Part shown: piece after piece, positions 1 through 64,000 of the stretch | How positions within the stretch are numbered: position 1 is the first letter of the stretch | Layout of the letters: each line of letters begins with the position of its first letter | Sequence record: PZ452610.1 | DNA length: 64,000 bases | DNA from: a phage | Direction: 5' to 3' (one strand) | The notes under the pieces: model-generated | Databases searched by the model: none | Told to the model about the DNA's origin: nothing | The model's input: only the letters and a program-made list of their open reading frames with translations | Program-made: the position numbers and the translations under genes

Positions 1-1273
1 AATACTCATTTTCTTCTTTCTTAGCTTTAGCTTCTTCTGCTAGTTTACGTGCTTCATCGGAAGTGATATGGAAGATGTTAAGACCTACCAGTTTATCGAC
101 ATGTTCTTTATACATTTCGATTTGTGCTAGCTCTTCAGTCAAAGCTTTACGAGTCTTGCCCTGAATCACGATTTCACCGTTGATAACTTTTTTGATGAAG
201 TGTGCCTTAGCAAAAGCCAGTTTAAATGCTTTTTCAGATTCAAGGATTTTGTTGTCAATACGTTTCTGAACGTAAGTCTTACGGACTTCAACAAAATCTT
301 TGATTAAGTCCACTACGTTATCGTAGACTGCTAATTTACCCTTTTCATTAATCACTGTGATGTTTTGTGAACGACGTTCGATGAGACTAAAATCTTTCAT
401 GATTTTTTCATGACGTAGCTCTTCATCATCAGGAAGCGAGTACTCTTTACGGAACTTCACCTTAAACCCAAAGCCGTGTTCACCACAATCATCTTCCCAT
501 GAGATTAGACCTTTGTCTTCCAACGGGTCAAGAACCTTACTCACATACGTTTCACGGTCGAATTTATATGGGATTTCAGTTATCTGCATTTGAGTGCGAG
601 ATGTGAACTTATATGTTCCGTGAATCTCATAACGCCCATCAACTTCATGTACTTCACCATGGAATTCCGGGAATTCAACTTTTGGCTTAGTGACATTTTT
701 ACCTTGAAGAGCTTGTAATACAGCCTTTTTTACCGATTTAAAACTATGAGGCAGAATATTTGTTGCGTAACCGGTTGCAATACCAGATACACCATTCAAA
801 AGAACTGTCGGAATAATAGGAAGATAGAATTTTGGTGGAACGTGTTCTTTATCTTCATGAGCTGGAGCATATTCAGTATCTTTATATACGTTATAGAAAT
901 TTTTACTTACACGAGCAAAAATATAACGAGATGCTGCAGCTTTTTGGACTGTTCTAGAACCAAAGTTGCCTTGGCCATCTAACAGTGGATAGTTGTTGTT
1001 CCATGTGTTAGCCATCAATGCACCTGCATCTTGTGCAGAAGATTCACCATGGTGATAACCTAAATCTGCAACACCGCCTGCAATTGACGCAAGTTTATGA
1101 AATTTTTCTTTATTACCACGAGCCAAATCTAACGCACGATGGACCACAAAACGTTGAACCGGCTTAAATCCATCAATCATGTTTGGGATTGCACGGTTTT
1201 CAACGGTGTACATCGCATATGCTAAGGCTTCGTTATCAATAATACTTTTTAGATTACGAGAATTCAATTGCAT
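1..1273 (-). CDS. 52: DNA topoisomerase II medium subunit (GyrA-like), partial; C-terminus lies beyond window start
   Basis: Minus-strand ORF runs off position 1 (not in ORF track); ATG at 1271-1273; translation MQLNSRNLKS...AAASRYIFARVS carries GyrA-type active-site Tyr motif. Confidence 0.85.
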   Translation of the reverse strand, partial: MQLNSRNLKSIIDNEALAYAMYTVENRAIPNMIDGFKPVQRFVVHRALDLARGNKEKFHKLASIAGGVADLGYHHGESSAQDAGALMANTWNNNYPLLDGQGNFGSRTVQKAAASRYIFARVSKNFYNVYKDTEYAPAHEDKEHVPPKFYLPIIPTVLLNGVSGIATGYATNILPHSFKSVKKAVLQALQGKNVTKPKVEFPEFHGEVHEVDGRYEIHGTYKFTSRTQMQITEIPYKFDRETYVSKVLDPLEDKGLISWEDDCGEHGFGFKVKFRKEYSLPDDEELRHEKIMKDFSLIERRSQNITVINEKGKLAVYDNVVDLIKDFVEVRKTYVQKRIDNKILESEKAFKLAFAKAHFIKKVINGEIVIQGKTRKALTEELAQIEMYKEHVDKLVGLNIFHITSDEARKLAEEAKAKKEENEY

Positions 1274-1277
1274 ATTT

Positions 1278-1418
1278 TCACCATATTAATGAACGAATAT
1301 CCATTATAACATCTGAAATGAAAAGCACTACTTGGATTAGTCCAAACATCACACCGTAGTACAGAACCGTAAGCAACAACAAGAGCCCGAAGGCTCCTGC
1401 TAAGATTTTCTTAATCAT
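1278..1418 (-). CDS. small hydrophobic protein (46 aa)
   Basis: Sub-threshold ORF MIKKILAGAFGLLLLLTVLYYGVMF...; TAATG overlap with upstream ORF, stop overlaps gene 52 start region. Confidence 0.3.
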   Translation of the reverse strand: MIKKILAGAFGLLLLLTVLYYGVMFGLIQVVLFISDVIMDIRSLIW

Positions 1419-1564
1419 TACTCGCCTTTTAACACGTTAATAAGAGCTAAGACCGCTAAGGTACCTTGTGATACGGCCTGTTGAAATACTGTTGTTTCGC
1501 CTGTAACTAAAGTGTTAACGAATAAAAACGACCAACACAGCAATGCAATAATCCATGCTACCAT
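1418..1564 (-). CDS. small hydrophobic protein (48 aa)
   Basis: Sub-threshold ORF MVAWIIALLCWSFLFVNTLV...; translationally coupled to next small ORF. Confidence 0.3.
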   Translation of the reverse strand: MVAWIIALLCWSFLFVNTLVTGETTVFQQAVSQGTLAVLALINVLKGE

Positions 1565-1617
1565 TTTAATTACCTCAAAAATAAATTAAAGGCCTAACTT
1601 AATAGGGCCTGTATAAA

Positions 1618-2064
1618 TTAGTAACTCTGCAGAATGAATTTGAAATTATCAGCCAGAAGACGGTTCATTTCAGTGAGTGTTTGATATTCTGATGTATGGT
1701 TGCGAGTGAATGCCAGAGCCAATTGACCTTTACCATAACCGGTGGTCAGTGGTTTCATGTTCTTAGCTGCAACAAAGATTACATCATATTCAATATTATT
1801 AGTGCCCATGGTACGGGCTAGTTGCGAACGGCCTTGACGAATGTGAGAAAGAATTGCATCCAACCCTTGTTTAGAACGTTGACGTCCTACAAAGAATCGT
1901 GCTGCTACTTGTCGCCAATCAGATGAACCTTTAACAAAGAAGTAAAAACCTTCACGAGAACGAAACTCTTTAGAAACTTCAGAACCGTATTCGCCATTAC
2001 GAACTACTGCAACAACTTCACCGCCAACTGCCAGAAGGTCTTTACGAGTTAAATATTTGGACAT
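1618..2064 (-). CDS. ndd: nucleoid disruption protein Ndd-like
   Basis: 148 aa; position between rIIB cluster and gene 52 as in T4; C-terminal FTRNH.SEYQTL.EMNR.LADNFKF.LQ.Y resembles T4 Ndd from memory. Confidence 0.5.
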
Positions 2065-2108
2065 GCTAATTTCCTCAATTGATTAATGTTTTTGTAATCC
2101 ATGAGAGC

Positions 2109-2138
2109 ATTATACTCTGCTCTCAAGAGTTTGTACAA
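2109..2138 (-). promoter_or_regulatory. early-type sigma70 promoter cassette
   Basis: Minus strand TTGTACA -35-like and TATAAT -10 with 17-18 bp spacer; -10 in loop of GAGAGC/GCTCTC stem; near-identical copy at 47115-47144. Confidence 0.5.
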
Positions 2139-2140
2139 TT

Positions 2141-2341
2141 TTATTCGGTCATATCAGAACGTTCAAAAAGCTCTTCAACAGTTAAACATTCAGTGTCATC
2201 TTCAATAAAAAATCGAGTCCAACACGTTGGGGCGATACAGTTATGAGTTTGTCCGGCGATAGAAGCTACACGAATAAGCTGCTGACCATTATTCAGAACA
2301 AATTTTTCACCAATTTCAACATCTTTAAAAAGCTTAGCCAT
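2141..2341 (-). CDS. hypothetical protein (66 aa)
   Basis: ORF track; sits between two early-promoter cassettes. Confidence 0.45.
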   Translation of the reverse strand: MAKLFKDVEIGEKFVLNNGQQLIRVASIAGQTHNCIAPTCWTRFFIEDDTECLTVEELFERSDMTE

Positions 2342-2369
2342 TTTGTGTTCCTCATGTTTCAGTAGGACT

Positions 2370-2399
2370 ACTATACCATAATCCTACCTTGTTGTAAAC
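2370..2399 (-). promoter_or_regulatory. early-type promoter
   Basis: Minus strand GTTTAC, 18 bp, TATAGT. Confidence 0.5.
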
Positions 2400-2401
2400 A
2401 A

Positions 2402-2512
2402 TTAAATTACATTAAAATATGTTAAAGCCAACCATGTTCCAGTGAACGAACATGCAATGTAAAAACCCGTATCACAAATTGATCTTAGTACAATAAGAAG
2501 TGCATTTTTCAT
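2402..2512 (-). CDS. small ORF (36 aa)
   Basis: Sub-threshold ORF MKNALLIVLRSICDTGFYIA...; GAGGT RBS; ATGA overlap with upstream small ORF. Confidence 0.25.
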   Translation of the reverse strand: MKNALLIVLRSICDTGFYIACSFTGTWLALTYFNVI

Positions 2513-2595
2513 AAGTACCTCAACACAATTGAAAATATTATACAAATCATTGGGATACTAAGCAACCATATTCCGATCCACATTTTAGAGCTCAT
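2509..2595 (-). CDS. small membrane ORF (28 aa)
   Basis: MSSKMWIGIWLLSIPMICIIFSIVLRYL; ATGA overlaps with both neighbours. Confidence 0.25.
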   Translation of the reverse strand: MSSKMWIGIWLLSIPMICIIFSIVLRYL

Positions 2596-2855
2596 ATCTC
2601 AACTTCCGCGAGTTCCATATATCCTTTGTTGATAACCTCTTTAAGGTCTTTAGAAAGGATAACACTAAAATGGTCGTTCATATGTCCATTAACTAAACGA
2701 GTTATTTCGGCTTCAGATGACATATAAGGCACGTCTGAGTCCCAATGAGATAGACCCAAATGGGTATAAATCATCCCTTCGTCATCTGCAGTGTTGTACA
2801 TTGAAACAAATTCGCCTGTTACTTTATGTTTTGCGTAGAAAAATTTAAATTTCAT
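2592..2855 (-). CDS. hypothetical protein (87 aa)
   Basis: ORF track; downstream of early promoter at 2882-2911. Confidence 0.5.
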   Translation of the reverse strand: MKFKFFYAKHKVTGEFVSMYNTADDEGMIYTHLGLSHWDSDVPYMSSEAEITRLVNGHMNDHFSVILSKDLKEVINKGYMELAEVEI

Positions 2856-2881
2856 GATGTTATCCTCTTTTAGATAGGACT

Positions 2882-2911
2882 ACTATATCATAGTCCTACT
2901 TAGTTGTAAAC
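2882..2911 (-). promoter_or_regulatory. early-type promoter with stem-loop
   Basis: Minus strand GTTTAC, 18 bp, TATAGT; -10 flanked by TAGGACTA/TAGTCCTA inverted repeat. Confidence 0.5.
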
Positions 2912-2923
2912 ACTTTTATGAAA

Positions 2924-3400
2924 TTAAAGATGAAGATACCACCCGTTGTAGTTGCTCTTGCGGACGATTTTCTTTAGGTCTTCATGGTCTCCCACGAACT
3001 TTATAGAATAAGAGAAGACGTCAGGTGAGGTTTCTTTGACATCTAATATAATAATGCAATCTGCGACTCGATGGTTCAAGAAGGGCCCTATGTTGATTCC
3101 GTTGCCACCTGGATAATCACCACCGTATCCTGTGGTAACCGAAATCCATTTCGAATCCATCTGATGGGTCTTTACTTCTACGCGTAGACCACAGTACTTA
3201 GGATGAGCTAAAACGTCCCATGCATACGTGTACGGGTCTTCTACGTCTTCATTACCTTTATTAACATATCCGTCTAGCCAATTTGCTACTACATACTCTG
3301 CAAAGACTGCAACCTTACAACGTCGAACAACGTCTTCTTTTATTTGACCTGGATCTTGTTTCAACGAGTACCGAGCAGTATCAGCGATCTTAACCTTCAT
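2924..3400 (-). CDS. hypothetical protein (158 aa); positional candidate for denB but no motif support
   Basis: ORF track 2924..3544 trimmed to in-frame ATG at 3398-3400 to avoid 128-nt overlap with upstream ORF. Confidence 0.45.
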   Translation of the reverse strand: MKVKIADTARYSLKQDPGQIKEDVVRRCKVAVFAEYVVANWLDGYVNKGNEDVEDPYTYAWDVLAHPKYCGLRVEVKTHQMDSKWISVTTGYGGDYPGGNGINIGPFLNHRVADCIIILDVKETSPDVFSYSIKFVGDHEDLKKIVRKSNYNGWYLHL

Positions 3401-3416
3401 TTCGCTAGTCAAAAAC

Positions 3417-3704
3417 TCATTCGACAGGATAAATGTCGGAAGACTCTTCAGCCTCAACAGTCCCAAGTTCGTCTTTACCATAGATACCTCTAATGTGTAG
3501 TTCGCCAAAATAAATGCGGTCACCTTCTTCAAGATATTCTGCATCTACCGGTGGGATTTCAATAACAACTTCGTCACATTCTAACCAGCCATAGTGTGCA
3601 TCGCCAGGATGTTTTACCAATTTAGCACAATAAACTGATTTACACTTATGATGACCACGAAGATTAGCAATTTTGGATTCTGATACGTCAAATGGATGAA
3701 TCAT
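3417..3704 (-). CDS. Cys/His-rich small protein (95 aa)
   Basis: ORF track trimmed to MIHPFD start with AGGGGT RBS just after the rIIB terminator; HHKCKSVYCAKLVKHPGDAH cluster. Confidence 0.5.
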   Translation of the reverse strand: MIHPFDVSESKIANLRGHHKCKSVYCAKLVKHPGDAHYGWLECDEVVIEIPPVDAEYLEEGDRIYFGELHIRGIYGKDELGTVEAEESSDIYPVE

Positions 3705-3711
3705 AATTACC

Positions 3712-3742
3712 CCTAAAGAAAAAAAAGGGGACCGAAGTCCCC
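3712..3742 (-). terminator. intrinsic terminator after rIIB
   Basis: Minus strand GGGGAC-UUCG-GUCCCC hairpin followed by 8 U. Confidence 0.7.
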
Positions 3743-3747
3743 AATTA

Positions 3748-4695
3748 TTATTCTGCAAATAATTCAGTAACGTCTGAAATTACTTCATAACGACAAGTAC
3801 GCATCTTAGCATCACCATAGTCAACTGGGATGGATACAACATCACGTGGATGAACTTTAACCTTCACAACTTTATCTGAGCTTGAACCAAAGTGGCGAAT
3901 ATAAGATTTAGCACAAACGTGGAGACCGCGAGAACAGGTTTGAGTATCATCGTCGTTAACTCGAGTACGAGGCATTGAAACAACTTTACCTGGGGAGTTA
4001 TCAAATGTACCACTATAGCAGTCTAAATAGTCCTTACGAACTACTTTCCATGCATAGAAATACCCATCTTCAGTGATTTCAATATCGTTTGCAACCAAGA
4101 AGTCGAATAAACGTTGTACAGCTTTTTCGCTTGGGTTTTCTAACAGGTTTTCAAGGAATGGCAGATAGAATTTAAAGTCTTCACCTTTTTCCATGGAATC
4201 AATAATACGGTTAACCAGCCCTGAACGAATCTCTATACCTTGATAAAATAAACTACCACCTTCAATAGTAACATTACCATCAACAAACTTAGTAATAGCT
4301 TTCTTGATGTTAATAAGTTCGACAGCTTTACTAAGGTTTCCTGCGACCAGATTAGCTTTAATTTCTTCAAAATTTGCATGACTTGATGGGGTCGCATTGT
4401 ATGCTACGCGTCCTTCAATAATTGAAATAAATTTAGATGACGCGTTCCATACGATTTCAGGACGATGTCCGCCGATAATAGGTTCATCATTTTCTGGAAC
4501 TTCTTCGATTACATAAGAGGCATCGTTTGCTTCAGGGACAACGCCTTCTGCTTTAAAATTCTTAACAATCTTACGAAGAGTATCTGTTGAAATGTCGAAG
4601 TAATCGGCAATTTCTTTACGAGTCCATTTGCCTGATTCAACCAGGCCGTAAGCTTCTAACTGTTCTTCTTGGGACAAGCATTTGATATTGTACAT
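3748..4695 (-). CDS. rIIB: rIIB protein
   Basis: 315 aa, N-terminus MYNIKCL... and length match T4 rIIB; directly downstream of rIIA. Confidence 0.85.
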   Translation of the reverse strand: MYNIKCLSQEEQLEAYGLVESGKWTRKEIADYFDISTDTLRKIVKNFKAEGVVPEANDASYVIEEVPENDEPIIGGHRPEIVWNASSKFISIIEGRVAYNATPSSHANFEEIKANLVAGNLSKAVELINIKKAITKFVDGNVTIEGGSLFYQGIEIRSGLVNRIIDSMEKGEDFKFYLPFLENLLENPSEKAVQRLFDFLVANDIEITEDGYFYAWKVVRKDYLDCYSGTFDNSPGKVVSMPRTRVNDDDTQTCSRGLHVCAKSYIRHFGSSSDKVVKVKVHPRDVVSIPVDYGDAKMRTCRYEVISDVTELFAE

Positions 4696-4704
4696 AATGT
4701 TTCC

Positions 4705-6918
4705 TTATTTGGCTGCTTCCACAGCCTTCATGAATTTAACGATTTGAGTGACCTGTTCTTTGGAAAGAGTACCACGTCGTCCCATGTATTCTGACACAAT
4801 ATGATAATTGGTTTCAAATTCAATAACCATTTTATCATCATAATCGTAAGCATTATCTTTAAGCTTATCGAAAATTTTAGCACACAATTCTAACTTCCTG
4901 TTCAGGTCTCTGTTATCAGCACCTGCGAATCGATTCCATCCCCAACGATTATTTACTGTTGAAAGTTTTGCAAAATCTTTACTGATTTCTTTGTTCTTAG
5001 AGCTAAAATACTTACTAAGGAAGTTAAGCTCTTCATTACGAGTAATATGATTCAAATAAGGCTGTGCTCTACGACTTGGTGATACATACTCATCATAATC
5101 CACTTTATCAATTAGCGTAATATAGTCATTAATTGATTTTTCGAACAAGCATTCTACTTCACCAAGTTTACGAACTTTCTTAGCAATCTGTGGGCGAACT
5201 ACAGTGAACTCTTTAATACCTGACAAATCGGCAATACGAGTCAAGAAATTAGAATCATAATTCAACCAACCTTTATCTGCGTCAAGACATTCAGCATTAG
5301 AACGATTACGAACTATAGCATAACCTTGGATTTCATCTGCTTCACTTGCCGGAATAAAGAGATCTTCTGATACCCAAACATCATTTTCATTCTTAAAGAA
5401 CCGATGAGCACTTGGGGATTTAGGACGAGGCTCATTAGTTCGTTTCCTGACTTCAATCCATGGCTTAACGATTTGTAAAAGCTCTGAAGTCTTGTACATG
5501 TTAATGTTGTCGCCATCAAAGATAACTTTAAGGCGTTCCAGAAGTTTCATTGCATCTTCGTCTGTAGGGTCAACGAATAGTACGCTTTTACCAAAACCAC
5601 GTGGAACTTTACCAGTTAATTTAACCTCGTCTTTAGACATTTCAATTGAATTAAGAGCTCGCATTAATGGAACGCGTCCCTTAACGTCGTCAATAACAAT
5701 TTCAACGTTTTTAATGTTAATGCCAATCAGGCTGTTAATTGAAATGGTTGATGATGAGCTACCACTTTCACGAATACGACGAAGACGAGGGGATTCAACG
5801 ATATCGTATACGACGCCAAGATTACACCACTCAGGCCCCATTTTAAAACGTTTGTACAACTCAGAATAAGTTAGTTGTTCTTTAGAGTATTTCAGTGATT
5901 CAATATTAGACCCGGCCTTTTCCATGTATTTACGAGCGGTATAGCCAAGAGAATCAATTTCACGGAACACATGACGTGGGTATTTACAATCAATCCATTT
6001 CTTAGAATCTTCAGCAAACAATTTAGCATCGATTTCTGCAACGCGTTTATGGATATTTGCTACTGTACGTTTATCAAATGACAATGCTTCACGAGACGGG
6101 GCTACATCTAGTTCACCCATAGGGAATTTAATATAAGCTGTAGTGCATCGCGTCATCATCCATGTTTGTTCTTTAATAACACTTCCGATTGGATATACAA
6201 TACCGCCATAAACAGCCATGATATTACCACGTTCACCCCATGGAGCTTCCTTGGCTAAATAAACATCATCGAATTCCGGGAAGTATTTGATATCTTTAAC
6301 ACCACGAACTTCTGCAATATCGCCGAGAGGACGCATAACATAAGCAATTTCGGATGCGAACTTTTCAAAATCTTCCGGGTTAACCGGTACAACTACTTCT
6401 ACACCCGTACGGTCATCAGGACCCATCTTATCTACAAAGGTCGGCTTAATTTGTGGACCTGTGTCATCTTGGTAGATTACGTAACCACGAACTTCACCGT
6501 TGTGATAAGACGTAAGGTTAAACGTATCAGTATATGCTAATGGAGCTTTAGAACCGAGTCCGAATCCACCAATGAAATCGTTACTCGATGTTTTAGTTGA
6601 AGCAAAATATGAGTTATAAATTCCTGGCTCTTCGTCATTACCTCGAATGGTGAAATCGCTCATACCAGGTCCAAAATCACGAACTACAAAACGTGGGTCT
6701 AAACGACCTGGAGCCTGAACAATAAACTTATCAGTGCAACCGTTAAGAATTTGTCCATCGATACAGTTTGTAATTAATTCACGTACACAAGCCAATTCTT
6801 TGTTTGTATAAAGGTCATTAGACAAAATCTTATAAACTTTGCTATTGCCTTGAATAGTGAATGCTGTGCTCTTACCGCCTGAACCAATAATCGTTTCTTT
6901 AGCCGTTTCAATAATCAT
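4705..6918 (-). CDS. rIIA: rIIA protein (GHKL-type ATPase domain)
   Basis: 737 aa; MIIETAKETI... N-terminus and ELITNCIDG N-box-like motif as in T4 rIIA. Confidence 0.85.
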   Translation of the reverse strand: MIIETAKETIIGSGGKSTAFTIQGNSKVYKILSNDLYTNKELACVRELITNCIDGQILNGCTDKFIVQAPGRLDPRFVVRDFGPGMSDFTIRGNDEEPGIYNSYFASTKTSSNDFIGGFGLGSKAPLAYTDTFNLTSYHNGEVRGYVIYQDDTGPQIKPTFVDKMGPDDRTGVEVVVPVNPEDFEKFASEIAYVMRPLGDIAEVRGVKDIKYFPEFDDVYLAKEAPWGERGNIMAVYGGIVYPIGSVIKEQTWMMTRCTTAYIKFPMGELDVAPSREALSFDKRTVANIHKRVAEIDAKLFAEDSKKWIDCKYPRHVFREIDSLGYTARKYMEKAGSNIESLKYSKEQLTYSELYKRFKMGPEWCNLGVVYDIVESPRLRRIRESGSSSSTISINSLIGINIKNVEIVIDDVKGRVPLMRALNSIEMSKDEVKLTGKVPRGFGKSVLFVDPTDEDAMKLLERLKVIFDGDNINMYKTSELLQIVKPWIEVRKRTNEPRPKSPSAHRFFKNENDVWVSEDLFIPASEADEIQGYAIVRNRSNAECLDADKGWLNYDSNFLTRIADLSGIKEFTVVRPQIAKKVRKLGEVECLFEKSINDYITLIDKVDYDEYVSPSRRAQPYLNHITRNEELNFLSKYFSSKNKEISKDFAKLSTVNNRWGWNRFAGADNRDLNRKLELCAKIFDKLKDNAYDYDDKMVIEFETNYHIVSEYMGRRGTLSKEQVTQIVKFMKAVEAAK

Positions 6919-6930
6919 ATTTTTCTCTCA

Positions 6931-7131
6931 TCACAAGTTACGTTTAAAAATTTCTGCTACTTCAAGAAGTTCTTCTTTAGTAGCTGTATCGGTTTGTATT
7001 TTATATCGAATTTCTTTAAAGCGTTCTTTAAAGGACTCTGCTGACTCGATATCAAAAAATCTTTGGATAAGCCGGAATTCCCGGAGCACTGCTTTATCAA
7101 AAAGTTCCAAGTCCACGTTATATGTTCTCAT
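6931..7131 (-). CDS. hypothetical protein (66 aa), rIIA.1 position
   Basis: ORF track; immediately upstream of rIIA. Confidence 0.5.
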   Translation of the reverse strand: MRTYNVDLELFDKAVLREFRLIQRFFDIESAESFKERFKEIRYKIQTDTATKEELLEVAEIFKRNL

Positions 7132-7154
7132 AATATTCTCTTCAGTAGATTCCT

Positions 7155-7206
7155 AGGGCACTATTACTAAAGACCATATAATCTATCATCTTATGTGTAA
7201 TAGTGC
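7155..7206. repeat. inverted repeat (11-bp arms, 29-nt spacer) between GT gene and rIIA.1
   Basis: GGGCACTATTAC ... GTAATAGTGCC; spacer contains TATAAT-like text. Confidence 0.4.
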
Positions 7207-7223
7207 CTCAGGCGATTCAGGAT

Positions 7224-8324
7224 TTACGCTGTGAAGATTTTATCCCACATCGCAACAACTGCATCTCGGTTATACTTCTTCCATACTGCTTCAGCACGTT
7301 TAACTCGAGCTTCGTATGTGTCAGTGAATTCTAATACAGCTTTTGTGTAAAGCGCAACTACTTCTTTCTTAGGAGTAGAGGAATCAATTTCTACACGCAC
7401 AGTATCTGGGTCGTATTCGAATGTCGCATGAGGATAATCCTTAAAAACTAACTGGATTACAGGGACACCTTTAGAGATGGCTTCAATAGAACTATTCTCT
7501 ACCGTACCTGTGTCAGGACACGTATTAATAAGTGCTTTAGCTGTTTTAAGACGTTCCATAATTTCACTGTGTGGAGCATCAATAATAACAGGATATTTAG
7601 CTGGTGGTGCCCATTTACTAGGACAGTATCCTGCACCATTTTCGCCTAGTGCTTTAATCGCTTCAAGAGCAACATCAGTACGACGCATTTTAGTGTCATA
7701 ACGTTGTGCACTAATAATCAGATCAGTCGCCGGAAGAACTTCAGGTTTCTCATTCAAACAAATAACCGGATAATCTTCGGCTTCAAACAACGGATTTGCT
7801 CGCCAATAATCATAATCAATTTTGTCAGTCAGACCTGAAGTCATATAACAATATTTACGTTCAAATTCACGGAAGGCTTTAGTAGGAGCATAACTCTTAC
7901 CACCATTCTTATGAATTTGAATAGTCTGGTCCCAAATTTGAACAATGCCACGAGATACCGGTTCAAACGGTGTTGCCATAAAATTCTTATGAACTTTAGA
8001 GAGACCTGCGTCTTTAATTGCCTGAACGGTTAGTTTAGTCGGTTCCATAGTAACAACGAAATCGTATTCATGGATGCCGGCTAGTTCAACAATCTTACGA
8101 GCCATAGTATAACTCATACCTAGACTGAATTTAGTCAGATGACCAACAGGATGATGATTAACCTTCCAATCACCAAATGTGTCATTATCAAAACCAATAT
8201 AATCAATATCGGCACCGATAGAAACTAAATATTTCAACACATTTAAATGTACTGCTTCAAGACCACCTTGTACACGGTCAGGATTAAATGGGACTGCACG
8301 AGATGGGATAAACATAACTTTCAT
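7224..8324 (-). CDS. putative GT-B fold glycosyltransferase (candidate DNA glycosyltransferase)
   Basis: 366 aa; C-terminal TGTVENSSIEAISKGVPVI resembles the GT4/GT-B donor-binding motif; sits where T4 has gene 60/mobA. Confidence 0.5.
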   Translation of the reverse strand: MKVMFIPSRAVPFNPDRVQGGLEAVHLNVLKYLVSIGADIDYIGFDNDTFGDWKVNHHPVGHLTKFSLGMSYTMARKIVELAGIHEYDFVVTMEPTKLTVQAIKDAGLSKVHKNFMATPFEPVSRGIVQIWDQTIQIHKNGGKSYAPTKAFREFERKYCYMTSGLTDKIDYDYWRANPLFEAEDYPVICLNEKPEVLPATDLIISAQRYDTKMRRTDVALEAIKALGENGAGYCPSKWAPPAKYPVIIDAPHSEIMERLKTAKALINTCPDTGTVENSSIEAISKGVPVIQLVFKDYPHATFEYDPDTVRVEIDSSTPKKEVVALYTKAVLEFTDTYEARVKRAEAVWKKYNRDAVVAMWDKIFTA

Positions 8325-8337
8325 AATTAAGCCTTAT

Positions 8338-8368
8338 TAAAATTAAAATGAAGCTCCCAAAGGAGCTT
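8338..8368 (-). terminator. hairpin plus U-rich tract after gene 39
   Basis: AAGCTCC/GGAGCTT 7-bp stem overlapping gene 39 stop, then cauuuuaauuuu. Confidence 0.4.
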
Positions 8369-10184
8369 AGGACATCCATTCTTTACGAAGTTCTGAATCA
8401 TCACCCAACAACATTTCAAAGAGTTCTTTCCAATTTTCAGGAAGTTTAACTACGTCGTACACAGGGTTCTGAATCATTTCACGATATTCTGACTTTTCAA
8501 GGGAGCCTAATCCCTTGATGTATCGAATACTATGCTTAGGCAGTGTATCTTTAACTTCTTCATACTCAGCTACAGTATAAAACCATTTTTGAGCTTTGCC
8601 AATTTGTGCAATAATTACAGGCGTTTTAACAAAGCGAATACGTCCTTGTTCAAACAATTCAGGCCAATTACTAAAGAAAGCAAGCAAAGCCGGATAGATA
8701 CTTCCAAGACCGTCGTGATCTGCATCAGTCATAATTGCAATATTACGATAGTTCGTATTCTCTGCCTTTTCACCAAGAATAAGACCTGTGATAGCACAGA
8801 TATCAAAGAGCTCTTTGTTCTTCATCATATCAGCATATGACATACCCCAGCTATTCATCACCTTACCACGTAATGGGAATCCGCCGTGTAGTTCACGGTC
8901 ACGAACATCAATGAGATAACCAATTGCAGAATCACCTTCTGTTAAGAACAATGTCGTATCTGCATCTTTACCACATTGGTTAGCTTTAATATGCTTATGA
9001 ACCTTAGCTTTAGTTGCCTTTTTAGCTGCTTTAGTTTCTGCAGCCTTTTCTGCTGCCAATTTACGAGCTAATGCTGCTTCAACAATAGGCATAATCAAGG
9101 CTTCGTTTTTAAGAAGTGCCTGAGCAATTTTCTTAGCATCTAATTGGATATGATTACGAATATCACCATACGTTGACGTTAAACGTTCTTTAGTCTGAGA
9201 ATCAAAACGCATGTTGCTCATGTCTCTAATAAACATCAACATTGTGAGGCATTCTTTAACACGAGCTTTAGTGACTTCAATACCCTTATATTTCTTTTTA
9301 ATACCCGGCAAAAGATGTTCGCAGATATCGTCCATTACACATTCAACATGATGACCACCATTTTTAGTATGGATGTTATTCACATAAGTTAAATGACGGA
9401 AGCCATCTGGTGATGTTGTGAATGCTATAGAGACTTTATCATTTTCTTGAATGATGTTATCTTCACCAAATTGTTTAGCAAATCGTTTAAAATTACCATC
9501 AACCTTTTTACCATTAAATGTGAACTTGATATCAGGATAAACGACTGCCAATGTTTGAAGTCGGTCTAAAGTAATATCTAAATAAATTTGAGATAAATTA
9601 TGCTCTTCAAATGAAGAGAAATCAGGAGTGAAGATTACTTTAGTGCCTTTACCTTTAGATTTCTTAGAAGACCATGATTTGTTTTCCATTCCGTTTGAAC
9701 AGTTAACAGTGATTTCATTTTCGCCATCTGACGTGATGCCTGTAAACAACGTAGAGAAGATATTAGTTAAACTACTCCCGACGCCGTTCATACCACCAGT
9801 CTTGCGTTCAGAATCATCGCCAAAGTTACCACCAGCTTTTGGAATAGTCCAGGCTGCTACAGGCCCAGGAATTTGTTCACCTGTTTGGTCGGTAACTAAA
9901 CCTTGAGGAATACCACGTCCGTTATCTTCCACCGAAACTTGATTATTTTTAATTTGCACATCAATTTTATTTGCAAACTTAAATGATGTACGAATAGCTT
10001 CATCAACCGAGTTGTCAATAATCTCATCGATTAATTTAACCAGACCAGGAACATATTCAACTTGTTGATATTTACCAAACAAAAAACGCTCGTGGGCTTC
10101 TTTGGCCGAAGAACCAATATACATGCCACTACGTTTCTTAATATGTTCTACATCTGACAGTACCTTAATTTCATTTTTAATCAT
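8367..10184 (-). CDS. 39: DNA topoisomerase II large subunit (GyrB-like), single 39+60 fused form
   Basis: 605 aa; MIKNEIKVLSDVEHIKKRSGMYIGS and IDNSVDEA GHKL motifs; length equals T4 gp39 plus gp60. Confidence 0.9.
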   Translation of the reverse strand: MIKNEIKVLSDVEHIKKRSGMYIGSSAKEAHERFLFGKYQQVEYVPGLVKLIDEIIDNSVDEAIRTSFKFANKIDVQIKNNQVSVEDNGRGIPQGLVTDQTGEQIPGPVAAWTIPKAGGNFGDDSERKTGGMNGVGSSLTNIFSTLFTGITSDGENEITVNCSNGMENKSWSSKKSKGKGTKVIFTPDFSSFEEHNLSQIYLDITLDRLQTLAVVYPDIKFTFNGKKVDGNFKRFAKQFGEDNIIQENDKVSIAFTTSPDGFRHLTYVNNIHTKNGGHHVECVMDDICEHLLPGIKKKYKGIEVTKARVKECLTMLMFIRDMSNMRFDSQTKERLTSTYGDIRNHIQLDAKKIAQALLKNEALIMPIVEAALARKLAAEKAAETKAAKKATKAKVHKHIKANQCGKDADTTLFLTEGDSAIGYLIDVRDRELHGGFPLRGKVMNSWGMSYADMMKNKELFDICAITGLILGEKAENTNYRNIAIMTDADHDGLGSIYPALLAFFSNWPELFEQGRIRFVKTPVIIAQIGKAQKWFYTVAEYEEVKDTLPKHSIRYIKGLGSLEKSEYREMIQNPVYDVVKLPENWKELFEMLLGDDSELRKEWMS

Positions 10185-10206
10185 GTTGTCTCCTCGTTAT
10201 GAAGGT

Positions 10207-10231
10207 ATTCTATCATCCGAAATCTAAAGCA
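10207..10231 (-). promoter_or_regulatory. MotA-box middle promoter upstream of gene 39
   Basis: Minus strand TGCTTTA (exact MotA box), 12 bp, TAGAAT; AGGAG RBS follows. Confidence 0.5.
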
Positions 10232-10249
10232 AAAAGGGCCGAAGCCCTT
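10228..10249 (-). terminator. UUCG-tetraloop terminator
   Basis: Minus strand AAGGGC-UUCG-GCCCUU followed by UUU; overlaps stop of 10248..10670. Confidence 0.55.
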
Positions 10250-10670
10250 ATTTAAATTTAATTTTCTGAAGTGCATCAATTGCAGCCAAACGCCCTTGTT
10301 CACTTTTAACTGTAATGACCACATCACCTGATACGATCACCGAACCATCAACAAATTCTATAGAGCCTTTTTTGAAATCGACAGCTGTATCTGGTTCCGG
10401 AACTTCTTCAAAGAATTTAAATTCTGCACCATAAATCAGAATATCACCTTGCATACTAATGATTGTACGTCCAGGTCCATCGGTTTCAGCGGCAATCATT
10501 GAAACACCGTAGCCAATCATCTCTTCTACAATAAAATCTCTTGATAATAAAACCGTATGCAGAGTAGTGTTAAGACGTTTACCAGTCGTATTAAGAATTC
10601 TCAAGAAATTATCTTCCTGTCCTTTGATAATACGATATTTCTTACCAACTTCAAAACCTTTAAAAGCCAT
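10248..10670 (-). CDS. hypothetical protein (140 aa)
   Basis: ORF track; followed by UUCG hairpin terminator. Confidence 0.55.
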   Translation of the reverse strand: MAFKGFEVGKKYRIIKGQEDNFLRILNTTGKRLNTTLHTVLLSRDFIVEEMIGYGVSMIAAETDGPGRTIISMQGDILIYGAEFKFFEEVPEPDTAVDFKKGSIEFVDGSVIVSGDVVITVKSEQGRLAAIDALQKIKFK

Positions 10671-10672
10671 AA

Positions 10673-10852
10673 TTAACCCTTCTTAAGTAAGTCGTAAAAA
10701 CCACCGTTCACATGTTTAGGAGCAGAAACCCGACGAGTAGACAGACGATGACATTCAGGGCAAACATCGTTTTCTCGTTCAGAAATCCTTTTAATTTTTT
10801 CATATTCATGACCACAATCTTCAGATTGACATTTATAATCGTATAACGGCAT
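10673..10852 (-). CDS. zinc-ribbon protein (59 aa)
   Basis: Sub-threshold ORF MPLYDYKCQSEDCGHEYE...CPECHRL with two CxxC pairs; AGGA RBS. Confidence 0.4.
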   Translation of the reverse strand: MPLYDYKCQSEDCGHEYEKIKRISERENDVCPECHRLSTRRVSAPKHVNGGFYDLLKKG

Positions 10853-10854
10853 TA

Positions 10855-11265
10855 TTATTCCTTAAAATGTGCTTTCAACATTTGATACAAAGACCATGCC
10901 TGGTCATTATTTTTGATAGTAATCGTCATCACAGGAAATTCAGACAATTCATCAAGTTCACCAGAATCTTGCTCTTCGGACGCTTGATATGGATTTCCAA
11001 CTTCGTCAAAGAACTCTGCTTCATTAGTGGAGAGCCAAATAAAGTTTTCATCAAGAATATCACCGCCTGTTGCGTATCCAACTGTGCCAGTAGATGTCAC
11101 AATTTTAGTAGGACGACCAAGATGGTCAACATCTAATACTTTAAATGGTTCCATGCCAAGACGTCGTGCATAAATCCCATTATCAGTGTGGTCTTTAATA
11201 AACTCTTCTTGGGCACGTTTATCTTTAAATTGGTACCATGAGTTAACGCGGAATTTATTAGCCAT
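10855..11265 (-). CDS. hypothetical protein (136 aa)
   Basis: ORF track trimmed to MANKFRV start adjoining upstream stop. Confidence 0.5.
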
Positions 11266-11492
11266 TAGTAAGTTTCCTTCCAATAAGTTGTACCGTTTTC
11301 AGTGATTTCACGGAAGATACCATAGATGGGCATTTCATCGCCAAGTTTTTCGTAAACGTAAACCACTTCGGTGTAGCATAAAAATTCGGTCCAGTTTTTC
11401 TGTACAACAACTAAATCAGGATTAAACAGAACATCTTCAAACTCATCGATGTTTGAATCGGTAGTTACGTTTTTAATGATTTGACGTTTCAT
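11265..11492 (-). CDS. hypothetical protein (75 aa)
   Basis: ORF track trimmed to MKRQII start (AGGAG RBS) downstream of early promoter 11521-11550. Confidence 0.5.
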
Positions 11493-11520
11493 AATATTCT
11501 CCTCTTGTTTTGATAGGTCT

Positions 11521-11550
11521 ATAGTATCATAGACCATAGTTGTTGTACAT
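11521..11550 (-). promoter_or_regulatory. early-type promoter with stem-loop
   Basis: Minus strand TGTACA, 18 bp, TACTAT; GGTCTAT/ATAGACC stem around -10. Confidence 0.45.
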
Positions 11551-12074
11551 CATTTTAGCAAAATAAAATCAACTTGTTCTGCCAATGAACGTCTAAACAT
11601 TAATTGACAACTTCCGAGTATGAAATCAGGTGCTTCATAGACCGCGATGTAGTATCCTTTAGCTTTCAAGAGTTCAACATCCACTTGGTCATCAAACCAT
11701 GCATAAACCGCGTCAACACTTTCAAATCCAAAATAGAACCCTTGAGCCCAATCTTCACTCAATTCAAATGTGTACTCAATTCTATGGTATCTTAAGATAT
11801 TTTGTTCAAGGAGTTTGTCTTCATTTACTGTAGGACGATTAGGGACATTATAGTTGTCGCCGTGATGGTAGAAGTTACCTGAGAGTATTCCATGCTTATC
11901 AAGGAATTCCCATGTTTCTTCAGAGTTGTCGGTGCCTGACCAACCGTACGGCGAGCGAGGTTCTTTATTCCAAGAGGTTTCCCAAATTCTGACGGCTTTA
12001 CCGTCTTCGATAGCAATTCCTGGTAATGATTCACGTTGAGTACAAAAACTACGTTCTACGCGGTAAACTAACAT
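11550..12074 (-). CDS. hypothetical protein (174 aa)
   Basis: ORF track; AGGAG RBS; early promoter upstream. Confidence 0.55.
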   Translation of the reverse strand: MLVYRVERSFCTQRESLPGIAIEDGKAVRIWETSWNKEPRSPYGWSGTDNSEETWEFLDKHGILSGNFYHHGDNYNVPNRPTVNEDKLLEQNILRYHRIEYTFELSEDWAQGFYFGFESVDAVYAWFDDQVDVELLKAKGYYIAVYEAPDFILGSCQLMFRRSLAEQVDFILLK

Positions 12075-12099
12075 ATTATTCTCCTCTGGTTGATATGGT

Positions 12100-12129
12100 T
12101 ATAATATCAAATCCAGAGGAGAAGTAAAC
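12100..12129 (-). promoter_or_regulatory. early-type promoter with stem-loop
   Basis: Minus strand GTTTAC, 17 bp, TATTAT; CCTCTGG/CCAGAGG inverted repeat spans the -10. Confidence 0.5.
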
Positions 12130-12133
12130 AACT

Positions 12134-12553
12134 TTATGCGAAAGCAGCTGGGCTATATTTTTTAATTTGGAATTCAGGAACTACCATGAACTGTCCAGCG
12201 AAAACAATGTTATAAAGCTTAACACCATCTTCTACCCAACGGTCGCTAATAAATCCGGCGATTTGCTTAGTTTTCCACGGTGTTCCATCAGTTGCCGCAG
12301 CAATAGTGAATTCATGGTCTTTTTCAACAGAAACTGATCTGCATAATCCCCATTTGAACGCTTTTTCTTCCGGTTCAATGAATTGGCTTTTAACGTAACC
12401 AATGTTACCATCAGCGTCACGAACTTTAACTTCGTTACGTCCAAAAACAGGATCACTCACAGAAAGAACTTCAACCAACTTCCCGGCAACTTTAGAGCGA
12501 GAAGCAACAGATACATATACGTAATCACCTGTAGAGAGATTTACAATATTCAT
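12134..12553 (-). CDS. hypothetical protein, tandem paralog 1 (139 aa)
   Basis: Shares GFISD.WVEDG.KLYNIVF.G.F.VV motif with next two ORFs. Confidence 0.55.
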   Translation of the reverse strand: MNIVNLSTGDYVYVSVASRSKVAGKLVEVLSVSDPVFGRNEVKVRDADGNIGYVKSQFIEPEEKAFKWGLCRSVSVEKDHEFTIAAATDGTPWKTKQIAGFISDRWVEDGVKLYNIVFAGQFMVVPEFQIKKYSPAAFA

Positions 12554-12562
12554 AATAATTCC

Positions 12563-13018
12563 TTAAGCTTTACGAGGAGACACATAGCGAGTGATTTCAG
12601 ATTCTTTAACAACTCGGAAGTCACCTAAGAATACGATATTGTATAACTTTTCACCATCTTCAACCCATTGGTCACTAATGAAGCCACACATGGTATCAGT
12701 TGTGCTTGGATAGCCGTATTCATCGATGAAGTCAAATTCTTTATCAGTCTGGAATTCAACACCTTTACACAAGGCCCATTTGAACTGTGCATTAGGTTCA
12801 GTAGAAGCAAAATGAGCGCTCACATGAGTTTCCAAGAATTTAGGACTTACGTAAGCATATTGAGTATCCTGACGTCCAAAACTAGGAATGATTCGAACTT
12901 TAACTTCTTTAATACGTCCCATGCCATTTGTGCGAAGTCCGACAACTTCAACCAGACGACCTGCGGCTTTAGAACGGGATGCAGTTGATACACGCTTAAT
13001 TTCACCAATAGTAATCAT
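12563..13018 (-). CDS. hypothetical protein, tandem paralog 2 (151 aa)
   Basis: Paralog of 12134..12553 (STASRSKAAGRLVEV and C-terminal WVEDG motif). Confidence 0.55.
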   Translation of the reverse strand: MITIGEIKRVSTASRSKAAGRLVEVVGLRTNGMGRIKEVKVRIIPSFGRQDTQYAYVSPKFLETHVSAHFASTEPNAQFKWALCKGVEFQTDKEFDFIDEYGYPSTTDTMCGFISDQWVEDGEKLYNIVFLGDFRVVKESEITRYVSPRKA

Positions 13019-13046
13019 AATTTCTCTCTTTGTTTAAATTGAATTC

Positions 13047-13076
13047 ACTATACTCCATCCATCCTTGGATGTACAA
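13047..13076 (-). promoter_or_regulatory. early-type promoter
   Basis: Minus strand TTGTAC, 18 bp, TATAGT; ctccatccatccttggatgtac variant of the repeated cassette. Confidence 0.45.
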
Positions 13077-13078
13077 CA

Positions 13079-13573
13079 TTAATTTAGAATATTAACCACA
13101 GCACTACGTGGAACTACACTAAAATCACCTGCATGAACAACGTTCAGAAGTTCAACACCGTCTTCAATCCACTGGTCAGTTACCCAGCCACTTACCGGTC
13201 CAGCGAATGGTCGACGAATTGAAACTGCTTTACACAACAAGTCTGTAGGCTCGATAGGTTTAACTAAAGTACCGTACATAGAAGCGATGTCCATATCAAA
13301 GTGGAGACCATCTTTAACAGGTGCTTCTCCAATCAACAGTTCAAAGTCGGTGCTTGGAAGGGCGGTAGTAGAAATTGTACCATATGAATTTTTAATTTCT
13401 AAGAATAACCAAGGGCCTTCAGCTTGTTTGATGAAGTTAACAATAGTGAAACTATTACCTTGAGTGGCACCTAAAATTTCACAAAACTTTTCATAAGCTC
13501 GCACTGAAGCACCGTACCAGTTGATTTGTTTTTCGTCTTTCAGGATGTAAGTGGCCGTAGTATTGATATTCAT
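13079..13573 (-). CDS. hypothetical protein, tandem paralog 3 (about 164 aa)
   Basis: C-terminal GWVTDQWIEDGVELLNVVHAGDF related to the two upstream ORFs; start moved to MNINTT because the track start overlaps the promoter. Confidence 0.5.
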   Translation of the reverse strand: MNINTTATYILKDEKQINWYGASVRAYEKFCEILGATQGNSFTIVNFIKQAEGPWLFLEIKNSYGTISTTALPSTDFELLIGEAPVKDGLHFDMDIASMYGTLVKPIEPTDLLCKAVSIRRPFAGPVSGWVTDQWIEDGVELLNVVHAGDFSVVPRSAVVNILN

Positions 13574-13603
13574 AATGGTTTCCAGTTTGGTTAAGATAGA
13601 AAG

Positions 13604-13633
13604 ATTATACTCCAACCATCCTTGGTTGTAAAC
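13604..13633 (-). promoter_or_regulatory. early-type promoter (repeated cassette copy)
   Basis: Minus strand GTTTAC-aaccaaggatggttggag-TATAAT; same cassette at 55614 and 56634. Confidence 0.5.
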
Positions 13634-13638
13634 TGTTT

Positions 13639-14316
13639 TTATCGCTGTTTTACACTTAACGGGTCAGGATTCTCAGGGACATCTTCAAGGCCAAGCGCAT
13701 AACGCTGAGCATATTTTAACATCAAAATATCTTTAGCACAATCATGAATACTATCATGGGCAACGAATCCTTTTAGCGTACCCATCGGTAATGGACACAT
13801 ACTTAATCCTCGTGTCAACGAGTAAGCTTCGATTGCTGTACGAATATCACGTTGAGCCCAGAATTTAACCGGTTCTAATTTATCAGTATCAATATCTGGT
13901 TCAAGAACACCTTCATCACGATAGAGGTCACGAATCAAATCGACCAAGATCGGGAAGTCAAAGCTCATACCACGGCACCACATCTGTGATTTCCATTGGT
14001 CAACTTTATTAGCTCGACAATAATCTAAAAAGATTTTAATGCCTTCAAGCGTAGTGACATCGTCTTCAGACGGAGCCAAGTTTTTACGTGCTTCAGCCGA
14101 TTGTTCTTTCCACCATTTCATAGTGGATTTAGCGAAAACTCGCTTCCCTTTCTGAGAAGCTAAATTAAATTTAATTCGCTTACCTCGTTGAACAAGTTCT
14201 TCAAATGATTCAACAACTTCAGGGTCGGAATTATATGCAATAACCGCAAGGTCAATAACAGCCGCTTTTGATGTATTGCCGAATGTTTCAAAGTCTATAA
14301 TAACATCAGTGCTCAT
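13639..14316 (-). CDS. dexA: exonuclease A (DEDDh 3'-5' exonuclease)
   Basis: 225 aa; N-terminal IIDFETFG Exo I motif; position between motB-like region and dda as in T4. Confidence 0.8.
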   Translation of the reverse strand: MSTDVIIDFETFGNTSKAAVIDLAVIAYNSDPEVVESFEELVQRGKRIKFNLASQKGKRVFAKSTMKWWKEQSAEARKNLAPSEDDVTTLEGIKIFLDYCRANKVDQWKSQMWCRGMSFDFPILVDLIRDLYRDEGVLEPDIDTDKLEPVKFWAQRDIRTAIEAYSLTRGLSMCPLPMGTLKGFVAHDSIHDCAKDILMLKYAQRYALGLEDVPENPDPLSVKQR

Positions 14317-14325
14317 AATTTTCTC

Positions 14326-15639
14326 TCAAATAAAATGGACGTCAAAACGACCACGAGTCGTGCCGACATACAATAACTGTTTAGCTAATTCTGAATCGGC
14401 ATAATGGATACACGGTGTATAAACAAAGGCCGTGTCAACAGACATACCCTGGGCCTTATGGAAGGTTGATACAGGTAGTGCCTTCACCTTAGTGAACATA
14501 CGTTTAGCATCCCAGAATTCGCTCCATGGAGCTTTACCGCCTTTATTCCAGAATTTATATGTTTCTGCGGTCTTAGCCAAAAACAAATTGAATTTATAAA
14601 GCTCTTCTTCAGAAGAAATAACCTTTATATCTTCACGGATGTATTCTTCATCATCACTATATGTTTCTACTGTAAGATTCCAGTATCGTATCATATATTC
14701 GCCTGAAACACCGCGTGCTTTAACGAATGTAGACGTTTCTACAGCATCTCGAATACGAACGAATTGCCCGTTATTGAAAAGCATTTCGGTCATATTTTTG
14801 CCATCTAGCTTATATGTCTTAGTAAATGGCTCTTGTAGAACAATGACTTCGTCTTTAATAAATGGCTTTTCTGTTTCGAGAAGTTTTCGGCGAATAATTG
14901 AATTTAACTTGTCCACCGACTTATTTGTGAATGCCATCATTCGATTTTCGAAAAGGTCTTCAGGAGTTTTAACGACGTTAAAATAGTTCATCATATACGA
15001 TTTAAGGTCTGTATATCCATGAACACCGTGCCCATCAACTACTTTATCGTAAATCCATTTGCCATTACGAATATCAGTCGCAACATCAATAATTGGCGCA
15101 TTGCTACGTTTAACTTCTGTAAGGTTGCATTGCACGAAGTCTTTGTGAGTGAAGAAAGGACTTAGATACGCAGTTGATTCGCCTGGGTCTACCGGACGAA
15201 TCTGGCATCGGTCGCCGATTCCAATTACTGTGCACCATTTAGGGATACTAGCTAACATTATTTTAAACAGAGGACGGTCGCACATTGACGCTTCATCAAA
15301 TAACAGTACACGACACAAGGCTAAGTCGGGAACCTTTTTCTGTTCAAACAATACGTTTTCTTCGTATGTAGTTGGGTTGATTTTAAGAATGCTATGAATA
15401 GTCGATGCTTCTTGACCCGCAAGTTTGCTTAGAACCTTTTTAGCAGCATGTGTAGGGGCTGCTAAAATAATACCTGATTCTCCGGCAGAAATAAGAGCTT
15501 CAACGATGAATCTAGTAAGGGTTGTTTTACCTGTACCAGCAGGCCCATTAATAGTTACGTGATGTTTCTTTTCTTTAATAGCGTTCATAACAACGTTGAA
15601 GGCGTTTTTCTGGCCTTCAGTCAAATCATCAAATGTCAT
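14326..15639 (-). CDS. dda: Dda DNA helicase (SF1)
   Basis: 437 aa; Walker A GPAGTGKTT; matches T4 Dda length and order. Confidence 0.9.
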   Translation of the reverse strand: MTFDDLTEGQKNAFNVVMNAIKEKKHHVTINGPAGTGKTTLTRFIVEALISAGESGIILAAPTHAAKKVLSKLAGQEASTIHSILKINPTTYEENVLFEQKKVPDLALCRVLLFDEASMCDRPLFKIMLASIPKWCTVIGIGDRCQIRPVDPGESTAYLSPFFTHKDFVQCNLTEVKRSNAPIIDVATDIRNGKWIYDKVVDGHGVHGYTDLKSYMMNYFNVVKTPEDLFENRMMAFTNKSVDKLNSIIRRKLLETEKPFIKDEVIVLQEPFTKTYKLDGKNMTEMLFNNGQFVRIRDAVETSTFVKARGVSGEYMIRYWNLTVETYSDDEEYIREDIKVISSEEELYKFNLFLAKTAETYKFWNKGGKAPWSEFWDAKRMFTKVKALPVSTFHKAQGMSVDTAFVYTPCIHYADSELAKQLLYVGTTRGRFDVHFI

Positions 15640-15947
15640 CGTAAAGTCCCTGCAATTGGAATACTAACAATACGGCCTGTGTCCAGGATTCGTTGATACA
15701 ATCTTTGCGTCTCCGCATCTAGTTTAACGTGTTTCATTTCAAGCTTATTAAACCAGAACTTACGCGGAGTTTCGACCATTCTTAGAACTCCCATTTTTAA
15801 ATCTGTTTTATACTGTGTTTTCAAAGTATCGAAAACTTTATCTGCAATATCCTTTCTAAAAAATACTGCAGGACGATGCTCATCAAGTGGAACCGGGACA
15901 GTAAATCCTTCCATATCTCGATAAACTATTGCATATACATAAACCAT
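15636..15947 (-). CDS. hypothetical protein (103 aa), dda.1 position
   Basis: ORF track. Confidence 0.5.
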   Translation of the reverse strand: MVYVYAIVYRDMEGFTVPVPLDEHRPAVFFRKDIADKVFDTLKTQYKTDLKMGVLRMVETPRKFWFNKLEMKHVKLDAETQRLYQRILDTGRIVSIPIAGTLR

Positions 15948-15949
15948 AA

Positions 15950-16696
15950 TTAACCTTTAATCAGTTGGAATAATGATGCGCTAAGTGGTAAGCCACGTTT
16001 CAATTTTAATTTACCAATGAAACCAATCTTTTCAAAACGTTGCAGACCTTGGATAACTTTATCATATGTATCGAAAAGCGATTCAGCGTCAGTTAATTTA
16101 GTTTTAGTTTTCCAGTCAGAGCCTTTAAGAAGAACGTTGAGTTTAGTAAGTTCATGGCCTTCTGCTTGATGTGAGCCATTAATGCGTGCTTTCAAAGCAA
16201 CAATTCTAAGTTTAGATTCGTTAGATAAAGGTTGATTTTTCATCATGTTCGCCATATGCTTAACACGATTTTCACGTTTTGCTCGGATTTTTAAAATAGT
16301 ACCATAAACCTTTTTGATTTGGGCCCATTTCTTCTCGTCGAGATTAAGTTTCTCTACTTTACGGGCCGAAGGATTGGCGATACGTCTTGCAATGGCATCG
16401 CGTTTCCCAATAAGCTCTTCTAATGTTAAATCAGAACGAGCGGTGTTATATTTTTTCTTAACCGGGATAACATTACCTTTAATGTAGCCTATATCATTAT
16501 TAAAACGTTCTAAGGATAATTTCTCACCTTCAACAGAGTTATTAAAAGATTCACCTGAGTAAGCGCAGACCTTTTGATCAAGAATGTTTTTAAGGTAATT
16601 AAAGTCTAAGTTAAAATCCTTAGAGCGTCTCTTCGCAGAAGCTCTGGTGTGGTCAAGACGACGATTGATTTTGTTAATTTTATTATTTGATAACAT
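15950..16696 (-). CDS. hypothetical basic protein (248 aa); positional candidate for Srd
   Basis: ORF track; lies between dda.1 and modA as srd does in T4; no recognised motif. Confidence 0.45.
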   Translation of the reverse strand: MLSNNKINKINRRLDHTRASAKRRSKDFNLDFNYLKNILDQKVCAYSGESFNNSVEGEKLSLERFNNDIGYIKGNVIPVKKKYNTARSDLTLEELIGKRDAIARRIANPSARKVEKLNLDEKKWAQIKKVYGTILKIRAKRENRVKHMANMMKNQPLSNESKLRIVALKARINGSHQAEGHELTKLNVLLKGSDWKTKTKLTDAESLFDTYDKVIQGLQRFEKIGFIGKLKLKRGLPLSASLFQLIKG

Positions 16697-16746
16697 AATA
16701 TTTTCCTCTGTCTTACGGACGTTAAGGTCATTTAGCTGATAAGCTT

Positions 16747-16775
16747 ATAATATCATGCCCTCAGGTAGTGTACAC
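16747..16775 (-). promoter_or_regulatory. early-type promoter upstream of srd-position gene
   Basis: Minus strand GTGTAC-like -35 and TATTAT -10. Confidence 0.4.
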
Positions 16776-16849
16776 TCTTTTTTCGTAAAATGCTTTAATT
16801 TTTTATGTGTTATAATGGTTCTGAGTTCCATCCGGTTATTCCAATTCAG

Positions 16850-17458
16850 TCAGTAACTGACAATAGACAGATTCCAGATTGTATAACGTCCATCTTGAAT
16901 AATAGAATCTACACGCAGTGTAGTCCCTATAGGGAGCATAAATTCACATTCGTCAGATATAAGTCTAGCATTAGACCGTCTTGTCGCTTCAGGGAAAGCT
17001 CCATTGAACTCACAAGATGGCGCAGCCAGAATCATGTTAAGCATATGTTCACGGAAGTTGAAAGCAAATGGTGCATCTTTGATGCAGAACATATTAAATG
17101 TTCCGTAAAAATTATACGAAGCAAAGTTACGTGCTACACCGAACACTGGACTGAAGCTCATTACTCTGTCAAATTTAATAATACTACCAATGCCTTTATC
17201 ATCAAGTGTAGCCATAGTTTTCTTAGAGATTCCACGATACATTGTCTCAGGAACAGAAGACGACCAATTTCTACGAACAATTGCACTTAAATCTTTTTGG
17301 ATGCTATCAGGCTTGTTTTCCATACACTGCCATAGTACACTTTGTTCAATGTCACTGAATTGCTCATCGATTTTGTACTGAAGCATATCTTGATAATCCG
17401 GGCATTGAGCACGACGAACCATTTCTTCAATTTCACACTCGTTATACGGCATAAACAT
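16850..17458 (-). CDS. modA: ADP-ribosyltransferase (ModA-like)
   Basis: 202 aa; R (ETMYRG), S-x-S (SFSP) and E-x-E (SDECEF) ART motifs; T4 order dda-srd-modA-modB. Confidence 0.55.
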   Translation of the reverse strand: MFMPYNECEIEEMVRRAQCPDYQDMLQYKIDEQFSDIEQSVLWQCMENKPDSIQKDLSAIVRRNWSSSVPETMYRGISKKTMATLDDKGIGSIIKFDRVMSFSPVFGVARNFASYNFYGTFNMFCIKDAPFAFNFREHMLNMILAAPSCEFNGAFPEATRRSNARLISDECEFMLPIGTTLRVDSIIQDGRYTIWNLSIVSY

Positions 17459-17486
17459 TTAGGTTTCTCCTGTGGTTGATAAAGGT

Positions 17487-17516
17487 ATAGTATCATCATC
17501 GGAAGAGTTTGTACAC
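17487..17516 (-). promoter_or_regulatory. early-type promoter upstream of modA
   Basis: Minus strand GTGTAC, 18 bp, TACTAT; AGGAG RBS follows. Confidence 0.45.
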
Positions 17517-18097
17517 TAAAAATTCAACATTTTCAAATGAATGATTTTGTATAATCGAGATAAAGGGTCATATTCTAAGTCTTCAATTTCCACAATCTCA
17601 AATCTAGAGATACCTGAGACCATGTACTCTTGTTCAGATTCAATCATATCTAGGACGTCAACACGCGTTTCTTCCATAACATGCTTAGGGTTCTTTCCGG
17701 CGAGTACAATGTTAATCATGTTTTGGTAGTAATCAAAAATGAATGGAGCATTCCTGAGACTAAGAATAGTGTACGTCTGATACTCCCAACTCCCAGAGAA
17801 TTGACGAGCTGTACTGAAATCAGTTGTGAACGATGTTACTCGTCCAGGAGACCAATGGCATCCAACAGAAAGAAGGGAAAGACGTTCTACTTCTTCTGGA
17901 GTTACACCACGGTAGAGTTCTACTGGTACTGTAGAAGACATATGCTTACGAACAAGATGGTCTAATTCATAGTGGAAATCCGGGTCTTCCTTAGAATCGG
18001 TGCAAGCCCAGAGAATGTTTTGTTCTTGGCGGGTGAATTTGCTATCAATCAGATTTGTTAGGTATTCGCGTTCTTGAAGTTCAGATTGACATGTCAT
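17516..18097 (-). CDS. modB: ADP-ribosyltransferase (ModB-like)
   Basis: 193 aa paralog of upstream ORF; ELYRG, TSFTT and acidic Q/E-x-E motifs. Confidence 0.55.
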   Translation of the reverse strand: MTCQSELQEREYLTNLIDSKFTRQEQNILWACTDSKEDPDFHYELDHLVRKHMSSTVPVELYRGVTPEEVERLSLLSVGCHWSPGRVTSFTTDFSTARQFSGSWEYQTYTILSLRNAPFIFDYYQNMINIVLAGKNPKHVMEETRVDVLDMIESEQEYMVSGISRFEIVEIEDLEYDPLSRLYKIIHLKMLNF

Positions 18098-18124
18098 GAT
18101 AGACCTCCATTTAAAGATAAGCCT

Positions 18125-18153
18125 ATCATAACACGAGAGGAGGGAATGTAAAC
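18125..18153 (-). promoter_or_regulatory. early-type promoter upstream of modB
   Basis: Minus strand GTTTAC, 17 bp, TATGAT. Confidence 0.45.
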
Positions 18154-18313
18154 TACTTTTTAAGCTTTCCTACTAAAGGTCCATCAGGACCAGGTTGTTC
18201 TAACATGAATAACGATGCTTTAAAAAGCAATGCCAACCCTTTCACCATTCGATACCATGTCTCAAAGTCTTTTTCCTTGATTTCTAGTAAGAATTTCTCT
18301 TTCAATTTCTCTT

Positions 18314-18502
18314 TCATTTCCAAGGACTCCATGGCGGAGGGTCGTCATAATAAGAGGCAAGGTCTTTCAGGGCTTCAACAGGTAAACTAAAGCCGTGTCG
18401 TTGTATAATACTATCTAGTTCATCGACAAGTTCACTACGATGAACTTTAGGAGCCTCAACTTCAGGCTCATCAAACATACTCATCAAGTCCATATTATTC
18501 AC
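18314..18502 (-). CDS. hypothetical protein (62 aa)
   Basis: ORF track. Confidence 0.4.
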   Translation of the reverse strand: MNNMDLMSMFDEPEVEAPKVHRSELVDELDSIIQRHGFSLPVEALKDLASYYDDPPPWSPWK

Positions 18503-18959
18503 CGAGATAAAAACTAGCCGGTTCAGAAAATGTTTCTAGTGCTACACCTTTTGTCTTAAAAAATTTCCAAATAGCTCGTTGCAAATGGATTAAATCTGCT
18601 AATGACGTAATAAAGTATTTTTTGGCAAAATACTTATGGTCTCGCTTTTCAAACAAGTCTAAACGCTTTTCAGGATTCACATAAACGGCATTTTCCGTAG
18701 ATTCATAACCTAAGTCCTTTATGCCTTCTTCAAGACTAAACGGAGAATTTTTAGAATGAGTAATAGCTCCAACTCGCTCTACACGAATTTTGTAACCTTT
18801 AGGAATCTGCAATTTGCAGAATTCTTCTACGATATATTGCGGATTATTTAGACTTTTGTTAATGAGAATAGCTATTTCTAGTGGAGTCTTATCTTCCACT
18901 GGTATATGTTTAAATGACTTGGCTTCAAGCAAATACATTTTAAATAGCATAGCATCCAT
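18495..18959 (-). CDS. hypothetical protein (154 aa)
   Basis: ORF track. Confidence 0.5.
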   Translation of the reverse strand: MDAMLFKMYLLEAKSFKHIPVEDKTPLEIAILINKSLNNPQYIVEEFCKLQIPKGYKIRVERVGAITHSKNSPFSLEEGIKDLGYESTENAVYVNPEKRLDLFEKRDHKYFAKKYFITSLADLIHLQRAIWKFFKTKGVALETFSEPASFYLGE

Positions 18960-19165
18960 TATAATTTCCTCGATGGTTCACCCATATAAAGTTTTACAAT
19001 ACGTTCGCCTTCATCTTCGACGAGCTTTTCTTCATGTTTCTGGAATTCTTTAGCCATATTCTCTTCAAGAACATCCAGCCAATCTTCTGGACCGACACCA
19101 TCGTCCCAGCTTTTAAACCATTTAACTATCTTGTTCATTCGCAGCTCCCTGAGCTTGAACCACAA
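18959..19165 (-). CDS. hypothetical protein (68 aa)
   Basis: ORF track. Confidence 0.45.
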   Translation of the reverse strand: MWFKLRELRMNKIVKWFKSWDDGVGPEDWLDVLEENMAKEFQKHEEKLVEDEGERIVKLYMGEPSRKL

Positions 19166-19335
19166 TCAGAATAACTTGACCCGGAATCACCAGGCCAAGA
19201 CGATACGTATGAATGATTATAACTTGAAGAGCTTGAAGCATTAACCTGTTTTGTTTTTTGACGAACAACTTCTTCCATCATGCCGTCACCGATATATTCC
19301 CAACTTTTTTCGTGTGTATCAGGAATAGGCATCAT
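19135..19335 (-). CDS. Ser-rich small protein (66 aa)
   Basis: ORF track trimmed to MMPIPDTHEK start just after upstream stop; GAAGGT RBS. Confidence 0.35.
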   Translation of the reverse strand: MMPIPDTHEKSWEYIGDGMMEEVVRQKTKQVNASSSSSYNHSYVSSWPGDSGSSYSDCGSSSGSCE

Positions 19336-19348
19336 ACCTTCGCCTGGT

Positions 19349-19576
19349 TTAACAGCAAACAACTTCTTCAGTATCGTAAGCATTAATTGTTCCTCGAACA
19401 AAACGAACACCACCGTCATCCCAGCGGATTTCAGCATTAAATTTGACGTCTTCACCATCCATCATGAATGAGTGTACGACTACATCATCGTAATATCCAA
19501 GACCGTATTTCAACGAAACTTCTTGAGCAATCAAAGCACCTAATGTGTTATTAGGTTTAATCCAACGATTTAACAT
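19349..19576 (-). CDS. hypothetical protein (75 aa)
   Basis: ORF track trimmed to MLNRWIK start with AGGAG RBS. Confidence 0.45.
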   Translation of the reverse strand: MLNRWIKPNNTLGALIAQEVSLKYGLGYYDDVVVHSFMMDGEDVKFNAEIRWDDGGVRFVRGTINAYDTEEVVCC

Positions 19577-19604
19577 ATTGTTCTCCTCTTGAGTAAGTAA
19601 GAAT

Positions 19605-19634
19605 ATCTTAACACAGTTTTTAGTGGTTGTAAAC
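19605..19634 (-). promoter_or_regulatory. early-type promoter immediately after soc terminator
   Basis: Minus strand GTTTAC, 18 bp, TAAGAT; AGGAG RBS of 19349..19576 follows. Confidence 0.4.
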
Positions 19635-19642
19635 TGTAGAAA

Positions 19643-19670
19643 CAAAAAAAAAGGAATCCCGAAGGATTCC
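19643..19670 (-). terminator. intrinsic terminator after soc
   Basis: Minus strand GGAAUCC-UUCG-GGAUUCC followed by 10 U. Confidence 0.75.
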
Positions 19671-19679
19671 TTAAATTAT

Positions 19680-19916
19680 TTAACCACTTACTGGTGTAGG
19701 GGTAAACATTGCAGCGTTCTTAGTTTTCCAAGTTGCTGCATCAGAAACGACATCAGAATAAGCTGCCTTTTCTGACGGAAAGATTTGGTAATGAGAATCA
19801 GCAATCCGATGTTCGTTTGAATAAATCTCAAACGGAACAGAAACTTCCATACCTTTAACTTCTTTGCCTTCACCAGCAGGATGCGTAAAGGTTTTTATGT
19901 TTACATAACCACCCAT
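19680..19916 (-). CDS. soc: small outer capsid protein Soc
   Basis: 78 aa; GYVNIKTF and HYQIFPSEKAAYS match T4 Soc; TATAAATA late promoter upstream; strong terminator downstream. Confidence 0.85.
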   Translation of the reverse strand: MGGYVNIKTFTHPAGEGKEVKGMEVSVPFEIYSNEHRIADSHYQIFPSEKAAYSDVVSDAATWKTKNAAMFTPTPVSG

Positions 19917-19918
19917 AA

Positions 19919-20143
19919 TTAACTCCTTTGTTGTTTAATTACAGGTGTATTTATAATGAATTCCTGTGGAACAGTAAAATATCCGAATTTAGCTAATACA
20001 ACAACATCACCATTAATGATTACTGGAGAATAATCATCTGAGTTATTAAATTTCCAATGAAGCCTGTCATCATATCCATCAGAACCAAATGCTCGAGTAG
20101 CCGGTCTCCCGGCTTTTTGCCATGCATAAAAATCAAGTTTCAT
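19919..20143 (-). CDS. hypothetical protein (74 aa)
   Basis: ORF track trimmed to MKLDFYAWQ start. Confidence 0.4.
   Translation of the reverse strand: MKLDFYAWQKAGRPATRAFGSDGYDDRLHWKFNNSDDYSPVIINGDVVVLAKFGYFTVPQEFIINTPVIKQQRS
19949..19956 (-). promoter_or_regulatory. late promoter (TATAAATA) for soc
   Basis: Minus strand TATAAATA about 35 nt upstream of soc ATG with AAAGGAG RBS. Confidence 0.55.
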
Positions 20144-20306
20144 TTGCAACCCAATCAACCATATGTAGATGGTCTGATAATTGACTAACATGCTGAAGCT
20201 GATTAGACAGGAGCTTACAAATAAGCTCACTGTTATCATTTTTAAATAGTTGGTCAATACGTTTCTTATGAGCTTTCTTAAGCTGACGTTTATTTAAACG
20301 AGCCAT
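20133..20306 (-). CDS. small basic protein (57 aa)
   Basis: Sub-threshold ORF MARLNKRQLKKAHKKRIDQLF...; TAATG overlap with gene 56 stop. Confidence 0.35.
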   Translation of the reverse strand: MARLNKRQLKKAHKKRIDQLFKNDNSELICKLLSNQLQHVSQLSDHLHMVDWVANET

Positions 20307-20827
20307 TAATAACCTCGGTCTTGACGAGCAAAGTTTTCAGCATTCTTCAGATAATACAGTTTAAAGATTTCTTCAGCAGAAAGACCCAGACCTTGGAACA
20401 TGTTCAGAACGAAGTGCAGAATATCAATCATTTCGAATTTAATTTCGAGCTGGTCTTCGGGAGACAGTTCATCAATACGACGATTACGATATTCAGCATG
20501 TTGTGCTTTCCATGGCTTCCACACAGAGCTGGCAGCTTTTTCACCGTTGGACATACCACCAAGTGAAGTCAGCAGTTCACGGAATTCATCATCAATATAA
20601 TCTTTCTGATTACGCAGCCAATCAACAACATCGCCAGCAGTAGCCAATTCATCAGGATGTTTGTTATGTTCAGGCTTGTCATTTGCCAGACGAACCTGTA
20701 AAGATTTCTGCATATCAAGCATTACCTGCAGTGGGTCTTTATCTTCGTGAATCAGAGCATTAAAATAAGCTTCTTCTGCTTTATCAACACCAGAAATAAG
20801 TTGTGAACATTCGTTAAAGTGTGCCAT
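20306..20827 (-). CDS. 56: dCTP pyrophosphatase (MazG-like)
   Basis: 173 aa from MAHFNE start (AAAGGA RBS); position between soc and primase 61 as in T4. Confidence 0.8.
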   Translation of the reverse strand: MAHFNECSQLISGVDKAEEAYFNALIHEDKDPLQVMLDMQKSLQVRLANDKPEHNKHPDELATAGDVVDWLRNQKDYIDDEFRELLTSLGGMSNGEKAASSVWKPWKAQHAEYRNRRIDELSPEDQLEIKFEMIDILHFVLNMFQGLGLSAEEIFKLYYLKNAENFARQDRGY

Positions 20828-20915
20828 TATTTTTCCTTTCAATTCAGTATAAGAGAATTAATTCTAACATTAATTTTATAAAGCGTAATAAATAATAGGT
20901 AACTAAGGAGATATT

Positions 20916-21113
20916 ATGTTTAAACTTCCATCGTTAATCAACGCTATTAAAGGCAATAAAAAGAAAACTGCTATCGCTGCAATAGTTGTAGGTGGCATTA
21001 TTTCATGGAACTTCGGGATTGCACCATTGTTAGTTGCCCATGGTATTATAGTTCCTTCTGTTCCATTGGATACTGTAGTTGATTTGGCCTTTGCTATTAT
21101 AGGGCTTGTTTAA
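20916..21113 (+). CDS. small membrane protein (65 aa); only convincing plus-strand gene
   Basis: Strong TAAGGAG RBS 6 nt upstream; two hydrophobic segments; convergent with gene 61. Confidence 0.45.
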   Translation: MFKLPSLINAIKGNKKKTAIAAIVVGGIISWNFGIAPLLVAHGIIVPSVPLDTVVDLAFAIIGLV

Positions 21114-22132
21114 ATCTTCGAATAACGAGATAATCTCATTTTAGCATGCAACCCACTTGAAATATTCTGTTTCATATATTCTAAAATTTCTTGTGGTGTT
21201 GCATTTTCTTTCATTACCATATCATTCACATCCTTTGATCTCCATGGAGCTCGATCCCAGAACATGACACGTTCGCCTGCATCAACTAATCGCTTCATGC
21301 GAGCTATAGTATCTGGATGCCTAGGTTCATTATCCATTACCCATACCCGACGTTCTTTAAATGGTACCACATCTAAATCTATTGAGCCGCCTGTAATAGC
21401 GATTGCATTGGGTATGAATAAACTATCAATAGGGCCTTCCATTACCCAGACGTCTCCTTCCTTAACACGTTCAACACCATAAATTTTTGTTGCAGACTCA
21501 AACGCTTTAATAGTGATATATTTCTGAGGAGCATCTTTGCGAAGTGCACGTCCTTGAAATGACTCAGCCTTCCCGTCTTTATTAAAAATAGGAATCACTA
21601 AACGTGGTTCGGGAATCTCTTTCTTATACGTACCAGGTTGAATCTTGTTGACCAATTTAGGCCATTCTAATGTGAACCATAATCTGTTCCACGATTCTTT
21701 AGGAATACACCGAGACTTAACATATTTCACAATAGGATGCTCTTCAGGCAGCTTGTCCAGACGAGAACAAGACGGCAAAGAATTTATAGTCTTTTTCTCC
21801 GGTTCTGGTTTATGTTCAGGAACCTTTTCAATCTTTGGTTCCATTCTAGCTTTTTCTTTACGAACTTCCATTAGATATTCGCGATAAAGCTCTTCATCAT
21901 ACTCTTTTAAGTATCCAGAAATTGTATTGTGGTATTGACAGTTATAGCAATGCACATTACCTGGAGTACCACCGTAATACCATCCGCGAGCTTTCATTGC
22001 ATCTGTCTGGGAGTCGCCACAAACTGGACAACGAAACGTTAATTTAAATGTGCTTGAATTATTGATTTGTCTAAAACGAGGGAGGTGAGAAAACGCACGA
22101 TAAGCAAATTCATTATCTATCCATTCAGCCAT
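21110..22132 (-). CDS. 61: DNA primase
   Basis: 340 aa; N-terminal zinc-binding CPVCGD...CYNC motif; matches T4 gp61 length and position. Confidence 0.85.
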   Translation of the reverse strand: MAEWIDNEFAYRAFSHLPRFRQINNSSTFKLTFRCPVCGDSQTDAMKARGWYYGGTPGNVHCYNCQYHNTISGYLKEYDEELYREYLMEVRKEKARMEPKIEKVPEHKPEPEKKTINSLPSCSRLDKLPEEHPIVKYVKSRCIPKESWNRLWFTLEWPKLVNKIQPGTYKKEIPEPRLVIPIFNKDGKAESFQGRALRKDAPQKYITIKAFESATKIYGVERVKEGDVWVMEGPIDSLFIPNAIAITGGSIDLDVVPFKERRVWVMDNEPRHPDTIARMKRLVDAGERVMFWDRAPWRSKDVNDMVMKENATPQEILEYMKQNISSGLHAKMRLSRYSKI

Positions 22133-22145
22133 AGTATTCTCCAGA

Positions 22146-22166
22146 GGCCTTAAATTAATAAGGCCA
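22146..22166. repeat. intergenic hairpin between 61.1-position gene and gene 61
   Basis: GGCCTTA-aattaa-TAAGGCC 7-bp stem in a 39-nt spacer. Confidence 0.35.
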
Positions 22167-22171
22167 TCATA

Positions 22172-22666
22172 TCACAACTTATTAATATTTACTTTAATTC
22201 GCTTTCTTTTCTTGGAAGGAATTTGTTCTGGACCTTTATTTACGACTGCACCTGTAGTTGTTCCTGATGCAATAGCTTGAGGGCTGCCACCTGAATCACC
22301 AGCCACCATATCCTCAAATAAAGGGAGTTCTTTAAATATTTCTTTCTGTTGTTCTTCTGTAATGTTATAGCGGGATGCTACGGCACTCCAGGCAGACATC
22401 ATTGAGGCCATTCCATTAAGACCTGGAACAGTGCTCATCATTCGCTTCATTGAACGAACTGAAGCATGAAAAGGTGTATAAGCCGCTTTCTCTTCAGGAG
22501 TGGAAGGACGTTTAAGAACACTTCCACGTTCATCGATGATTTTGGCTTCGTATGCTTTCCATTCGGTAAAAGGTTTTTGCATTAGTCGAATAAACTTATA
22601 TGCATAAACAGAATCTATTGCAGTGTTAATAATACCCATAGGTACCTCCTGAGTATATTTAATCAA
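22172..22666 (-). CDS. hypothetical protein (164 aa)
   Basis: ORF track; 61.1 position. Confidence 0.55.
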   Translation of the reverse strand: MIKYTQEVPMGIINTAIDSVYAYKFIRLMQKPFTEWKAYEAKIIDERGSVLKRPSTPEEKAAYTPFHASVRSMKRMMSTVPGLNGMASMMSAWSAVASRYNITEEQQKEIFKELPLFEDMVAGDSGGSPQAIASGTTTGAVVNKGPEQIPSKKRKRIKVNINKL

Positions 22667-22856
22667 TTACAAAGATTGCTTTGTCACCATTTATATCTGT
22701 GACTTCATATGTAGTGCCTTCATACTGTGGAATATTCCAAATTACACCGTCATTAGCTTTTACGCTAATATGGCATTGGTGTTTTGAAACAACTTCATAA
22801 TCTTCAAAACTTGTAAAAACACTAATTTTAGAACCAGTGCAAATTGCAGTAGTCAT
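22659..22856 (-). CDS. hypothetical protein (65 aa)
   Basis: ORF track. Confidence 0.45.
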   Translation of the reverse strand: MTTAICTGSKISVFTSFEDYEVVSKHQCHISVKANDGVIWNIPQYEGTTYEVTDINGDKAIFVID

Positions 22857-22857
22857 T

Positions 22858-23517
22858 TTAACCTCGATTCATAAATGCATTAAATATTTGGTCATCAACA
22901 GAAATTTCTAATTCGACTTCAATTGCTTCGGCCTTTTCTTCAGGTGGTAATTCGTATCCACACACTACAATTTTTTCATCGATATCAAAATATACAGAAG
23001 CAATACGATTAATGTTATTTTCAGTTAAGTCCAAATCAACATCAACATCTTTTTGGCCTACACTTAGAGGATAACTAATACGGGTTATTTTATTATCTTT
23101 AACAAAGAGTCCACCAACATACTCTGTACTACGTTTGAAGTTTACACGTTTCCGAATTGAAAGATATGATACATCTTTACCGTGAGCTCGGCTCATAGGA
23201 CATAATGAATAGCTAGAATAAGAGATGTCAAATCCTACACCTTCAATATGAGCCAACGCGTCATGATTAAACCAATTATAATCATATGCCAAATCCATTA
23301 TATTGTAATATGTGAAAGGCACAGGATTAACATCATATGTTGTACCTTTAAAATCTGCCCAGGCAACGATTTCGTTATCTTTAACAATTACAAAAATTAC
23401 ACCAATATGGTATCCTTTATTATTTTCATTCGGCGTTATATTATAACATTGTGCATTAGGAAATTTACCATATTTAAATGGTGCGTTTTTGTGCATATAA
23501 TAAATCATATTATTCAC
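22858..23517 (-). CDS. hypothetical protein (219 aa)
   Basis: ORF track. Confidence 0.55.
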   Translation of the reverse strand: MNNMIYYMHKNAPFKYGKFPNAQCYNITPNENNKGYHIGVIFVIVKDNEIVAWADFKGTTYDVNPVPFTYYNIMDLAYDYNWFNHDALAHIEGVGFDISYSSYSLCPMSRAHGKDVSYLSIRKRVNFKRSTEYVGGLFVKDNKITRISYPLSVGQKDVDVDLDLTENNINRIASVYFDIDEKIVVCGYELPPEEKAEAIEVELEISVDDQIFNAFMNRG

Positions 23518-23803
23518 CTGTGATTTCGGTTACGATATCTTTGTTATCGAAATTAGGGTCACAATACAAAACATAGTTGTACTGCATGATACCGCCAGAC
23601 TTAAGTTGTTCAACAACTTTATTAACCATATTAGGACGGTCTCGTTTAGTGATGTTCATGATATCAGAGAAGATTTGTTGTTCAACATCTTCTTGATTTG
23701 CAGTCATTGACCACTCACAGAGGTCTTTATCATAACCTGCCGTAACTGGAGCCGGTGCACATGATACTGCAAGTAAGATTGCTGCCAATGATAACTTTTT
23801 CAT
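23510..23803 (-). CDS. sp: periplasmic protein with signal peptide; spackle (Sp) candidate
   Basis: 97 aa (same as T4 Sp); N-terminal MKKLSLAAILLAVSCAPA signal peptide; lies between 61 and 41 as sp does. Confidence 0.45.
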   Translation of the reverse strand: MKKLSLAAILLAVSCAPAPVTAGYDKDLCEWSMTANQEDVEQQIFSDIMNITKRDRPNMVNKVVEQLKSGGIMQYNYVLYCDPNFDNKDIVTEITGE

Positions 23804-23832
23804 TTTAACTCCTTAGTTGATTTGATAGGACT

Positions 23833-23862
23833 ACTATACTATAGTCCATCTATAATGTAAAC
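23833..23862 (-). promoter_or_regulatory. early-type promoter with stem-loop
   Basis: Minus strand GTTTAC, 18 bp, TATAGT; GGACTA/TAGTCC palindrome around -10. Confidence 0.5.
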
Positions 23863-23866
23863 AAGT

Positions 23867-24115
23867 TTATTCTTTTTCGCGAATAATAATTACTTGTTGA
23901 GGCTGCTGAGCCGATTTCTTTTCGGCAACGATAGACCAAATTAAAGTTCCAATCCAACCAATCATCGTCCAGTTAAAGAGTAAAGATACAAAGAAGATTG
24001 CTGTTGTGCTTTTTGTGCCACGAATAAGTGCGATTACCCAAGGCAACATGTAAATGATGATTGAACCAATACCTGCGATTAAAACTGCTACTGAACTAGC
24101 TACGAATAATTCCAT
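23867..24115 (-). CDS. Imm-type superinfection immunity membrane protein
   Basis: 82 aa, two TM segments; YMLPWVIALIRG...LLFNWTMIGWIGTLIWSI matches the Imm_superinfect family signature. Confidence 0.6.
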   Translation of the reverse strand: MELFVASSVAVLIAGIGSIIIYMLPWVIALIRGTKSTTAIFFVSLLFNWTMIGWIGTLIWSIVAEKKSAQQPQQVIIIREKE

Positions 24116-24142
24116 GTTAATTTCCTCTTGATTTGTTATGTT

Positions 24143-24172
24143 TATAATATCTTGTTTTAACTTTGGCGTAAA
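24143..24172 (-). promoter_or_regulatory. early-type promoter upstream of Imm-like gene
   Basis: Minus strand GTTTAC, 18 bp, TATTAT. Confidence 0.5.
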
Positions 24173-24176
24173 CCAA

Positions 24177-24545
24177 TTAATTAAATTTGTTTAAACGTTC
24201 AATACACTGGACGTAGTTATTCGCGATTTGTTTCTGGGTAGGCTCTTTACCAGTTGTTTCAACATAACGAATGAATGCGATTTCAGTAGCCTGTAGACAA
24301 TGTTCTTTAACGCGTTGTTCTTTTGACAATGCTACAGTATCAGAGTCACGATAACGTTGAGCATGGGCATCAGCTTGAATCATTCGATTACCTACAGTAA
24401 CCGGGTCTTCCACTTCAACTTTAGGTTGGTCGTACTGTTTAACATTCGGATTGTAAATCAATTGGCCAACGTTATTAGGGATAAAGCCATGGGCACCACA
24501 TCCGGTTAATCCAAATACCATTGCTAAAGCGATTAATTTTTTCAT
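24177..24545 (-). CDS. putative lipoprotein (122 aa)
   Basis: Signal peptide with lipobox LTGC; early promoter upstream. Confidence 0.55.
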   Translation of the reverse strand: MKKLIALAMVFGLTGCGAHGFIPNNVGQLIYNPNVKQYDQPKVEVEDPVTVGNRMIQADAHAQRYRDSDTVALSKEQRVKEHCLQATEIAFIRYVETTGKEPTQKQIANNYVQCIERLNKFN

Positions 24546-24573
24546 TTCAATTTCCTCTGTAGTTGATAGAAAG

Positions 24574-24603
24574 ATAGTAACACAGTATGTGGGGCTTGTA
24601 AAC
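24574..24603 (-). promoter_or_regulatory. early-type promoter upstream of lipoprotein gene
   Basis: Minus strand GTTTAC, 18 bp, TACTAT. Confidence 0.5.
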
Positions 24604-24616
24604 AGTTATTTTAAAA

Positions 24617-24826
24617 TTATCGAAAATCTGCTTCGAAAACTTTCTCGTCATTAACAAATGCTTTAACTAATGCTTTGTTCACTTCAGCAAGTTGTACCGT
24701 AACCCACTCGATTTCTTCGCGATCACCTGATAACATGATATCTTTAGTGAACATCTCACCGCTTTTAAACCAACCGATAAAAGTAACTTTAGTTAATTTG
24801 CTCATATTTCCTCGCAAAATGCCCAT
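24617..24826 (-). CDS. hypothetical protein (69 aa)
   Basis: ORF track. Confidence 0.45.
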   Translation of the reverse strand: MGILRGNMSKLTKVTFIGWFKSGEMFTKDIMLSGDREEIEWVTVQLAEVNKALVKAFVNDEKVFEADFR

Positions 24827-25119
24827 TCAGCGTGATAAACTGTAGCGCCTTTAGTATCATTCATTTGAACTACATCTACCGGAGAAATTACTCGATAGAG
24901 ACGTGGTTCACCTCCATAAGAGCGTGCTGCTCGTCCTGCATAAATCTTTGCTAAACCGATATCTTCAGTAAAGAATACACGATCCAAGTTTTTCTTACGT
25001 CCAGTTTCAGACAGAACTCCTGTTTCTTCAGGAGGACAAAGCATGTTTTCGATGTTAGCTGAACTACTTGAACCGTGATAAAAAATCTTAAATTCTGCTT
25101 TACAATCAATGGTTTTCAT
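24802..25119 (-). CDS. hypothetical protein (105 aa) with YHGS motif
   Basis: ORF track; FYHGSSSS and downstream acidic residues faintly recall H-Y-E class ADP-ribosyltransferases. Confidence 0.5.
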   Translation of the reverse strand: MKTIDCKAEFKIFYHGSSSSANIENMLCPPEETGVLSETGRKKNLDRVFFTEDIGLAKIYAGRAARSYGGEPRLYRVISPVDVVQMNDTKGATVYHAEWAFCEEI

Positions 25120-25145
25120 TTTGTTCTCCGGTAGTTGATAGGTCT

Positions 25146-25174
25146 ATAATAACACAACTACCGGAGAAGTAAAC
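25146..25174 (-). promoter_or_regulatory. early-type promoter with stem-loop (repeated cassette)
   Basis: Minus strand GTTTAC, 17 bp, TATTAT; CCGGTAGTTG/CAACTACCGG 10-bp stem encloses -10; near-copy at 58247-58304. Confidence 0.5.
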
Positions 25175-25549
25175 TTAAAAACGTAATTTAGATATATCTG
25201 CGTTGATTTCGTTTTGGTTTGCGTCGTATGCAATTAAACGAACCGCTTTAGATGGGTCATTCAATGCATAGAAATGATGGAACATTGCTCGAACGATATC
25301 ACCATTTACGAGTTCTACCTGGATAGGAGAACCTTTTTCGAGTTGGAAATGTTCATAAGCTTTGATGGTTCGCAGATAATCAAGTTTTTGATTTCCAGCT
25401 CCAACAATTTGTACGATACGTTTGCCCATGTTTTCCATACGAGATACAATAGTTTTAGGAGCAAGAATAACGTAGGTTGCCAGTGGAGAAACTACTTCAA
25501 CAGTTGTGTTTTCGGTGATTGCAGTAAAAATTGCTTGAGACATATTCAT
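25175..25549 (-). CDS. hypothetical protein (124 aa)
   Basis: ORF track; AGGA RBS; promoter at 25579-25608. Confidence 0.5.
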   Translation of the reverse strand: MNMSQAIFTAITENTTVEVVSPLATYVILAPKTIVSRMENMGKRIVQIVGAGNQKLDYLRTIKAYEHFQLEKGSPIQVELVNGDIVRAMFHHFYALNDPSKAVRLIAYDANQNEINADISKLRF

Positions 25550-25578
25550 AATGTTTTCCTCTTGGTTGGTGTAAGTAC

Positions 25579-25608
25579 ATCATATCATGCCTAGAGGAAG
25601 ATGTAAAC
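25579..25608 (-). promoter_or_regulatory. early-type promoter directly after gene 41 hairpin
   Basis: Minus strand GTTTAC, 18 bp, TATGAT. Confidence 0.4.
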
Positions 25609-25615
25609 CCAGAAA

Positions 25616-25631
25616 GGAGACCGAAGTCTCC
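25616..25631 (-). terminator. UUCG-tetraloop hairpin after gene 41 (weak U-run)
   Basis: Minus strand GGAGAC-UUCG-GUCUCC 6 nt after gene 41 stop; only UUU follows. Confidence 0.4.
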
Positions 25632-25637
25632 TTTTTA

Positions 25638-27080
25638 TTAAAATTTTAACTCATTGGCTAAGCTATCTAGGTCAGCACGTGTTGCTTTGGCTTTACCTAC
25701 GCGTTCCGTACGATTCACCTCTGCCTGACGCATCTGAGCACCTGCGTTTTCATTTACTGTGTTAGGTGTGTTCATGCCTTCTTGCTCAATCTCAATCCAT
25801 TTCTGGTTGCCTTTACGTACACCCATCAGGAATTTATTCCACTTATTCTTATCGCCGTATCGTGATTTGATTTGTTTGATAAGTTGTTGTTCAGCTTGTG
25901 CAAGTTCTTCGGTTTCAATTACAGCCAACATGAAATCCGCCGTTGCTGGTAAACCTGCTGATTCTGCAATATCACTCATGTTCATGTCTGAAGCATCCCA
26001 TGCTGCACGTCCTACTTGAGCTGCAGTCCATAGAACTGTTTCAGATTCTACTGCTAATGCACGAAGTTCTTCTGCGATAGCTTTAACTAATGTGTAGCTA
26101 TTTTCAGTGTAAACTCTGATACGACAAGACCCACAAATACCTAAGTAATCAACCATGATTACAGATGGTACAAAGTTCTTCTTAAGTTTTAACTCATTAA
26201 GCAATGCACGAAATGTATTAGCATTAGCTCCACCAGTAGGATACTGTTTAACTACTAAACGTCCTAATGTTGTTTTTGAACGCCATTTTTCCATCTTGGC
26301 TTTATATTCAGCATAAGATACGTTACCATCATCAATATCATCAAGTGATACGTCAAGCATGTTTGCATCTATACGCTTAGCACAAACTTCTTCAGCCATT
26401 TCCATAGAAATATAAAGAACGTTATGACCTGTTTGAAGATAATCTGCAGCAAGTGAACAAAGGCCTAAAGATTTACCAACGTTAACACCGGCCATTAAAA
26501 CGTTCAGTGTACCTGTTTCTGCACCACCTTTGGTGATTTTATTCAGAATGTTTAATTTGAACGGGACCTTACGTGCTTTATTTAGATAAGAAAGCCAGCG
26601 TGCTTCATAATCTTCCATCCAGTCATGGCCAACATAACTATCAAACGAAATTGAAAGTGCTTGACGCATAATATCAGGAATAGCTCCTACGTCAGGCATT
26701 TTCTTGTTACGTTGTTCTGGAGGTAGTTCAGCATTAGACTGAATCTCAATGATTTTGGATGTAGCATTATACATCGCTTTTTGCTGGACATATTTCTCAG
26801 TTTCTTTAACCAACCATTCATGGTCTTCAGGAGTATCAGCCAATTTTTCAATTAGGTCTGAAGTTCCTTTATATTCGGCTTCAGTTAAAGAACTGTTATC
26901 TAAAGCCACCTTTAACGCATTGATAGATGGCATTGCATTATATTCGTTAACGTGGCTCTTTATAATTTTAAAGACATTTTTTGCCGGTCCACGCTCAAAA
27001 TACTCAGAATCCATATAAGGCCAGACCTTAGAAAAATAAGCCTGGTCATATACGAGATGAGACAAAATAATTTCTACCAC
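25638..27080 (-). CDS. 41: replicative DNA helicase (DnaB-like)
   Basis: 480 aa; Walker A GVNVGKS; order 41-40-uvsX as in T4. Confidence 0.9.
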   Translation of the reverse strand: MVEIILSHLVYDQAYFSKVWPYMDSEYFERGPAKNVFKIIKSHVNEYNAMPSINALKVALDNSSLTEAEYKGTSDLIEKLADTPEDHEWLVKETEKYVQQKAMYNATSKIIEIQSNAELPPEQRNKKMPDVGAIPDIMRQALSISFDSYVGHDWMEDYEARWLSYLNKARKVPFKLNILNKITKGGAETGTLNVLMAGVNVGKSLGLCSLAADYLQTGHNVLYISMEMAEEVCAKRIDANMLDVSLDDIDDGNVSYAEYKAKMEKWRSKTTLGRLVVKQYPTGGANANTFRALLNELKLKKNFVPSVIMVDYLGICGSCRIRVYTENSYTLVKAIAEELRALAVESETVLWTAAQVGRAAWDASDMNMSDIAESAGLPATADFMLAVIETEELAQAEQQLIKQIKSRYGDKNKWNKFLMGVRKGNQKWIEIEQEGMNTPNTVNENAGAQMRQAEVNRTERVGKAKATRADLDSLANELKF

Positions 27081-27089
27081 GATAACTCC

Positions 27090-27431
27090 TTAAAAGAATT
27101 TAAATTTTTTCTTGGTTCGTTCATTAAAAGCTTGTTGTACTTGCATTGTAACACATTTTTCAACATGTGGTGCAAGTTCTGCTTTTCTGTCCTGGTCAAG
27201 AACTGCAAAGTCCATTACGATTTTACCATCAACCCAGTCTAGTTTTGTAATATAGACTATATGATGAGAACCATCTTCAAGTGTAATCAGAATCTCTTGA
27301 ATGACATTTTCCATTGCTGAACGGATAATTTTAAGAGATTCATTAAACACTCGTTCTTTGCGAATGTCTTCCCCTTCCGAAGAAGGGGATTCATCAACGA
27401 TTTCTAGATTTAAATCATCGAGATTATTCAT
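27090..27431 (-). CDS. hypothetical protein at the gene 40 position (113 aa)
   Basis: ORF track trimmed to MNNLDD start to avoid overlap with uvsX. Confidence 0.45.
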   Translation of the reverse strand: MNNLDDLNLEIVDESPSSEGEDIRKERVFNESLKIIRSAMENVIQEILITLEDGSHHIVYITKLDWVDGKIVMDFAVLDQDRKAELAPHVEKCVTMQVQQAFNERTKKKFKFF

Positions 27432-28596
27432 CGAAATCTTCCATTTCGTCAAGGTCGTTTTCTATATCTGCTGCAGACGGAGCATCAGAAGTTTTAACCG
27501 GAACTTTAGTTGTTGCTTTGCAATTAATAAGGTCGTTAACAGCGTCATCAACTTCTTTAATAGAAGAGATAGCACCTAGTTTATATTTAGTTTCAATTGC
27601 ATCTCGGAAAGGTTTGTGTTTAAACAAAGGTCCCCAGAATTCTACACAATCGGTAGCTTTAGCACGCCATGATTTCTCTTCACGAATCATTTCGCCTGTT
27701 TCTTCGTCAAGGAATTCGCGAGCATACCACCCGGCTTTAGGCTTAACAACAAATCCAATTTCAGTTGCCATTTCTAACAAGCCACTGAATGGGTCAATAC
27801 CGCCATCAAAATTAACCGTGATCGGGAAAGTAGATTTCTCTTTAACTGTACGAGATTTTTCCGCTTTCAACGTAAAGTCATAACCGGTCAATTCTGTACC
27901 TTCTTTAACCTGACGTTTAGAGATAAAAAATACCGTGTTGGCAGAATAAAGAATACCTGTACCACCGCCCATAATCTCTTTAGGATACAATCCGCCGATT
28001 TCCATTGCTGTATGGTTGATTGCAACACATGGAATATCTTTAATAGTCAGATAAGGAGTCACAATGCGGAACAGAGATTTAAGTGCCTTAGCACGAGACA
28101 TATCACCTACAACTTTCTCGTTCAATGCATCTTCGGTTTCTTTCTTAGATGCAGTATTACCAATCGAGTCAATAAAGATAATAACTTTATCACCGCGTTC
28201 AATAGCGTCAAGCTGATTAGTCATATCAACTTTAAGTTGTTCGACAGATTGAATCGGAGTATGAACTACACGGTCTAAATCAACACCCATTGAACGAAAA
28301 TAAGATTCCGAAGCACCGAATTCTGAGTCATAAAACAAACAGATTGCATCTTTATATTTCTTCATATACGCTGCAACCATAGTTAGTCCAAACAACGTTT
28401 TAAAGTGTTTAGAAGGAGCAGCAAAAATAGTTAAGCCTGATTGCAACCCGGCATTCAGTGCACCACCTAATGCAATATTCAACATCGGAATACGAGTAGG
28501 GACTTCATCGCGATTATTAAACAGCTTAGACTTAGTCAAGTCTGCAGTCATTTTAGAAGTAGAAGCTTTAATCAGACGAGATTTTAAATCAGACAT
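27424..28596 (-). CDS. uvsX: UvsX recombinase (RecA-like)
   Basis: 390 aa; RecA-fold core with TGILYSANTVFFISKRQ region; T4 position; MotA-box middle promoter upstream. Confidence 0.9.
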   Translation of the reverse strand: MSDLKSRLIKASTSKMTADLTKSKLFNNRDEVPTRIPMLNIALGGALNAGLQSGLTIFAAPSKHFKTLFGLTMVAAYMKKYKDAICLFYDSEFGASESYFRSMGVDLDRVVHTPIQSVEQLKVDMTNQLDAIERGDKVIIFIDSIGNTASKKETEDALNEKVVGDMSRAKALKSLFRIVTPYLTIKDIPCVAINHTAMEIGGLYPKEIMGGGTGILYSANTVFFISKRQVKEGTELTGYDFTLKAEKSRTVKEKSTFPITVNFDGGIDPFSGLLEMATEIGFVVKPKAGWYAREFLDEETGEMIREEKSWRAKATDCVEFWGPLFKHKPFRDAIETKYKLGAISSIKEVDDAVNDLINCKATTKVPVKTSDAPSAADIENDLDEMEDFDE

Positions 28597-28649
28597 TGTA
28601 TTTTTCCATAGGCATCATTATATTTTACTCATGTTTAAAAGATAAGATG

Positions 28650-28674
28650 ATTATATACTAAGGGTTATACAGCA
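28650..28674 (-). promoter_or_regulatory. MotA-box middle promoter upstream of uvsX
   Basis: Minus strand TGCTGTA (1 mismatch to MotA box), 12 bp, TATAAT. Confidence 0.4.
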
Positions 28675-28694
28675 TTTAAAACTTTAAATGACTC

Positions 28695-29243
28695 TTAACG
28701 AGCCCATTTGATGATTTCTGTAATCAAATCATTACGTTCGCTTGCATTAAATCCTATAACTTTGTTAGCACCATCATGATTAAGTAATTGATACGTTTGG
28801 ATTTTGTTATGAATTGCAAACTCTTCAAAATGTGAAATGACTGTATTAAAACCGAATGAAGACAAAGTGATAAGGTCGTCTTCAAAACTTTCAGTCATTT
28901 CGTTACGTGTTAAAATAATTGTGAACACATCATGGTTTTGGCAAAGACGAACATAATCCTGTTCATAAACGTCAAGAACCGAGTCCGCATCTTGTCGAAT
29001 ACGTCCATAAACCCAGTTACTAATATATCCACGGTCTAACAGATAAATCTTAGTAGGGTCTAAATAATTCAACATCGTTTCGAAACAGCCAACTTCATTT
29101 CGAGACTTAACATCGAAACGTCCATCAACTGTTCGTTTAGGGAAATCAATCTTTACATATCTTTCACTAATTTCCATTATGTCATTAATGAAAGTTGTTT
29201 TACCAGCATTATCCGGGCCATCTACTAAAATAATTTTAGCCAT
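28695..29243 (-). CDS. P-loop nucleotide kinase (thymidylate-kinase-like)
   Basis: 182 aa; Walker A VDGPDNAGKTT typical of Tmk/dNK-type kinases; occupies the T4 beta-gt neighbourhood. Confidence 0.5.
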   Translation of the reverse strand: MAKIILVDGPDNAGKTTFINDIMEISERYVKIDFPKRTVDGRFDVKSRNEVGCFETMLNYLDPTKIYLLDRGYISNWVYGRIRQDADSVLDVYEQDYVRLCQNHDVFTIILTRNEMTESFEDDLITLSSFGFNTVISHFEEFAIHNKIQTYQLLNHDGANKVIGFNASERNDLITEIIKWAR

Positions 29244-29244
29244 T

Positions 29245-30144
29245 TTATTCCTCGATTACGACATCTTCATATTTAGGTATATTATACGGTGAAGAAATTA
29301 AAGCATTAAAGTAGATGAACTCACCAAGACCTGGATGAAATACTTCTTCAGGATTTTCGAAATATTGAATCTTCGGACGTCCTTTAAGAATTTGATAGTA
29401 CTCAGTTTTAGTTGGTTTAAAAATTCGAATCAACGCTTCTTCAGGATACTTATTTCTGTCGAAGCTATTATTTGGATCGGTTATATAAAGCGGTTGACCT
29501 AATTGAATTGCGCATTCAACAACTTGTTCAAAACGATAGCATGGGTCACTAATTCGAAATGGATGAAAAATACCATCTAGATGAATAGGAGCCAAATCAC
29601 CTACAAGACGCTGCATGATGGAAGGACGTATAACTTTCTGCGTTACGATAATCTTATTACCATCTGCACCTGCGTTAACCAGCACTTCTTTTTGACGTTC
29701 ATTCAACACAGTAGTTTGAAGTGAACGATTAACCGACAACATATCAGTTTTTAAGAATTCGTCAATATAAAAACGTGGTTTATTAGGGTCTGCAGTGATA
29801 TTGAAATTGAATTCCACATCAAAAGCGCCGTCATATCCAGTGATATCTGTGATTAAAAAATCACAATCATAATAAGCAATTAATGAATCAACAACAAATT
29901 CATTTTCAGACCAGAAATATTTACGAGTGTTATACGCGTTATCTTTATACCATAATGGAACAAACTTAAATTCTGGAAAAAGACGTTCGCATTCTTTAAT
30001 ATCAGATGCATTACGTGGATATGTAATCACATCACCCGGATTAGCACGGTGCAAATGAAGTTGGAAGTTGCCATCCTTAAGGATAGCATACTGTCCAGTT
30101 TCATAAGACCGCATACTCAAGATTGGTACGCGGAAAATAGCCAT
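29245..30144 (-). CDS. hypothetical protein (299 aa); positional replacement of beta-gt, possible GT-A-like DxD motif
   Basis: ORF track; LIAYYDCDFLITD resembles hydrophobic strand + DxD; not similar to T4 beta-gt. Confidence 0.5.
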   Translation of the reverse strand: MAIFRVPILSMRSYETGQYAILKDGNFQLHLHRANPGDVITYPRNASDIKECERLFPEFKFVPLWYKDNAYNTRKYFWSENEFVVDSLIAYYDCDFLITDITGYDGAFDVEFNFNITADPNKPRFYIDEFLKTDMLSVNRSLQTTVLNERQKEVLVNAGADGNKIIVTQKVIRPSIMQRLVGDLAPIHLDGIFHPFRISDPCYRFEQVVECAIQLGQPLYITDPNNSFDRNKYPEEALIRIFKPTKTEYYQILKGRPKIQYFENPEEVFHPGLGEFIYFNALISSPYNIPKYEDVVIEE

Positions 30145-30860
30145 TAGTCAAGGAATCCTTTAACATAATCAAAATCACGTTCAAACACATGGGCACTTAC
30201 CATGGTATGAGTATAATCACCAACTTCTACCCCACATTCGTTAGCGATATAATGAAGTAATTTTCCTTGGAGATAAAAATCCAACTGCATAACAACAGCA
30301 CAGTTCTGAGAACGCATATGACAGTGGGTATAAAGCTTACCATCACGAATATAATAAGTCACTGAGTCAGTACATGGATATTCAAGCGTTTCGTCCGAAT
30401 CAAGCAAAGCCTGATCAGAACTTTCTAGAATTTGGAACACAACTCTTCGAGAGTTAGGCTTCTCTTTAAGTTCTTTTAGAAGAGCTGGTAATTGGGCCGC
30501 AATGCGAGGACCATAGAAAGTGTTGAAGTTCGCCGGCAAAACATCTGATTTTGGTTTAGAAATAAATTTAGCGACATTAGGATATGCCTTAAACGCTTCT
30601 TCTGCGTTGGTACCACCAGAAATCATAAACTTCCAGAAGTCTTCGGCATATTCATAAGAGATGCGGTTAATACGTGGGTCGGTCATTTTGAATGATGATG
30701 GAGTGTCAACAACTACTGTCATAGACCCAATTTCATTACAACGTCCAATACGAGAATCAGTTACGAATTCCGGGTTTTCTAAAATTTCACGATTGACTGC
30801 TTTAAATGCGGTTTGAAAATCTGCGGCTTTGATATATTTCATTGTGTTATGTTTTCCCAT
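30144..30860 (-). CDS. 42: dCMP hydroxymethylase (thymidylate synthase family)
   Basis: 238 aa; catalytic Cys in EYPCTDS; T4 position. Confidence 0.85.
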   Translation of the reverse strand: MGKHNTMKYIKAADFQTAFKAVNREILENPEFVTDSRIGRCNEIGSMTVVVDTPSSFKMTDPRINRISYEYAEDFWKFMISGGTNAEEAFKAYPNVAKFISKPKSDVLPANFNTFYGPRIAAQLPALLKELKEKPNSRRVVFQILESSDQALLDSDETLEYPCTDSVTYYIRDGKLYTHCHMRSQNCAVVMQLDFYLQGKLLHYIANECGVEVGDYTHTMVSAHVFERDFDYVKGFLD

Positions 30861-30879
30861 GTTTACCTCAATACAATTT

Positions 30880-30903
30880 ATTATATACTCAATTCGTAAA
30901 GCT
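30880..30903 (-). promoter_or_regulatory. MotA-box-like middle promoter upstream of gene 42
   Basis: Minus strand AGCTTTA, 11 bp, TATAAT. Confidence 0.35.
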
Positions 30904-31142
30904 TATTTGAATTTCTTGACAATGTTGATATAACGTAAAGCTTCAGCATCGATACTTCCAAGAACACTATGAAGAAATGCATCAGCGTAGTATTCCAATT
31001 GAACAGGTTCTTTAATCACTTTAGCCGCTTTAGTTTCAAACAGGCCCATCAGGGCCTTTTTAAGAATTTGTTCGTTGCTGTTAATTTTCATAGTCAAAAT
31101 CTCTTCATTAAGTTGGTGGTTAAAAGTTTTTCTAGAAATCAT
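30903..31142 (-). CDS. hypothetical protein (79 aa)
   Basis: ORF track; ATGA-coupled to upstream 386-aa ORF. Confidence 0.45.
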   Translation of the reverse strand: MISRKTFNHQLNEEILTMKINSNEQILKKALMGLFETKAAKVIKEPVQLEYYADAFLHSVLGSIDAEALRYINIVKKFK

Positions 31143-32299
31143 TCCGGGTACCTCAAAGCGTCATCAGAGTTAGTTATATCAATAATAGATATAGAGTTTT
31201 CTGCTAACCCGTTTTTAGATAATTGACGTTTATAATATCTTTCACAATATGTACACGTCGTCCCGCAGATTTCATTAGCACAATCGAAATCTGGATGTCT
31301 GAACCACCTTTTTTCTAAAAAGCCATCTAACAAAGAGGTTTCAATATTTACTGTATGTGAAAACTCAGTTTCGTTTTCAAGAGTGAAAATAGTCTCTAAA
31401 GGCTTCCACAGTTCTAACAAATTACCTTCAAACTTTTCAGAAGCGTATGCTTCAAGAACTTTCAAAATGTAGTCTGTGCTACCTGTACGTCCTGAAACTT
31501 TGAATTGAGTGATACCAATATCATTATAAAGTTTCAAATCTTGAGGACGAACAAAACGAGTTCTCAACCAGTTAAATGGGTCTGTATCACGAGCTTTAAT
31601 ACAGTGCTGCATAGGATATCCGTTTAAGGATTTAGCATCATCAGCTGTAACATCAGTACTATGGAAAATATAGCAAGAGTCACGATAGCTACAATGTGTT
31701 GTATACCCTTTACCAGCATTAGAACAGAACTCATTTACAAGAACTTCAAATATTATATTGTTCTTATTGCAAAACTCTGCTGCACGCTTCAGGAAAGAAA
31801 CTGAACGGTTCTTATGAATTCCACAGCAGACCTTTTTGATATTATACTGGTCATGCAAGTATTTGATTTGAGTTACAGCATCGACATGTAGAATTGTTGA
31901 AACTTCAATCTCAATGTCTTTATTGACTTCACGAACAATTTCCATAACAACAGGGTTAGCGATAGTAATACGCCATACGCCTATTGACCAAAGATACTGA
32001 ACATAATCCTGAATAGCTTTCTTCTTCCACCCAACTAGTTCTCTTTTTGAACCAGGATTTATCGTGTTGAGTGTATAGTTAAAGCAAATACCTAATTCGT
32101 TACAACGTTTAACGTAATCTTCTAACATCTTTTTGTCAACGTCAGGAAGCCTAAAATCAGGTCTGGCTGCTACAAAAGCCATTTCTCTTGTAGAGCCGTA
32201 TACTTCGTTTATCAAGCTATTAGGATAAGTTTTATTGAGCTCTACGATTTTATCAAGAAGAGCTAAATCAAAATTCGTTCCAATTTTAAAAGTATTCAT
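31139..32299 (-). CDS. hypothetical protein (386 aa) with C-terminal Cys cluster, part of sugar cassette
   Basis: Track start is GTG; first in-frame ATG at 32297-32299; C-terminal CANEICGTTCTYC plus internal EFCSNAGKGYTTHCSYRDSC. Confidence 0.55.
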   Translation of the reverse strand: MNTFKIGTNFDLALLDKIVELNKTYPNSLINEVYGSTREMAFVAARPDFRLPDVDKKMLEDYVKRCNELGICFNYTLNTINPGSKRELVGWKKKAIQDYVQYLWSIGVWRITIANPVVMEIVREVNKDIEIEVSTILHVDAVTQIKYLHDQYNIKKVCCGIHKNRSVSFLKRAAEFCNKNNIIFEVLVNEFCSNAGKGYTTHCSYRDSCYIFHSTDVTADDAKSLNGYPMQHCIKARDTDPFNWLRTRFVRPQDLKLYNDIGITQFKVSGRTGSTDYILKVLEAYASEKFEGNLLELWKPLETIFTLENETEFSHTVNIETSLLDGFLEKRWFRHPDFDCANEICGTTCTYCERYYKRQLSKNGLAENSISIIDITNSDDALRYPE

Positions 32300-32355
32300 T
32301 TTTTTGCATCTCACGTTAATTGATGCGATGGTTTTTGCAGGTCTTACTTAAATTA

Positions 32356-32742
32356 TTATAGATTCGGTTTATATGATTTAAATGTTTCGAATTCGCCTTT
32401 ATTCATAAGAGCTTTGAATTCGTCAGGACGCATAGCTTTGTCGTCGATAATCCAATCATATACTGGTTTATGTGTTAGCAAATTATGGTACTTCAAACCA
32501 ATGTTTTCCAAGTTCTGAATCAGACTTGGGAGAATGTCAATTGCTATACGACCAGGACCTACTGACTTCATACCGCGAGCAGTGTAAAGCGTTATGGTAT
32601 GCCCTGCATCATACAGGGCATTAATAGCAGTCACCATTTCGACGTCTGGTTTGAAGTTCACGTAATCACGATTGTTATTCCACTCTGTTATACAATCATC
32701 GACATCAAAACAAAGATTAAGCATGTTTTCTACACGGTGCAT
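32356..32742 (-). CDS. HAD-superfamily phosphatase (small)
   Basis: FDVDDCITEW is HAD motif I (DxD); TAATG overlap with upstream gene stop. Confidence 0.55.
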   Translation of the reverse strand: MHRVENMLNLCFDVDDCITEWNNNRDYVNFKPDVEMVTAINALYDAGHTITLYTARGMKSVGPGRIAIDILPSLIQNLENIGLKYHNLLTHKPVYDWIIDDKAMRPDEFKALMNKGEFETFKSYKPNL

Positions 32743-34427
32743 TAGATTCGTTCCCATTGATGAGTGATATCGCCACCGATTGGACGATAAGAAACACCAG
32801 TTTCTTTATCAGTTAGTACCCATTTACCAGGATTTTTTGTAATCAGAGTAGCCGTTACAGGTTCTGCTACGTCATAACTAATAGAGCCGTCCTGAAGTAC
32901 ACGGCCCATGTTACGTAATTGCTTAGTCAGAAGTTCCATACCTTTATAATATGCGGCTACCGCTTTAAGTGGATTATTCTTGAAATAACCACCTAATGCA
33001 ATCCAGATAATTGCTACAGCCAAATGATGATACTCGTTAAACGAACTCATCTTTCCATATTTGTAAACTAATGGATTGATGTTAATAGTCACATTACAAG
33101 TTGTTTCGTCAATAGTAAACTGTCCCCAGGTCGGATTAGCGTTGAATTCATCATAACCTGAAACAGCATAAAGCACTTTAGCTTCATCATACAATTTTGG
33201 CCCGTAAATCTTGGTTTCGCCAAAATATCCACGAGGGTCGATAAACTTGACTTCGCCGTTATCAGTAATCATAGTATTACTGAAGTTCGGGTCACCGTGA
33301 ATAACAGAGTACTGTCCCTGAGAACGGGTATGATAACGAATAAGATGTTCTAAAGCTTGCTTCAGCATTGGCTTCAGACGTCCAATCTTAGTGTAGTTCA
33401 CGTGTGTGATTTTACCAAATGAATCAATCAATGGCTGAATGCTTTCACAACGATCAATAACTTTCGTATAGAACTCTTTAGTGAAATCACGGCGAACAGT
33501 TTCAGGACTTACAAAATAAGTGTCTGTGCTGAATTTCAGTGCATCTAAAATTGCATCAACAATTTGTGGACGAGCAAGACTTGATTTGGATTTAATATAT
33601 TCAAATGCTGGCTTACCTTTAATACGTTCCATTTCAAAATTATTTTCATTTACCGAAACTAACTGAGGAACTGAATCTGATTTCACTTTCAAATACCATG
33701 AAATCTCATCTTTTTGAAGAGCTCGACCTTGTTCGGTTAACGCGAATTTAGTTACAGTTTCTTCGCCAATTTCAACTGCATTAAAACTACGATTAAGTTC
33801 ACGAACTTCATGAGCTTTTTCAAGTTTAGGCATATCACCTAAATCAATTAGATTCATAAGCTCTGATTTATTGAATGCACTGCCGTAAAGGAATTCTACG
33901 AAATCACGTCCTTTGCAGTATTCATGAATTTCCTCATCAGTAGAACCCATGTAGAATTCCCAGTCTTTGAACTGATAAATTCCTACAACATTACCGCCTG
34001 TTGAACCTACGTTAGTGATATTTTCACCATCGAAATTATATCGACATTCATCACCCTTAACATAGATTGCGTTAACATTCCAAGACCATGAACCAAAATC
34101 AGGAATAATATCACACCAGTTAACAATTACGTTATGGCCATCTAAATCTTTGTATAATTTAGCAAGAGCATAAGCAGAACCATACGCTTCATCAACTGTA
34201 CGAATAGTCACATTGAACCCTTCTTGCTCGCAATAAGCTCGAACAGTTTCAGCAAATTTTGAATGAACTACTACAATAATTTCATCTGCGCCAAGGTCAG
34301 AATAAATTGTATACAAATTGCTCAGAATAGTGTCTTGTTTATAGTTAACAAGAACTTTTGGAATATGATGCGTTATTGGATACAAACGAGTTGCCAGTCC
34401 AGCACCAAGAATAACAGCTTTTTTCAT
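32742..34427 (-). CDS. bifunctional sugar-1-phosphate nucleotidylyltransferase / APH-like sugar kinase
   Basis: 561 aa; N-terminal VILGAGLATRLYPITHHIPKVLV (RmlA/GalU/MurU-type NTase); C-terminal HGDPNFSNTMI...KFIDPRG (APH/choline-kinase-like catalytic loop). Confidence 0.7.
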   Translation of the reverse strand: MKKAVILGAGLATRLYPITHHIPKVLVNYKQDTILSNLYTIYSDLGADEIIVVVHSKFAETVRAYCEQEGFNVTIRTVDEAYGSAYALAKLYKDLDGHNVIVNWCDIIPDFGSWSWNVNAIYVKGDECRYNFDGENITNVGSTGGNVVGIYQFKDWEFYMGSTDEEIHEYCKGRDFVEFLYGSAFNKSELMNLIDLGDMPKLEKAHEVRELNRSFNAVEIGEETVTKFALTEQGRALQKDEISWYLKVKSDSVPQLVSVNENNFEMERIKGKPAFEYIKSKSSLARPQIVDAILDALKFSTDTYFVSPETVRRDFTKEFYTKVIDRCESIQPLIDSFGKITHVNYTKIGRLKPMLKQALEHLIRYHTRSQGQYSVIHGDPNFSNTMITDNGEVKFIDPRGYFGETKIYGPKLYDEAKVLYAVSGYDEFNANPTWGQFTIDETTCNVTININPLVYKYGKMSSFNEYHHLAVAIIWIALGGYFKNNPLKAVAAYYKGMELLTKQLRNMGRVLQDGSISYDVAEPVTATLITKNPGKWVLTDKETGVSYRPIGGDITHQWERI

Positions 34428-34468
34428 GTTGTGGTCCTCATTGGTAAGTAGGTGTATTGTACACTATT

Positions 34469-34612
34469 CTAGTTAAAGCATTCATACTTTGCTTGTAGTC
34501 CAATCATAATCCATCCAATTACAAGTGTTGGAATCATTACTGGAGCCGTTAAGCTCCAGTAGATAGTCATGACAAGCATCAATAGTAAAAGTCCTATTGT
34601 TATTGCTTTCAT
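34469..34612 (-). CDS. small membrane protein (47 aa)
   Basis: Sub-threshold ORF MKAITIGLLLLMLVMTIYWSL...; ATGA overlap with SIS gene stop. Confidence 0.35.
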   Translation of the reverse strand: MKAITIGLLLLMLVMTIYWSLTAPVMIPTLVIGWIMIGLQAKYECFN

Positions 34613-35244
34613 TGTTCGCCTCGTAACATGGCACCTAGTGCACCGCCTGGATGGAACTTAAGAAAGTCATTAGAGGTAAATCCACGTTCAGACGAAAGGT
34701 TGATAGCAAACGTATCGATAAGCGCTAACAACAATGTAGTGGACATAGTCGGAGCCAGAGAATTCTCATCAACCTCTACCGCGATGCCTGTACAGAAAGA
34801 GTAATCAAAAAGGGCTTCATTTTCTTGCGGAATGTCTGGGTTACAATGCAACAGAATCTGTTTGACATTTGGACGAATCATTTTAAGATGCTTAGCCACG
34901 CCTATCATTTCTTCAGTCTTACCAGAACGACTAATATGAATCAACACATCATTAGGCGCAATGAATCCTGCATCACCGTGAGAATAATGCCCAGTGTTCA
35001 AGTACATACTCGGGATACCGAGTGAAGCAAATGTCTCAGAAGCTTTAGTTGCAATATTAGCATTCTTACCAACACCTGTAATAATTACTCGGCTTTCATA
35101 ATTACTAAGTCCAGGGCGTCGAAGAGTTTCTAGAATAGCATTATAACGAGCAGGGTTTTGACTAATTACTTTGGCCATAGCGGCCAAAGAAGAAGCTTGT
35201 TTTATGATTGCGTCAATAGCGATAGTAATAGGAGTAGTTTTCAT
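34609..35244 (-). CDS. SIS-domain sugar-phosphate isomerase (KdsD/GutQ-like arabinose-5-phosphate isomerase, no CBS domains)
   Basis: 211 aa; GVGKNANIATK...HGDAGFI...LIHISRSGKTEE...FHPGGALG parallels the KdsD SIS domain. Confidence 0.7.
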   Translation of the reverse strand: MKTTPITIAIDAIIKQASSLAAMAKVISQNPARYNAILETLRRPGLSNYESRVIITGVGKNANIATKASETFASLGIPSMYLNTGHYSHGDAGFIAPNDVLIHISRSGKTEEMIGVAKHLKMIRPNVKQILLHCNPDIPQENEALFDYSFCTGIAVEVDENSLAPTMSTTLLLALIDTFAINLSSERGFTSNDFLKFHPGGALGAMLRGEQ

Positions 35245-35284
35245 ATTTCTCTCATTTAATTAGTTTACCGTCCATGACATTATA

Positions 35285-37996
35285 TCAAAAATCGAACATA
35301 TCGAACAGAGATGCTTTCTTCTCGTAATCGAGTTTCGCTGCTGATGTGAATCCTTCAAGTGGTTTAATAAATGTCTTCTCAAGGAGAACAGTGTAGTCCA
35401 TCCAATGAAGTACGTCATCTTTAATTAAATCTGTGATTTCAGTACCAGAAGGCCATGCGATACATTTATCACCGAACGGGTTTCCTTCACGTAAAGGCAG
35501 AACATATACTTTTTCACCTTCTACAACTTGTGGAGCATCAATATTACCTTTGATAGCTCTGTTATATGTCAGAATTCCACGAATATGGAACGGACATTTA
35601 GGACCAGGGAATCCACCTACATCATATTTAGCAATGTTATTCGCAGAAGATACCGACGCGATGCTAATATAATTCAATTGACGGAATTCTTTTTCAAACT
35701 CTTTAAAATATTCTTGTAATGATTCTTCACCTTCTTGAAGCATACGACGAATACATTCTTTAAGAGCTTTCTGTACTGCTTTAGGGGTCGAAGATTTCTG
35801 AGTCTCTAGACCCATGATTTTGAGTTTAGGCTCAGCGTAACGAGTACCTTCCATATCCCACACGTTTAATGCGTAACGTTTCTTACCAGTCCAGAATCCA
35901 CCAATACCTTTAGAACCGAGCGGAGGACCAGCGATAGCTTCTCGGTCCATGAACATTAAGTGTTGTTTATTGTTCATGTATTCACACATTTCACGGAAAC
36001 CTCTATCAATAGCAGGTTCCATACGTTCACGAGCGAACTTATCTAAGAAGTCTACCCAATGGTTGGTATCACGGAATTTAGATTCACCAACCTTATCGAT
36101 AATTTTATCAGCAGATACGTAAATAGAGTCTGTATCACCATAAAGAACGAAAGCTTCACCTTCTGTACCACAAACTTCGTTCAGATATTCATTAACTTTA
36201 CGTTCAATCCACTGTAAAGCCATTTGACCAAATGTTGTGATTGCAGTAGCATTACGCAAATCGTAATAACGGAACCAAACGTTGCCAAGTGCACCATAAA
36301 GTGAGTTGATAAGCAATTTACGGTTAATTTGTGCAGTCATACCTGCAACTTCAGTACGTTGAGCTCTAAACAACATTTCATTAAGAGATTTAGCAGACAA
36401 CTTTTTAATCTTTTCTTTAATCTCGTCAGTGAAGTCGAAACGATAATCAACATCTAATGGTTCGTCAACAGAAAGATTAGGATTATGCAACGCCTCTTTA
36501 ATTATTTCACCATTACGTTGAGCCGCAAGCATATAACCTTTATGTTCTTTACGTTGATTAAAGACCTTAGTGATTTCAGTTGGAACTACACCATCACGGT
36601 CTTTATAATACATCATGCCATTAGGAGAACAACTGTACACATCTGAAGGACGTTCAGCGATTGCGTTAATATAATCATGCAGTGGAGCTACTTTAAACGT
36701 TCCTGCTATTGTTTCCGGGCTAATATTCACTTGGCGAATAATACTTGGATACAGAGATGTAAGGTCGAAACTCATTACATATTTGTATCGATTTGGAATA
36801 GGTTCCTTAACAAAAGCGCCAGGATAAGGTTGAACCGGGTGAGAACGACCTTGTGGAATCACCTTGTTCTGCTCTTTAAGGCTATTAAAAATAATAGCAT
36901 CCCATGTTTTAATTGGGCTAAACACAGATTGAATCTGTATCTTAGCATAATAACCCATGTCCAAACTCAAGTTGATGAACTGACGCTTAGCATCAATTTG
37001 CAATACACGATACACGTCGATAATGTTATAAGAAATATATCGTTGGTGATTGCTTTCACGAAGCTTAGAAATAGGGCCGTCATATTTCAGTTTACCAACG
37101 TTCAATTCAAATTCTGAAATGTAATCTAGAGAATACGACGGTTGATTGGTAAAAGAGAATTTTTTGTAAAGGTCGATATAATCAAGAACAGAGATACCGA
37201 ACAATGTAATGATTTCACGAGAACCATACATGTTTTCGATAACTTTAACACGAGTTTTACGATGCGGTGATAAACGTTTCGCAGTAGATTCGCCAAAAAT
37301 ATTCTTGATTCGGTTATACACATATGGAATATCAAATGACTCAACGTTCCATCCAGTCAAAATGACAGGAGTTTTCTGTTGCCAGAAGTTGAGATATTCC
37401 ATCAACAATTCTTTTTCGTTATCGAACGGCATATAAATGATTTTATCGATAATTTCAGATGGAACTTCATCACCGCCTTGTTCTTGAAGCTTAGCAGCGA
37501 TTTCAATAGACCATTCTTCTACATTACCATATGGAGAATTCAATAGATCAAATACGTAGAACCTGTCGTCAATTGAGTCATAATGGGTGATAGCATCAAT
37601 CGGATGTTTTGCTTGTGATGGCTCAGGGAACCCATCCGGAGATGTTACTTCGATGTCGAAGTTAGCCACACGAATTTTTGTATGGTCGTATTTGATTTCA
37701 TAGTTATAAGTGTCAGACAAATACGCCAATTTGAAATCGTCCATGCCAAGTGCTTCAAGTCCGATATCTTCCATGCGTTTAATCCATTGGGAGGCATCAC
37801 GCATATTAGCGAACAACTTACGAGTACACGGCTTACCGTAGATATCGAAATATTTCGTAGCCTGACTTTCCGGACAATGAGCAAACAGTGATGGTTTATA
37901 TTCTACTTCACGAGTACGTTCACGGCCATTAGAATCGATGTAACGTTCAAAAATTGAATCACCAATCTGTTCAACCGTTAAGTAAAATTCTTTCAT
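35285..37996 (-). CDS. 43: DNA polymerase (family B) with 3'-5' exonuclease
   Basis: 903 aa; near-colinear with T4 gp43 (MKEFY..., FDIE, YGDTDS motifs). Confidence 0.95.
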   Translation of the reverse strand: MKEFYLTVEQIGDSIFERYIDSNGRERTREVEYKPSLFAHCPESQATKYFDIYGKPCTRKLFANMRDASQWIKRMEDIGLEALGMDDFKLAYLSDTYNYEIKYDHTKIRVANFDIEVTSPDGFPEPSQAKHPIDAITHYDSIDDRFYVFDLLNSPYGNVEEWSIEIAAKLQEQGGDEVPSEIIDKIIYMPFDNEKELLMEYLNFWQQKTPVILTGWNVESFDIPYVYNRIKNIFGESTAKRLSPHRKTRVKVIENMYGSREIITLFGISVLDYIDLYKKFSFTNQPSYSLDYISEFELNVGKLKYDGPISKLRESNHQRYISYNIIDVYRVLQIDAKRQFINLSLDMGYYAKIQIQSVFSPIKTWDAIIFNSLKEQNKVIPQGRSHPVQPYPGAFVKEPIPNRYKYVMSFDLTSLYPSIIRQVNISPETIAGTFKVAPLHDYINAIAERPSDVYSCSPNGMMYYKDRDGVVPTEITKVFNQRKEHKGYMLAAQRNGEIIKEALHNPNLSVDEPLDVDYRFDFTDEIKEKIKKLSAKSLNEMLFRAQRTEVAGMTAQINRKLLINSLYGALGNVWFRYYDLRNATAITTFGQMALQWIERKVNEYLNEVCGTEGEAFVLYGDTDSIYVSADKIIDKVGESKFRDTNHWVDFLDKFARERMEPAIDRGFREMCEYMNNKQHLMFMDREAIAGPPLGSKGIGGFWTGKKRYALNVWDMEGTRYAEPKLKIMGLETQKSSTPKAVQKALKECIRRMLQEGEESLQEYFKEFEKEFRQLNYISIASVSSANNIAKYDVGGFPGPKCPFHIRGILTYNRAIKGNIDAPQVVEGEKVYVLPLREGNPFGDKCIAWPSGTEITDLIKDDVLHWMDYTVLLEKTFIKPLEGFTSAAKLDYEKKASLFDMFDF

Positions 37997-38056
37997 TTAA
38001 TTTCCTTTAGACGAGTTATTGTCTTTTGTTTGTTGATGAACTTATTATACTCCAAA

Positions 38057-38072
38057 TGGGACCGAAGTCCCA
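38057..38072 (-). terminator. UUCG-tetraloop hairpin after regA (weak U-run)
   Basis: Minus strand UGGGAC-UUCG-GUCCCA then UUUGGAG and a TATAAT element. Confidence 0.4.
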
Positions 38073-38077
38073 TTGCT

Positions 38078-38446
38078 TTAATTACCAATTGTATATTTTG
38101 CTTTCAAAGTCCAGTCATCTTTCTGTTTAAAAGAGATAACACGGAAGTTATTAGTCAGGCCAAACAGATCTTCACGAGCAGAGTCTTCAATAACAATCAA
38201 TCCCCAGTCTTCAAGCAACTGAGCAATCGAATCACGTCGCTGATAGTCTTCACCATCAATATCAACCTGACGTCCGTCCATACGCAGCATTTCTTTAAAG
38301 TGGACGATGTAATATTTACCTTGCTTTTGGAGGATATGACAAGACTGGTAAAGGACTTTATCCTTGTTATTAGCGATGCCCATACGGGTTAGAGTCTCTT
38401 TGACTTTCAGAAAATCTTCAGGGTTCTTCAATTTAATTTCAATCAT
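38078..38446 (-). CDS. regA: translational repressor RegA
   Basis: Almost identical to T4 RegA (MIEI.LK.PEDFLKVKETLTRMGIANNKDKVLYQSCHILQK...NNFRVISFKQK); start set to the T4-equivalent ATG. Confidence 0.9.
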   Translation of the reverse strand: MIEIKLKNPEDFLKVKETLTRMGIANNKDKVLYQSCHILQKQGKYYIVHFKEMLRMDGRQVDIDGEDYQRRDSIAQLLEDWGLIVIEDSAREDLFGLTNNFRVISFKQKDDWTLKAKYTIGN

Positions 38447-38448
38447 TT

Positions 38449-39012
38449 TTACCATTCCAATGCTAATTTTTTAAATTGTTTTTGTTCTTTTACGTTTTTA
38501 GTAACTTCTTTGAGAAATTCATCAGTGACCATGGCCTTCAGTTCTTTAAGGACTATTGGCAGCTTGTTATTTTTTTCAAGGAGCCGCTTATACTCGGTAG
38601 CATCATTCATGTTGATTGTGTAATGTTTCATCAACAGTTTGATAACTAGTAACTCTGAAGTGTCTTCGACTAGTTTAGCCCATTTAGAGAATCGACGACC
38701 ACGCGGAATTGCCGCCATCATATAGTTGAAGTGCGCTTCATCACTTAATTCAGAACCGACTAAGTTCATCATGTAAACGGCTGGCATACATTCTGGAAAC
38801 TGGGATAACGAGTTCTCAACCATAAATTTTGAGTAGTCGACCTGAGCAATTGACATAGATTTCTTTTCATTAATAGCATTAATGATTTTAAAGAATTCAT
38901 TCTCAGGTTTTTCTTTAAACATATCAGCACATTTTTGAATCGCATCAGCGTCATTAGACTTCCATGCAATTTGGTGCTCGTTAAGCTGGACGTCATCATC
39001 GAATAAGTTCAT
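38449..39012 (-). CDS. 62: clamp loader small subunit
   Basis: 187 aa, same length and position as T4 gp62. Confidence 0.8.
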
Positions 39013-39013
39013 A

Positions 39014-39976
39014 TTATTTCCAAGTCAGTTCACAGGTCAGTTGAAGAAGCATATACATAACATGTAATTCAATATTACTTGCTAGTCCATGAAACTTATT
39101 ATTTTCGCCTGCAATTTCGTAAAGCGAAATAATACTTTTACCAGGTGCAACTTGGTCATAACATTCTGAAACTAATTTATCTATGAACCATGAATAATCT
39201 GCAGCATATTTTGGAGCTAATGCACGAAGTTGTTTGATATCTTTGTTCTTCATTGCTTCGATAACATCAGAGACTGTGCCACGGTCATTAGTTACGATAG
39301 ACAGAATACCTGCATCAAGAACACCTTTAGACGAGTACTGGTCTAATTGGCCAATTGTACGACGAAAGTCTGGGAAGTTCTTTTTAACCAGAGCTGCAAC
39401 AACTTTCATATCAGCGATTTCGATATTTTCGTTCTTACAGATTTCAACCATACGATGAATCATTTTCTTCATCATCGAGATTTTATCTTCTTCAGTCGGA
39501 CGACCGAATTCTATAACTCGACAACGGCTACGTAATGGTTCAATAATTCCATCAATGTTGTTGGCAGTAATAATAATAGAACAGTTACTAGAGAATTCTT
39601 CCATAAACGTACGAAGGTGACGTTGTGATTCGGCGAGGCCACTACGGTCAAATTCATCAATAACAATAACTTTAGGCTTGCCTTCCATTGAGACTGAACG
39701 AGCGAATGCAGTTAACGGACCACGCACAAAATCAATCTTACAATCAGAACCGTTGACGAACATCATTTCGGCATTGATATCATTACATAATGCTTTTGCT
39801 ACGGTTGTTTTACCTGTACCAGGAGAAGGAGAGTGCAAAATAATATGAGGAAGTTTTCCTTTAGATACTAAAGACTTGAATGTTTCATGGTCATACGCAG
39901 GCAGAATACATTCGTCAATGGAAGAAGGACGATATTTCTGTTCTAGAATGTGTTCTTTGGAATTGATAGTAATCAT
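39014..39976 (-). CDS. 44: clamp loader large subunit (AAA+ ATPase)
   Basis: 320 aa; Walker [11 protein letters not shown], Walker B VIVIDEFD. Confidence 0.9.
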
Positions 39977-40001
39977 GTAATTTTCCTCATTATCATTAAA
40001 C

Positions 40002-40019
40002 TGGAGGATTTCTCCTCCA
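40002..40019 (-). promoter_or_regulatory. RNA hairpin between genes 45 and 44
   Basis: TGGAGGA-tttc-TCCTCCA 7-bp stem about 25 nt upstream of gene 44 RBS. Confidence 0.35.
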
Positions 40020-40051
40020 TAATCGTATCACATTAAACGTAAATCTTTGTC

Positions 40052-40738
40052 TTAGAAGTCGTGAGTAGAATCGGCTTCCATTGCAATAACATAACTTACT
40101 TGAGAGCTTTCAAACTTGGCTGCAACTTTATCACCAGCTCCCCACAACATTACTTTATAGTTACCTGGCTGGATTTTCATATTAGCCATATTGATTACAA
40201 AGTTAAAGTTATTAGAACCATCATAATCGGTAAGAGTCAAAGAATACTTAGGACGAGTTAGTCCGGAATCTTCAACTTTATTGTAACCGTTGATAACAAT
40301 TTTACCATCTTTATTTGTAATAGCAATTGTATCAATCTGGAGACCACGTGAAACTCGAAGCAATTGTTGAAGGTCTTCAGCTTTAATTTCAGTAATCACA
40401 GAAGCCACCGGGAATTGAATTGGCTTATTAGGAAAAACAATGGTGCTCTTGTCGGCAGCAGGCCAATAAACTGTGGAACGTGTATCTGCAATTTTAATAT
40501 TGCCATCGGTGTGCATTGAAATTTCAGCATCATCAGACACTAGACTCAAAATGCTTAAGAAGCTATTCAAATCATAAAGTGCTACGTCAAAATCAATTTC
40601 ATCGGAGATATTTGCTTCTGCATAAGTGGTGCCATTAACTGCACGGGTCATAATAAATTTACCTTGACTCAGCAGAATGCCGGAGTTAATAGAGGCAAAG
40701 TTTTTCAGAATAGCGATAGTATCTTTAGACAGTTTCAT
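40052..40738 (-). CDS. 45: sliding clamp
   Basis: 228 aa from MKLSKDTIAILKNF start (AAAGGA RBS; the track start is TTG); T4 gp45 length. Confidence 0.85.
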   Translation of the reverse strand: MKLSKDTIAILKNFASINSGILLSQGKFIMTRAVNGTTYAEANISDEIDFDVALYDLNSFLSILSLVSDDAEISMHTDGNIKIADTRSTVYWPAADKSTIVFPNKPIQFPVASVITEIKAEDLQQLLRVSRGLQIDTIAITNKDGKIVINGYNKVEDSGLTRPKYSLTLTDYDGSNNFNFVINMANMKIQPGNYKVMLWGAGDKVAAKFESSQVSYVIAMEADSTHDF

Positions 40739-40780
40739 TTTATTTCCTTTCAAGACAATTCAAAGTTTATAACAAATTTA

Positions 40781-41197
40781 TTATGCAGCAACCATCTGCT
40801 TTTTAATAGCTTCAGGCAGTGATTCAATATATTCTGGAATTTTAGAAGCAACAATTTCGCCAGCTGCAATTAATTGTTCATCGGCATCAACACAGTAGAA
40901 ATCTTCCAGACGCTCAGAACCATCTTTATCAAGAACGATTTTTCCACCTGCTTCAATAGAATCTTTATAGTGCTTACGCATCAGATGAATCCACATATCA
41001 GATACATCGTTATCAATAAAACCATAAATCATAAAACGAGTTTCTTGTGGCAAAGATTGAAGCTTTTTAGCACTTGCGTCATCACAATGCAGGACCCATG
41101 CTTTACGAACACGATTATGGTTATGCGGGTTAGCGTCAGTACGGATAGAAGTAACTTTCAGATCAGCAGCAGTGAAACCTTTAGCAGTAGTAAACAT
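40781..41197 (-). CDS. hypothetical protein at the rpbA position (138 aa)
   Basis: ORF track; between gene 45 and gene 46 as rpbA is in T4. Confidence 0.45.
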   Translation of the reverse strand: MFTTAKGFTAADLKVTSIRTDANPHNHNRVRKAWVLHCDDASAKKLQSLPQETRFMIYGFIDNDVSDMWIHLMRKHYKDSIEAGGKIVLDKDGSERLEDFYCVDADEQLIAAGEIVASKIPEYIESLPEAIKKQMVAA

Positions 41198-41209
41198 ATT
41201 ATTTCTCTC

Positions 41210-41398
41210 TTATTCGTAGAAGTCAGTAACTGTCCATGCGGAATTGCGATTAGACATTATTTTATTATACTCATCTTTAAAAGCAGATTTGAGCATTTGT
41301 TCAGTAACAATATGTTCTTCACCTGAAAACGTATTGGTCAAAACATATTTTTTAATTTCAGGGACAACAAGAAGATGTTGTCCGGTTGAATACTCCAT
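41210..41398 (-). CDS. hypothetical protein (62 aa)
   Basis: ORF track trimmed to second ATG, which has a GGAG RBS. Confidence 0.45.
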   Translation of the reverse strand: MEYSTGQHLLVVPEIKKYVLTNTFSGEEHIVTEQMLKSAFKDEYNKIMSNRNSAWTVTDFYE

Positions 41399-41426
41399 GT
41401 TGTTCTCCATTTAATTTGATGTGGTC

Positions 41427-41451
41427 ATTATAACCACATCGTGTTAAAGCG
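41427..41451 (-). promoter_or_regulatory. MotA-box-like promoter inside stem-loop upstream of 45.2/rpbA-position genes
   Basis: Minus strand CGCTTTA, 12 bp, TATAAT; -10 lies in loop of GATGTGGT/ACCACATC 8-bp stem. Confidence 0.4.
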
Positions 41452-41452
41452 T

Positions 41453-43141
41453 TTATGAAACAGTCATTACAGTAAATCGTCCAACTTTGCTCATTTGAAG
41501 ATGTTGTCCATAACGTTGAGGGTCATGGTCTCTATGAGAAATAATGAACACGTTAGTATTTTGTAAACTTCCAAGAATGGTATCTATAGCCTTAACAGCC
41601 TCAGAATCTACAGCGCCGTCAAAAACTTCGTCAAGAATAAGAGTGTTGATTTTAACACCAGAGACCTTTTCAGCAATATCTCGCCATGTAAACAACAATG
41701 CGATATCGATACGTGCCTTTTCACCTTGACTAAATGAAGCATAACTAAAATCTTCACGACCACGTGATTTTATAGATTCATTGAATTCTTCATCAATAGA
41801 AAACACGTAATCGGCTTCCATGATTTTAAGATAATGGTTAATCTGCTTGTTGAACAGAGGCACATATTTTTTAATGATAGCACCTTTAATACCAGAATCT
41901 TTTAACATATCTGTGATAATACCACGATGGTATTTTTCAAGAACGATATCCGATTTTGTTTTAATGATTTTATCAAGTTCTTTTTGAAGCAAAGCTATCT
42001 CATCGGCATGGTCGATAAATTCCGCCGAGGCTTGTTCTATTGCAGCTTTAACTTTCTTAGCTTTATCAATAGTGGCAATCATTGCTTGTTTCTTGGTACG
42101 AATATCAGATGCAAGGTCCTGCTTAGTCTTAACATTAGCTCTATATTCGTCCACTAGGACACTCAGATTATCTCTGTGGCAGGTAAGTTGCTCGAATGAG
42201 TGATTACATTCATGAAGCTTATCGGTAATCTTAGAGACAATAGGGTCACCCTGGTGCAACTGTGATGCGCAAGTAGGACATGTACCGCCATCATGATACA
42301 TCTTAATAACTTTGTTATATGAGTCAATTTTAGATTTAATCAAGAATGCTTCTTGTCCTATCTTGTTGAATGCCTCAGTAGGGTCTTCGTCAAGAACGAT
42401 ATTAAGTAGACGCTCGTTAGCTTCTTCGATTTCTGCTTTTAATGACCGAGCTTCTTTGGCTAGGTCGTCGTACATATTCTGTAGACGCGCTACATTATCA
42501 CCAGATAATTTCTTTTGACGTTCGATGTTCTCATTATAAATCTTAATTTGTTGGATAATACCATCTTTCTTGGCATCGAGAACTTGTCCCTGGGAATTAA
42601 GTTCTCGAACTTGAGACTTATTGATTTTATCCATTTCAGCGAGTGTGCCAACTTCTAATAAGTCTTCAACAAGCTTTCTGCGAGCAGGGGTGCTAAGAGC
42701 CATGAAAGGGGTATACCCTGCCGTCCCAAGCACAACGATTTGTTTAAAAGACGCGTATGACATTCCGATGCTACGTTCAAATTCTTCTTGGAAGTCACGA
42801 CTGCTGGCAGATTCATCAAGACGAACACCGTCAACGGAGATTTCGAAAATATTGGGCTTTTGGCCACGTTTAATGAAGTATTTTTTACCATCGAATTCCA
42901 TCCAAAGCTCAACTAAGAGCTCTTTCTTGTTCGTGCTATTAATGATTTGTCCTTTCTTAACATCACGAAATGGTTTACCGAAAAGTCCGAAAGTGATGGC
43001 TTCTAACATCGTAGATTTACCACCGCCGTTTTTACCAGTGATTAATGTCTTTTGGACTTTATCTAATTGGATATCAATAGGATTCCCACCTACCGACATG
43101 ATGTTTTGATAACGAACACGATTTAATTTAAATGATTTCAT
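41453..43141 (-). CDS. 46: recombination endonuclease subunit (SbcC/Rad50-like ATPase)
   Basis: 562 aa; Walker A GKNGGGKST, coiled-coil middle with CPTC zinc hook, signature/Walker B at C-terminus. Confidence 0.9.
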   Translation of the reverse strand: MKSFKLNRVRYQNIMSVGGNPIDIQLDKVQKTLITGKNGGGKSTMLEAITFGLFGKPFRDVKKGQIINSTNKKELLVELWMEFDGKKYFIKRGQKPNIFEISVDGVRLDESASSRDFQEEFERSIGMSYASFKQIVVLGTAGYTPFMALSTPARRKLVEDLLEVGTLAEMDKINKSQVRELNSQGQVLDAKKDGIIQQIKIYNENIERQKKLSGDNVARLQNMYDDLAKEARSLKAEIEEANERLLNIVLDEDPTEAFNKIGQEAFLIKSKIDSYNKVIKMYHDGGTCPTCASQLHQGDPIVSKITDKLHECNHSFEQLTCHRDNLSVLVDEYRANVKTKQDLASDIRTKKQAMIATIDKAKKVKAAIEQASAEFIDHADEIALLQKELDKIIKTKSDIVLEKYHRGIITDMLKDSGIKGAIIKKYVPLFNKQINHYLKIMEADYVFSIDEEFNESIKSRGREDFSYASFSQGEKARIDIALLFTWRDIAEKVSGVKINTLILDEVFDGAVDSEAVKAIDTILGSLQNTNVFIISHRDHDPQRYGQHLQMSKVGRFTVMTVS

Positions 43142-43386
43142 ATGTATTCTCTTCGAATGAAGTCCTCTACATATTTTAACATGTCATCTCTATCAGCAAA
43201 ATACTCATCTAGTTCTGCATACATAACAACACCCGGTGCGTACTCACAGGTAACATACATTGTTCCAAAGAAACGAGGAGTTGTCTCCTCATAATTCTCA
43301 GTCCATTCAACGATACCAATATAACCGTCACCAATACTAAATTCGTGACGATGGATTTCATAGTCAGTCTTCGTCATTATACGCAT
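43138..43386 (-). CDS. hypothetical protein (82 aa)
   Basis: ORF track; 46.1 position. Confidence 0.5.
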   Translation of the reverse strand: MRIMTKTDYEIHRHEFSIGDGYIGIVEWTENYEETTPRFFGTMYVTCEYAPGVVMYAELDEYFADRDDMLKYVEDFIRREYI

Positions 43387-43621
43387 CCTCGATACATGCT
43401 TCAGCCATTTTAAGAATAGAGCCAGGAGTATCGTTGTCCATTATATTAAAGCTAAATTCAATAGCCCAGTCGGTACAGACATGAACGGCTTTAACTTCAT
43501 TGCCTTCAACGCGTAATGGCTCAATCCAATACTTGATAGTGTTCTCGAATCCATCATCATCTTTAACGTCTATTTCAACTTCAAGCCCAAGCCCGGCATT
43601 GTTAAATTCATCTAAAGTCAT
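43364..43621 (-). CDS. hypothetical protein (85 aa)
   Basis: ORF track; 46.2 position. Confidence 0.5.
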   Translation of the reverse strand: MTLDEFNNAGLGLEVEIDVKDDDGFENTIKYWIEPLRVEGNEVKAVHVCTDWAIEFSFNIMDNDTPGSILKMAEACIEDAYNDED

Positions 43622-44637
43622 TGTGTTGCCTCAATATAAAGTTCGTTAGAATATTTGACCAGCGCTTCTCTGTCTTCGTCTGAGATATCTGGAATCGCGT
43701 CAATATATTCTTTAATGATATCTTGAAGTGATTTAATCTCGATTTCCTGGTCGTCATCAGATTCAACACTGTTATCAACTTTAGAAACCATACGAAGAGA
43801 GTGAACTACTTTTTCAAGTTCAGATTCAAACTTAGTCAACTCTGAATCAATTTCTGATACTATAACACGTACGGCTAGATTAGTATAATCAGAATAATTG
43901 ATTTTGCCTTTAAACGGATAAGTGATTCTTCGATGCCATGTTGTTTCATTAGGAATAAATTCCATACGTTCAACATCAGTGTCAAATACCCAGAATCCAC
44001 GCGGGTCGTTCTCATCACCTGCAGTAAGGGTCCACGGTGTTCCAATATATTTGACGTTAGCAGCTTCAGAGATTGTGTGGAAGTGGCCTGACCAGACTTG
44101 TTTATAAGTCTTTAAGAAATCAGGTTCAAGCCCATGAGACTTCATCCCTTTATAGAAATAAAAGCCGTTCAGTTCCCAGTGCCCAACACAATACGCAGCA
44201 GAAGAAGTCTTGATGTGCTCTAAGATTTCACCTGTATTTTCTTCACACATCCATGGAACGATATCAATCAGACATCCGTCAAAATCTACAGTAGTCGGAT
44301 GCTCATAAATAGTAAAGTTTTCAAATTGAGTTAACAATTCAGAAACAGTGTTAGGTGTTATTGTATTCTTAAACGCCATGTCATGGTTTCCTATCGTGAC
44401 ATGAACGTGAATGCCTGCTTTAGAAATCATATCAACGATTTCACGATTGAATTCCATTGTACGATGTGTTATTGCTTTACGGACGTCAAACCAATCACCG
44501 TACTGAATCCAAGTTTTAATCCCGTGTTTCTTAGAGTATTCAATTGCTTGTCGAATACCATCACGTTGAATATCTTGAACCCATGGGTCGTCTTGTTTGA
44601 CTCCGATATGGAAGTCGCCTAAGTGCAAAATTTTCAT
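43618..44637 (-). CDS. 47: recombination endonuclease subunit (SbcD/Mre11-like phosphoesterase)
   Basis: 339 aa; MKILHLGDFHIG and GNHD phosphoesterase motifs; same length as T4 gp47. Confidence 0.9.
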   Translation of the reverse strand: MKILHLGDFHIGVKQDDPWVQDIQRDGIRQAIEYSKKHGIKTWIQYGDWFDVRKAITHRTMEFNREIVDMISKAGIHVHVTIGNHDMAFKNTITPNTVSELLTQFENFTIYEHPTTVDFDGCLIDIVPWMCEENTGEILEHIKTSSAAYCVGHWELNGFYFYKGMKSHGLEPDFLKTYKQVWSGHFHTISEAANVKYIGTPWTLTAGDENDPRGFWVFDTDVERMEFIPNETTWHRRITYPFKGKINYSDYTNLAVRVIVSEIDSELTKFESELEKVVHSLRMVSKVDNSVESDDDQEIEIKSLQDIIKEYIDAIPDISDEDREALVKYSNELYIEATQ

Positions 44638-44682
44638 ATTATTTCCTCATTAGTTAATTCATTTTATCATCCGTTTATAAAG

Positions 44683-44708
44683 CAAAAAAGGAACTCCGAA
44701 GAGTTCCT
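44683..44708 (-). terminator. intrinsic terminator upstream of gene 47
   Basis: Minus strand AGGAACUC-UUCG-GAGUUCCU followed by 6 U. Confidence 0.65.
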
Positions 44709-44880
44709 ATCCACATAGTACACCGTACAGAGGCTCATTTGAACTTTTAAATCGAATTGGCTTGTACGTAATAGTTCCTTCGGCTTTAGCTTTATCATAA
44801 GACTCTTTAAAACGTCTCATTCTTTCTGCTTTGCCTTTACGGATTTTATCGAAATTTTCAGAAGTCGGGATGTTCGTCAT
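44707..44880 (-). CDS. small basic protein (57 aa)
   Basis: Sub-threshold ORF MTNIPTSENFDKIRKGKAERMRRF...; GAGGTG RBS; stop overlaps terminator hairpin. Confidence 0.35.
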   Translation of the reverse strand: MTNIPTSENFDKIRKGKAERMRRFKESYDKAKAEGTITYKPIRFKSSNEPLYGVLCG

Positions 44881-44919
44881 GCATAAGCACCTCTCAGAAA
44901 ATGCCTAAATCAATTTCTC

Positions 44920-45141
44920 TCATCGTTTCCACCATTTCTTAACTTGAAATGAATCGGCCCACACGAGTTGTTTTGGGTCTGCCTTTACAATAGGCGGACA
45001 AATTTCTGTAATAGAACCGTCGTGATATTCCTTTTCAGAAATTTTAACACAAAGAGGACCTCCCAATTTAAGGGTGAACCCTGCGTTCAGCTTCAGACGT
45101 TTAAACTTTGTTTGAACTAGCGCCATTAATGATGTCCTCAA
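44920..45141 (-). CDS. hypothetical protein (73 aa)
   Basis: ORF track. Confidence 0.45.
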   Translation of the reverse strand: MRTSLMALVQTKFKRLKLNAGFTLKLGGPLCVKISEKEYHDGSITEICPPIVKADPKQLVWADSFQVKKWWKR

Positions 45142-45424
45142 TAGCCTGACGAGTAGTAACCCACTGGATTTTAATTAACTTGTCATTGTATGGTTGTCGT
45201 AGAATATCCCGAGATTTCTTAATAGCATATTCGTAAGCTTCGAAGTTGTTTTGAATTGCTGCTTCTTGAGCATGAGCATAAAGACGGTTTAGTTCAAAAC
45301 GATTCTTTTTAAGAATCTTTTCGGATTTTTTACGTGCTTCAGCTTCATTTTTCTTTTGGATTTCTTGTAGCATTTTAGCTACTGCATCTTCTGCTTCTTT
45401 ATTTTCAATAATCTCGGTAGTCAT
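45101..45424 (-). CDS. hypothetical protein (107 aa)
   Basis: ORF track. Confidence 0.5.
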   Translation of the reverse strand: MTTEIIENKEAEDAVAKMLQEIQKKNEAEARKKSEKILKKNRFELNRLYAHAQEAAIQNNFEAYEYAIKKSRDILRQPYNDKLIKIQWVTTRQAIEDIINGASSNKV

Positions 45425-45425
45425 A

Positions 45426-45641
45426 TTATCTCATTAAATTAAAATAAAAACGTCCATCCTCTTCAATACAGAACTCATACTCAACTGGAGTCCCATTTAT
45501 CGAAAATGACACGTCATGTGGGTTCAAAGGGTCGATGTCAAAATTAATTTTAAATTCACGACCCAACAGTTTTACCAAATAAGGGATTGCTTCGTCAAAA
45601 GGTTCTTCTAAGTAGTTAGAGATGTCAATTGTCATCCTCAT
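45426..45641 (-). CDS. hypothetical protein (about 71 aa), start uncertain
   Basis: ORF track trimmed; track N-terminus overlaps gene 55 coding in another frame. Confidence 0.35.
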
Positions 45642-46182
45642 ATAAAAAATCCAAACTAGGCGAATCGCTAACAACTTCCTTCTTTTCAGCCCCAGGAGCT
45701 TTATAAGCGGATTCTTCATAATGCGTCATTTTATCGTAGATGTCTTGAATAAACGTTTCATCTACTAACGCTACCATATCATCGTCATGACTGTCGTAGA
45801 CATTATGAACGAAGTAACTATATTTCTTTGCAACTTCCTTACGTTCTTTTTTGATACGTTGGACAAAAGCATTAAAACAAGCTCGAGTTATGTATGCATG
45901 TGGGTTATTGTACTTAGTTTCGTCGAAATTATGAAGTCCCTTAATAGAGGCTTCAATCCCATCTGCAATCATCTCCTGCTTCCAAGACTGGGTATATCCT
46001 GAAAAGTTGAAACGTTTGGACAGGCCTTCGGCGATAAGCATAATTGCTAAACCGATGGTATCATTCTGACGAATAATTTTGTTTGGGTCTTTATTATTTA
46101 AGAGCTCCTTTTTCCACTCGATTATAGCGGCGAGAAGCTCTTTATTATTCACATAGTTATTTTTAGGTTTTTGTTCAGTCAT
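45625..46182 (-). CDS. 55: late-transcription sigma factor gp55
   Basis: 185 aa from ATG at 46180-46182; near-identical to T4 gp55 ([11 protein letters not shown]...[52 protein letters not shown]). Confidence 0.9.
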
Positions 46183-46203
46183 AAGTACCTCTTGGCTCAA
46201 TTC

Positions 46204-46247
46204 ATAGGTCTATTATATCATAATATTTAGAGACCTATCTTAAAGCA
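46204..46247 (-). promoter_or_regulatory. promoter region upstream of gene 55 with MotA box and stem-loop
   Basis: Minus strand exact TGCTTTA box; ATAGGTCT/AGACCTAT 8-bp inverted repeat encloses TATGATATAAT. Confidence 0.4.
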
Positions 46248-46254
46248 CGAGATA

Positions 46255-46524
46255 CTATCGGAGCAAACAATAAGCCTGAAACACTTTTTCCATTAAACGT
46301 TTGAACTCATGGATATCGATATAAAGCTCAGTAAGACCTGCATTATAAAGAAAATCTAAAAAGTTCTCATGTGTTTCGTTATAGTCGCCTTCGTTTAATT
46401 GAGATACATGAGTTTCCCAAAAACCAACACCTTTAACGAATGGAAAATACGTGACTTTCATGTATTCGTCAACATAAAATTCGCCCAGCTTTTCTTCAGT
46501 TATACTGATTCGAGTTAATTTCAT
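46255..46524 (-). CDS. hypothetical protein (89 aa)
   Basis: ORF track. Confidence 0.5.
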   Translation of the reverse strand: MKLTRISITEEKLGEFYVDEYMKVTYFPFVKGVGFWETHVSQLNEGDYNETHENFLDFLYNAGLTELYIDIHEFKRLMEKVFQAYCLLR

Positions 46525-46748
46525 TCTAGTTCCTTTGCTGCTTCAAGAGCAGCATCCAGCGAATCAAATTGGTCAACGAAATCAATATTCAACGCATCGT
46601 CAACCGTAGCATATAACCACCATTGTTTGAATTCGTATTCAAGAATAAATCCAGGACCTTCAATCTGAGGAAGACCTAGGCTATTTGTACCAACTTCGTA
46701 ACCAGCTAGACGCAGGTCATTAATCAAAGTTTCTGTTAATACGCTCAT
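46521..46748 (-). CDS. hypothetical protein (75 aa)
   Basis: ORF track. Confidence 0.5.
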   Translation of the reverse strand: MSVLTETLINDLRLAGYEVGTNSLGLPQIEGPGFILEYEFKQWWLYATVDDALNIDFVDQFDSLDAALEAAKELE

Positions 46749-47077
46749 TTTGCCGCCTTAACAATTTTCAGGTCAACGAATTTTTTCTTACGTTGATTTT
46801 TCATACGACGGATAGTCTTTTCAGAGATTTCATGTTTCTGATAAGCTTTAGATTCAACACCAAATGCAGCAACGTCAAATTCAGAAAGAATATATTGTAC
46901 TAGAATTTCACGAATAGAATTACGTCCAATTTTCTGGTCGTGTTTTTGCATGATTTCATAAAGACGGAATTCCCACGCATCAAGAACTTGAGGAGTAACA
47001 ATATTGCCAGATTCCAGAAGAGCAACAACTTTATCGAAAGCGAAAGAATTAACTACGTTTTTGATTTTAGTAGACAT
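46745..47077 (-). CDS. hypothetical protein (110 aa)
   Basis: ORF track trimmed to MSTKIKN start with AGGA RBS. Confidence 0.5.
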   Translation of the reverse strand: MSTKIKNVVNSFAFDKVVALLESGNIVTPQVLDAWEFRLYEIMQKHDQKIGRNSIREILVQYILSEFDVAAFGVESKAYQKHEISEKTIRRMKNQRKKKFVDLKIVKAAK

Positions 47078-47114
47078 ATTATTTTCCTCGGTTATTTTAT
47101 TATCCAACGAGGGC

Positions 47115-47144
47115 ATTATACTCTGCTCTCAAGAGTCTGTACAC
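47115..47144 (-). promoter_or_regulatory. early-type promoter cassette (copy of 2109-2138)
   Basis: Minus strand GTGTACAG, 18 bp, TATAAT; sequence gcattatactctgctctcaagag shared with 2105-2130. Confidence 0.5.
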
Positions 47145-47383
47145 TATTTTTTAAGCATGAAAAGCAAGTAATTTGTATCGCGTGGGCTGATATCGACACC
47201 CATATCAAAGATACCTTTATATATTGGGTATTTGTTTTCGGTTGTATCGAAGCTGAAACTATTTCCATCACAACTAACAGTAATAGCATCTGTTAAAATG
47301 TCATACTCAATCCTAACAATTGAATCCCCAATTTTAACGTCGAGGTGTTTTTTGAATTTGATAAAATCTAATTCTTGGGCCAT
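47144..47383 (-). CDS. hypothetical protein (79 aa)
   Basis: ORF track; AGGA RBS. Confidence 0.5.
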   Translation of the reverse strand: MAQELDFIKFKKHLDVKIGDSIVRIEYDILTDAITVSCDGNSFSFDTTENKYPIYKGIFDMGVDISPRDTNYLLFMLKK

Positions 47384-47403
47384 GATATTTTCCTCATTTT
47401 AAG

Positions 47404-47437
47404 ACGATAGGAAGTCATGTTATTATCTTCCTATCGT
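47404..47437. repeat. inverted repeat (11-bp arms)
   Basis: ACGATAGGAAG-12 nt-CTTCCTATCGT just downstream of 47447..47647 stop. Confidence 0.4.
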
Positions 47438-47446
47438 TGTATATTA

Positions 47447-47647
47447 TTAACCGAACTTTTTAGCGCCTTTCCAGCCTTCGTACATAACTGCGCAAGTCAA
47501 TAGCACGGCATGTTGGCATTCTTTGTATTTGTAAATCCAGAACCAGCGTAAAAAGTCTTCATCCTCAACACCGTTGAGTTTCATATTGGCAAAGAATTCG
47601 GCACGTTCTTCACGAAGTTGCCATGACACAATATTTTCAGGATTCAT
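47447..47647 (-). CDS. hypothetical protein (66 aa)
   Basis: ORF track (GTG start) trimmed to ATG at 47645-47647, ATGA-coupled. Confidence 0.45.
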   Translation of the reverse strand: MNPENIVSWQLREERAEFFANMKLNGVEDEDFLRWFWIYKYKECQHAVLLTCAVMYEGWKGAKKFG

Positions 47648-47778
47648 TTTGTGTTCCACGCCCCATTTTCATCGATGAACTTAATCCAGTCATTTACAGA
47701 CCATTTAGTTGTATCACCCTTTGGATTAACATTTAAAGTATATAATCCCTGCTTAAAAAGCATTCGTTTGATATTCAT
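47644..47778 (-). CDS. small protein (44 aa)
   Basis: ORF track trimmed to MNIKRML start with GAGGA RBS. Confidence 0.3.
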   Translation of the reverse strand: MNIKRMLFKQGLYTLNVNPKGDTTKWSVNDWIKFIDENGAWNTK

Positions 47779-47785
47779 AATTTCC

Positions 47786-48079
47786 TCAACTGTAACGATA
47801 ACATTCGTTAGCTTTACGTTTGGCTTCAGTATGAGAAGTATTATAATCATACTCTTCTTTACTGTAAACATCTTTTTTCAACTTACGAACTTCTTTGCGG
47901 AGTTGTCGATTCATTTCGTTCTTGACTTCAGAATCAACGCCTTTCATACGCTTCCATTTATCAGAGCGGAATATGTTTTCAACCATGTCTTTGTGGCTAA
48001 CACCGTCAGGAGCTTTACGTTTACCAAAATAGTCATAATCGCGAACTTTCAAATCTTTACGACGATACGTTTTACCCAT
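47786..48079 (-). CDS. hypothetical basic protein (97 aa)
   Basis: ORF track trimmed to MGKTYRRKD start with GAGGT RBS. Confidence 0.5.
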   Translation of the reverse strand: MGKTYRRKDLKVRDYDYFGKRKAPDGVSHKDMVENIFRSDKWKRMKGVDSEVKNEMNRQLRKEVRKLKKDVYSKEEYDYNTSHTEAKRKANECYRYS

Positions 48080-48086
48080 AAGTACC

Positions 48087-48335
48087 TCAGAGGTTGATTG
48101 ATACAACGCGTTTGATAAAATTCACTTCACTTACTGAAAGGTCTTTAAGACCGATTGATTCTAAACGCTGAGTAAGCGTCAACATCGGGATATAATCCCA
48201 ATGAGTTTTATTTGCTTGATAAGTACGAACGCCATTAGCAATTTCAACATGCAAATCGGAAATGGTAACGAATACCGGACGTTCGTCATTAACTTTAAGG
48301 GTTAGAACAACTTTCTTTGAATCTAAACTAATCAT
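48087..48335 (-). CDS. hypothetical protein (82 aa)
   Basis: ORF track. Confidence 0.5.
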   Translation of the reverse strand: MISLDSKKVVLTLKVNDERPVFVTISDLHVEIANGVRTYQANKTHWDYIPMLTLTQRLESIGLKDLSVSEVNFIKRVVSINL

Positions 48336-48514
48336 GACTTAATTTCCTTCGCAATTGAACAGAAGATACCACGGTCACAAAGCATTTCACCAATTTCTGG
48401 ATATTTGATTGAACGGTACCAAACATCCAGGCTTGAAACTCTGGTTATCTGTACTGCATTACCGTTGACAGAATAGTACTGGTCAACCTTAATTTCTTTA
48501 TCTTCAATTGTCAT
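48332..48514 (-). CDS. hypothetical protein (60 aa)
   Basis: ORF track trimmed to MTIEDKEI start with AGGA RBS; early promoter upstream. Confidence 0.45.
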   Translation of the reverse strand: MTIEDKEIKVDQYYSVNGNAVQITRVSSLDVWYRSIKYPEIGEMLCDRGIFCSIAKEIKS

Positions 48515-48543
48515 TTTATTTTCCTCTGTGGTAGATGGTGTTA

Positions 48544-48572
48544 ATCTTAACATATCTATCGAGGATGTAAAC
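48544..48572 (-). promoter_or_regulatory. early-type promoter
   Basis: Minus strand GTTTAC, 17 bp, TAAGAT; AGGA RBS of 48332..48514 follows. Confidence 0.4.
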
Positions 48573-48681
48573 TGGTTTTATGAAAATATTTTTGATTTGA
48601 GAGGGGCACAAGGAGATAGTGAAGTGAAGATTCCAATGGATTATATTAGAAATGAGATAAAGAAGACCAGGCGGCACCTGG

Positions 48682-49005
48682 TCAATCTTCTATGATATCA
48701 GAGTCGTATCCTAATGAAATCAAGGACTTTTTAAACTCTGCAATATTCTTTTGTTTCTTATCATTTAAAAATATGACAGGATAACGAATATTAAGTGAAG
48801 TGAATCCTGCACGTTTAGCAAGAGATACGATTAAAGGTCGGTCATATTCAATCTTACCATTATTAGTGAGGACTTTATAAAATGTATAAGGAGCATTGAG
48901 CTCCTTTAAAAGTTTTGTAACAGTATAACATCCTGGACAACGTCCTACTTCTTCAGGGATGCCATAAATTTCAATCTTGTTCTTTAAGTTCGAGTTTTGT
49001 TCCAC
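48682..49005 (-). CDS. nrdH: glutaredoxin-like protein (NrdH-like), start codon uncertain
   Basis: KIEIYGIPEEVGRCPGCYTVTKLL has a CPGC redox motif; no in-frame ATG before the domain, GTG at 49003-49005 proposed; immediately upstream of nrdG as in T4. Confidence 0.5.
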   Translation of the reverse strand: MEQNSNLKNKIEIYGIPEEVGRCPGCYTVTKLLKELNAPYTFYKVLTNNGKIEYDRPLIVSLAKRAGFTSLNIRYPVIFLNDKKQKNIAEFKKSLISLGYDSDIIED

Positions 49006-49288
49006 GAGAAATAATTCCTTGGTAAGCCCAATAAGGAGGATTAACAGAATCCTCGCCAGAGTTTTCTTCAGGAAAATAAACCTGGATAACAAATCCAGAT
49101 GCATCAAAGGTAAAATAAACCGTAGGCAGTTCACCTAACAATTCGGCACGAGCATTAATTTCTTCGAGATCTCGTTCACGTCCAGCCCAAAAACTAGGAT
49201 TTAGATTACATTCGTAAAAATAATAGTCATTACCGAACATATCAAACCCCTTCCAACTCTCTACCACATACCGCTCAAAACTAATCAT
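48971..49288 (-). CDS. hypothetical protein (105 aa)
   Basis: ORF track; 3' end overlaps start region of glutaredoxin ORF. Confidence 0.5.
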   Translation of the reverse strand: MISFERYVVESWKGFDMFGNDYYFYECNLNPSFWAGRERDLEEINARAELLGELPTVYFTFDASGFVIQVYFPEENSGEDSVNPPYWAYQGIISRGTKLELKEQD

Positions 49289-49290
49289 AA

Positions 49291-49506
49291 TTAAGCCTTT
49301 TTATCAAGAACAGAATTCAGTTTATTAGTAATTTTGTCCAAACGTTCATTGAATTCGCTGGAGGATAAACCCTTTTCCGGAGAAATTAAACTAATCACGA
49401 AAAATACACCAGTAAAAGGAATAAGAAAAATAGCTCCAACTGCCATAAACAAAAAGAACGTTACAGTTGTAAGAAAATCAGCTAAACCTTTACGAAATTT
49501 ATACAT
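49291..49506 (-). CDS. small membrane protein (71 aa)
   Basis: ORF track; one strongly hydrophobic segment. Confidence 0.5.
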   Translation of the reverse strand: MYKFRKGLADFLTTVTFFLFMAVGAIFLIPFTGVFFVISLISPEKGLSSSEFNERLDKITNKLNSVLDKKA

Positions 49507-49617
49507 ATTTACCCTTAATTAATTAACCAAGCATTGATAAGCAAACCATATTGCGAATAAAATTCTGGACCAAAATGAAAAATCATATCATTTATAGTAT
49601 CCATAATGTAGTTCAAT

Positions 49618-50088
49618 TTAATCATGTTTCCACACCCCATTGGTATTCGACCAAAGTCGCTGATTATCTGATCCTCGCCACAGTTTTTTGGTCGGAAGAT
49701 TTTTCTCATACTTCCCATCAATAATAACATCAACATATTTAAGCATTTCTAGTTGTTTAATATCTTCAAACTTATATCCTGTCCACAACCAAATGCTTTT
49801 ATTGGGATAAATATTTTTTACTGTTTGAACAATGCAATGAACAACATCTCTATTATCAGGATAGAGAGGGTCGCCTCCGGTTATAGTCAATCCTTCTATA
49901 TAATCATTATTCAAACATTCAATTAATTGTTCTAGTGTCTCTCCAGTGAATGGAGCACCATTTCTAGCGTTCCATGTTGATTTATTATAACACCCTTCAC
50001 ATTTATGCAAACAACCTGTAACGAAAAGAACGACCCTGCAACCAGGGCCATTCACAAAATCGCAAGGATAAAATCTATCATAATTCAT
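49618..50088 (-). CDS. nrdG: anaerobic ribonucleotide reductase activating protein (radical SAM)
   Basis: 156 aa; CLHKCEGC radical-SAM cysteine motif; downstream of nrdD. Confidence 0.9.
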   Translation of the reverse strand: MNYDRFYPCDFVNGPGCRVVLFVTGCLHKCEGCYNKSTWNARNGAPFTGETLEQLIECLNNDYIEGLTITGGDPLYPDNRDVVHCIVQTVKNIYPNKSIWLWTGYKFEDIKQLEMLKYVDVIIDGKYEKNLPTKKLWRGSDNQRLWSNTNGVWKHD

Positions 50089-51902
50089 TGGTGTTTAACC
50101 CTATGCATGATTTCTTTATTTTTACCGAGATTAAATCCGCGTTCGTTCGGATTTCCCAAATAACCGCATGTTCTTCTTATGGTGTTCATCTTTTTAGGAT
50201 CAGTTTCTCCGCAAACTGAACAAACAAATCCGTTTTCAGTAGGAGTCATTTCATGGGTACTTCCACATGTAAAACATTTATCTACTGGCATATTAACACC
50301 AAAATAATCTAAATGTTGTGCAGCATAATCCCAGACAGCCTCAAGTCCCTTTAAATTGTTTTTCATATCTGGAAGTTCAACATAAGAAATGTGACCACCT
50401 GTCGCAATGAAATGATATGGCGCTTCACGAGAAATCTTTTCAAACGGAGTAATATTTTCTTCTACTGAAACATGGAAACTATTAGTGTACCAGCCTTTAT
50501 CTGTAACATCTTTTACACTTCCATATTTTTCTGTGTCTAGTTTACAGAAACGATAACAAAGGTTTTCAGCAGGTGTAGAATACAAGCTAAAAGCAAACCC
50601 AGTTCTTTCAGTCCATTGTTTAAGAAGAGCATTCATTTTAGTTAAAATTTCTTGTCCAATATCACGTCCGACAAGAATATTCAATTCGTGGATACCAATG
50701 TATCCTAAAGACACTGAACTTCTACCGTTTTTAAATAACTCAATTATGTCGTCATCAGGTTTAAGACGAACCCCGAATGCACCTTCTTGGTAAAGAATAG
50801 GAGCAACAGTCGCTTTAACTCCTTTTAAGGAACTAATTCTACACATCAAGGCTTCAAAACACAGATCCATACGTTCATTGAATAATTCAACAAATTTCTG
50901 TTCATTGAACTGTGTTCCAATATAAGAATCTAATGCGATACGAGGAAGATTCAGTGTTACAACACCGAGATTATTACGTCCATCAAGAATTTCATTACCA
51001 GTCGAATCTTTCCATACGCTCAAGAAACTACGGCAACCCATTGGAGAAACTGGAACTGAAGAACCAGTAATAGCTTTATTATTCTTAGCTGAAATAATAT
51101 CAGGATACATTCTTTTGCTTGCGCACTCTAGAGCAAGCTGCTTAATATCATAGTTCGGATCGTCTTTATAAAGATTAACACCTTCTTCAACGAACATAAC
51201 AAGCTTAGGGAAAATAGGAGTTATTCCATCACGACCAAGACCTTTAATGCGGTTTTTAAGAATTGCCTTCTGAATCATTCGTTCAGTCCAATCGGCCCCC
51301 GTACCAAATGTAATTGTTACAAAAGGTGTTTGTCCGTTTGAACTAAAGAGAGTATTTACTTCATATTCATAAGCTTGGAACGCGTCATAGACATCTTTTT
51401 CTGTTTTGGATTGAGCATAATTCAACGCATCAGCGATTTGCCATTTTTCCGCATCTTCAACATGTTTAGCGTATGTGCGTTTAACATAAGGAGAAAGAAC
51501 TTTATCGACATTTGCAAATGTAGTTCCGCCATACTGATGTGAAGCAACTTGTGCAGTAATTTGTGCCATAATTGCAGTAGCAACACCAATCGATTTAGGC
51601 GTTTCAATTTGAGCATTGCCTAATTTAAATCCGTTCTCAAGCATCCCCTTTAAATCGACTAAACAACAATTAGTAAACGGAAGAGCAGGAGAATAATCAA
51701 TATCATGCATGTGGATAATTCCACTTTCATGCGCATTCATAATAAAAGACGGGACCATATTTTTGGCAATGTGCTTAGACACAATACCAGCCATAAGGTC
51801 CCGTTGAGTTGGAAAAACACGAGAATCTTTATTAGCATTCTCGTTTAAAAGGTCTTTATTAGTTTTATGAATTAATCCTTCAATTTCTTTTTCAATTTTC
51901 AT
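50085..51902 (-). CDS. nrdD: anaerobic ribonucleoside-triphosphate reductase (glycyl radical enzyme)
   Basis: 605 aa; C-terminal RRTCGYLG glycyl-radical motif and CxxC zinc site; T4 NrdD length. Confidence 0.95.
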   Translation of the reverse strand: MKIEKEIEGLIHKTNKDLLNENANKDSRVFPTQRDLMAGIVSKHIAKNMVPSFIMNAHESGIIHMHDIDYSPALPFTNCCLVDLKGMLENGFKLGNAQIETPKSIGVATAIMAQITAQVASHQYGGTTFANVDKVLSPYVKRTYAKHVEDAEKWQIADALNYAQSKTEKDVYDAFQAYEYEVNTLFSSNGQTPFVTITFGTGADWTERMIQKAILKNRIKGLGRDGITPIFPKLVMFVEEGVNLYKDDPNYDIKQLALECASKRMYPDIISAKNNKAITGSSVPVSPMGCRSFLSVWKDSTGNEILDGRNNLGVVTLNLPRIALDSYIGTQFNEQKFVELFNERMDLCFEALMCRISSLKGVKATVAPILYQEGAFGVRLKPDDDIIELFKNGRSSVSLGYIGIHELNILVGRDIGQEILTKMNALLKQWTERTGFAFSLYSTPAENLCYRFCKLDTEKYGSVKDVTDKGWYTNSFHVSVEENITPFEKISREAPYHFIATGGHISYVELPDMKNNLKGLEAVWDYAAQHLDYFGVNMPVDKCFTCGSTHEMTPTENGFVCSVCGETDPKKMNTIRRTCGYLGNPNERGFNLGKNKEIMHRVKHQ

Positions 51903-52372
51903 TTTAAACTCTTTCTAAGCTGCTTTTTGAATGAAGCTATTAATTGTGTTTTAGTATCAGATTCATTATATTCAAATCCTCTTTGAAGCATCTCAGTCAT
52001 CATTTCCTCTTTACCTAGTCTTGAGAACTCTTTAGTTTTGTCTGGAACAAAATTAGGATGGATATTATTATCAGAATAATCTTGTTTCAAATAAGCAAGA
52101 AGAGCTTCAAGCCATTCGAGGTAATCAACGTTTTGACCTTTAAGACCAGAACGGTTGAACTTATGCTTCATTTGACCTTCTGCTGCATTGCACAGGTTAC
52201 ATAGTAAACCACGAACCTTACCAGCTTTTGGCCCGTTTAATTCATGGTCGTGGTCAAGATGGTTACCTTGAACATCAGGGTCTAATTCACGGTGGCAAAT
52301 AGGACACTTACCATTCTGTGCATCATAAAATTTTTGTTTTTCTTCTTTATATTTTGCGCCTGATAATAACAT
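51899..52372 (-). CDS. 49: endonuclease VII (Holliday junction resolvase)
   Basis: 157 aa, near-identical to T4 endo VII (MLL.GKLYKEEKQKFYDAQNGKC.IC.REL...HLDHDHELNGPKAGKVRGLLCNLCNAAEG). Confidence 0.9.
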   Translation of the reverse strand: MLLSGAKYKEEKQKFYDAQNGKCPICHRELDPDVQGNHLDHDHELNGPKAGKVRGLLCNLCNAAEGQMKHKFNRSGLKGQNVDYLEWLEALLAYLKQDYSDNNIHPNFVPDKTKEFSRLGKEEMMTEMLQRGFEYNESDTKTQLIASFKKQLRKSLK

Positions 52373-52399
52373 GATAAACCCTTACCTTAAATAGATAAG

Positions 52400-52570
52400 G
52401 GTATTTATAATTTAGTAAACGTTATAAAAGTCTCGATGGAAACGCTTATACTGACGAATCATTCTTTTAGTAGGACGAGTTTCTGAAATAATTGAAGTCC
52501 TCATATTTGGATTGTTTGGGGCCCAATCATAATAAATTTCCAGGATTTTTGCCCATTTTTTCTTTCGCCA
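52400..52570 (-). pseudogene. frameshifted copy of the small basic gene at 53015..53185
   Basis: Nucleotide similarity to 53015-53200 (shared ataaaagt..cgatg..tttagtaggacga..ttgcc(c)atttttt); reading frame broken into 14-30-aa fragments. Confidence 0.3.
52402..52409 (-). promoter_or_regulatory. late promoter (TATAAATA) for gene 49
   Basis: Minus strand TATAAATA about 30 nt upstream of endo VII ATG; T4 gene 49 is known to have a late promoter. Confidence 0.5.
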
Positions 52571-52599
52571 TAAAATAGTTCAGTTTTCATAATAAGCCC

Positions 52600-53013
52600 T
52601 TAACTTAAACGTCTTTCTAAATATTCAATGTATTCCGCGGCGGCTTGCATCAGATTACCTTCATAACCGTCATTATTTTCTTGACCGGCTAATTTAGCTA
52701 AAGCATAAGAAATACGTTCACCTTCGAATTCGCCAAGACCACCATCACAAACTACTTGGTCAATTTCTTCGAGTTCATCTATTGAATGGGATTCCCAGAA
52801 GCACCAAAGAGAAGTATCACGGTCATAGATGCAAAGTTTCTCACCTGTGTTCAACATCACTTCGATAATGCCATGGTCGCCATAACCATCTTCGGTAGTA
52901 GTACCAATTACCTTGATGATTGTTCCTTTCTTTAATTCAGGAAACTTGACTTGTAGTTCTTCATCTTCTTTAACAATCTTGAACCATTTACCGCGAGTTT
53001 CAGAAATATTCAT
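52600..53013 (-). CDS. hypothetical protein (137 aa)
   Basis: ORF track trimmed to MNISETRGKW start; the track N-terminus overlaps the upstream small gene. Confidence 0.45.
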   Translation of the reverse strand: MNISETRGKWFKIVKEDEELQVKFPELKKGTIIKVIGTTTEDGYGDHGIIEVMLNTGEKLCIYDRDTSLWCFWESHSIDELEEIDQVVCDGGLGEFEGERISYALAKLAGQENNDGYEGNLMQAAAEYIEYLERRLS

Positions 53014-53014
53014 A

Positions 53015-53185
53015 TCAATATTCTCTATAAAAGTTACGATGAGAACGTTTAGCTTTGCGAAGCTGACGTTTAGTAGGACGAACTGTAAATGGTTGTCCAG
53101 AGAAAAAATTCGGATCGGTTTTAATAAGCAAATACCAATCATGTTTGCCATTTTTTAATAAACGGTACAATAATTTAACTTGCAT
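53015..53185 (-). CDS. small basic protein (56 aa)
   Basis: ORF track trimmed to MQVKLLYRLLKNGKHDWYLL start; C-terminal RPTKRQLRKAKRSHRNFYREY; early promoter at 53225-53254. Confidence 0.4.
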   Translation of the reverse strand: MQVKLLYRLLKNGKHDWYLLIKTDPNFFSGQPFTVRPTKRQLRKAKRSHRNFYREY

Positions 53186-53200
53186 AATAATCTCTTCCCA
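53015..53200. repeat. duplicated small-gene segment (copy A; copy B at 52400-52570)
   Basis: Shared nucleotide blocks between the two regions; copy A has an intact 56-aa ORF. Confidence 0.4.
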
Positions 53201-53224
53201 TTTCCATATCAATTAATTCATTTA

Positions 53225-53254
53225 TTGAAGGTTCATCATAACACGTTTCTTCGT
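53225..53254 (-). promoter_or_regulatory. early-type promoter
   Basis: Minus strand GTTTAC, 18 bp, TATGAT upstream of small basic gene. Confidence 0.45.
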
Positions 53255-53313
53255 CGTTGTAAACTGTTTCGACGTCTGGCTCGACCGTCTCCCATCGAGC
53301 CGAATACCACGGT

Positions 53314-53670
53314 TTAACCGCGGAGTTTATTGATCTCTTCATAATCAACCCAGGATTCTAGCCCAGATGGCAAATCAGATTCAATTTCCCAAAGAAGCTC
53401 TTCAATGGCTTGCAGGCGATTATATTCTTCAACGGTAATGGTAACCATTGGTGCAACCGGTTCTGCCTTTTTAACAATCATATCGTTCATCAGGATGTAA
53501 AGGTCATCACGAACGACAGTGTCGTTCCAACCCCATGATTTGGCTTCATAAGCTAATGATGAAGGGAGCACATTTAAAACTTCAATAATAGTTGGAGCAT
53601 CAGGACCAAGTTCATTGGCACAAACTTCGTATACATCTTGGAAATCTTTAAGATTTAATGAATATGTCAT
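53314..53670 (-). CDS. hypothetical acidic protein (118 aa)
   Basis: ORF track. Confidence 0.5.
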   Translation of the reverse strand: MTYSLNLKDFQDVYEVCANELGPDAPTIIEVLNVLPSSLAYEAKSWGWNDTVVRDDLYILMNDMIVKKAEPVAPMVTITVEEYNRLQAIEELLWEIESDLPSGLESWVDYEEINKLRG

Positions 53671-53930
53671 TTAAAATATTCTCGTAGTTGGTCAAAGCCA
53701 CCGATCGAAGTTCCATCAGGAGCAAACACTTGAGGCATAGTCAATCCAACTTGTGATTCACGTCCAAGCTTAACCAGAAGCTCAGCAATTTTCTCATCAT
53801 CAAAAACACCTTTTTCTGGCATAACGTTAATGAATTCGAATGGTTGTTTCTTAACAGTCAGCAATCGTTTCGCATTATCACAATAAATGCATTTATGAAT
53901 AGTAGAGTCATACCCGTACACTTTAAACAT
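53667..53930 (-). CDS. nrdC: thioredoxin/glutaredoxin NrdC
   Basis: 87 aa from MFKVYG start; near-identical to T4 NrdC (MFKVYGYDS.IHKC.YCDNAKRLLTVKKQPFEFIN). Confidence 0.9.
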   Translation of the reverse strand: MFKVYGYDSTIHKCIYCDNAKRLLTVKKQPFEFINVMPEKGVFDDEKIAELLVKLGRESQVGLTMPQVFAPDGTSIGGFDQLREYFK

Positions 53931-54336
53931 TATTTTTCCTTTCATCGATTAAATATGCAACGCCAAATACAATACATGTAATAAAACCTGTGATACAGAT
54001 AGAAACCAACAACACTGTACCAAAGAACCAAATCAGGTTATCTTTAGTAGTTTGTTTTATATCCATCTCACGAATTTCTATAGCTATAGTATCACCTTTA
54101 TTCAGAAGCGTATAAAACGACGGTGATACATGCCTGTCAAAAACTCGTCCTTGCTCATCTTTATAGACTGCAATAAATTCTAATTTAGAATATTTTCCTG
54201 TAGATTGACCTGAGATTAATTCCACTACCTCCACAGGAATTACTTTAGTTTCCATGTAAGTATTCTGACTGTTCCAAATGAATGGAATAATAGCAAAAAC
54301 TAAAGCTGCGATAAAACAACGAAGGCTATATCTCAT
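53923..54336 (-). CDS. membrane protein (137 aa)
   Basis: ORF track; N- and C-terminal TM segments. Confidence 0.5.
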   Translation of the reverse strand: MRYSLRCFIAALVFAIIPFIWNSQNTYMETKVIPVEVVELISGQSTGKYSKLEFIAVYKDEQGRVFDRHVSPSFYTLLNKGDTIAIEIREMDIKQTTKDNLIWFFGTVLLVSICITGFITCIVFGVAYLIDERKNNV

Positions 54337-54641
54337 TATAATGTTCTCTCAAATTTGTGGAAGCATTTACGGCATTTCAATTTCAAGTTATCACTGGTCC
54401 AGTTAACCAGTTGGACTTGGATAGTTCCACATTCCGGACATGGATGTTTTGCTGCCGATTTGGCAGCATTTTCACGTCGTTCAACCATTTTCATGATTTC
54501 GTTCCATGCTGGAGGAACGAACTCTTCTTCACCGTGGATTTTATCTCGCTGAACAAATTCAATCTTTGAACTATCGTCAATAAACTTAACCAAGCGGTGA
54601 TTAGTGTTCATATCAATATCCTCTAAAAGACGTAGTTTCAT
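54336..54641 (-). CDS. zinc-finger protein (101 aa)
   Basis: CPECG...CRKC motif pair. Confidence 0.5.
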   Translation of the reverse strand: MKLRLLEDIDMNTNHRLVKFIDDSSKIEFVQRDKIHGEEEFVPPAWNEIMKMVERRENAAKSAAKHPCPECGTIQVQLVNWTSDNLKLKCRKCFHKFERTL

Positions 54642-55585
54642 TATAACACCTCAATGGCATTTCGTAAACCATCCGCTTTCGCATTCAGAGCTTTTAACGA
54701 TTTAGTCTGTTCTTTAATCTGGGCTTCGACTTCTTTCAGACGAGATTTGAGATATTCGCGTTCTTCGGCCATGATATCGACCTTTTCTGCTTTAGGTTCT
54801 TTAATAGGCTTAAACACATTAGGGTTCTTCAGTTTAATTTTAATTCGAGAACTGAATAACATTGAACCGTTATCTTCGGTTTCGTCGAACATTTCAACAA
54901 CATCCATAGTCTGTAACATCATGCGAAGTTTATAAGACAGAGAACGAATGGTTTTGTTGCGCTTATTAATTTCTTCGGCTTTCATGGTACCGAGATTACG
55001 TGAGTAATAATAAGGAACCTGGATATCAATTGATAACGATGCGTTACCATTACCAGTTGGTTTGAATACTGCAGTAACCCAATCTTTAACATGAACTTTA
55101 TTTGTACGACCATCGCCGCCTGTGAATAATTTACGTGAATGTTTAAAAAGCATATTCACTTGGTTATTGAATTCACAAGCAAATTTATCAGCAAATTTAG
55201 TTTCAGGAATGGTGGAGAACCAATCAGCTAAATGAGTCTTTTTAACATCATTAACAATAGTGAATTCAACCAAATCGGTTTTAGATGTCACAGATTTAAT
55301 AAAGCTCGGTTTCATAAAGTTTTTAATGTTATCACGAGCCACAGTAGAAGATAATAAACGAGAACGTTTGAACCATTGAAGCAACGTCCCTAATGAATGA
55401 GAATATGCATTTTGAGTATCTTTACAGATATGATTTTCTTGGCCTGTGTATGTACCAAAATCGCGAAGAATACCACTTACTACATCTCGGTGTGGAACAT
55501 CAAATCCTAATGAACCAGAAGCACGTTGGGCATGAACGTTAGCGATAAGACCTGCAAAGTATTCAATGTAATGTGAACGTGTCAT
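54641..55585 (-). CDS. hypothetical protein (314 aa) with C-terminal coiled-coil-like tail
   Basis: ORF track; preceded by conserved promoter cassette. Confidence 0.55.
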   Translation of the reverse strand: MTRSHYIEYFAGLIANVHAQRASGSLGFDVPHRDVVSGILRDFGTYTGQENHICKDTQNAYSHSLGTLLQWFKRSRLLSSTVARDNIKNFMKPSFIKSVTSKTDLVEFTIVNDVKKTHLADWFSTIPETKFADKFACEFNNQVNMLFKHSRKLFTGGDGRTNKVHVKDWVTAVFKPTGNGNASLSIDIQVPYYYSRNLGTMKAEEINKRNKTIRSLSYKLRMMLQTMDVVEMFDETEDNGSMLFSSRIKIKLKNPNVFKPIKEPKAEKVDIMAEEREYLKSRLKEVEAQIKEQTKSLKALNAKADGLRNAIEVL

Positions 55586-55613
55586 AATATTTTCCTCTCG
55601 TTAAGATAGATTC

Positions 55614-55643
55614 ATTATACTCCAACCATCCTTGGTTGTAAAC
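55614..55643 (-). promoter_or_regulatory. early-type promoter (repeated cassette copy)
   Basis: Minus strand GTTTAC-aaccaaggatggttggag-TATAAT, identical core to 13604-13633. Confidence 0.5.
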
Positions 55644-55647
55644 TATT

Positions 55648-56607
55648 TTATGATTTTAACGCATTCATTGCGTTAAAAAGTTTAGAATACTGCAACTGGA
55701 GATTCGTTACAACACTTTGAGCATCACGAAGCTTAGCTTGTGCTTTGTCAAGTTCAACAGACAGTTGGTCCATAGTGGCCTTGATTTGATTGTAATGGTA
55801 ATCTTCGGCCGGAAGAAGGTCATTAGAAACATTTAGTTTTACTGCAGACAGTTTGCACACATTTGGCAAACCTTTAAACATTGATTTACCCGAAGTAGAA
55901 TAAGCACTTAGGACTTCGGCCTGTTCAATTGGGGTCCCAGTAAGCGATGCTTCAAACAATGCATTTTCCTTTTTAAGATTTTGATAATATTCGGAGTCTT
56001 TGTGCCACCATGGCGCAGGAACCTTTTTACCAATAGATACACGAGCCTGGATAGCGATATGGCCCTTATTCTTGATAAGGTCGATAATATTAAGCTCACG
56101 AGAATAAATCGCTTTAATCTGGTGGATATTATCACCTAAAACTTCCAACGCTTGGTGGAATACACGAGCGACATTATCATTCTTAGGTTTATACGTAAGA
56201 GTGAACTCATTCTCACTGATAACCATGATTTCCAACTTATCGTAAGTATATTTCAAATGTTTCATGTTAATTGCTTGAGGACGAATACGAGAAGCAATGG
56301 CCATCAGATTGTTAAGGTTATTCCGGAACTGCTTAGCGAAATATTGTCCTTCACCGCCAATACAAAAATTACGAAGTTTCTGTTTGGCCAATAAACGGCT
56401 GAACTCACCATTTTTAATGAACTCTTTAACGGGTGTGTTAGTAACGCATTCAAATTGAGTAAACTTACGAGAAGTAATCCCATAATATGAACAGATTTCC
56501 TCAATCTCTTCAGGAGTCTTTACAGGCATACGGATAGGATTAGGTCCTGGAGTATATGCGTTCGAGGTAAATTCTTTGATAAGTTCTCTACGTGTAATAA
56601 AAGCCAT
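55648..56607 (-). CDS. hypothetical protein (319 aa) with C-terminal coiled-coil-like tail
   Basis: ORF track; preceded by conserved promoter cassette. Confidence 0.55.
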   Translation of the reverse strand: MAFITRRELIKEFTSNAYTPGPNPIRMPVKTPEEIEEICSYYGITSRKFTQFECVTNTPVKEFIKNGEFSRLLAKQKLRNFCIGGEGQYFAKQFRNNLNNLMAIASRIRPQAINMKHLKYTYDKLEIMVISENEFTLTYKPKNDNVARVFHQALEVLGDNIHQIKAIYSRELNIIDLIKNKGHIAIQARVSIGKKVPAPWWHKDSEYYQNLKKENALFEASLTGTPIEQAEVLSAYSTSGKSMFKGLPNVCKLSAVKLNVSNDLLPAEDYHYNQIKATMDQLSVELDKAQAKLRDAQSVVTNLQLQYSKLFNAMNALKS

Positions 56608-56633
56608 TTTATATTCCTCATGTTGAAAAATTT

Positions 56634-56662
56634 ATTATACTCCAACCATCCTTGGTTGTACA
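56634..56662 (-). promoter_or_regulatory. early-type promoter (repeated cassette copy)
   Basis: Minus strand TGTACAACCAAGGATGGTTGGAGTATAAT. Confidence 0.5.
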
Positions 56663-57658
56663 TCATTCCTTAAGAAGTTTTACTACCTGAATAAGATTAG
56701 CTCGTTCTGTTTTATTTTTACCGTTTAAGCCTGCTAATCGTGAGATTTCATCGTCAGTCTGTTGAATAGTTACATTAAGTTCGTTAATCAAAGCTTCAAA
56801 GTATTTGATTTGCTCAGCATGTTTTGATTCAAATTTCTGAACCGGAATAACGTCTTGGTTCAGTTCATCAATAAGGTCTTTAAGAGCATCTTCTTGGTTG
56901 ATATCATATTCAACTTCTTTTATTTCTTCAACGAGCTCGTCTTTATATCTAACGTCTTTTAGTCCTGGAGCTGGTCCTGAAATCTCTTCTTTAAGAGTAC
57001 AAACATACCCAATACGGTATCCAACGCCGTCTCGCTTGATATCAACTTCGTCGATAAATCCACAATGTTTAAGTCCAGAGCCGATTATGTCAAAATATCC
57101 TTGACGTCGTCCTTCAAACGTTACACGAACTACTAAGACGGTTTTGCCACCGACCTTTTGAAGCTCACATTTATAAAAGTTTGTTGAACCTGAATAACAT
57201 GGATGAGTTTTAAAGTTCATCTGACGATCTAGGCCCATTTGTAAACGTGCTGTTACGGCCATAAAACGTGTTTGGTTCTCGTTAAGATGAGCAACAATCC
57301 ATTTCAAAGGCATTTTACCCTGTTCACGGCCGAACAAATCAGTACGTCCTAGATTACGCAGGATGTTGTTAGAGTTAATCATCGACAGAACGTTAAGTTT
57401 ATTCAGCGCGCTGAAGATTCCATCAGCCATTGATTTTCCATAACCTTTACACGCTTTAATAAGTGCTCGCGGCAGATTAGTATAGATTTCAGACGGCATA
57501 TGAAAATCAAATTTACTAGTCAGTAATTGATGAACTTGGATAGCAATTTGCTCATAATTAAGTGCTCTGCGATCGTTATGGTCTTTAAACCATACTTTAA
57601 TCTGTGAAGCACATAAACCGTTAATTTCATGTTTTACCGCATCAGATGTAATGCTCAT
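56663..57658 (-). CDS. hypothetical protein (331 aa) with C-terminal coiled-coil-like tail
   Basis: ORF track; preceded by a degenerate copy of the promoter cassette. Confidence 0.55.
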   Translation of the reverse strand: MSITSDAVKHEINGLCASQIKVWFKDHNDRRALNYEQIAIQVHQLLTSKFDFHMPSEIYTNLPRALIKACKGYGKSMADGIFSALNKLNVLSMINSNNILRNLGRTDLFGREQGKMPLKWIVAHLNENQTRFMAVTARLQMGLDRQMNFKTHPCYSGSTNFYKCELQKVGGKTVLVVRVTFEGRRQGYFDIIGSGLKHCGFIDEVDIKRDGVGYRIGYVCTLKEEISGPAPGLKDVRYKDELVEEIKEVEYDINQEDALKDLIDELNQDVIPVQKFESKHAEQIKYFEALINELNVTIQQTDDEISRLAGLNGKNKTERANLIQVVKLLKE

Positions 57659-57693
57659 AACTATTTCCTCGGATTGAATTGGAACTCAAAACC

Positions 57694-57717
57694 ATTATAA
57701 CCCGTCCTTGGGTAAAG
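57694..57717 (-). promoter_or_regulatory. degenerate copy of promoter cassette (spacer 12 bp)
   Basis: Minus strand CTTTAC-cccaaggacggg-TTATAAT; about 6 bp shorter than functional-looking copies. Confidence 0.25.
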
Positions 57718-57720
57718 CGT

Positions 57721-58248
57721 TTATGCGTGAACCGACTTTAAACGTTCTTCAAATTTCCGAAGAGTACTAATACGTTCTGCTTTCTGTTTTGTATAGTTTG
57801 CAATACGTTCTGAAGTGAGAGCGTATCGTTCGTTTACTGTTTCTTTCATGAAGTCAGGGATTTCACGAGAAGCTTTAATTTCATCAAACTTATCGAGTAC
57901 TGCCTGGTCTTCAGCAATTAAATTTTCGTACATCTCGATATCTTTCTTGATGAAGTCGATATCTTCCTGGGTTACTTTGGATAAACGAGATGCTTTATCC
58001 TTTTTGTACTGCTCGTTAGTTTCACGAGACCAGAATAATGTACGTTTTTTGTTAGTGTTTTTGTAGACTTCCACAATTCCAACTGAATCGATGATAACAA
58101 TCCAATTCCAGCGAGATTTGAAAATCTGACCTCCGTCCACGGTAATCTCGTTACCATAAGCAATGTCATTAAAGAACTTACTTTGTGCTTCGGATTTAAA
58201 TTTACCGTCGTTATAATTTACCAGGTTGAAAATATCTTTAGCGTTCAT
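57721..58248 (-). CDS. hypothetical protein (175 aa) with C-terminal coiled-coil-like half
   Basis: ORF track; GAGGT RBS; early promoter at 58276-58304. Confidence 0.55.
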   Translation of the reverse strand: MNAKDIFNLVNYNDGKFKSEAQSKFFNDIAYGNEITVDGGQIFKSRWNWIVIIDSVGIVEVYKNTNKKRTLFWSRETNEQYKKDKASRLSKVTQEDIDFIKKDIEMYENLIAEDQAVLDKFDEIKASREIPDFMKETVNERYALTSERIANYTKQKAERISTLRKFEERLKSVHA

Positions 58249-58275
58249 GTTTTACCTCCAGTAGTTGATAGGTCT

Positions 58276-58304
58276 ATAATAACATAACCATAGACCTTGT
58301 AAAC
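58276..58304 (-). promoter_or_regulatory. early-type promoter with stem-loop (repeated cassette)
   Basis: Minus strand GTTTAC, 17 bp, TATTAT; GGTCTAT/ATAGACC stem; copy of 25125-25174. Confidence 0.5.
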
Positions 58305-58306
58305 AA

Positions 58307-58594
58307 CTAAAAGAAACTTTTTTCGGTATTTTTTCCACTGAACCAAACAGACTTCGGGATTTTTTGTAATTTTTCAGATTTAAGTTTCTCTTCCTGTTCT
58401 TTCTTATATACACCCTTGTCGTACTGGAGCATCTCTATGACATTCTTTTGCAAACGATCTAAGGTAATTAAGGCTTTAGTTTTTCCTTTCAAGGAAGAGT
58501 CCTGGCGAACCTCCTCGCTATATTGCATTGTAGAACTAACCATACGATGAGCATAGAGTTCGACTGCGGCTTTAATTTTTTGCATAAAATCCAT
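58307..58594 (-). CDS. hypothetical protein (95 aa)
   Basis: ORF track; AGAGGA RBS. Confidence 0.45.
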   Translation of the reverse strand: MDFMQKIKAAVELYAHRMVSSTMQYSEEVRQDSSLKGKTKALITLDRLQKNVIEMLQYDKGVYKKEQEEKLKSEKLQKIPKSVWFSGKNTEKSFF

Positions 58595-58732
58595 AACATA
58601 TCCTCTTTGATTTGTACATCATTATTTTTAAATATTTCTATGCCCTCAGTAGGTTCCTGGTGTCCTTCTTTGAGGTAAGCCATATGATTATTCATCTTTA
58701 TGGCTTTTGTTACCTCAGAACTTCCTATAAGC

Positions 58733-59734
58733 TTATTTCAGTAAAGTAACTTCCGAGATTTCTTCCCAACCATCTTTATCAGTTGAAATAAAATCTGCTA
58801 CATAAAGAGCCGTACGTAATGATACATTGCGAAGACGAGATACGTTAGCCTTCATCCAGGACAATGCTTTATACGTTTCTGCATCCGTCAGACCACGTTT
58901 CTGCATCATGTCAGTAGATAATATTACATCTTCAACTCGAACCATAATCTCTTCATTAGAGTGTACTCCAAGGTCGAGATACACTGAACGAGATACTAAA
59001 GCTTGAAGGTGTGGAGCAAGTTTCGAACCCCGTTCTAACTCTTTATCGATATCAACGTTTGTAATGAAAACGATAGTACCTTCAAACTCAAATTCTTTAT
59101 CAATACCCTTATCCTCGAGATAAGATGACGCAGTGCTCCAACAAACTTTGCGTTTATCTCCGGTATCTAATGCTGCTTTAAGAAGGTTCAGGATGTCCAT
59201 ATCTGAGAATACGTCAACGTCATCGATTAAGAGAACGCTGTCTTCATCACGGTTGAGCCAAAGTTGTTCGTAAAGGCCAATACCAGAGATTTTACCATTA
59301 ATGCTTTTGTATTTGATGAAACCATTATCATTAGCATTATTAAGTGCTTTATCCAGAGAATACGTCTTACCAATACCAGCTGCACCTGAAATAATGAGTG
59401 AACGAATTTTGCCATCGATAATGCCATTCGTCATCATGTTCATTACTTTAAAGCGTTTGTTGATACGGGTTTTCATATCTTCAGTGCTTTCAACAACTGC
59501 AACTGGTGATGTCTCAACTCCTTCCATTACGATGTCTGATTTGAAGACCCATACTCCACGTTCAGAACCATCAATCATAACGAAAATTTTACCATCACCT
59601 AAGTGGGAACATTCAGGATTAAGCTTTGCCGGGAACCAGGTCTTTGTGGCAACATAAGAACCAGAGATTTCGTTATTACGATAGATACCTTTTTTGATTT
59701 GAACGTTGAACATTTTATTCTCCAATTTACTCAT
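58733..59734 (-). CDS. P-loop NTPase (AAA-like ATPase) of unknown function
   Basis: 333 aa; Walker A SGAAGIGKTYS, Walker B VLLIDDVD; about 100-aa N-terminal extra domain. Confidence 0.6.
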   Translation of the reverse strand: MSKLENKMFNVQIKKGIYRNNEISGSYVATKTWFPAKLNPECSHLGDGKIFVMIDGSERGVWVFKSDIVMEGVETSPVAVVESTEDMKTRINKRFKVMNMMTNGIIDGKIRSLIISGAAGIGKTYSLDKALNNANDNGFIKYKSINGKISGIGLYEQLWLNRDEDSVLLIDDVDVFSDMDILNLLKAALDTGDKRKVCWSTASSYLEDKGIDKEFEFEGTIVFITNVDIDKELERGSKLAPHLQALVSRSVYLDLGVHSNEEIMVRVEDVILSTDMMQKRGLTDAETYKALSWMKANVSRLRNVSLRTALYVADFISTDKDGWEEISEVTLLK

Positions 59735-59751
59735 TTCGTTTCGATAGGTCT

Positions 59752-59780
59752 ATAGTATCATATCCTAAAAGCATGTACAC
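59752..59780 (-). promoter_or_regulatory. early-type promoter upstream of P-loop ATPase gene
   Basis: Minus strand GTGTAC, 17 bp, TACTAT. Confidence 0.45.
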
Positions 59781-59807
59781 TACTTTTTAAAAATATTTTA
59801 ACCCCCT

Positions 59808-59827
59808 AAAGGGACCCGAAGGTCCCC
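59808..59827 (-). terminator. UUCG-tetraloop hairpin after secreted-protein gene
   Basis: Minus strand GGGACC-UUCG-GGUCCC then UUUAGGGGG. Confidence 0.45.
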
Positions 59828-59831
59828 ACAT

Positions 59832-60098
59832 TTACTTATCACACTTAGCAACATAATTAGGCATATCACAGAATACAGAGCGAGTAACTACTCGACCCTT
59901 TGACCATGCTTCAGTTGCTTGTCCGGCCGTGCTATTAATATAGCTTGATTTAATGTTCTCAATACCCTGAGAATGTGATGCATTTACCGAACCGTTAGAA
60001 GGCCCAGAAGACTGGTTACCACCAGCTCCTGCGCCCGTGGTAGCACCAACAGAGAATGCCATCATTACTGCGAATAAACCAATTACTAATTTTTTCAT
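59832..60098 (-). CDS. small secreted protein (88 aa)
   Basis: N-terminal signal peptide MKKLVIGLFAVMMAFSVGA; Gly/Ser-rich linker; TATAAATA late promoter upstream, UUCG hairpin downstream. Confidence 0.55.
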   Translation of the reverse strand: MKKLVIGLFAVMMAFSVGATTGAGAGGNQSSGPSNGSVNASHSQGIENIKSSYINSTAGQATEAWSKGRVVTRSVFCDMPNYVAKCDK

Positions 60099-60129
60099 AT
60101 TTACCTCAAGTTAATGGTTATTTATCTAT

Positions 60130-61119
60130 TTATTTATAGTAAGAATTATGATTTTCGAGATAGACTTGCTCAAGGAAGTCATCCCAGAAACTCATATCTA
60201 CTTTTTGTTGCATACCGTTCTTAGCGGCTTGTTCTGACGCATGTTCAACTTGGTCAACGATATCTTCTAGGAATTCTTGCACAGTTTTAAACGTATGTTT
60301 ACCAAGCTTAACATCGAGAATAAATGGAGCATCCTGAAGTGGGTAAACCAGGTCGCCGGTTTTGTAAATTTCCAATAATTGAAGTCCACCACGACATGCA
60401 TGACTCAATGCTTTCCAGTCAATACCTTCGTTAGCTTCTGCCTTACGAGCACGTTCGCCATAGTTCTCTTCCAGTTTAACCAGGATGGCATTGAACTCTT
60501 TATTGGTTAACGTATCTTGGAATTTACGGTCTAACAGATTATAGAATGTTTGCTTACCTGTTTTCTCGTTTTCGGTTTCAACCCATGAAGCAAATTCACC
60601 TACAGGCAGAACATTCTTCATATGTGATAAACGAATTACTGCACCATTATCAAAGTATTGTCCCCATTCATTAGAACGTTTAAGGGCTTGACGAAGAACA
60701 GCCAGTCGAGAACCCTTGACACCGTATTTAGAAGCTTGCTTACGGACATACCCTAAATAAGATTTCATGTTAGTGGTATAGAAACGAGACCTGTTATCTT
60801 GAATATACTTCCATACATCAGGCAAATCAGATTTAACTACTAGACTTTGTGGAGTGTGAAGCATATCTAATGCGACGGTTTCACCATCTGCAGCTAGTTT
60901 AAAGAAATATTTGAGACTATATAACTCATGGTCCACGTCGTCTTTTGTGTTCTTAGAAGATGTGTTATTCGTGTTCTTGCTCATGTGTTCTTTAACGTTA
61001 CCGGTCAAGATATCACGAGCATGAGGGACATAAATTTCTTTAAAATCGACGTCAGATTCAGGAGTAGACGTTCCATAAAGGTGGCTACCAAAGTAGCCTT
61101 TCATAATTGTTTTCATCAT
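60130..61119 (-). CDS. Pol-beta-superfamily nucleotidyltransferase domain protein
   Basis: 329 aa; N-terminal GSHLYGTSTPESDVDF (GS...D.D) plus downstream VALDM third acidic residue. Confidence 0.55.
   Translation of the reverse strand: MMKTIMKGYFGSHLYGTSTPESDVDFKEIYVPHARDILTGNVKEHMSKNTNNTSSKNTKDDVDHELYSLKYFFKLAADGETVALDMLHTPQSLVVKSDLPDVWKYIQDNRSRFYTTNMKSYLGYVRKQASKYGVKGSRLAVLRQALKRSNEWGQYFDNGAVIRLSHMKNVLPVGEFASWVETENEKTGKQTFYNLLDRKFQDTLTNKEFNAILVKLEENYGERARKAEANEGIDWKALSHACRGGLQLLEIYKTGDLVYPLQDAPFILDVKLGKHTFKTVQEFLEDIVDQVEHASEQAAKNGMQQKVDMSFWDDFLEQVYLENHNSYYK
60131..60138 (-). promoter_or_regulatory. late-promoter-like TATAAATA upstream of secreted 88-aa protein gene
   Basis: Minus strand TATAAATA about 33 nt upstream of ATG at 60096-60098. 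Confidence 0.4.
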
Positions 61120-61589
61120 TTAGCCTTATATTCAAGAGTAGGACAGACTTTTTCTTTACGAGCTTTAAGGTATTCGCCTATTAATGATTTCTTACGTTCA
61201 ATAGGCTCAAGTCCATTTTTAATTCGTTCTTGGTTTTGCGCAATGAGCTCAATTTCTTTATAATATTTTCTGTCGTTATATTTGTCTAACAACCAAGACG
61301 GACCAATTACCAACCCGGTAGCAATAAAAGCCATGACTGCTACAATTAAAATGCCTACACCAATTGAGGCTGGAACTAATGTCCATAGACTGCTAAAAAC
61401 AAAGAATTTAGTTAAAATTTCCTGGCCAATGATTGTGACTGCTGCTAAAATCGCAAATCCAATAATTGAAACAGCCAATACCGGGATTAACGTTTTCCAA
61501 AAATAAGCACACAACGTTTTCGGACGATTCCATGTACTATTGAACGCGGCATAAATTTTAAAGTGCCAAGAGTTTTCATTGATAATCAT
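61116..61589 (-). CDS. membrane protein (157 aa)
   Basis: ORF track; several hydrophobic helices; stop overlaps NTase start. Confidence 0.55.
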   Translation of the reverse strand: MIINENSWHFKIYAAFNSTWNRPKTLCAYFWKTLIPVLAVSIIGFAILAAVTIIGQEILTKFFVFSSLWTLVPASIGVGILIVAVMAFIATGLVIGPSWLLDKYNDRKYYKEIELIAQNQERIKNGLEPIERKKSLIGEYLKARKEKVCPTLEYKAK

Positions 61590-61598
61590 AATAATTCC

Positions 61599-62129
61599 TT
61601 ATTTCAAAGTTGGGATAATAGAATCGAGATAAGCTTTAAGAGCAACTGCTTCATCTTTGTCTAATGTAACGATATGTTGACGAAGGTCATCAATTTGACG
61701 AATAACTACAACATCGCCATCTTCATAAGAAGGATTAACGCCTAGGACCGTTGTATAGTCAGGGCGGTCCTGATTTGTAATAAAAGCATTACGGCATTTA
61801 GCCCATTGAAGTTTGGCCTTTTTGGCTATTTCAGATTCCATTAATTCTTTCACCTTAGTGACGAATGTTTTCCAATTATTGATAGAAAGGCATTCATCTT
61901 CTGTTTCGATATTAACCCCACTATAAAGACCGTGATAAAAACGAACTTGAAGGTCTTCATCGATGTTAATTACAGATGCATGGCCTGGCGGATTGAGTTT
62001 CAAAATCTTGTCCAGTTCCATAGGAAGAATAGTAACAGAATCATCTTCTTGTGTCAGAACGTAAGCATAACCACGTTTTTCGATACATAAATCACCAAAC
62101 AACTCGGTTGTTTCAATTACAATTTTCAT
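61599..62129 (-). CDS. hypothetical protein (176 aa)
   Basis: ORF track trimmed to MKIVIE start with GGTGA RBS. Confidence 0.5.
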   Translation of the reverse strand: MKIVIETTELFGDLCIEKRGYAYVLTQEDDSVTILPMELDKILKLNPPGHASVINIDEDLQVRFYHGLYSGVNIETEDECLSINNWKTFVTKVKELMESEIAKKAKLQWAKCRNAFITNQDRPDYTTVLGVNPSYEDGDVVVIRQIDDLRQHIVTLDKDEAVALKAYLDSIIPTLK

Positions 62130-62130
62130 A

Positions 62131-62310
62131 TTATTCACCAATTAAAGTTTCAACAAAATTCACCAAAGCATTCTGGCACGCATCAACCTGATTTTCATAA
62201 AAGTCTCCGTTATCATTTACCGCGTGATAAGCTACATCATTCAAATCTGAATCGGCTTCACGTAGGTCACGGATAAGGTCCATCAATTTATTAGCTTGTT
62301 CACGGGTCAT
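62131..62310 (-). CDS. small acidic protein (59 aa)
   Basis: Sub-threshold ORF MTREQANKLMDLIRDLREADSDLNDVAYHAV... Confidence 0.35.
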   Translation of the reverse strand: MTREQANKLMDLIRDLREADSDLNDVAYHAVNDNGDFYENQVDACQNALVNFVETLIGE

Positions 62311-62445
62311 TTTACCATACTCGTTTCAATAAGATTCACTATGCCGTTTACCATGTTATAAGTAAACATCGGATAATTGTATTGTACTACAACATAAGCG
62401 ATAAGCAAAAGTTTCATTTTGTTCTCCGTTTGTTTTGGTAGGACT

Positions 62446-62475
62446 ACTATAACATAGTCCTACCAAGATGTAAAC
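62446..62475 (-). promoter_or_regulatory. early-type promoter with stem-loop
   Basis: Minus strand GTTTAC, 18 bp, TATAGT; GTAGGACTA/TAGTCCTAC 9-bp inverted repeat around -10. Confidence 0.5.
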
Positions 62476-62681
62476 TACCGATTGTGTTTTAAATGTTGAT
62501 AAAGTTCTTCAACTTGTTTTGGGTCTAAAACAATTAGGTCATTTTCTTGGCGAAGATAAATCCATCCCTTATCCCCAGGACCATTTTTACAAAACATTGC
62601 CACCATATCATCATCTTCAGCGCTTTCAGGTAAAAGTTCAAGCACACCGTCTTCAGATTTTCTAGTATAATCGTAAAGCAT
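62475..62681 (-). CDS. hypothetical protein (68 aa)
   Basis: ORF track trimmed to MLYDYTRK start with GAGGA RBS. Confidence 0.45.
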   Translation of the reverse strand: MLYDYTRKSEDGVLELLPESAEDDDMVAMFCKNGPGDKGWIYLRQENDLIVLDPKQVEELYQHLKHNR

Positions 62682-62688
62682 AATATCC

Positions 62689-62868
62689 TCACATAATCTC
62701 GTTAACATACATTTGCAATTCAGTGTGGGCGTCGGCCATCTTTTTCATAGCTCTGTTAATGTCGATGTCTCCATCTTCGCACCCATGAGCATTTTCCCAA
62801 TCAGATACCGCATTAGCATACTCTTCAATCAAAAACATCAACTTAGAAATCTTTTCTTTACGTGTCAT
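62689..62868 (-). CDS. small protein (59 aa)
   Basis: Sub-threshold ORF MTRKEKISKLMFLIEEYANAV...; AGGAG RBS downstream of promoter 62896-62924. Confidence 0.35.
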   Translation of the reverse strand: MTRKEKISKLMFLIEEYANAVSDWENAHGCEDGDIDINRAMKKMADAHTELQMYVNEIM

Positions 62869-62895
62869 AGCGTTCTCCTATAGTAAGTAAGGACT

Positions 62896-62924
62896 ACTAT
62901 AACACAACCTGAGGAGAAGTAAAC
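62896..62924 (-). promoter_or_regulatory. early-type promoter following terminator
   Basis: Minus strand GTTTAC, 17 bp, TATAGT, then AGGAG RBS and ATG at 62866-62868. Confidence 0.5.
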
Positions 62925-62933
62925 TGATAGATG

Positions 62934-62962
62934 CCAAAAAGCCCCAACCATAAGGAAGGGGC
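62934..62962 (-). terminator. intrinsic terminator
   Basis: Minus strand GCCCC-12 nt loop-GGGGC followed by UUUUU. Confidence 0.5.
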
Positions 62963-62969
62963 TAGTAAA

Positions 62970-63272
62970 TTAGATAGATGTAGGCTCTAATTTTATTTTC
63001 ATGAACTCGGCAAATTGTCTGGCAGTTTTTATGCCTTGTTCATGACATTCAAATGCATCATCACAGGGACTATTTTTGTAATGCTTTGCCATATACTTAT
63101 AGAATTTTTCAGAATTCTCGACATTTTGAATTTCAAACAAAGTATATACGTTTTTAATCCCTGATTCCATAAAGTTATCAAAATATGGGTCGATATATGC
63201 AGTACCAACGATAGGAGTTGTTGCTGCAAAAAACCCCAGCATCGCCATGACAGCTATCGCTCTTAAGGCCAT
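62970..63272 (-). CDS. secreted or membrane-anchored protein (100 aa)
   Basis: Hydrophobic N-terminus MALRAIAVMAMLGFFAATTPIVG; terminator hairpin downstream. Confidence 0.5.
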   Translation of the reverse strand: MALRAIAVMAMLGFFAATTPIVGTAYIDPYFDNFMESGIKNVYTLFEIQNVENSEKFYKYMAKHYKNSPCDDAFECHEQGIKTARQFAEFMKIKLEPTSI

Positions 63273-63284
63273 ATAGGCCTCCTG

Positions 63285-63497
63285 TTAATTTTGGCCAGTA
63301 TTTATTTTTCGCCTTTGGACGGCCTTAACATCTGTGAGGTATTTTTCCAGCTTGCGCTTGCGTGTATAATCAGCTTTAGAACCAGTTTGACGGATATCCT
63401 CGTTTAAATGAGAAATAGAATGTCCTAATTCTCTTCGGATTTCATCCAATTGGGTTACAGTAAGATTACGAAGTTGTCTTTCGTTTAATTGCTGCAT
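63285..63497 (-). CDS. hypothetical protein (70 aa)
   Basis: ORF track; AAGAGGT RBS; TATAAATA late-promoter-like element upstream. Confidence 0.5.
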
Positions 63498-63521
63498 ATA
63501 TACCTCTTGGTTAGATATTAG

Positions 63522-63529
63522 TATTTATA
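63522..63529 (-). promoter_or_regulatory. late-promoter-like TATAAATA
   Basis: Minus strand TATAAATA about 25 nt upstream of ATG at 63495-63497. Confidence 0.4.
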
Positions 63530-64000
63530 ACAACCCTGTCAAATCATTCCAATGCTTCCGGCATAATGACACGTATCTATCGGTATCACCAATTTCAATT
63601 TGACTGCCATCTGTAATTGGAAGTCCGTCTTCCGTGACTCTAGCTACCATTGTGGCCTTTTTACCGCAATGACAGACACCTTTAAGTTCAACAAGCTTAT
63701 CGGCAATAGCCATTAATGCTTGAGAACCTTCAAATAGATTACCTTTAAAATCTGTTCGTAGTCCATATGCCATTACTGGCACATTGTATACGTCAACAAT
63801 ACGACTAAGTTGATACACCTTTTCAGTAGTTAAGAACTGAGCTTCGTCAACAAATACACAGTGAATATCCTTTTGTGCTGCAGCCCATTTATAGAATTCA
63901 AAGATATCCATGTCTTTTGTAATTATATTGGCATCCTGACGAATACCAATACGAGAGACTATTTCACCTTTTGAATCACGAGTATCAATAGCCGGTTTAA
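63525..64000 (-). CDS. tk: thymidine kinase, partial (N-terminus beyond window end)
   Basis: ORF is open to the window end; HCVFVDEAQFLT, AYGLRTDFKG and CHCGKKATM...RYVSLCRKH align with E. coli Tdk / T4 Tk. Confidence 0.9.
   Translation of the reverse strand, partial: KPAIDTRDSKGEIVSRIGIRQDANIITKDMDIFEFYKWAAAQKDIHCVFVDEAQFLTTEKVYQLSRIVDVYNVPVMAYGLRTDFKGNLFEGSQALMAIADKLVELKGVCHCGKKATMVARVTEDGLPITDGSQIEIGDTDRYVSLCRKHWNDLTGLL

Follow-up and report, generated by a model that had tools for sequence, protein, structure and literature searches.

In phage T4, late genes of one class are controlled through RNA structure: early read-through transcripts hide the ribosome-binding site (RBS), and late transcripts start within the 5' arm of the hairpin, which frees the RBS (PMC2988022). 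The locus described here lies just upstream of the gene 49 counterpart in the window, a term used for the whole 64,000-nt stretch of phage DNA that was analysed (sequence record PZ452610.1). The T4 gene 49 case reportedly goes back to Barth, Powell, Trupin and Mosig in 1988, cited as reference 60 of the summarising review. A second described point of comparison is T4 Pin (PinA, 161 aa, NP_049694), which corresponds to the gene located between two copies of a small gene in the window.

Both copies are DUF7279 (phrog_3272) paralogues, located on either side of pin on the minus strand, which carries every gene of this stretch. The one with gene 49 directly downstream is called copy A, and the other copy B (Table 1). 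The stretch of about 1 kb around them shows 100% identity with E. coli O157 typing phages 3, 6 and 13, which are RB69-like members of Mosigvirus, and 97-98.5% identity with ATK47, LH01, RB69 and other Mosigvirus genomes. We consider it likely that copy A is a young G-loss frameshift allele of a dispensable gene, anciently diverged from copy B.

Table 1. Features of the locus, with coordinates in the window
Feature	Positions	Strand	Basis
nrdD	50085-51902	-	
Gene 49, endonuclease VII, 157 aa	51899-52372	-	ORF list and annotation of identical records
RNA hairpin ACCCUUAUCU-AUUUA-AGGUAAGGGU	52378-52402	-	predicted fold -13.7 kcal/mol, z = -2.9
Late promoter motif TATAAATA (T4-type) of gene 49	52402-52409	-	exact motif match
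Copy A, frameshifted DUF7279 gene, RB69ORF087c orthologue	52412-52590	-	ORF list, alignments, tblastn
Copy A C-terminal fragment ORF, 30 aa, MRTSIISETRPTKRMIRQYKRFHRDFYNVY and stop	52412-52504	-	
Copy A N-terminal fragment ORF, 29 aa, MKTELFYGERKNGQKSWKFIMIGPQTIQI and stop	52501-52590	-	
Frameshift site, one G missing	52518-52524	-	alignments with ATK47 and RB69
pin, Lon protease inhibitor PinA, 137 aa	52600-53013	-	Pfam Inhibitor_I24 E 8e-49; phrog_2167
Copy B, DUF7279 gene with unbroken frame, 56 aa and stop	53015-53185	-	ORF list, Pfam, PHROG
49.1-like gene	53175-53348	-	
118-aa gene	53314-53670	-	
nrdC	53667-53945	-	

The leader of gene 49 closely resembles that of T4. The window reads TAAATACCCTTATCTATTTAAGGTAAGGGTTTAT-ATG, which matches T4 almost exactly, and late transcription from about 6 nt past TATAAATA would give an RNA without most of the 5' arm of the hairpin, as in T4. 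The two differ in that the window has the canonical TATAAATA and T4 has AATAAATA, and in that function has been shown experimentally in T4 only. The hairpin comprises 10 bp and its 3' arm holds the gene 49 Shine-Dalgarno sequence (AAGGG, 6-10 nt before the AUG at 52372-52370), a layout that would fit RBS sequestration of the T4 type known for gene 49, soc, e and I-TevI. Its sequence is near-identical in T4 and PP01, and annotators of ATK47 and PhAPEC2 labelled it 'terminator'. The promoter motif is one of four exact matches in the window, and the hairpin starts at its final A. Its position is conserved in RB69, ATK47, ST0 and phiE142, with AATAAATA in its place in T4, PP01 and PhAPEC2. The first-pass annotation of this DNA had the late promoter carried within a decayed gene copy; the motif in fact begins 2 nt past the copy A stop codon (52412-52414), outside copy A. 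Promoter and hairpin are also kept in genomes without copy A (PhAPEC2) or without an intact copy (T4). These results demonstrated that the gene 49 promoter and hairpin are intact, and that they are neighbours of copy A and not part of the duplicated gene. A sigma-70 promoter scan returned hits no more frequently than in shuffled sequence.

We then consider the relationship between the two copies. The proposal made on first reading, of two small basic genes related by homology and a broken frame in the copy upstream of gene 49, was confirmed, the homology by BLASTP, Pfam and PHROG. The intact 56-aa ORF reported at 53015-53185 is present in the ORF list, and the homologous second copy placed at about 52400-52570 exists, with a true span of 52412-52590. 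Copy B and copy A with the missing base restored share 39% amino-acid identity over their full length (BLASTP, E = 4e-12), and this, together with the shared Pfam and PHROG matches, takes the similarity beyond A/T-rich runs. In the nucleotide alignment of A and B, the conserved blocks include TCGTCCTACTAAA and ACTTTTATA. Against a PF23945 (DUF7279) gathering threshold of 24.5 bits, copy B scored 54.5 bits and RB69ORF087c, the intact copy A orthologue, 58.1 bits; with phrog_3272 E values of 6e-27 and 2e-30, respectively, both are members of PF23945 and phrog_3272. The 30-aa C-terminal fragment of the window (P0017) likewise has a precomputed PF23945 match. An alignment of six sequences revealed invariant columns at L5, Y7, G13, W17 and R-P-T-K-x3-R-x2-K-R-x-H-R-x-F-Y, and all conserved DUF7279 motif residues are encoded in copy A, spread over two frames. 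With paralogues that are only 39% identical, the duplication is old.

Single DUF7279 genes between pin and 49 were found in PP01 (Tequatrovirus) and JS10 (Dhakavirus); these match copy A at 51-62% identity and copy B at about 43%. Copy A is the positional orthologue of the PP01/JS10 gene and the widespread member, and copy B is a divergent paralogue. A search of 5.8 billion proteins with the single copy B sequence returned 2 proteins, and a profile search returned 19. An exhaustive HMM search of 1.8 billion representatives gave 8 matches, of which 3 were spurious repeats, and no annotated distant DUF7279 relative was found among those representatives. As judged from these searches, the family appears narrow and confined to T-even-type phages. 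No mention of DUF7279, RB69ORF087c or RB69ORF089c was found in the literature searched. Salmonella phage S16 (L056, 1362-1665) has a distant 54-aa DUF7279 homologue after a 49.1-like gene; it shows the same 11-nt start/stop overlap as copy B, yet its sequence is closer to the A type, and neither pin nor gene 49 is adjacent.

The break in copy A was traced to one base. On the coding strand, the lesion site reads GGGCCCC in the window, GGGGCCCC in ATK47 and GGCGCTCC in RB69; one G is absent from a G4C4 palindrome, leaving G3C4 in the window (in wider context, ATTGGGGCCCCAAAC in ATK47 and ATTGGGCCCCAAAC in the window). ATK47 is the closest relative outside the typing phages, and between about 48.6 kb and 53.6 kb no indel other than the missing G separates it from the window. 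Restoring the G gives a copy A protein 100% identical to that of ATK47, with 0 non-synonymous differences and 1 synonymous difference. RB69 has an intact 59-aa RB69ORF087c between pin and gene 49 (AAP75989.1), which shares 90% amino-acid identity with repaired copy A. Among the intact Mosigvirus copies A (RB69, moha and ATK47), dN/dS was 0.03-0.13 at a dS of about 0.4. These ratios indicate that intact copy A is a genuine coding gene under strong purifying selection, and they suggest that it is functional when intact. A tblastn search with the RB69 protein yielded about 56 records with copy A at at least 80% identity, among which two-piece matches occurred only in typing phages 3, 6 and 13. 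The intact second copy sought in related genomes was thus found as RB69ORF087c and in about 50 other GenBank records, in which copy A is unbroken.

Copy A combines a frame-disrupting lesion with constrained intact orthologues, the pattern of a unitary pseudogene. It had been described as a decayed copy whose frame is broken into fragments, and both points need correction: the frame is shifted once, through the lack of one G and no other lesion, and repair yields exactly the protein of ATK47. KNPGNLL, which had been listed as a similar peptide, comes from a third reading frame and is without homology in copy B. Copy A therefore reads as an ordinary, very recent single-base frameshift pseudogene allele, not a decayed duplicate. 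If copy A had instead broken up gradually into several pieces, with its present role mainly that of the gene 49 promoter region, the broken frame and the adjoining late promoter would be expected. However, such a history does not agree with a single lesion whose repair gives the protein of an intact orthologue, nor with a promoter and hairpin that lie outside the ORF and are equally conserved in PhAPEC2 and T4. Moreover, the high dS (about 0.4) and low dN among orthologues point to constraint on the protein and not to a regulatory DNA role, and we regard long-term degeneration as very improbable. GenBank annotates the copy A fragments as two separate hypothetical proteins; that FDG79_gp209 and gp210 (29 and 30 aa) belong together as the two parts of a single DUF7279 gene with a frameshift is a matter of routine annotation. 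Frameshifts were also observed in other DUF7279 alleles, namely in L008, where a T run is affected, and in P0018 and P0019, both derived from Logan.

The typing phages were sequenced by Illumina MiSeq (150 PE) and assembled with Velvet (PMC4429339); the reads of TP3, TP6 and TP13 belong to PRJNA252693. A sequencing or assembly artefact, in which the true phage sequence is GGGGCCCC, the 59-aa gene is whole and the base was dropped in the Velvet assemblies, was weighed. The lesion alters the length of a homopolymer run within a G4C4 palindrome, all three records come from one study and pipeline and are not fully independent, and in ECCR664, clearly a poor assembly, runs are shortened at three places in copies A and B. 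However, a 4-base run is rarely miscalled by high-coverage Illumina MiSeq, very few single-base indels separate the window from ATK47 over 31 kb, and the three separately assembled phages are concordant. In addition, the Logan assembly P0024 has the ...IMIGPQTIQI-stop product on a different allele background (MKTALFFGERTNGQ...). An artefact is unlikely on this evidence.

The split gene might still be expressed, either as two peptides through termination-reinitiation at ATGA or as a full-length protein restored by slippage. At 52501-52504, the stop codon of the N-terminal fragment overlaps the in-frame ATG of the C-terminal fragment within ATGA, this ATG being the conserved internal Met30 codon, and the C-terminal fragment keeps the whole conserved basic motif RPTKRMIRQYKRFHRDFY. 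On the other hand, no Shine-Dalgarno sequence precedes the internal ATG, and inspection from the G run to the stop revealed no zero-frame X XXY YYZ slippery heptamer. The predicted fold packs three N-terminal strands on the C-terminal helix, so lone halves are unlikely to fold, and the arrangement is too short-lived for selection. Expression of the split gene is thus quite improbable. Programmed -1 frameshifting was considered separately and rejected: the zero frame (GGG CCC CAA ACA ATC CAA ATA TGA) is without a slippery heptamer, C CCA AAC being found only in the target frame, and in relatives one frame encodes the whole protein.

The arrangement of these genes varies among relatives. The order B-pin-A-49 was found in the window, RB69, ATK47, moha and GADS24. 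PhAPEC2 has B-pin-49, with copy A deleted and the pin stop abutting the promoter, ESCO47 has pin-A-49 without copy B, and ST0 and phiE142 have a single B/A chimera directly before 49, without pin. Since an IMG/VR scan with gp49 gave Mosigvirus loci in only 2 of 44 cases, frequencies were taken from tblastn identity bands and are approximate: about 123 records with a Mosigvirus-type pin, about 146 with copy B, about 56 with copy A and an estimated 23 or so without pin. The chimera (ST0 L055 and phiE142 L006; 1501-1671 in both) follows copy B to ...RSHRNFY and then copy A as NVY-stop, late promoter and hairpin. Its crossover falls in the 9-nt A/B identity ACTTTTATA, which argues that recombination between the direct-repeat paralogues deleted pin and offers an explanation for pin loss in ST0/phiE142-type Mosigviruses. 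A more speculative and improbable reading is that the paralogues act as a recombination cassette for the loss and regain of pin, a Lon inhibitor. Genes are gained and lost at a small hot spot, the pin-49 interval, and the wider comparison is of modest use for work on T4-like phages.

Comparison with T4 Pin revealed a further rearrangement. In PP01, pin ends ...ISFSDRAF-stop and is followed by a separate DUF7279 gene ending ...MIRQYKRLHRMFYNT-stop. In T4, a 137-nt deletion removed the pin stop and DUF7279 codons 1-43, producing an in-frame fusion of pin codon 146 to DUF7279 codon 44 (L007, NC_000866, 2898-3383, compared with PP01 L004, 1055-1677). T4 Pin ends ...ISFSDR-MIQQYKRLHQMFYNT-stop, and these last 15 residues, MIQQYKRLHQMFYNT, are the C-terminus of a copy A-type gene, whereas in the window the 137-aa pin and both DUF7279 genes are separate. 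Fusions of the T4 type were also present in IMG/VR loci L010-L012 and L014. Because T4 is without an intact DUF7279 gene, this shows that DUF7279 is dispensable in laboratory phage T4. The neighbour-gene origin of the 15-residue tail bears on PinA structure-function work and on which residues are the true Lon-inhibitor residues. DUF7279 itself is a known domain-of-unknown-function family, and the by-products of the analysis (the PinA tail and pin loss) are neat and of specialist interest. One locus, L013 (IMGVR_UViG_2974787500, 2640-3010), has a T4-type pin::tail fusion, a pin 3' remnant (...TQNSFSDRTF-stop) and a complete DUF7279 gene, and looks like the product of unequal recombination between T4-type and PP01-type arrangements. 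In Dhakavirus (JS10, L005, 1029-1504; also L015, L018 and L019), pin appears split and permuted, with a 57-aa ORF for the C-terminal third of Pin (profile 102-152) upstream of a 100-aa ORF for the N-terminal part (profile 1-80).

Copy B is the counterpart of RB69ORF089c and was identical or near-identical in 146 phage records (at least 80% identity). At its start it shares 11 nt with the 49.1-like gene, and its stop codon (TGA) lies 1 nt from the ATG of pin. Two 1-nt insertions in this region are private to the RB69 reference (L001, AY303349; 2217-2333 and 2517-2874). The first, A6 to A7, splits copy B; the second, about 400 nt away (GGAACGAC to GGAACGGAC), divides the 118-aa gene between ORF091c and ORF092c. 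Both insertions may be sequencing errors of the Sanger-era 2003 record or laboratory-strain mutations. GADS24 has a copy A protein as in RB69 together with an intact copy B. Reciprocal silencing of the paralogues, with RB69 breaking B and the window breaking A, was downgraded in view of the second private insertion in RB69 and the intact copy B of GADS24. A MotA-box-like ATTTGCTTA noticed by eye within copy B was also rejected, as no suitably spaced -10 element follows it.

Together, these observations suggest a short sequence of events for copy A. The O157 typing phage lineage (phages 3, 6 and 13) would have lost one G from the GGGGCCCC run, most likely by replication slippage and too recently for additional changes to accumulate; the frame shifts after codon 23 and reaches a stop 6 codons further. 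The loss was presumably tolerated because the gene is dispensable, given that T4 is without an intact copy and many Mosigviruses are without copy A. Copy B may cover for the lost copy A, uncertain as this is at 39% identity. A selective explanation was weighed as well, in which loss of DUF7279 is advantageous on some hosts, for example if the protein triggers an O157 defence or abortive infection and the frameshift is a selected escape allele. Independent run-length frameshifts occur in the window, L008 and the Logan-derived P0018, P0019 and P0024, deletions occur in T4, PhAPEC2 and ESCO47, and the GPQTIQI-stop allele is present on a second haplotype. We rate this explanation as improbable and favour simple tolerated loss of copy A.

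The proteins of both copies are very basic, with a pI of 10.5-10.8 and 13-14 K+R in 56-59 residues (copy B: pI 10.8, 14 K+R). An AlphaFold model built from 17 sequences reached a pLDDT of 81 and showed a beta-beta-beta-alpha arrangement, in which an antiparallel sheet of three strands leads into a C-terminal helix that bears the RPTKRxxRxxKRxHRxFY motif. The AP2 / integrase arm-type DNA-binding fold, a three-stranded sheet plus a C-terminal helix, was considered as a candidate match. A structure search of BFVD returned only uncharacterised T4-like phage proteins, and no solved structure was found among the sequence relatives of DUF7279. From the charge and the modelled topology, one might guess, weakly, that the DUF7279 protein binds nucleic acid. 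As a working guess, charge, fold topology and location point to an accessory protein that is small and non-essential. Since its gene lies in the T4 prereplicative transcription unit, it is probably expressed early.

Several further observations concern the neighbouring genes. The C-terminal 55 residues of the 118-aa protein match phrog_3402, 'antitoxin from a toxin-antitoxin system' (E 1e-30), and the protein also shows a weak, sub-threshold likeness to the T7 gp5.9 RecBCD inhibitor (Pfam E 0.037). In ATK47, an additional ORF of about 300 nt is inserted upstream of the 118-aa gene. The window holds two 1-nt insertions relative to ATK47 at 48540 and 48574, 34 nt apart, which could be a local frame change in either phage. 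Upstream of pin, its frame stays open across copy B, which is read in a different frame, to give a 183-aa ORF (52600-53151, minus strand), and the GADS24 annotation names such a long form 'protease inhibitor' (552 nt). This form is almost certainly an over-extension, since the pin ATG at 53013 aligns with the start of the Pfam model.

Follow-up and report, generated by a model that had tools for sequence, protein, structure and literature searches.

Diverged tandem nrdC.3-nrdC.6 paralogs and an adjoining nrdC.8 gene in a Mosigvirus coliphage

What are the four consecutive genes with coiled-coil-like C termini in a T4-like coliphage, and are they related to each other? The window, a 64,000-nucleotide stretch of PZ452610.1, belongs to a Mosigvirus. 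From its letters alone, the original prediction described four genes with mutually dissimilar N-terminal domains and similar tails, acquired repeatedly as modules, and guessed at a function in host takeover or anti-defence. All four ORFs are real, match the coordinates then given exactly and are each preceded by a GAGG-type Shine-Dalgarno sequence; they and all features described below lie on the minus strand. They encode proteins of 314, 319, 331 and 175 amino acids, here called A314, B319, C331 and D175. Homology of these ORFs to the T4 nrdC.x genes, an outcome that the original prediction had itself named as speaking against it, is confident. The "structural" label once attached to those T4 genes is rejected, as they are uncharacterised early ORFs. 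The locus was already known and is read here more precisely; it is no new system.

A314 (54641..55585) is the ortholog of T4 nrdC.3 (58% identity, E 3e-123 by blastp) and also matches T4 nrdC.4 (E 7e-5, blastp), and by sequence it belongs with both to PF26897 (Phage_T4_Y04OP; PHROG 1435). A profile of its family pulls 82 proteins, 82 of 82 already annotated as PF26897, among them P0064, which is 96% identical to A314 and carries the domain. B319 (55648..56607) is a full-length member of DUF7235 (PF23882), to which T4 NrdC.5 also belongs. Its residues 15-318 cover model positions 1-307 with 413.7 bits (cut-off 30), and that HMM gives T4 NrdC.5 420.6 bits. The two proteins agree in this end-to-end match, roughly in length, in early promoter and tail, and in their slot between nrdC.6-type and nrdC.3/4-type genes, which is seen in T4, in the window and in loci L002-L010; they are, however, just 25% identical over 308 aa (blastp). 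C331 (56663..57658) is a homologue of T4 nrdC.6 (PF26899 Phage_T4_Y05B type; PHROG 2257). The blastp match (37% identity, E 3e-18) covers the N-terminal 139 aa only, the two fall into one phmmer cluster at E < 1e-6, and the sole protein on which PF26899 itself was seen is T4-like and 277 aa long. A314 and C331 share the array context of T4 nrdC.3/nrdC.4 and nrdC.6, except that this phage has no copy of nrdC.4. Searches of the array proteins against Pfam, NCBIfam and PADLOC returned no matches other than DUFs; the superfamily carries no enzyme signature and its invariant polar residues are almost absent.

The claim that the N-terminal domains are dissimilar does not survive profile comparison. 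After the last 65 residues were stripped from every protein, hhalign matched the cores of A314 and C331 at 96.8% (E 2.9e-10, 137 columns) and those of B319 and C331 at 80.4% (E 1.3e-5). The c11-type core matched A314 at 97.1%, C331 at 97.5% and B319 at 86.3% (E 6.8e-11 and 4.8e-6 reported). The direct link between A314 and B319 is weak (28.6%, E 6e-4) and leans on intermediates. Core matches among the three large proteins span 84-137 columns; for tail-stripped profiles in general the range is 84-169 collinear columns, the lowest E values reaching 1e-10 to 1e-12, and the controls, consisting of the D175 core, an unrelated 260-aa family and reversed alignments, all stayed at or below 0.6% with E >= 0.1. 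Single-sequence phmmer on the cores placed 153 of 153 family members in one component at E < 1e-3, and at E < 1e-2 none of them hit any of the about 800 decoy ORFs drawn from these regions of the phages. An L-INS-i alignment shows collinear motifs along the whole length, for example 'SRLLS...L.NF' and 'hL..gsRL..GD.R'. No likeness is visible by eye because pairwise identity among the three proteins is about 10-19% in every segment. Searched against 1.84 billion proteins, the superfamily profile found just 27 clusters (50% identity), all of them array families. Pfam splits the family into PF26897, DUF7235 and PF26899, whereas our analysis unites all three in one superfamily. Judged from these profiles, A314, B319 and C331 are very old, strongly diverged tandem paralogs of one T4-type family, which is confined to T4-like phages.

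All four proteins end in a heptad-like helix, as had been proposed. An ad hoc heptad score, compared with 200 shuffles per protein, rises above the shuffles (p <= 0.015) in A314 263-314, B319 267-319, C331 278-310 and D175 146-175; the sole segment away from a C terminus is A314 200-232, and the neighbouring 95- and 101-aa ORFs gave no signal. The A314 tail (54644..54769, residues 273-314) ends in LRNAIEVL and shows 3-4 hydrophobic spacing at L279, L283, V286, I290, L297, L300, A304, L307, I311 and L314, these a/d positions being read off the sequence. The B319 tail (55651..55809, residues 267-319) ends in YSKLFNAMNALKS, and the C331 tail (56666..56827, residues 278-331) ends in RANLIQVVKLLKE. 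AlphaFold2 predicts single long helices of 41-52 residues for A314 273-313 (pLDDT ~66-85) and B319 267-318 (pLDDT 70-80), and sequence searches of the PDB returned, on the tail, sub-threshold coiled-coil proteins only (GCN4, NEMO, prefoldin). Tail-only hhalign links B319 with C331 at 86%, with c11 at 90% and with c8 at 88%. The terminal motif QRxKLxxAhxxL is common to the A314, B319 and C331 tails and fixed across 17 subfamilies. Among nrdC.3 orthologs, mean identity is highest in the tail (86%), against 79-81% in the body and 63% in the linker. C331 keeps a full tail, whereas that of T4 nrdC.6 is shortened and has lost the heptad signal.

The similarity of tails once seen in all four proteins therefore holds as homology for A314, B319 and C331 and fails for D175, whose tail matches theirs in hhalign at no more than 5.5%. 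D175 (57721..58248) is the ortholog of T4 nrdC.8, with 83% identity across all 175 residues (PF26901 Phage_T4_Y05D; PHROG 2274), and PF26901 is also annotated on its 175-aa T4-like homologue in locus L022. Its family retains 67-98% identity across genera. The N-terminal ~75 residues look strand-rich by sequence and are followed by a helical, coiled-coil-like C-terminal half, in which the heptad-like segment (57724..57813, residues 146-175) is not homologous to the family tail. Against the cores of the other three proteins the D175 core reached at most 0.4% in hhalign, iterated HMM searches never recruited D175, and its own PDB profile search gave only sub-threshold coiled-coil matches, over residues 85-171. 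D175 is thus an unrelated, slowly evolving early gene, nrdC.8, that merely adjoins the array.

The original prediction also assigned each gene its own promoter cassette, one of them degenerate, and the sequence bears this out, the promoters being of T4 early type. The window contains 4 copies of GTTTAC-N16-18-TATAAT, where 0.08 would be expected. The cassette upstream of A314 (55614..55643) reads GTTTACAACCAAGGATGGTTGGAGTATAAT, that is TTTACA-N17-TATAAT, and its spacer contains the inverted repeat CAACCA/TGGTTG. Together with the second copy upstream of B319 (56634..56663; 2 mismatches, -35 TGTACA) it belongs to a 43-nt direct repeat. The degenerate cassette is that of C331 (57694..57716; TTTACC, 11-nt spacer, TATAAT; repeat D7), which is damaged; a sigma-70-type promoter would need a spacer longer than these 11 nt. 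D175 has a different early type, TTTACA-N16-TATTAT (58276..58303). In part the arrangement resembles the regulatory cassettes known as PeSL in T4-type phages (Arbiol et al. 2010, PMC2839356; Comeau et al. 2014, PMC4122927), since short repeated TTTACW-N17-TAYWAT early promoters separate the accessory genes in a hyperplastic region. It differs in that the 6-bp inverted repeat sits within the promoter spacer and has no T-run; no site resembling a terminator was called where the cassettes lie.

The number of family members varies among phages. More distant T4-like loci (L011-L021) have one copy, at the same position, beside the nrdC.2 homologue, the window and loci L005-L010 have three, and T4 has four, namely nrdC.3/nrdC.4, nrdC.5 and nrdC.6. 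The core matches, the collinear motifs and the single copy in distant phages together indicate that the array arose by whole-gene duplication followed by divergence. Between T4 and this phage, identity is 58%, 25% and 37% for A314, B319 and C331, compared with 78-90% for nrdC, 49, nrdC.8, nrdC.10 and nrdC.11.

The AlphaFold2 model of A314 (pLDDT 80, pTM 0.72) comprises a helical N-region (1-88), an alpha/beta core (93-258), a disordered linker (263-269) and the tail helix (273-313). In BFVD it matches 310-375-aa proteins of other T4-like phages (E 1e-7 to 6e-4), and no confident known relative of the fold was found, the resemblances to tail-terminator and LAGLIDADG proteins being weak. The B319 model is poor (pLDDT 40), with helix 267-318 as its sole confident part, and for this reason a fold common to the paralogs is putative.

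What might the array do? When T4 nrdC.5 is supplied from a plasmid, a deletion mutant again plates on cells carrying Dsr1 (Srikant, Guegler and Laub, eLife 2022, PMC9391042); this action against Dsr1 could be indirect. The earlier guess at host takeover or anti-defence agrees with this one published result for the family; we found no published phenotype for nrdC.3, nrdC.4 or nrdC.6. The setting of A314, B319 and C331 is the hyperplastic nrdC-nrdC.10 region, home in T4 to several counter-defence genes. T6 Gp49.2 inhibits OLD (PMC13096335), T4 NrdC.1 inhibits Septu (bioRxiv 10.1101/2025.11.20.689424), and growth in the laboratory does not require the nrdC.1-6 block (PMC9825161). In being clustered, dispensable, fast-evolving early genes, the array members resemble the T-even anti-defence islands (dmd-tifA-adfA; 49.2 against OLD; nrdC.1 against Septu). 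This phage, however, has no homologues of 49.2, 49.3 or nrdC.1, and the likeness is an argument from context. Since NrdC.5 counters Dsr1 and neighbouring T4 genes counter OLD and Septu, an early accessory role in anti-defence is the likeliest one for A314, B319 and C331. The anti-Dsr1 effect is published for the T4 protein only, and at just 25% identity to it B319 cannot be assumed to have the same target.

Our preferred reading, to which we give a probability of roughly 60%, is that A314, B319 and C331 are diverged nrdC.3-6 paralogs, expressed early, that counter host defence through a variable body and an oligomerising tail, with D175 as an unrelated bystander. Each protein would combine a helical N-region that varies between members with an alpha/beta core, an indel-rich variable linker and a conserved helix of ~45 residues, and each gene would be transcribed early from its own short promoter cassette. 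Counter-defence would be stoichiometric, the fast-evolving body binding a host immune protein, which for the DUF7235 member would be a Dsr1-type SIR2 NADase, after T4 NrdC.5. The conserved tail would assemble homo-oligomers, or hetero-oligomers with paralogs. The sequences themselves show what the genes are, that three of them are paralogs with homologous tails, where the promoters lie and how the array varies; we infer the role of these proteins against defence, the oligomerisation and the direct binding. DSAD1 is reported to be a phage inhibitor of DSR2 that binds and blocks this SIR2 NADase defence protein (PMC10973363, PMC11087589), as the mechanism proposed here would. The likeness is one of mode of action; DSAD1 is a protein of Bacillus phages and its target is DSR2 rather than Dsr1.

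Several other explanations deserve weighing. Repeated acquisition, in which unrelated N-terminal modules were captured independently and each fused to a common coiled-coil tail, would fit the low identity in every segment of the three proteins and the fact that small alignments gave their strongest HMMER links via the tail. Recombinant hybrids of array members do exist (P0103 is an nrdC.5::nrdC.3 fusion), and the repeated promoter cassettes could mediate shuffling (compare the PeSL papers, PMC2839356 and PMC4122927). Yet tail-stripped profiles match with clean controls, tail-stripped single sequences form one network without decoy matches, the order of motifs is common to the whole length, and no DNA-level similarity between tails, as a sign of recent transfer of a tail module, was found. 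Core homology contradicts shuffling as the origin of A314, B319 and C331, and we regard it as very improbable. The tails could alternatively be a docking helix for one shared partner, from the host or, if conserved, from the phage (e.g., the neighbouring nrdC.8 or nrdC.9 product), rather than a means of oligomerisation. They are the best-conserved part in orthologs and across the 17 subfamilies, the fixed QRxKLxxAhxxL exceeds what hydrophobic heptads alone would need, and nrdC.8, which adjoins the array, is strongly conserved and itself helical. On the other hand, a regular a/d pattern over ~five heptads is typical of self-association, and T4 nrdC.6 has been retained though most of its tail is gone. 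We consider docking unlikely.

Two further explanations remain. An origin from, or mimicry of, a tail terminator would make these proteins early copies of a late structural fold that act as decoys for host sensors of conserved virion proteins; we think this improbable. Somewhat less probable still is a degenerate LAGLIDADG relic or a coiled-coil-dimerised DNA-binding regulator, which would act on DNA or transcription, as in host takeover, and not on defence proteins. The best Foldseek match to a LAGLIDADG fold has E 0.025 and a TM of about 0.13, the I-OnuI probability is at most 0.3, and these structural matches are insignificant. No Pfam LAGLIDADG or HTH match was found in these proteins, the G-D-x-R motif is lost from B319 and altered in C331, and the phenotype of the sole family member tested is one of anti-defence. 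Membership of the LAGLIDADG homing endonucleases is accordingly rejected.

The reading of A314, B319 and C331 as diverged counter-defence paralogs can be taken further, in what we regard as a speculative extension with a low chance of being right. The products of nrdC.3-nrdC.6 may form a diversifying counter-defence set built on a single scaffold, in which each paralog would address its own sensor, oligomers would have mixed specificity and the body might serve as a virion decoy. If this were true, Dsr1 would be merely the first known target of the nrdC.3-nrdC.6 superfamily, homo- or hetero-oligomers built through the conserved coiled-coil tails would let one particle carry several specificities, and the terminator-like alpha/beta body might decoy receptors that sense conserved virion proteins.

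The four ORFs of the array lie on the minus strand with the coordinates originally predicted for them, and each is preceded by a GAGG-type ribosome-binding site. Comparison with the annotated T4 genome and blastp identify them as homologues of T4 nrdC.3 (A, 314 aa, 54641-55585, 58% identity), nrdC.5 (B, 319 aa, 55648-56607, 25% over 308 aa, E 4e-10), nrdC.6 (C, 331 aa, 56663-57658, 37% over the first 139 aa) and nrdC.8 (D, 175 aa, 57721-58248, 83% identity). Homologues of nrdC.2 (54336-54641), nrdC.9 (58307-58594), nrdC.10 (an AAA-type protein) and nrdC.11 (a nucleotidyltransferase) flank the array. The array genes are T4-family ORFs that are already known and already in Pfam: DUF7235 is matched end to end by B (414 bits) and by T4 NrdC.5 (421 bits), and precomputed Pfam labels on homologues assign nrdC.3 and nrdC.4 to PF26897 (Phage_T4_Y04OP), nrdC.6 to PF26899 (Y05B) and nrdC.8 to PF26901 (Y05D). 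The 4.4 kb around the array match 605 phage records in total, with 100% identity to Escherichia coli O157 typing phages 3, 6 and 13 and 97-98% identity to other phages, including Escherichia phage 55 (classified as Mosigvirus).

T4 49.2, 49.3 and nrdC.1 have no homologues in the phage (window 53175-54336). The position of T4 nrdC.1 is occupied by an nrdC.7-like membrane protein (53923-54336); in T4, nrdC.7 lies between nrdC.6 and nrdC.8. Between the nrdC.10 and nrdC.11 homologues, where T4 has no annotated gene, lies an ORF of 88 aa (59832-60098, minus strand) whose N-terminus resembles a signal peptide (MKKLVIGLFAVMMAFSVGA...). In GenBank many proteins of the array are labelled "thioredoxin" or "Mur ligase domain-containing protein", apparently a carry-over from the nrdC.x gene names, and one recent paper treats nrdC.8 like a nucleotide reductase (PMC13275509). 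None of the array proteins has a thioredoxin match. The "thioredoxin" label appears to rest solely on the gene name, and a frequent annotation error is hereby corrected.

A, B and C share only about 10-19% pairwise identity, which explains why no similarity among their N-terminal parts had been seen. Syntenic regions were taken from 19 other T4-like contigs via the nrdC.10 homologue, together with T4, and the array ORFs were clustered. When 17 diverse members were aligned with L-INS-i, all families had an identical motif order: "f(K/R)xSRLLSxxxAxxxLxNF", "FxxxxxNxxxhLxxgsRLxxGDxR", a helix with "LxxxLxxMDxVE", a linker with "PxxPvExxH" and the tail end "QRxKLxxAhxxL". Early full-length HMMER links ran mostly via the tail and for that reason did not count as proof that the bodies are homologous; all later tests omitted the last 65 residues. 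With small locus-derived alignments, tail-stripped HMMER linked only C with the c11-type subfamily and, weakly, A with C. A search with B319 had recovered only close relatives (at least 80% identity), and one with the superfamily alignment gained only three c11-type proteins. The link between the bodies became clear only once 82 nrdC.3/4-type proteins were added, along with 22 representatives obtained by scanning 1.84 billion proteins. In tail-stripped phmmer of 153 members against themselves and about 800 decoy ORFs, with one natural chimera removed beforehand, all 153 members fell into one component at E < 1e-3 and no decoy was hit at E < 1e-2.

Core-only profile comparisons matched A with C at 96.8% (E 2.9e-10, A 63-248 versus C 75-222), B with C at 80.4% (E 1.3e-5) and A with B at 28.6% (E 6e-4), while the c11-type profile matched A, C and B at 97.1%, 97.5% and 86.3%, respectively. 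All controls stayed at or below 0.6%, with E of at least 0.1; these were the D core, reversed alignments and an unrelated 260-aa family. Together with positive tail comparisons, the core-only network and profile matches argue that A, B and C are full-length paralogs, a reading to which we assign a probability of about 0.9. The original prediction of unrelated, separately acquired N-terminal modules is contradicted; that adjacent, equally long genes with a shared tail showed no likeness to the eye reflects extreme divergence rather than modular acquisition. Judged by its sequence, D is unrelated to the other three in both body and tail, and it is far more conserved than they are (67-98% identity across genera). 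The new element here is that three Pfam families are joined into a single superfamily of defined architecture.

The tails were scored for heptads (hydrophobic at a/d, polar or charged elsewhere) in 28-residue windows at the best register, with the 95th percentile of 200 shuffles as the cut-off. Apart from one further internal helix in A, the score exceeded the cut-off solely in the C-terminal segments (A 263-314, B 267-319, C 278-310 and D 146-175), and the neighbouring 95- and 101-aa ORFs gave no signal. AlphaFold2 predicts one long tail helix in A (273-313) and in B (267-318), and the hydrophobic positions of A (279, 283, 286, 290, 297, 300, 304, 307, 311, 314) follow a regular 3-4 pattern. 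Heptad-like C-terminal segments were thus correctly foreseen in all four proteins. The idea of a tail common to all four holds in part: tail-only profile comparisons are positive among A, B, C and other subfamilies, and the D tail has no match to those of the superfamily (at most 5.5%). PDB sequence searches returned, over the tail, sub-threshold coiled-coil proteins only, and no DNA-level repeats were found between the tail-coding segments, the promoter cassette being the sole repeat. Among orthologs, conservation is highest in the tail and lowest in the linker that precedes it (mean identity 86% and 63%, respectively, in A orthologs). Residues 225-266 of B (window 55810-55935) have a mean identity of 56%, with many indels and replacements, among relatives that are otherwise 87-95% identical, which marks the segment just before the tail as a hypervariable linker or surface. 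T4 nrdC.6 (12067-12894 of locus L001) has lost most of the conserved tail, ends in ...MMMKFSDYLD and has no heptad signal; its relatives in the window and in loci L005-L015 retain the tail.

The AlphaFold2 model of A314 (mean pLDDT 80, pTM 0.72) begins with five N-terminal helices (3-88), followed by a three-stranded meander (93-119) and a long helix (127-154) that ends at the conserved G157-D158-x-R160. Next come a beta-beta unit (170-188), a helix (203-226) and a second beta-beta unit (230-252), from which a disordered linker (263-269) leads to the tail helix. The B319 model reached a pLDDT of 40 from a shallow alignment of 23 sequences, mostly more than 80% identical. In BFVD, Foldseek matched A314 along the full length to uncharacterised proteins of 310-375 aa from T4-like phages of Acinetobacter, Erwinia, Serratia, Klebsiella and Aeromonas (E 9e-8 to 6e-4, 10-19% identity). 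No match in the PDB was significant, the top ones being LAGLIDADG meganucleases (E 0.025). We treat these predicted fold resemblances, LAGLIDADG included, as leads only.

The superfamily is small and specific: in 1.84 billion proteins, its profile retrieved no more than 27 clusters (50% identity), each made up of array members. Distant T4-like loci (L011-L021) have one member, located immediately upstream of the nrdC.2 homologue; three are present in L005-L010 and in the window phage, which is missing nrdC.4, and four in T4. The ortholog pairs A/nrdC.3, B/nrdC.5 and C/nrdC.6 show that the duplications are older than the Tequatrovirus-Mosigvirus split. Between T4 and the window phage, these genes are 58, 25 and 37% identical, compared with 78-90% for the flanking genes. 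The array position in L011-L021 (about 12700-14100) also holds a well-conserved 256-284-aa family (e.g., L011 12842-13642) without a Pfam match or similarity to the nrdC.3-6 superfamily. In locus L022, the hybrid ORF P0103 (6001-6900) joins residues 146-272 of nrdC.5 (94% identity to the T4 type) to residues 141-314 of an nrdC.3-type protein (74% to A314); nrdC.4 is deleted and an unannotated 115-aa ORF lies upstream. The hybrid is present in a 167-kb metagenomic phage contig and three other contigs. It shows illegitimate recombination between array members, and indicates that the array also decays and recombines. A merger of the nrdC.5 and nrdC.3 clusters at E < 1e-15 was due to this single chimeric protein and was rejected; P0103 was dropped before the network was judged.

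The expectation that each gene has its own promoter cassette, one of them degenerate, was borne out. The window contains four occurrences of GTTTAC-N16-18-TATAAT, where 0.08 would be expected. TTTACA-N17-TATAAT lies upstream of A, the same 30-bp cassette with two mismatches upstream of B, a degenerate copy with a spacer of only 11 nt upstream of C, and TTTACA-N16-TATTAT upstream of D. The 30-bp early-promoter cassette (GTTTACAACCAAGGATGGTTGGAGTATAAT) recurs as a third, exact copy 40 kb from the array (13604-13633, minus strand), upstream of an ORF at 13079-13615 and beside an ORF at 13639-14316 that we take to resemble a dexA-type exonuclease. Identical cassettes at such distant loci fit mobile regulatory cassettes. 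The array cassette conforms to the T4-type consensus TTTACW-N17-TAYWAT of the PeSL regulatory cassettes of hyperplastic regions (PMC4122927; PMC2839356), but its only inverted repeat (CAACCA/TGGTTG) sits within the spacer, and the array cassettes gave no terminator-like call, so that "PeSL-like" denotes resemblance, not membership. A perfect GTTTAC-N18-TATAAT (54640-54669, minus strand) lies within the last codons of A314 (G-L-R-N-A-I-E-V-L-stop), whose TAA stop and the start codon of the nrdC.2 homologue overlap as TAATG. The conserved tail motif may thus also serve as that gene's promoter.

Plasmid-expressed T4 nrdC.5 allows a T4 deletion mutant to plate again on cells carrying Dsr1, a SIR2-domain defence protein of ECOR17 (PMC9391042). 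The Dsr1 sensor, common to Avs7, is triggered by a phage major capsid protein; the tail terminator was rejected as the trigger since the sensor recognises the capsid protein (PMC13581612). Inhibitors of OLD (T6 Gp49.2; PMC13096335) and Septu (T4 NrdC.1; bioRxiv 10.1101/2025.11.20.689424) are encoded in the same region, and loss of the nrdC.1-6 block is tolerated under laboratory conditions (PMC9825161). No enzyme signature was detected in any library searched (Pfam, NCBIfam, PADLOC and PDB sequences gave only DUFs and sub-threshold coiled-coil hits), and hardly any polar residues are invariant across the superfamily. Given the NrdC.5/Dsr1 phenotype, the OLD and Septu inhibitors, the dispensability and the missing enzyme signature, the best-supported reading is that the superfamily comprises early, dispensable, fast-evolving binding proteins countering host defences. 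Specificity would reside in the body and oligomerisation in the coiled coil, and B would be the candidate Dsr1-type inhibitor. From the literature and context, an anti-defence role for B has about an even chance; for A and C it is a tentative proposal, clearly less probable than for B.

Anti-defence genes of T-even phages currently emerge one by one. If nrdC.3-nrdC.6 are one family, the NrdC.5-Dsr1 phenotype makes the three uncharacterised paralog types candidates for countering further defence systems, as it does their highly divergent counterparts elsewhere among T4-like phages, and an architecture for mutagenesis is defined, consisting of a variable body and a conserved tail.

Follow-up and report, generated by a model that had tools for sequence, protein, structure and literature searches.

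The DNA analyzed here, referred to as the window, is a stretch of 64,000 nucleotides from a phage (PZ452610.1), and all genes in the part of it considered below lie on the minus strand. The gene of interest is a 329-aa ORF at 60130-61119 (-), with the N-terminus MMKTIMKGYFGSHLYGTSTPESDVDF. Downstream of it lie an ORF of 88 aa (phrog_2243; 59832-60098, -) that starts with a signal peptide and was detected in 2 of the 79 related loci sampled, and the ortholog of nrdC.10 (58733-59734, -), which encodes a P-loop/AAA-type ATPase and is a conserved regional neighbour, found at most 3 kb downstream in 29 of the 79 loci. Upstream, a gene for a 157-aa membrane protein (phrog_944; 61116-61589, -) is itself preceded by a gene for a MobD.1/y05I-like protein with matches to both PF24449 and PF24448 (61599-62141, -). 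The TGA stop codon of the membrane-protein gene (61118-61116) and the first ATG of the 329-aa ORF (61119-61117) share the sequence ATGA at 61116-61119 (-). RefSeq places the start of the gene at the second ATG, giving a protein of 328 aa and a 1-nt TGATG overlap with the upstream gene. The preliminary description of this locus gave no strand; both of these genes are on the minus strand. A scan for promoters and terminators yielded counts at background level.

The 329-aa ORF contains the hG[GS]-x9-13-Dh[DE]h motif of the Pol-beta-like nucleotidyltransferase (NTase) superfamily in the form G11-S12, ten residues and then D23-V-D25 (FGSHLYGTSTPESDVDF; codons at 61045-61089, -), which would provide the first two metal-binding carboxylates, and a putative third catalytic carboxylate is D85, within the sequence VALDM (codon at 60865-60867, -). 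A first homolog search returned only proteins 99-100% identical to the query, which were useless for a deep alignment, and the alignment used here, built from distant IMG/VR homologs, comprises the window protein and 120 homologs sharing 37-47% identity with it. G11, S12, D23, D25 and D85 are invariant across these 121 sequences, which indicates that the motif is no chance match. The GS...DxD residues are likewise invariant in all 10 homologs from the RNA-repair cassettes described below, and D85 is exchanged only for Glu, in the most distant pair of homologs. The preliminary description, which had read a GS-x10-D-x-D signature and a later acidic residue in VALDM as the marks of a minimal Pol-beta-type nucleotidyltransferase, thus named the right superfamily, and the acidic triad stays intact on careful alignment. 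Further invariant positions in the 121 sequences lie in the C-terminal part of the protein, namely Q128, Y132, G133, G136, R138, R223, K236, H240, R243 and P260, a set that includes basic and aromatic residues.

The ORF matches the Pfam family PF10127 (RlaP, "RNA repair pathway DNA polymerase beta family") with an E value of 5.9e-13 and 49.5 bits against a cutoff of 23, the match being limited to residues 7-152 of the protein and to positions 23-148 of the 249 in the model. It also matches phrog_388, "nucleotidyltransferase", with an E value of 4e-126, and among the homologs in the matches listed, a PF10127 assignment was precomputed for 240 of 240. On these grounds the protein is almost certainly a member of the RlaP family. 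Over its full length it is 80% identical to NrdC.11 of phage T4 (T4p095, NP_049709.1) and its gene lies, as in T4, between the orthologs of nrdC.10 and mobD.1 in the nrdC-tk early region, identifying it by sequence and position as the Mosigvirus ortholog of T4 NrdC.11. The window is 100% identical over 59800-61700 to E. coli O157 typing phages 3, 6 and 13, which are T4-like phages of the genus Mosigvirus (Straboviridae).

The family is widespread. A tblastn search with the NTase retrieved 1521 phage records, with hosts including Escherichia, Klebsiella, Aeromonas, Acinetobacter, Vibrio and Sinorhizobium, and an exhaustive profile search gave 7501 cluster representatives at E ≤ 1e-3, 1720 of them at E ≤ 1e-30. 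All 150 of the 150 family representatives among the matches listed are free-standing proteins of about 250-460 aa, mostly 300-370 aa. The locus had been described as an accessory island; the region is indeed plastic, but the NTase gene itself is a broadly conserved gene of T4-like phages. In the NCBI records, identical proteins are named "nucleotidyltransferase". Many entries wrongly read "thioredoxin", a label inherited from the gene name nrdC.11, and correcting this widespread error would improve phage annotation. A 2025 preprint explicitly counts T4 NrdC.11 as an RlaP in its similarity network of PF10127 (PMC12776372). The protein is therefore of an already known kind, an ortholog of a T4 gene product that is catalogued in a described family and whose role has been predicted in print.

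We then considered the structure of the protein and the enzyme families that it might resemble. The AlphaFold2 model of the NTase computed from the deep alignment (mean pLDDT 92.8, pTM 0.81) shows the minimal alpha/beta fold of NTases in its N-terminal domain, a small beta insertion (residues 177-201) and a helical C-terminal domain ending in a long helix at residues 309-327. In the crystal structure of PfRlaP, the C-terminal helical domain forms a cleft with the NTase domain, and the last helix packs back onto the NTase domain (PMC12776372). Foldseek found no close solved structure for our model (E values of about 1e-3, TM-scores 0.25-0.4), and sequence and profile searches of PDB chains gave no match, the PfRlaP structure included. 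NCBIfam and PADLOC searches with the NTase were also negative.

CCA-adding enzymes, cGAS/DncV-like enzymes and antibiotic nucleotidyltransferases had been named as minimal nucleotidyltransferases with the signature seen in the ORF. No family match to any of the three was obtained. CD-NTases of the cGAS/DncV type (CBASS) gave no profile match and were missing from the Foldseek matches listed. CCA-adding enzymes were likewise missing from that list. Nor was there a confident match to a housekeeping tRNA nucleotidyltransferase in Pfam or NCBIfam. A role in tRNA 3'-CCA repair or CCA addition might be expected of a Pol-beta NTase in a phage that has its own tRNAs and also depends on those of its host, and CCA-adding enzymes are present in some jumbo phages (PMC7824862). 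We nevertheless consider it extremely unlikely, as the CCA-adding families are unmatched in both Pfam and NCBIfam and as the literature separates RlaPs from CCA-adding enzymes at the family level (PMC7824862).

Nucleotidylation of a small molecule or a protein, either as drug modification of the KNTase/LinB type or as AMPylation of a toxin by an MNT-type enzyme, is also highly improbable. The C-terminal helical domain does match HEPN-domain proteins in Foldseek, in agreement with such a function, but neither Pfam nor NCBIfam gave a sequence-family match, the RNA-repair gene context described below argues for an RNA substrate, and bacterial RlaPs leave E. coli proteins and DNA unlabelled (PMC12776372). 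Among the individual candidates, the antibiotic nucleotidyltransferases KNTase/ANT(4') and LinB lack both a sequence-family match and a fitting gene context. Kanamycin nucleotidyltransferase/ANT(4') and LinB act on antibiotics, whereas the genes around the NTase in the window hint at no small-molecule substrate. An MNT-HEPN toxin-antitoxin pair was rejected as well, with no HEPN toxin gene adjacent and a membrane protein and a signal-peptide ORF as the neighbours, neither of which matches HEPN.

The membrane-protein gene next door had been described as encoding a multi-pass protein of 157 aa whose stop codon overlaps the start of the 329-aa ORF. The length, the overlap and the membrane location stand. 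The hydrophobic stretch of the protein spans residues 25-102, and its AlphaFold2 model (pLDDT 84) consists of a hairpin of two membrane helices and, after it, a long cytosolic helix, from which we predict a two-pass rather than a many-pass protein. W8, C27, Y29 and C149 are conserved. Searches of Pfam, NCBIfam and PADLOC gave no match for this protein, and Foldseek with its model returned only E values above 1, i.e., no fold match. The gene also occurs in Vibrio phage ICP1 (gp169), in a lambdoid-like region of a Cellvibrionaceae MAG and on further phage contigs, and none of these copies has an NTase call next to it. The Kuravirus NJ01 copy is unannotated, and the downstream ORFs that we scanned there have no Pfam match. 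In Aeromonas phage Aes012 a homolog of the membrane-protein gene lies immediately upstream of an RNA ligase gene, an oddity that may, with very low probability, reflect a membrane-linked function in RNA repair.

The preliminary description had further proposed that the NTase is coupled to the membrane protein, a claim that does not survive comparison of the related loci. In the annotated 20-kb stretch around the NTase gene, overlaps of 1-11 nt occur in 18 of the 44 pairs of neighbouring genes, and the ATGA overlap is therefore real but uninformative about coupling. Among the 79 IMG/VR loci encoding NTase homologs that made up our synteny sample, the membrane gene is directly upstream of the NTase gene in only 10. 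It lies 0.35-2.4 kb upstream with intervening genes in 27, where the NTase start overlaps whichever gene is upstream, and downstream in one, and was not detected within 3 kb of the NTase gene in the remaining 41. With the exception of L047, L049 and L059, all loci with less than 55% identity fall into this last group. The 17-kb nrdD-tk region of T4 contains no trace of it, mobD occupying its position. Together with the occurrence of the membrane gene by itself in other genomes, this indicates that the two genes are probably neighbours through regional synteny and form no module.

A specific version of coupling is offered by the Hailong system, which pairs an NTase with a membrane ion channel (HalB and HalA; PMC13276650). 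By analogy, the NTase would make a free oligonucleotide or another signalling nucleotide that controls the membrane protein, or that acts as a phage-made decoy keeping a host effector of the Hailong type switched off. The 4-nt overlap of the two genes and their direct adjacency in 10 related loci are in line with such a pair, but adjacency is lost in the other 69, the overlap is of a kind that is the norm in the region, and neither protein has a PADLOC match. The structural similarity is confined to the NTase core, at TM-scores of 0.25-0.4, with 3c18 and KNTase scoring nearly as high; the free-standing family representatives and the membrane genes of ICP1 and the bacterial MAG speak against the pair as well. 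HalB (PDB 9dbh/9dbj) is 16% identical to the window NTase, with only 128 residues aligned, and this 217-aa protein lacks the large conserved C-terminal domain of the latter; it makes free oligodeoxyadenylate. The membrane neighbour of the NTase has no fold match, and the pairing of the two is unconserved. We therefore regard a Hailong-like pair as barely plausible, and it is just as improbable that the NTase and the phrog_944 protein act together in Tevenvirinae, be it through a HalB-like product that gates the membrane protein or through a phage-made decoy signal that silences Hailong-type host defences.

A different picture emerges from the gene neighbourhoods of divergent homologs. Full-length homologs from about nine divergent lineages of uncultured phages are encoded in RNA-repair cassettes, and identities among these proteins, and between them and the window protein, are only 31-48%, except for one pair at 66% (L104/L123). 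All 10 cassette homologs carry the motif GSxLY...SDxD. In one locus (L076) the NTase gene is followed without gaps by genes for a PF09414 RNA ligase and for a Pnkp that combines a kinase with a HAD phosphatase domain, and in another (L229) by overlapping genes for a T4 Rnl1-type ligase (PF09511) and Pnkp. Elsewhere the order is NTase, an NT5C-like ORF, Pnkp, a 143-aa ORF and Rnl1 (L179), or HD-Pnk, Rnl1, two small ORFs and NTase (the L079 group, i.e., L079-L081 and L085). An HD phosphohydrolase and an RNA ligase are encoded, in this order, 0.7-1.2 kb downstream of the NTase gene in L072/L159, and RNA-repair genes lie 2.4-3.1 kb from it in L108, L222 and L245. In the L104/L123 pair a stand-alone phosphatase gene of the PNKP HAD type (E about 1e-45) has its stop codon inside the start-codon region of the NTase gene. 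Because RlaP enzymes need a 3'-OH acceptor, a phosphatase directly upstream makes chemical sense.

The partners in these cassettes are non-homologous analogues, with HAD alternating with HD phosphoesterases and Rnl1 with PF09414 ligases, as is typical of functionally linked genes. In 6 of 10 contexts a repair gene is found no more than 500 bp from the NTase gene, which against uniform placement within 4 kb gives a crude binomial p = 5e-4 for a statistic devised after seeing the data. The linkage concerns only about 10 of about 200 sampled loci, most NTase neighbourhoods being variable and devoid of repair genes. In MAGs of Desulfobacterales and Nitrospirota, the genes around chromosomal homologs are unrelated and unconserved, include no repair genes and are uninformative about function. 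The neighbourhood with RNA ligase and end-healing genes, a trait of RlaPs, is thus a property of the clade, in about nine lineages, and is absent from the window itself. A phage genome that is 100% identical to the window over a 1.9-kb stretch, NC_041863, does encode RNA ligase 1 (gp015) and polynucleotide kinase (gp022); there, as in T4, rnlA and pnk do not adjoin the NTase gene and lie about 80 kb from it.

Altogether, the family assignment, the invariant catalytic residues, the two-domain fold, the linkage within the clade and the presence of RnlA and Pnk in the same genome support a role in RNA repair. RNA repair was first exemplified by the Pnkp/Rnl1 pathway of T4, which RloC-type nucleases have been proposed to defeat by removing a nucleotide. 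Our preferred reading, to which we assign a probability of roughly 60%, is that NTases of the NrdC.11 type add NMPs to RNA 3'-OH ends during tRNA repair. In the proposed sequence of events, a host anticodon nuclease or other tRNase would cut a tRNA, an enzyme of the RloC type also removing a nucleotide at the cut, and the phage polynucleotide kinase/phosphatase would convert the tRNA ends into 3'-OH and 5'-P. NrdC.11, with a two-metal site formed by D23, D25 and D85, could then add one or two NMPs, template-free, onto the 3'-OH of the 5' fragment, before phage RNA ligase 1 seals the break. We infer the substrate and product of NrdC.11 from in vitro work on two Pseudomonas RlaPs, and the identity of the host nuclease countered is likewise inferred.

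In that work, PfRlaP and PaRlaP added 1-2 NMPs onto RNA 3'-OH ends with a preference for Mn2+, labelled neither DNA nor protein, favoured the 5' half of a nicked-tRNA mimic and raised the aminoacylation of a repaired tRNA that was missing one nucleotide (PMC12776372). The authors themselves remark that RlaP adds nucleotides unselectively, and a benefit in vivo is unproven (PMC12776372). In jumbo phages, RlaPs were found by a comparative study in 2021 to be the most prevalent nucleotidyltransferases of this sort, with a distribution that tracks that of RNA ligases, and phage RlaPs were predicted to replace, ahead of ligation, the nucleotides that cut RNA has lost (PMC7824862). T4 tolerates deletion of the nrdC.11-mobD.3 segment (PMC9825161), a dispensability that fits a conditional, counter-defence role and proves nothing. 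The preliminary description had suggested that the NTase could make or cap a signalling nucleotide or could modify nucleic acid or protein; among these options, modification of nucleic acid is the one best supported.

The low specificity of the bacterial enzymes, which in vitro accept any NTP and label rRNA, tRNA and single-stranded RNAs alike (PMC12776372), raises the alternative that NrdC.11 is a general RNA 3'-tailing enzyme that is not dedicated to repair and that, in the course of takeover, might tag tRNAs or transcripts of host or phage to be degraded or stabilised. Its gene lies among the early genes in Tevenvirinae, away from rnlA/pseT, and the scarcity of repair genes in most neighbourhoods would also be compatible with such a function. 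However, tailing would leave the repeated tight linkage to several non-homologous end-healing and sealing enzymes unexplained, and both the halt of RlaPs after 1-2 nucleotides, with their preference for the 5' half of the nicked tRNA (PMC12776372), and the parallel distribution of RlaPs and RNA ligases in jumbo phages (PMC7824862) argue for repair. We consider tailing unlikely, if less so than the small-molecule, CCA-adding and Hailong-like functions discussed above.

As the gene is of a known kind, its identity adds little, and the interest that is left lies in NrdC.11 as a candidate third enzyme in tRNA repair. If it restores the lost nucleotide, the repair pathway of T4-like phages would comprise three enzymes. 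The compact NTase-Pnkp-Rnl1 cassettes of uncultured phages are new here and make the idea of a third enzyme directly testable.

Compared with known systems, the window NTase is closest to T4 NrdC.11, its ortholog in the same position and likewise annotated "nucleotidyltransferase". The two loci differ in that nrdC.11 of T4 is directly preceded by mobD, an HNH homing endonuclease gene, with no membrane-protein gene, whereas the window phage has the membrane-protein gene and, downstream of the NTase, the extra 88-aa signal-peptide ORF. With the RlaPs of Pseudomonas fluorescens and P. aeruginosa (PMC12776372) the protein has in common the catalytic triad (DxD and a third D) and the combination of an N-terminal NTase domain with a C-terminal helical domain. 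It differs from them in that the HMM match is confined to the N-terminal half, in that the published PF10127 network sets the NrdC.11 clade apart as cluster 5 (PMC12776372), and in genomic setting, bacterial RlaPs being encoded in rtcB-rtcA operons and the window NTase at a distance of some 80 kb from rnlA and pnk. The classical T4 tRNA repair pathway acts against PrrC without the need for a nucleotidyltransferase, and a role for NrdC.11 in it, in which the nucleotide taken out by RloC-type enzymes would be put back, is a published prediction. Both enzymes of that pathway, Pnkp (PseT) and Rnl1, are encoded by the window phage, and in several uncultured phages an NrdC.11-type gene stands in one cassette with Pnkp and Rnl1 types like those of the T4 tRNA repair pathway.

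Many GenBank, UniRef and NCBI entries matching the nucleotidyltransferase NrdC.11 (window 60130-61119) carry the label 'thioredoxin', which is an error that spread from the gene name nrdC.11. A nearby 59-aa ORF called 'helicase loader' has a name-derived label as well, and T4 mobD.4 is likewise labelled, from its name, 'molybdopterin-guanine dinucleotide biosynthesis protein MobD'. The nrdC.11 gene of the T4 reference NC_000866 (locus L002, 12436-13446; L-numbers denote extracted loci, with coordinates within each) contains an internal ambiguous base, so that its translation reads DLPDXWKF.

In MAGs of Desulfobacterales, Nitrospirota and Zixibacteria, full-length homologs of NrdC.11, 29-40% identical, occur singly on chromosomal contigs of Mb size, where they are flanked by unrelated housekeeping genes, and two tandem copies occur in Niveispirillum and Hydrogenophaga (chromosomal and tandem loci: L187, L191, L208, L216, L221 and L250, nucleotidyltransferase near 5001-5950; L231 and L233, 4938-6774). 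Among Aeromonas-type and uncultured phages, NAD+ salvage genes recur a few kb from the homologs (L006 513-1571; L010 4972-5936; L057 5450-6946; L123 6507-8928; L064 4238-5110). Among them are genes for an NMNAT-Nudix (NadM-like) protein, NAMPT/NAPRTase and a phosphoribosyltransferase-domain (PRPP-synthetase-like) protein, and their proximity may simply reflect a common auxiliary-gene region.

The NrdC.10 ortholog (window 58733-59734, minus strand; phrog_1250) is a P-loop ATPase with a GAAGIGKT motif and weak matches to AAA_22, AAA_16 and nSTAND3. In 29 of the 79 related IMG/VR loci sampled, Acinetobacter phages among them, NrdC.10 follows NrdC.11 downstream at a distance of 0.1-2.4 kb, and its conservation as a neighbour is about equal to that of the membrane gene. 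Placed between nrdC.11 and nrdC.10 in the window is an 88-aa ORF (59832-60098, minus strand; phrog_2243), which has a clear signal peptide at its N-terminus, MKKLVIGLFAVMMAFSVGA; it was found in two of the 79 sampled loci (L011 and L056) and is absent from T4.

The membrane protein encoded directly upstream of the nucleotidyltransferase gene (window 61116-61589, minus strand) belongs to a small family without a Pfam entry that is confined to phages, with further members at L003 2923-3345, L004 3001-3447 and L005 3001-3420. W8, C27, Y29 and C149 are invariant in the family (SWHY...LCxYFWK ... KxKxCPxxEF). Kuravirus NJ01 has an unannotated copy, and in Aeromonas phage Aes012 the gene directly downstream of the copy encodes an RNA ligase with PF09414 and OB domains. 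Insertions seem to recur in the slot that directly precedes nrdC.11. Its occupant is the HNH homing endonuclease gene mobD in T4 (L002 13430-14209), a 267-aa ORF in one of the IMG/VR relatives (L016 2201-3004), and an unrelated ORF of 140-185 aa in many relatives of the Klebsiella and Enterobacter type.
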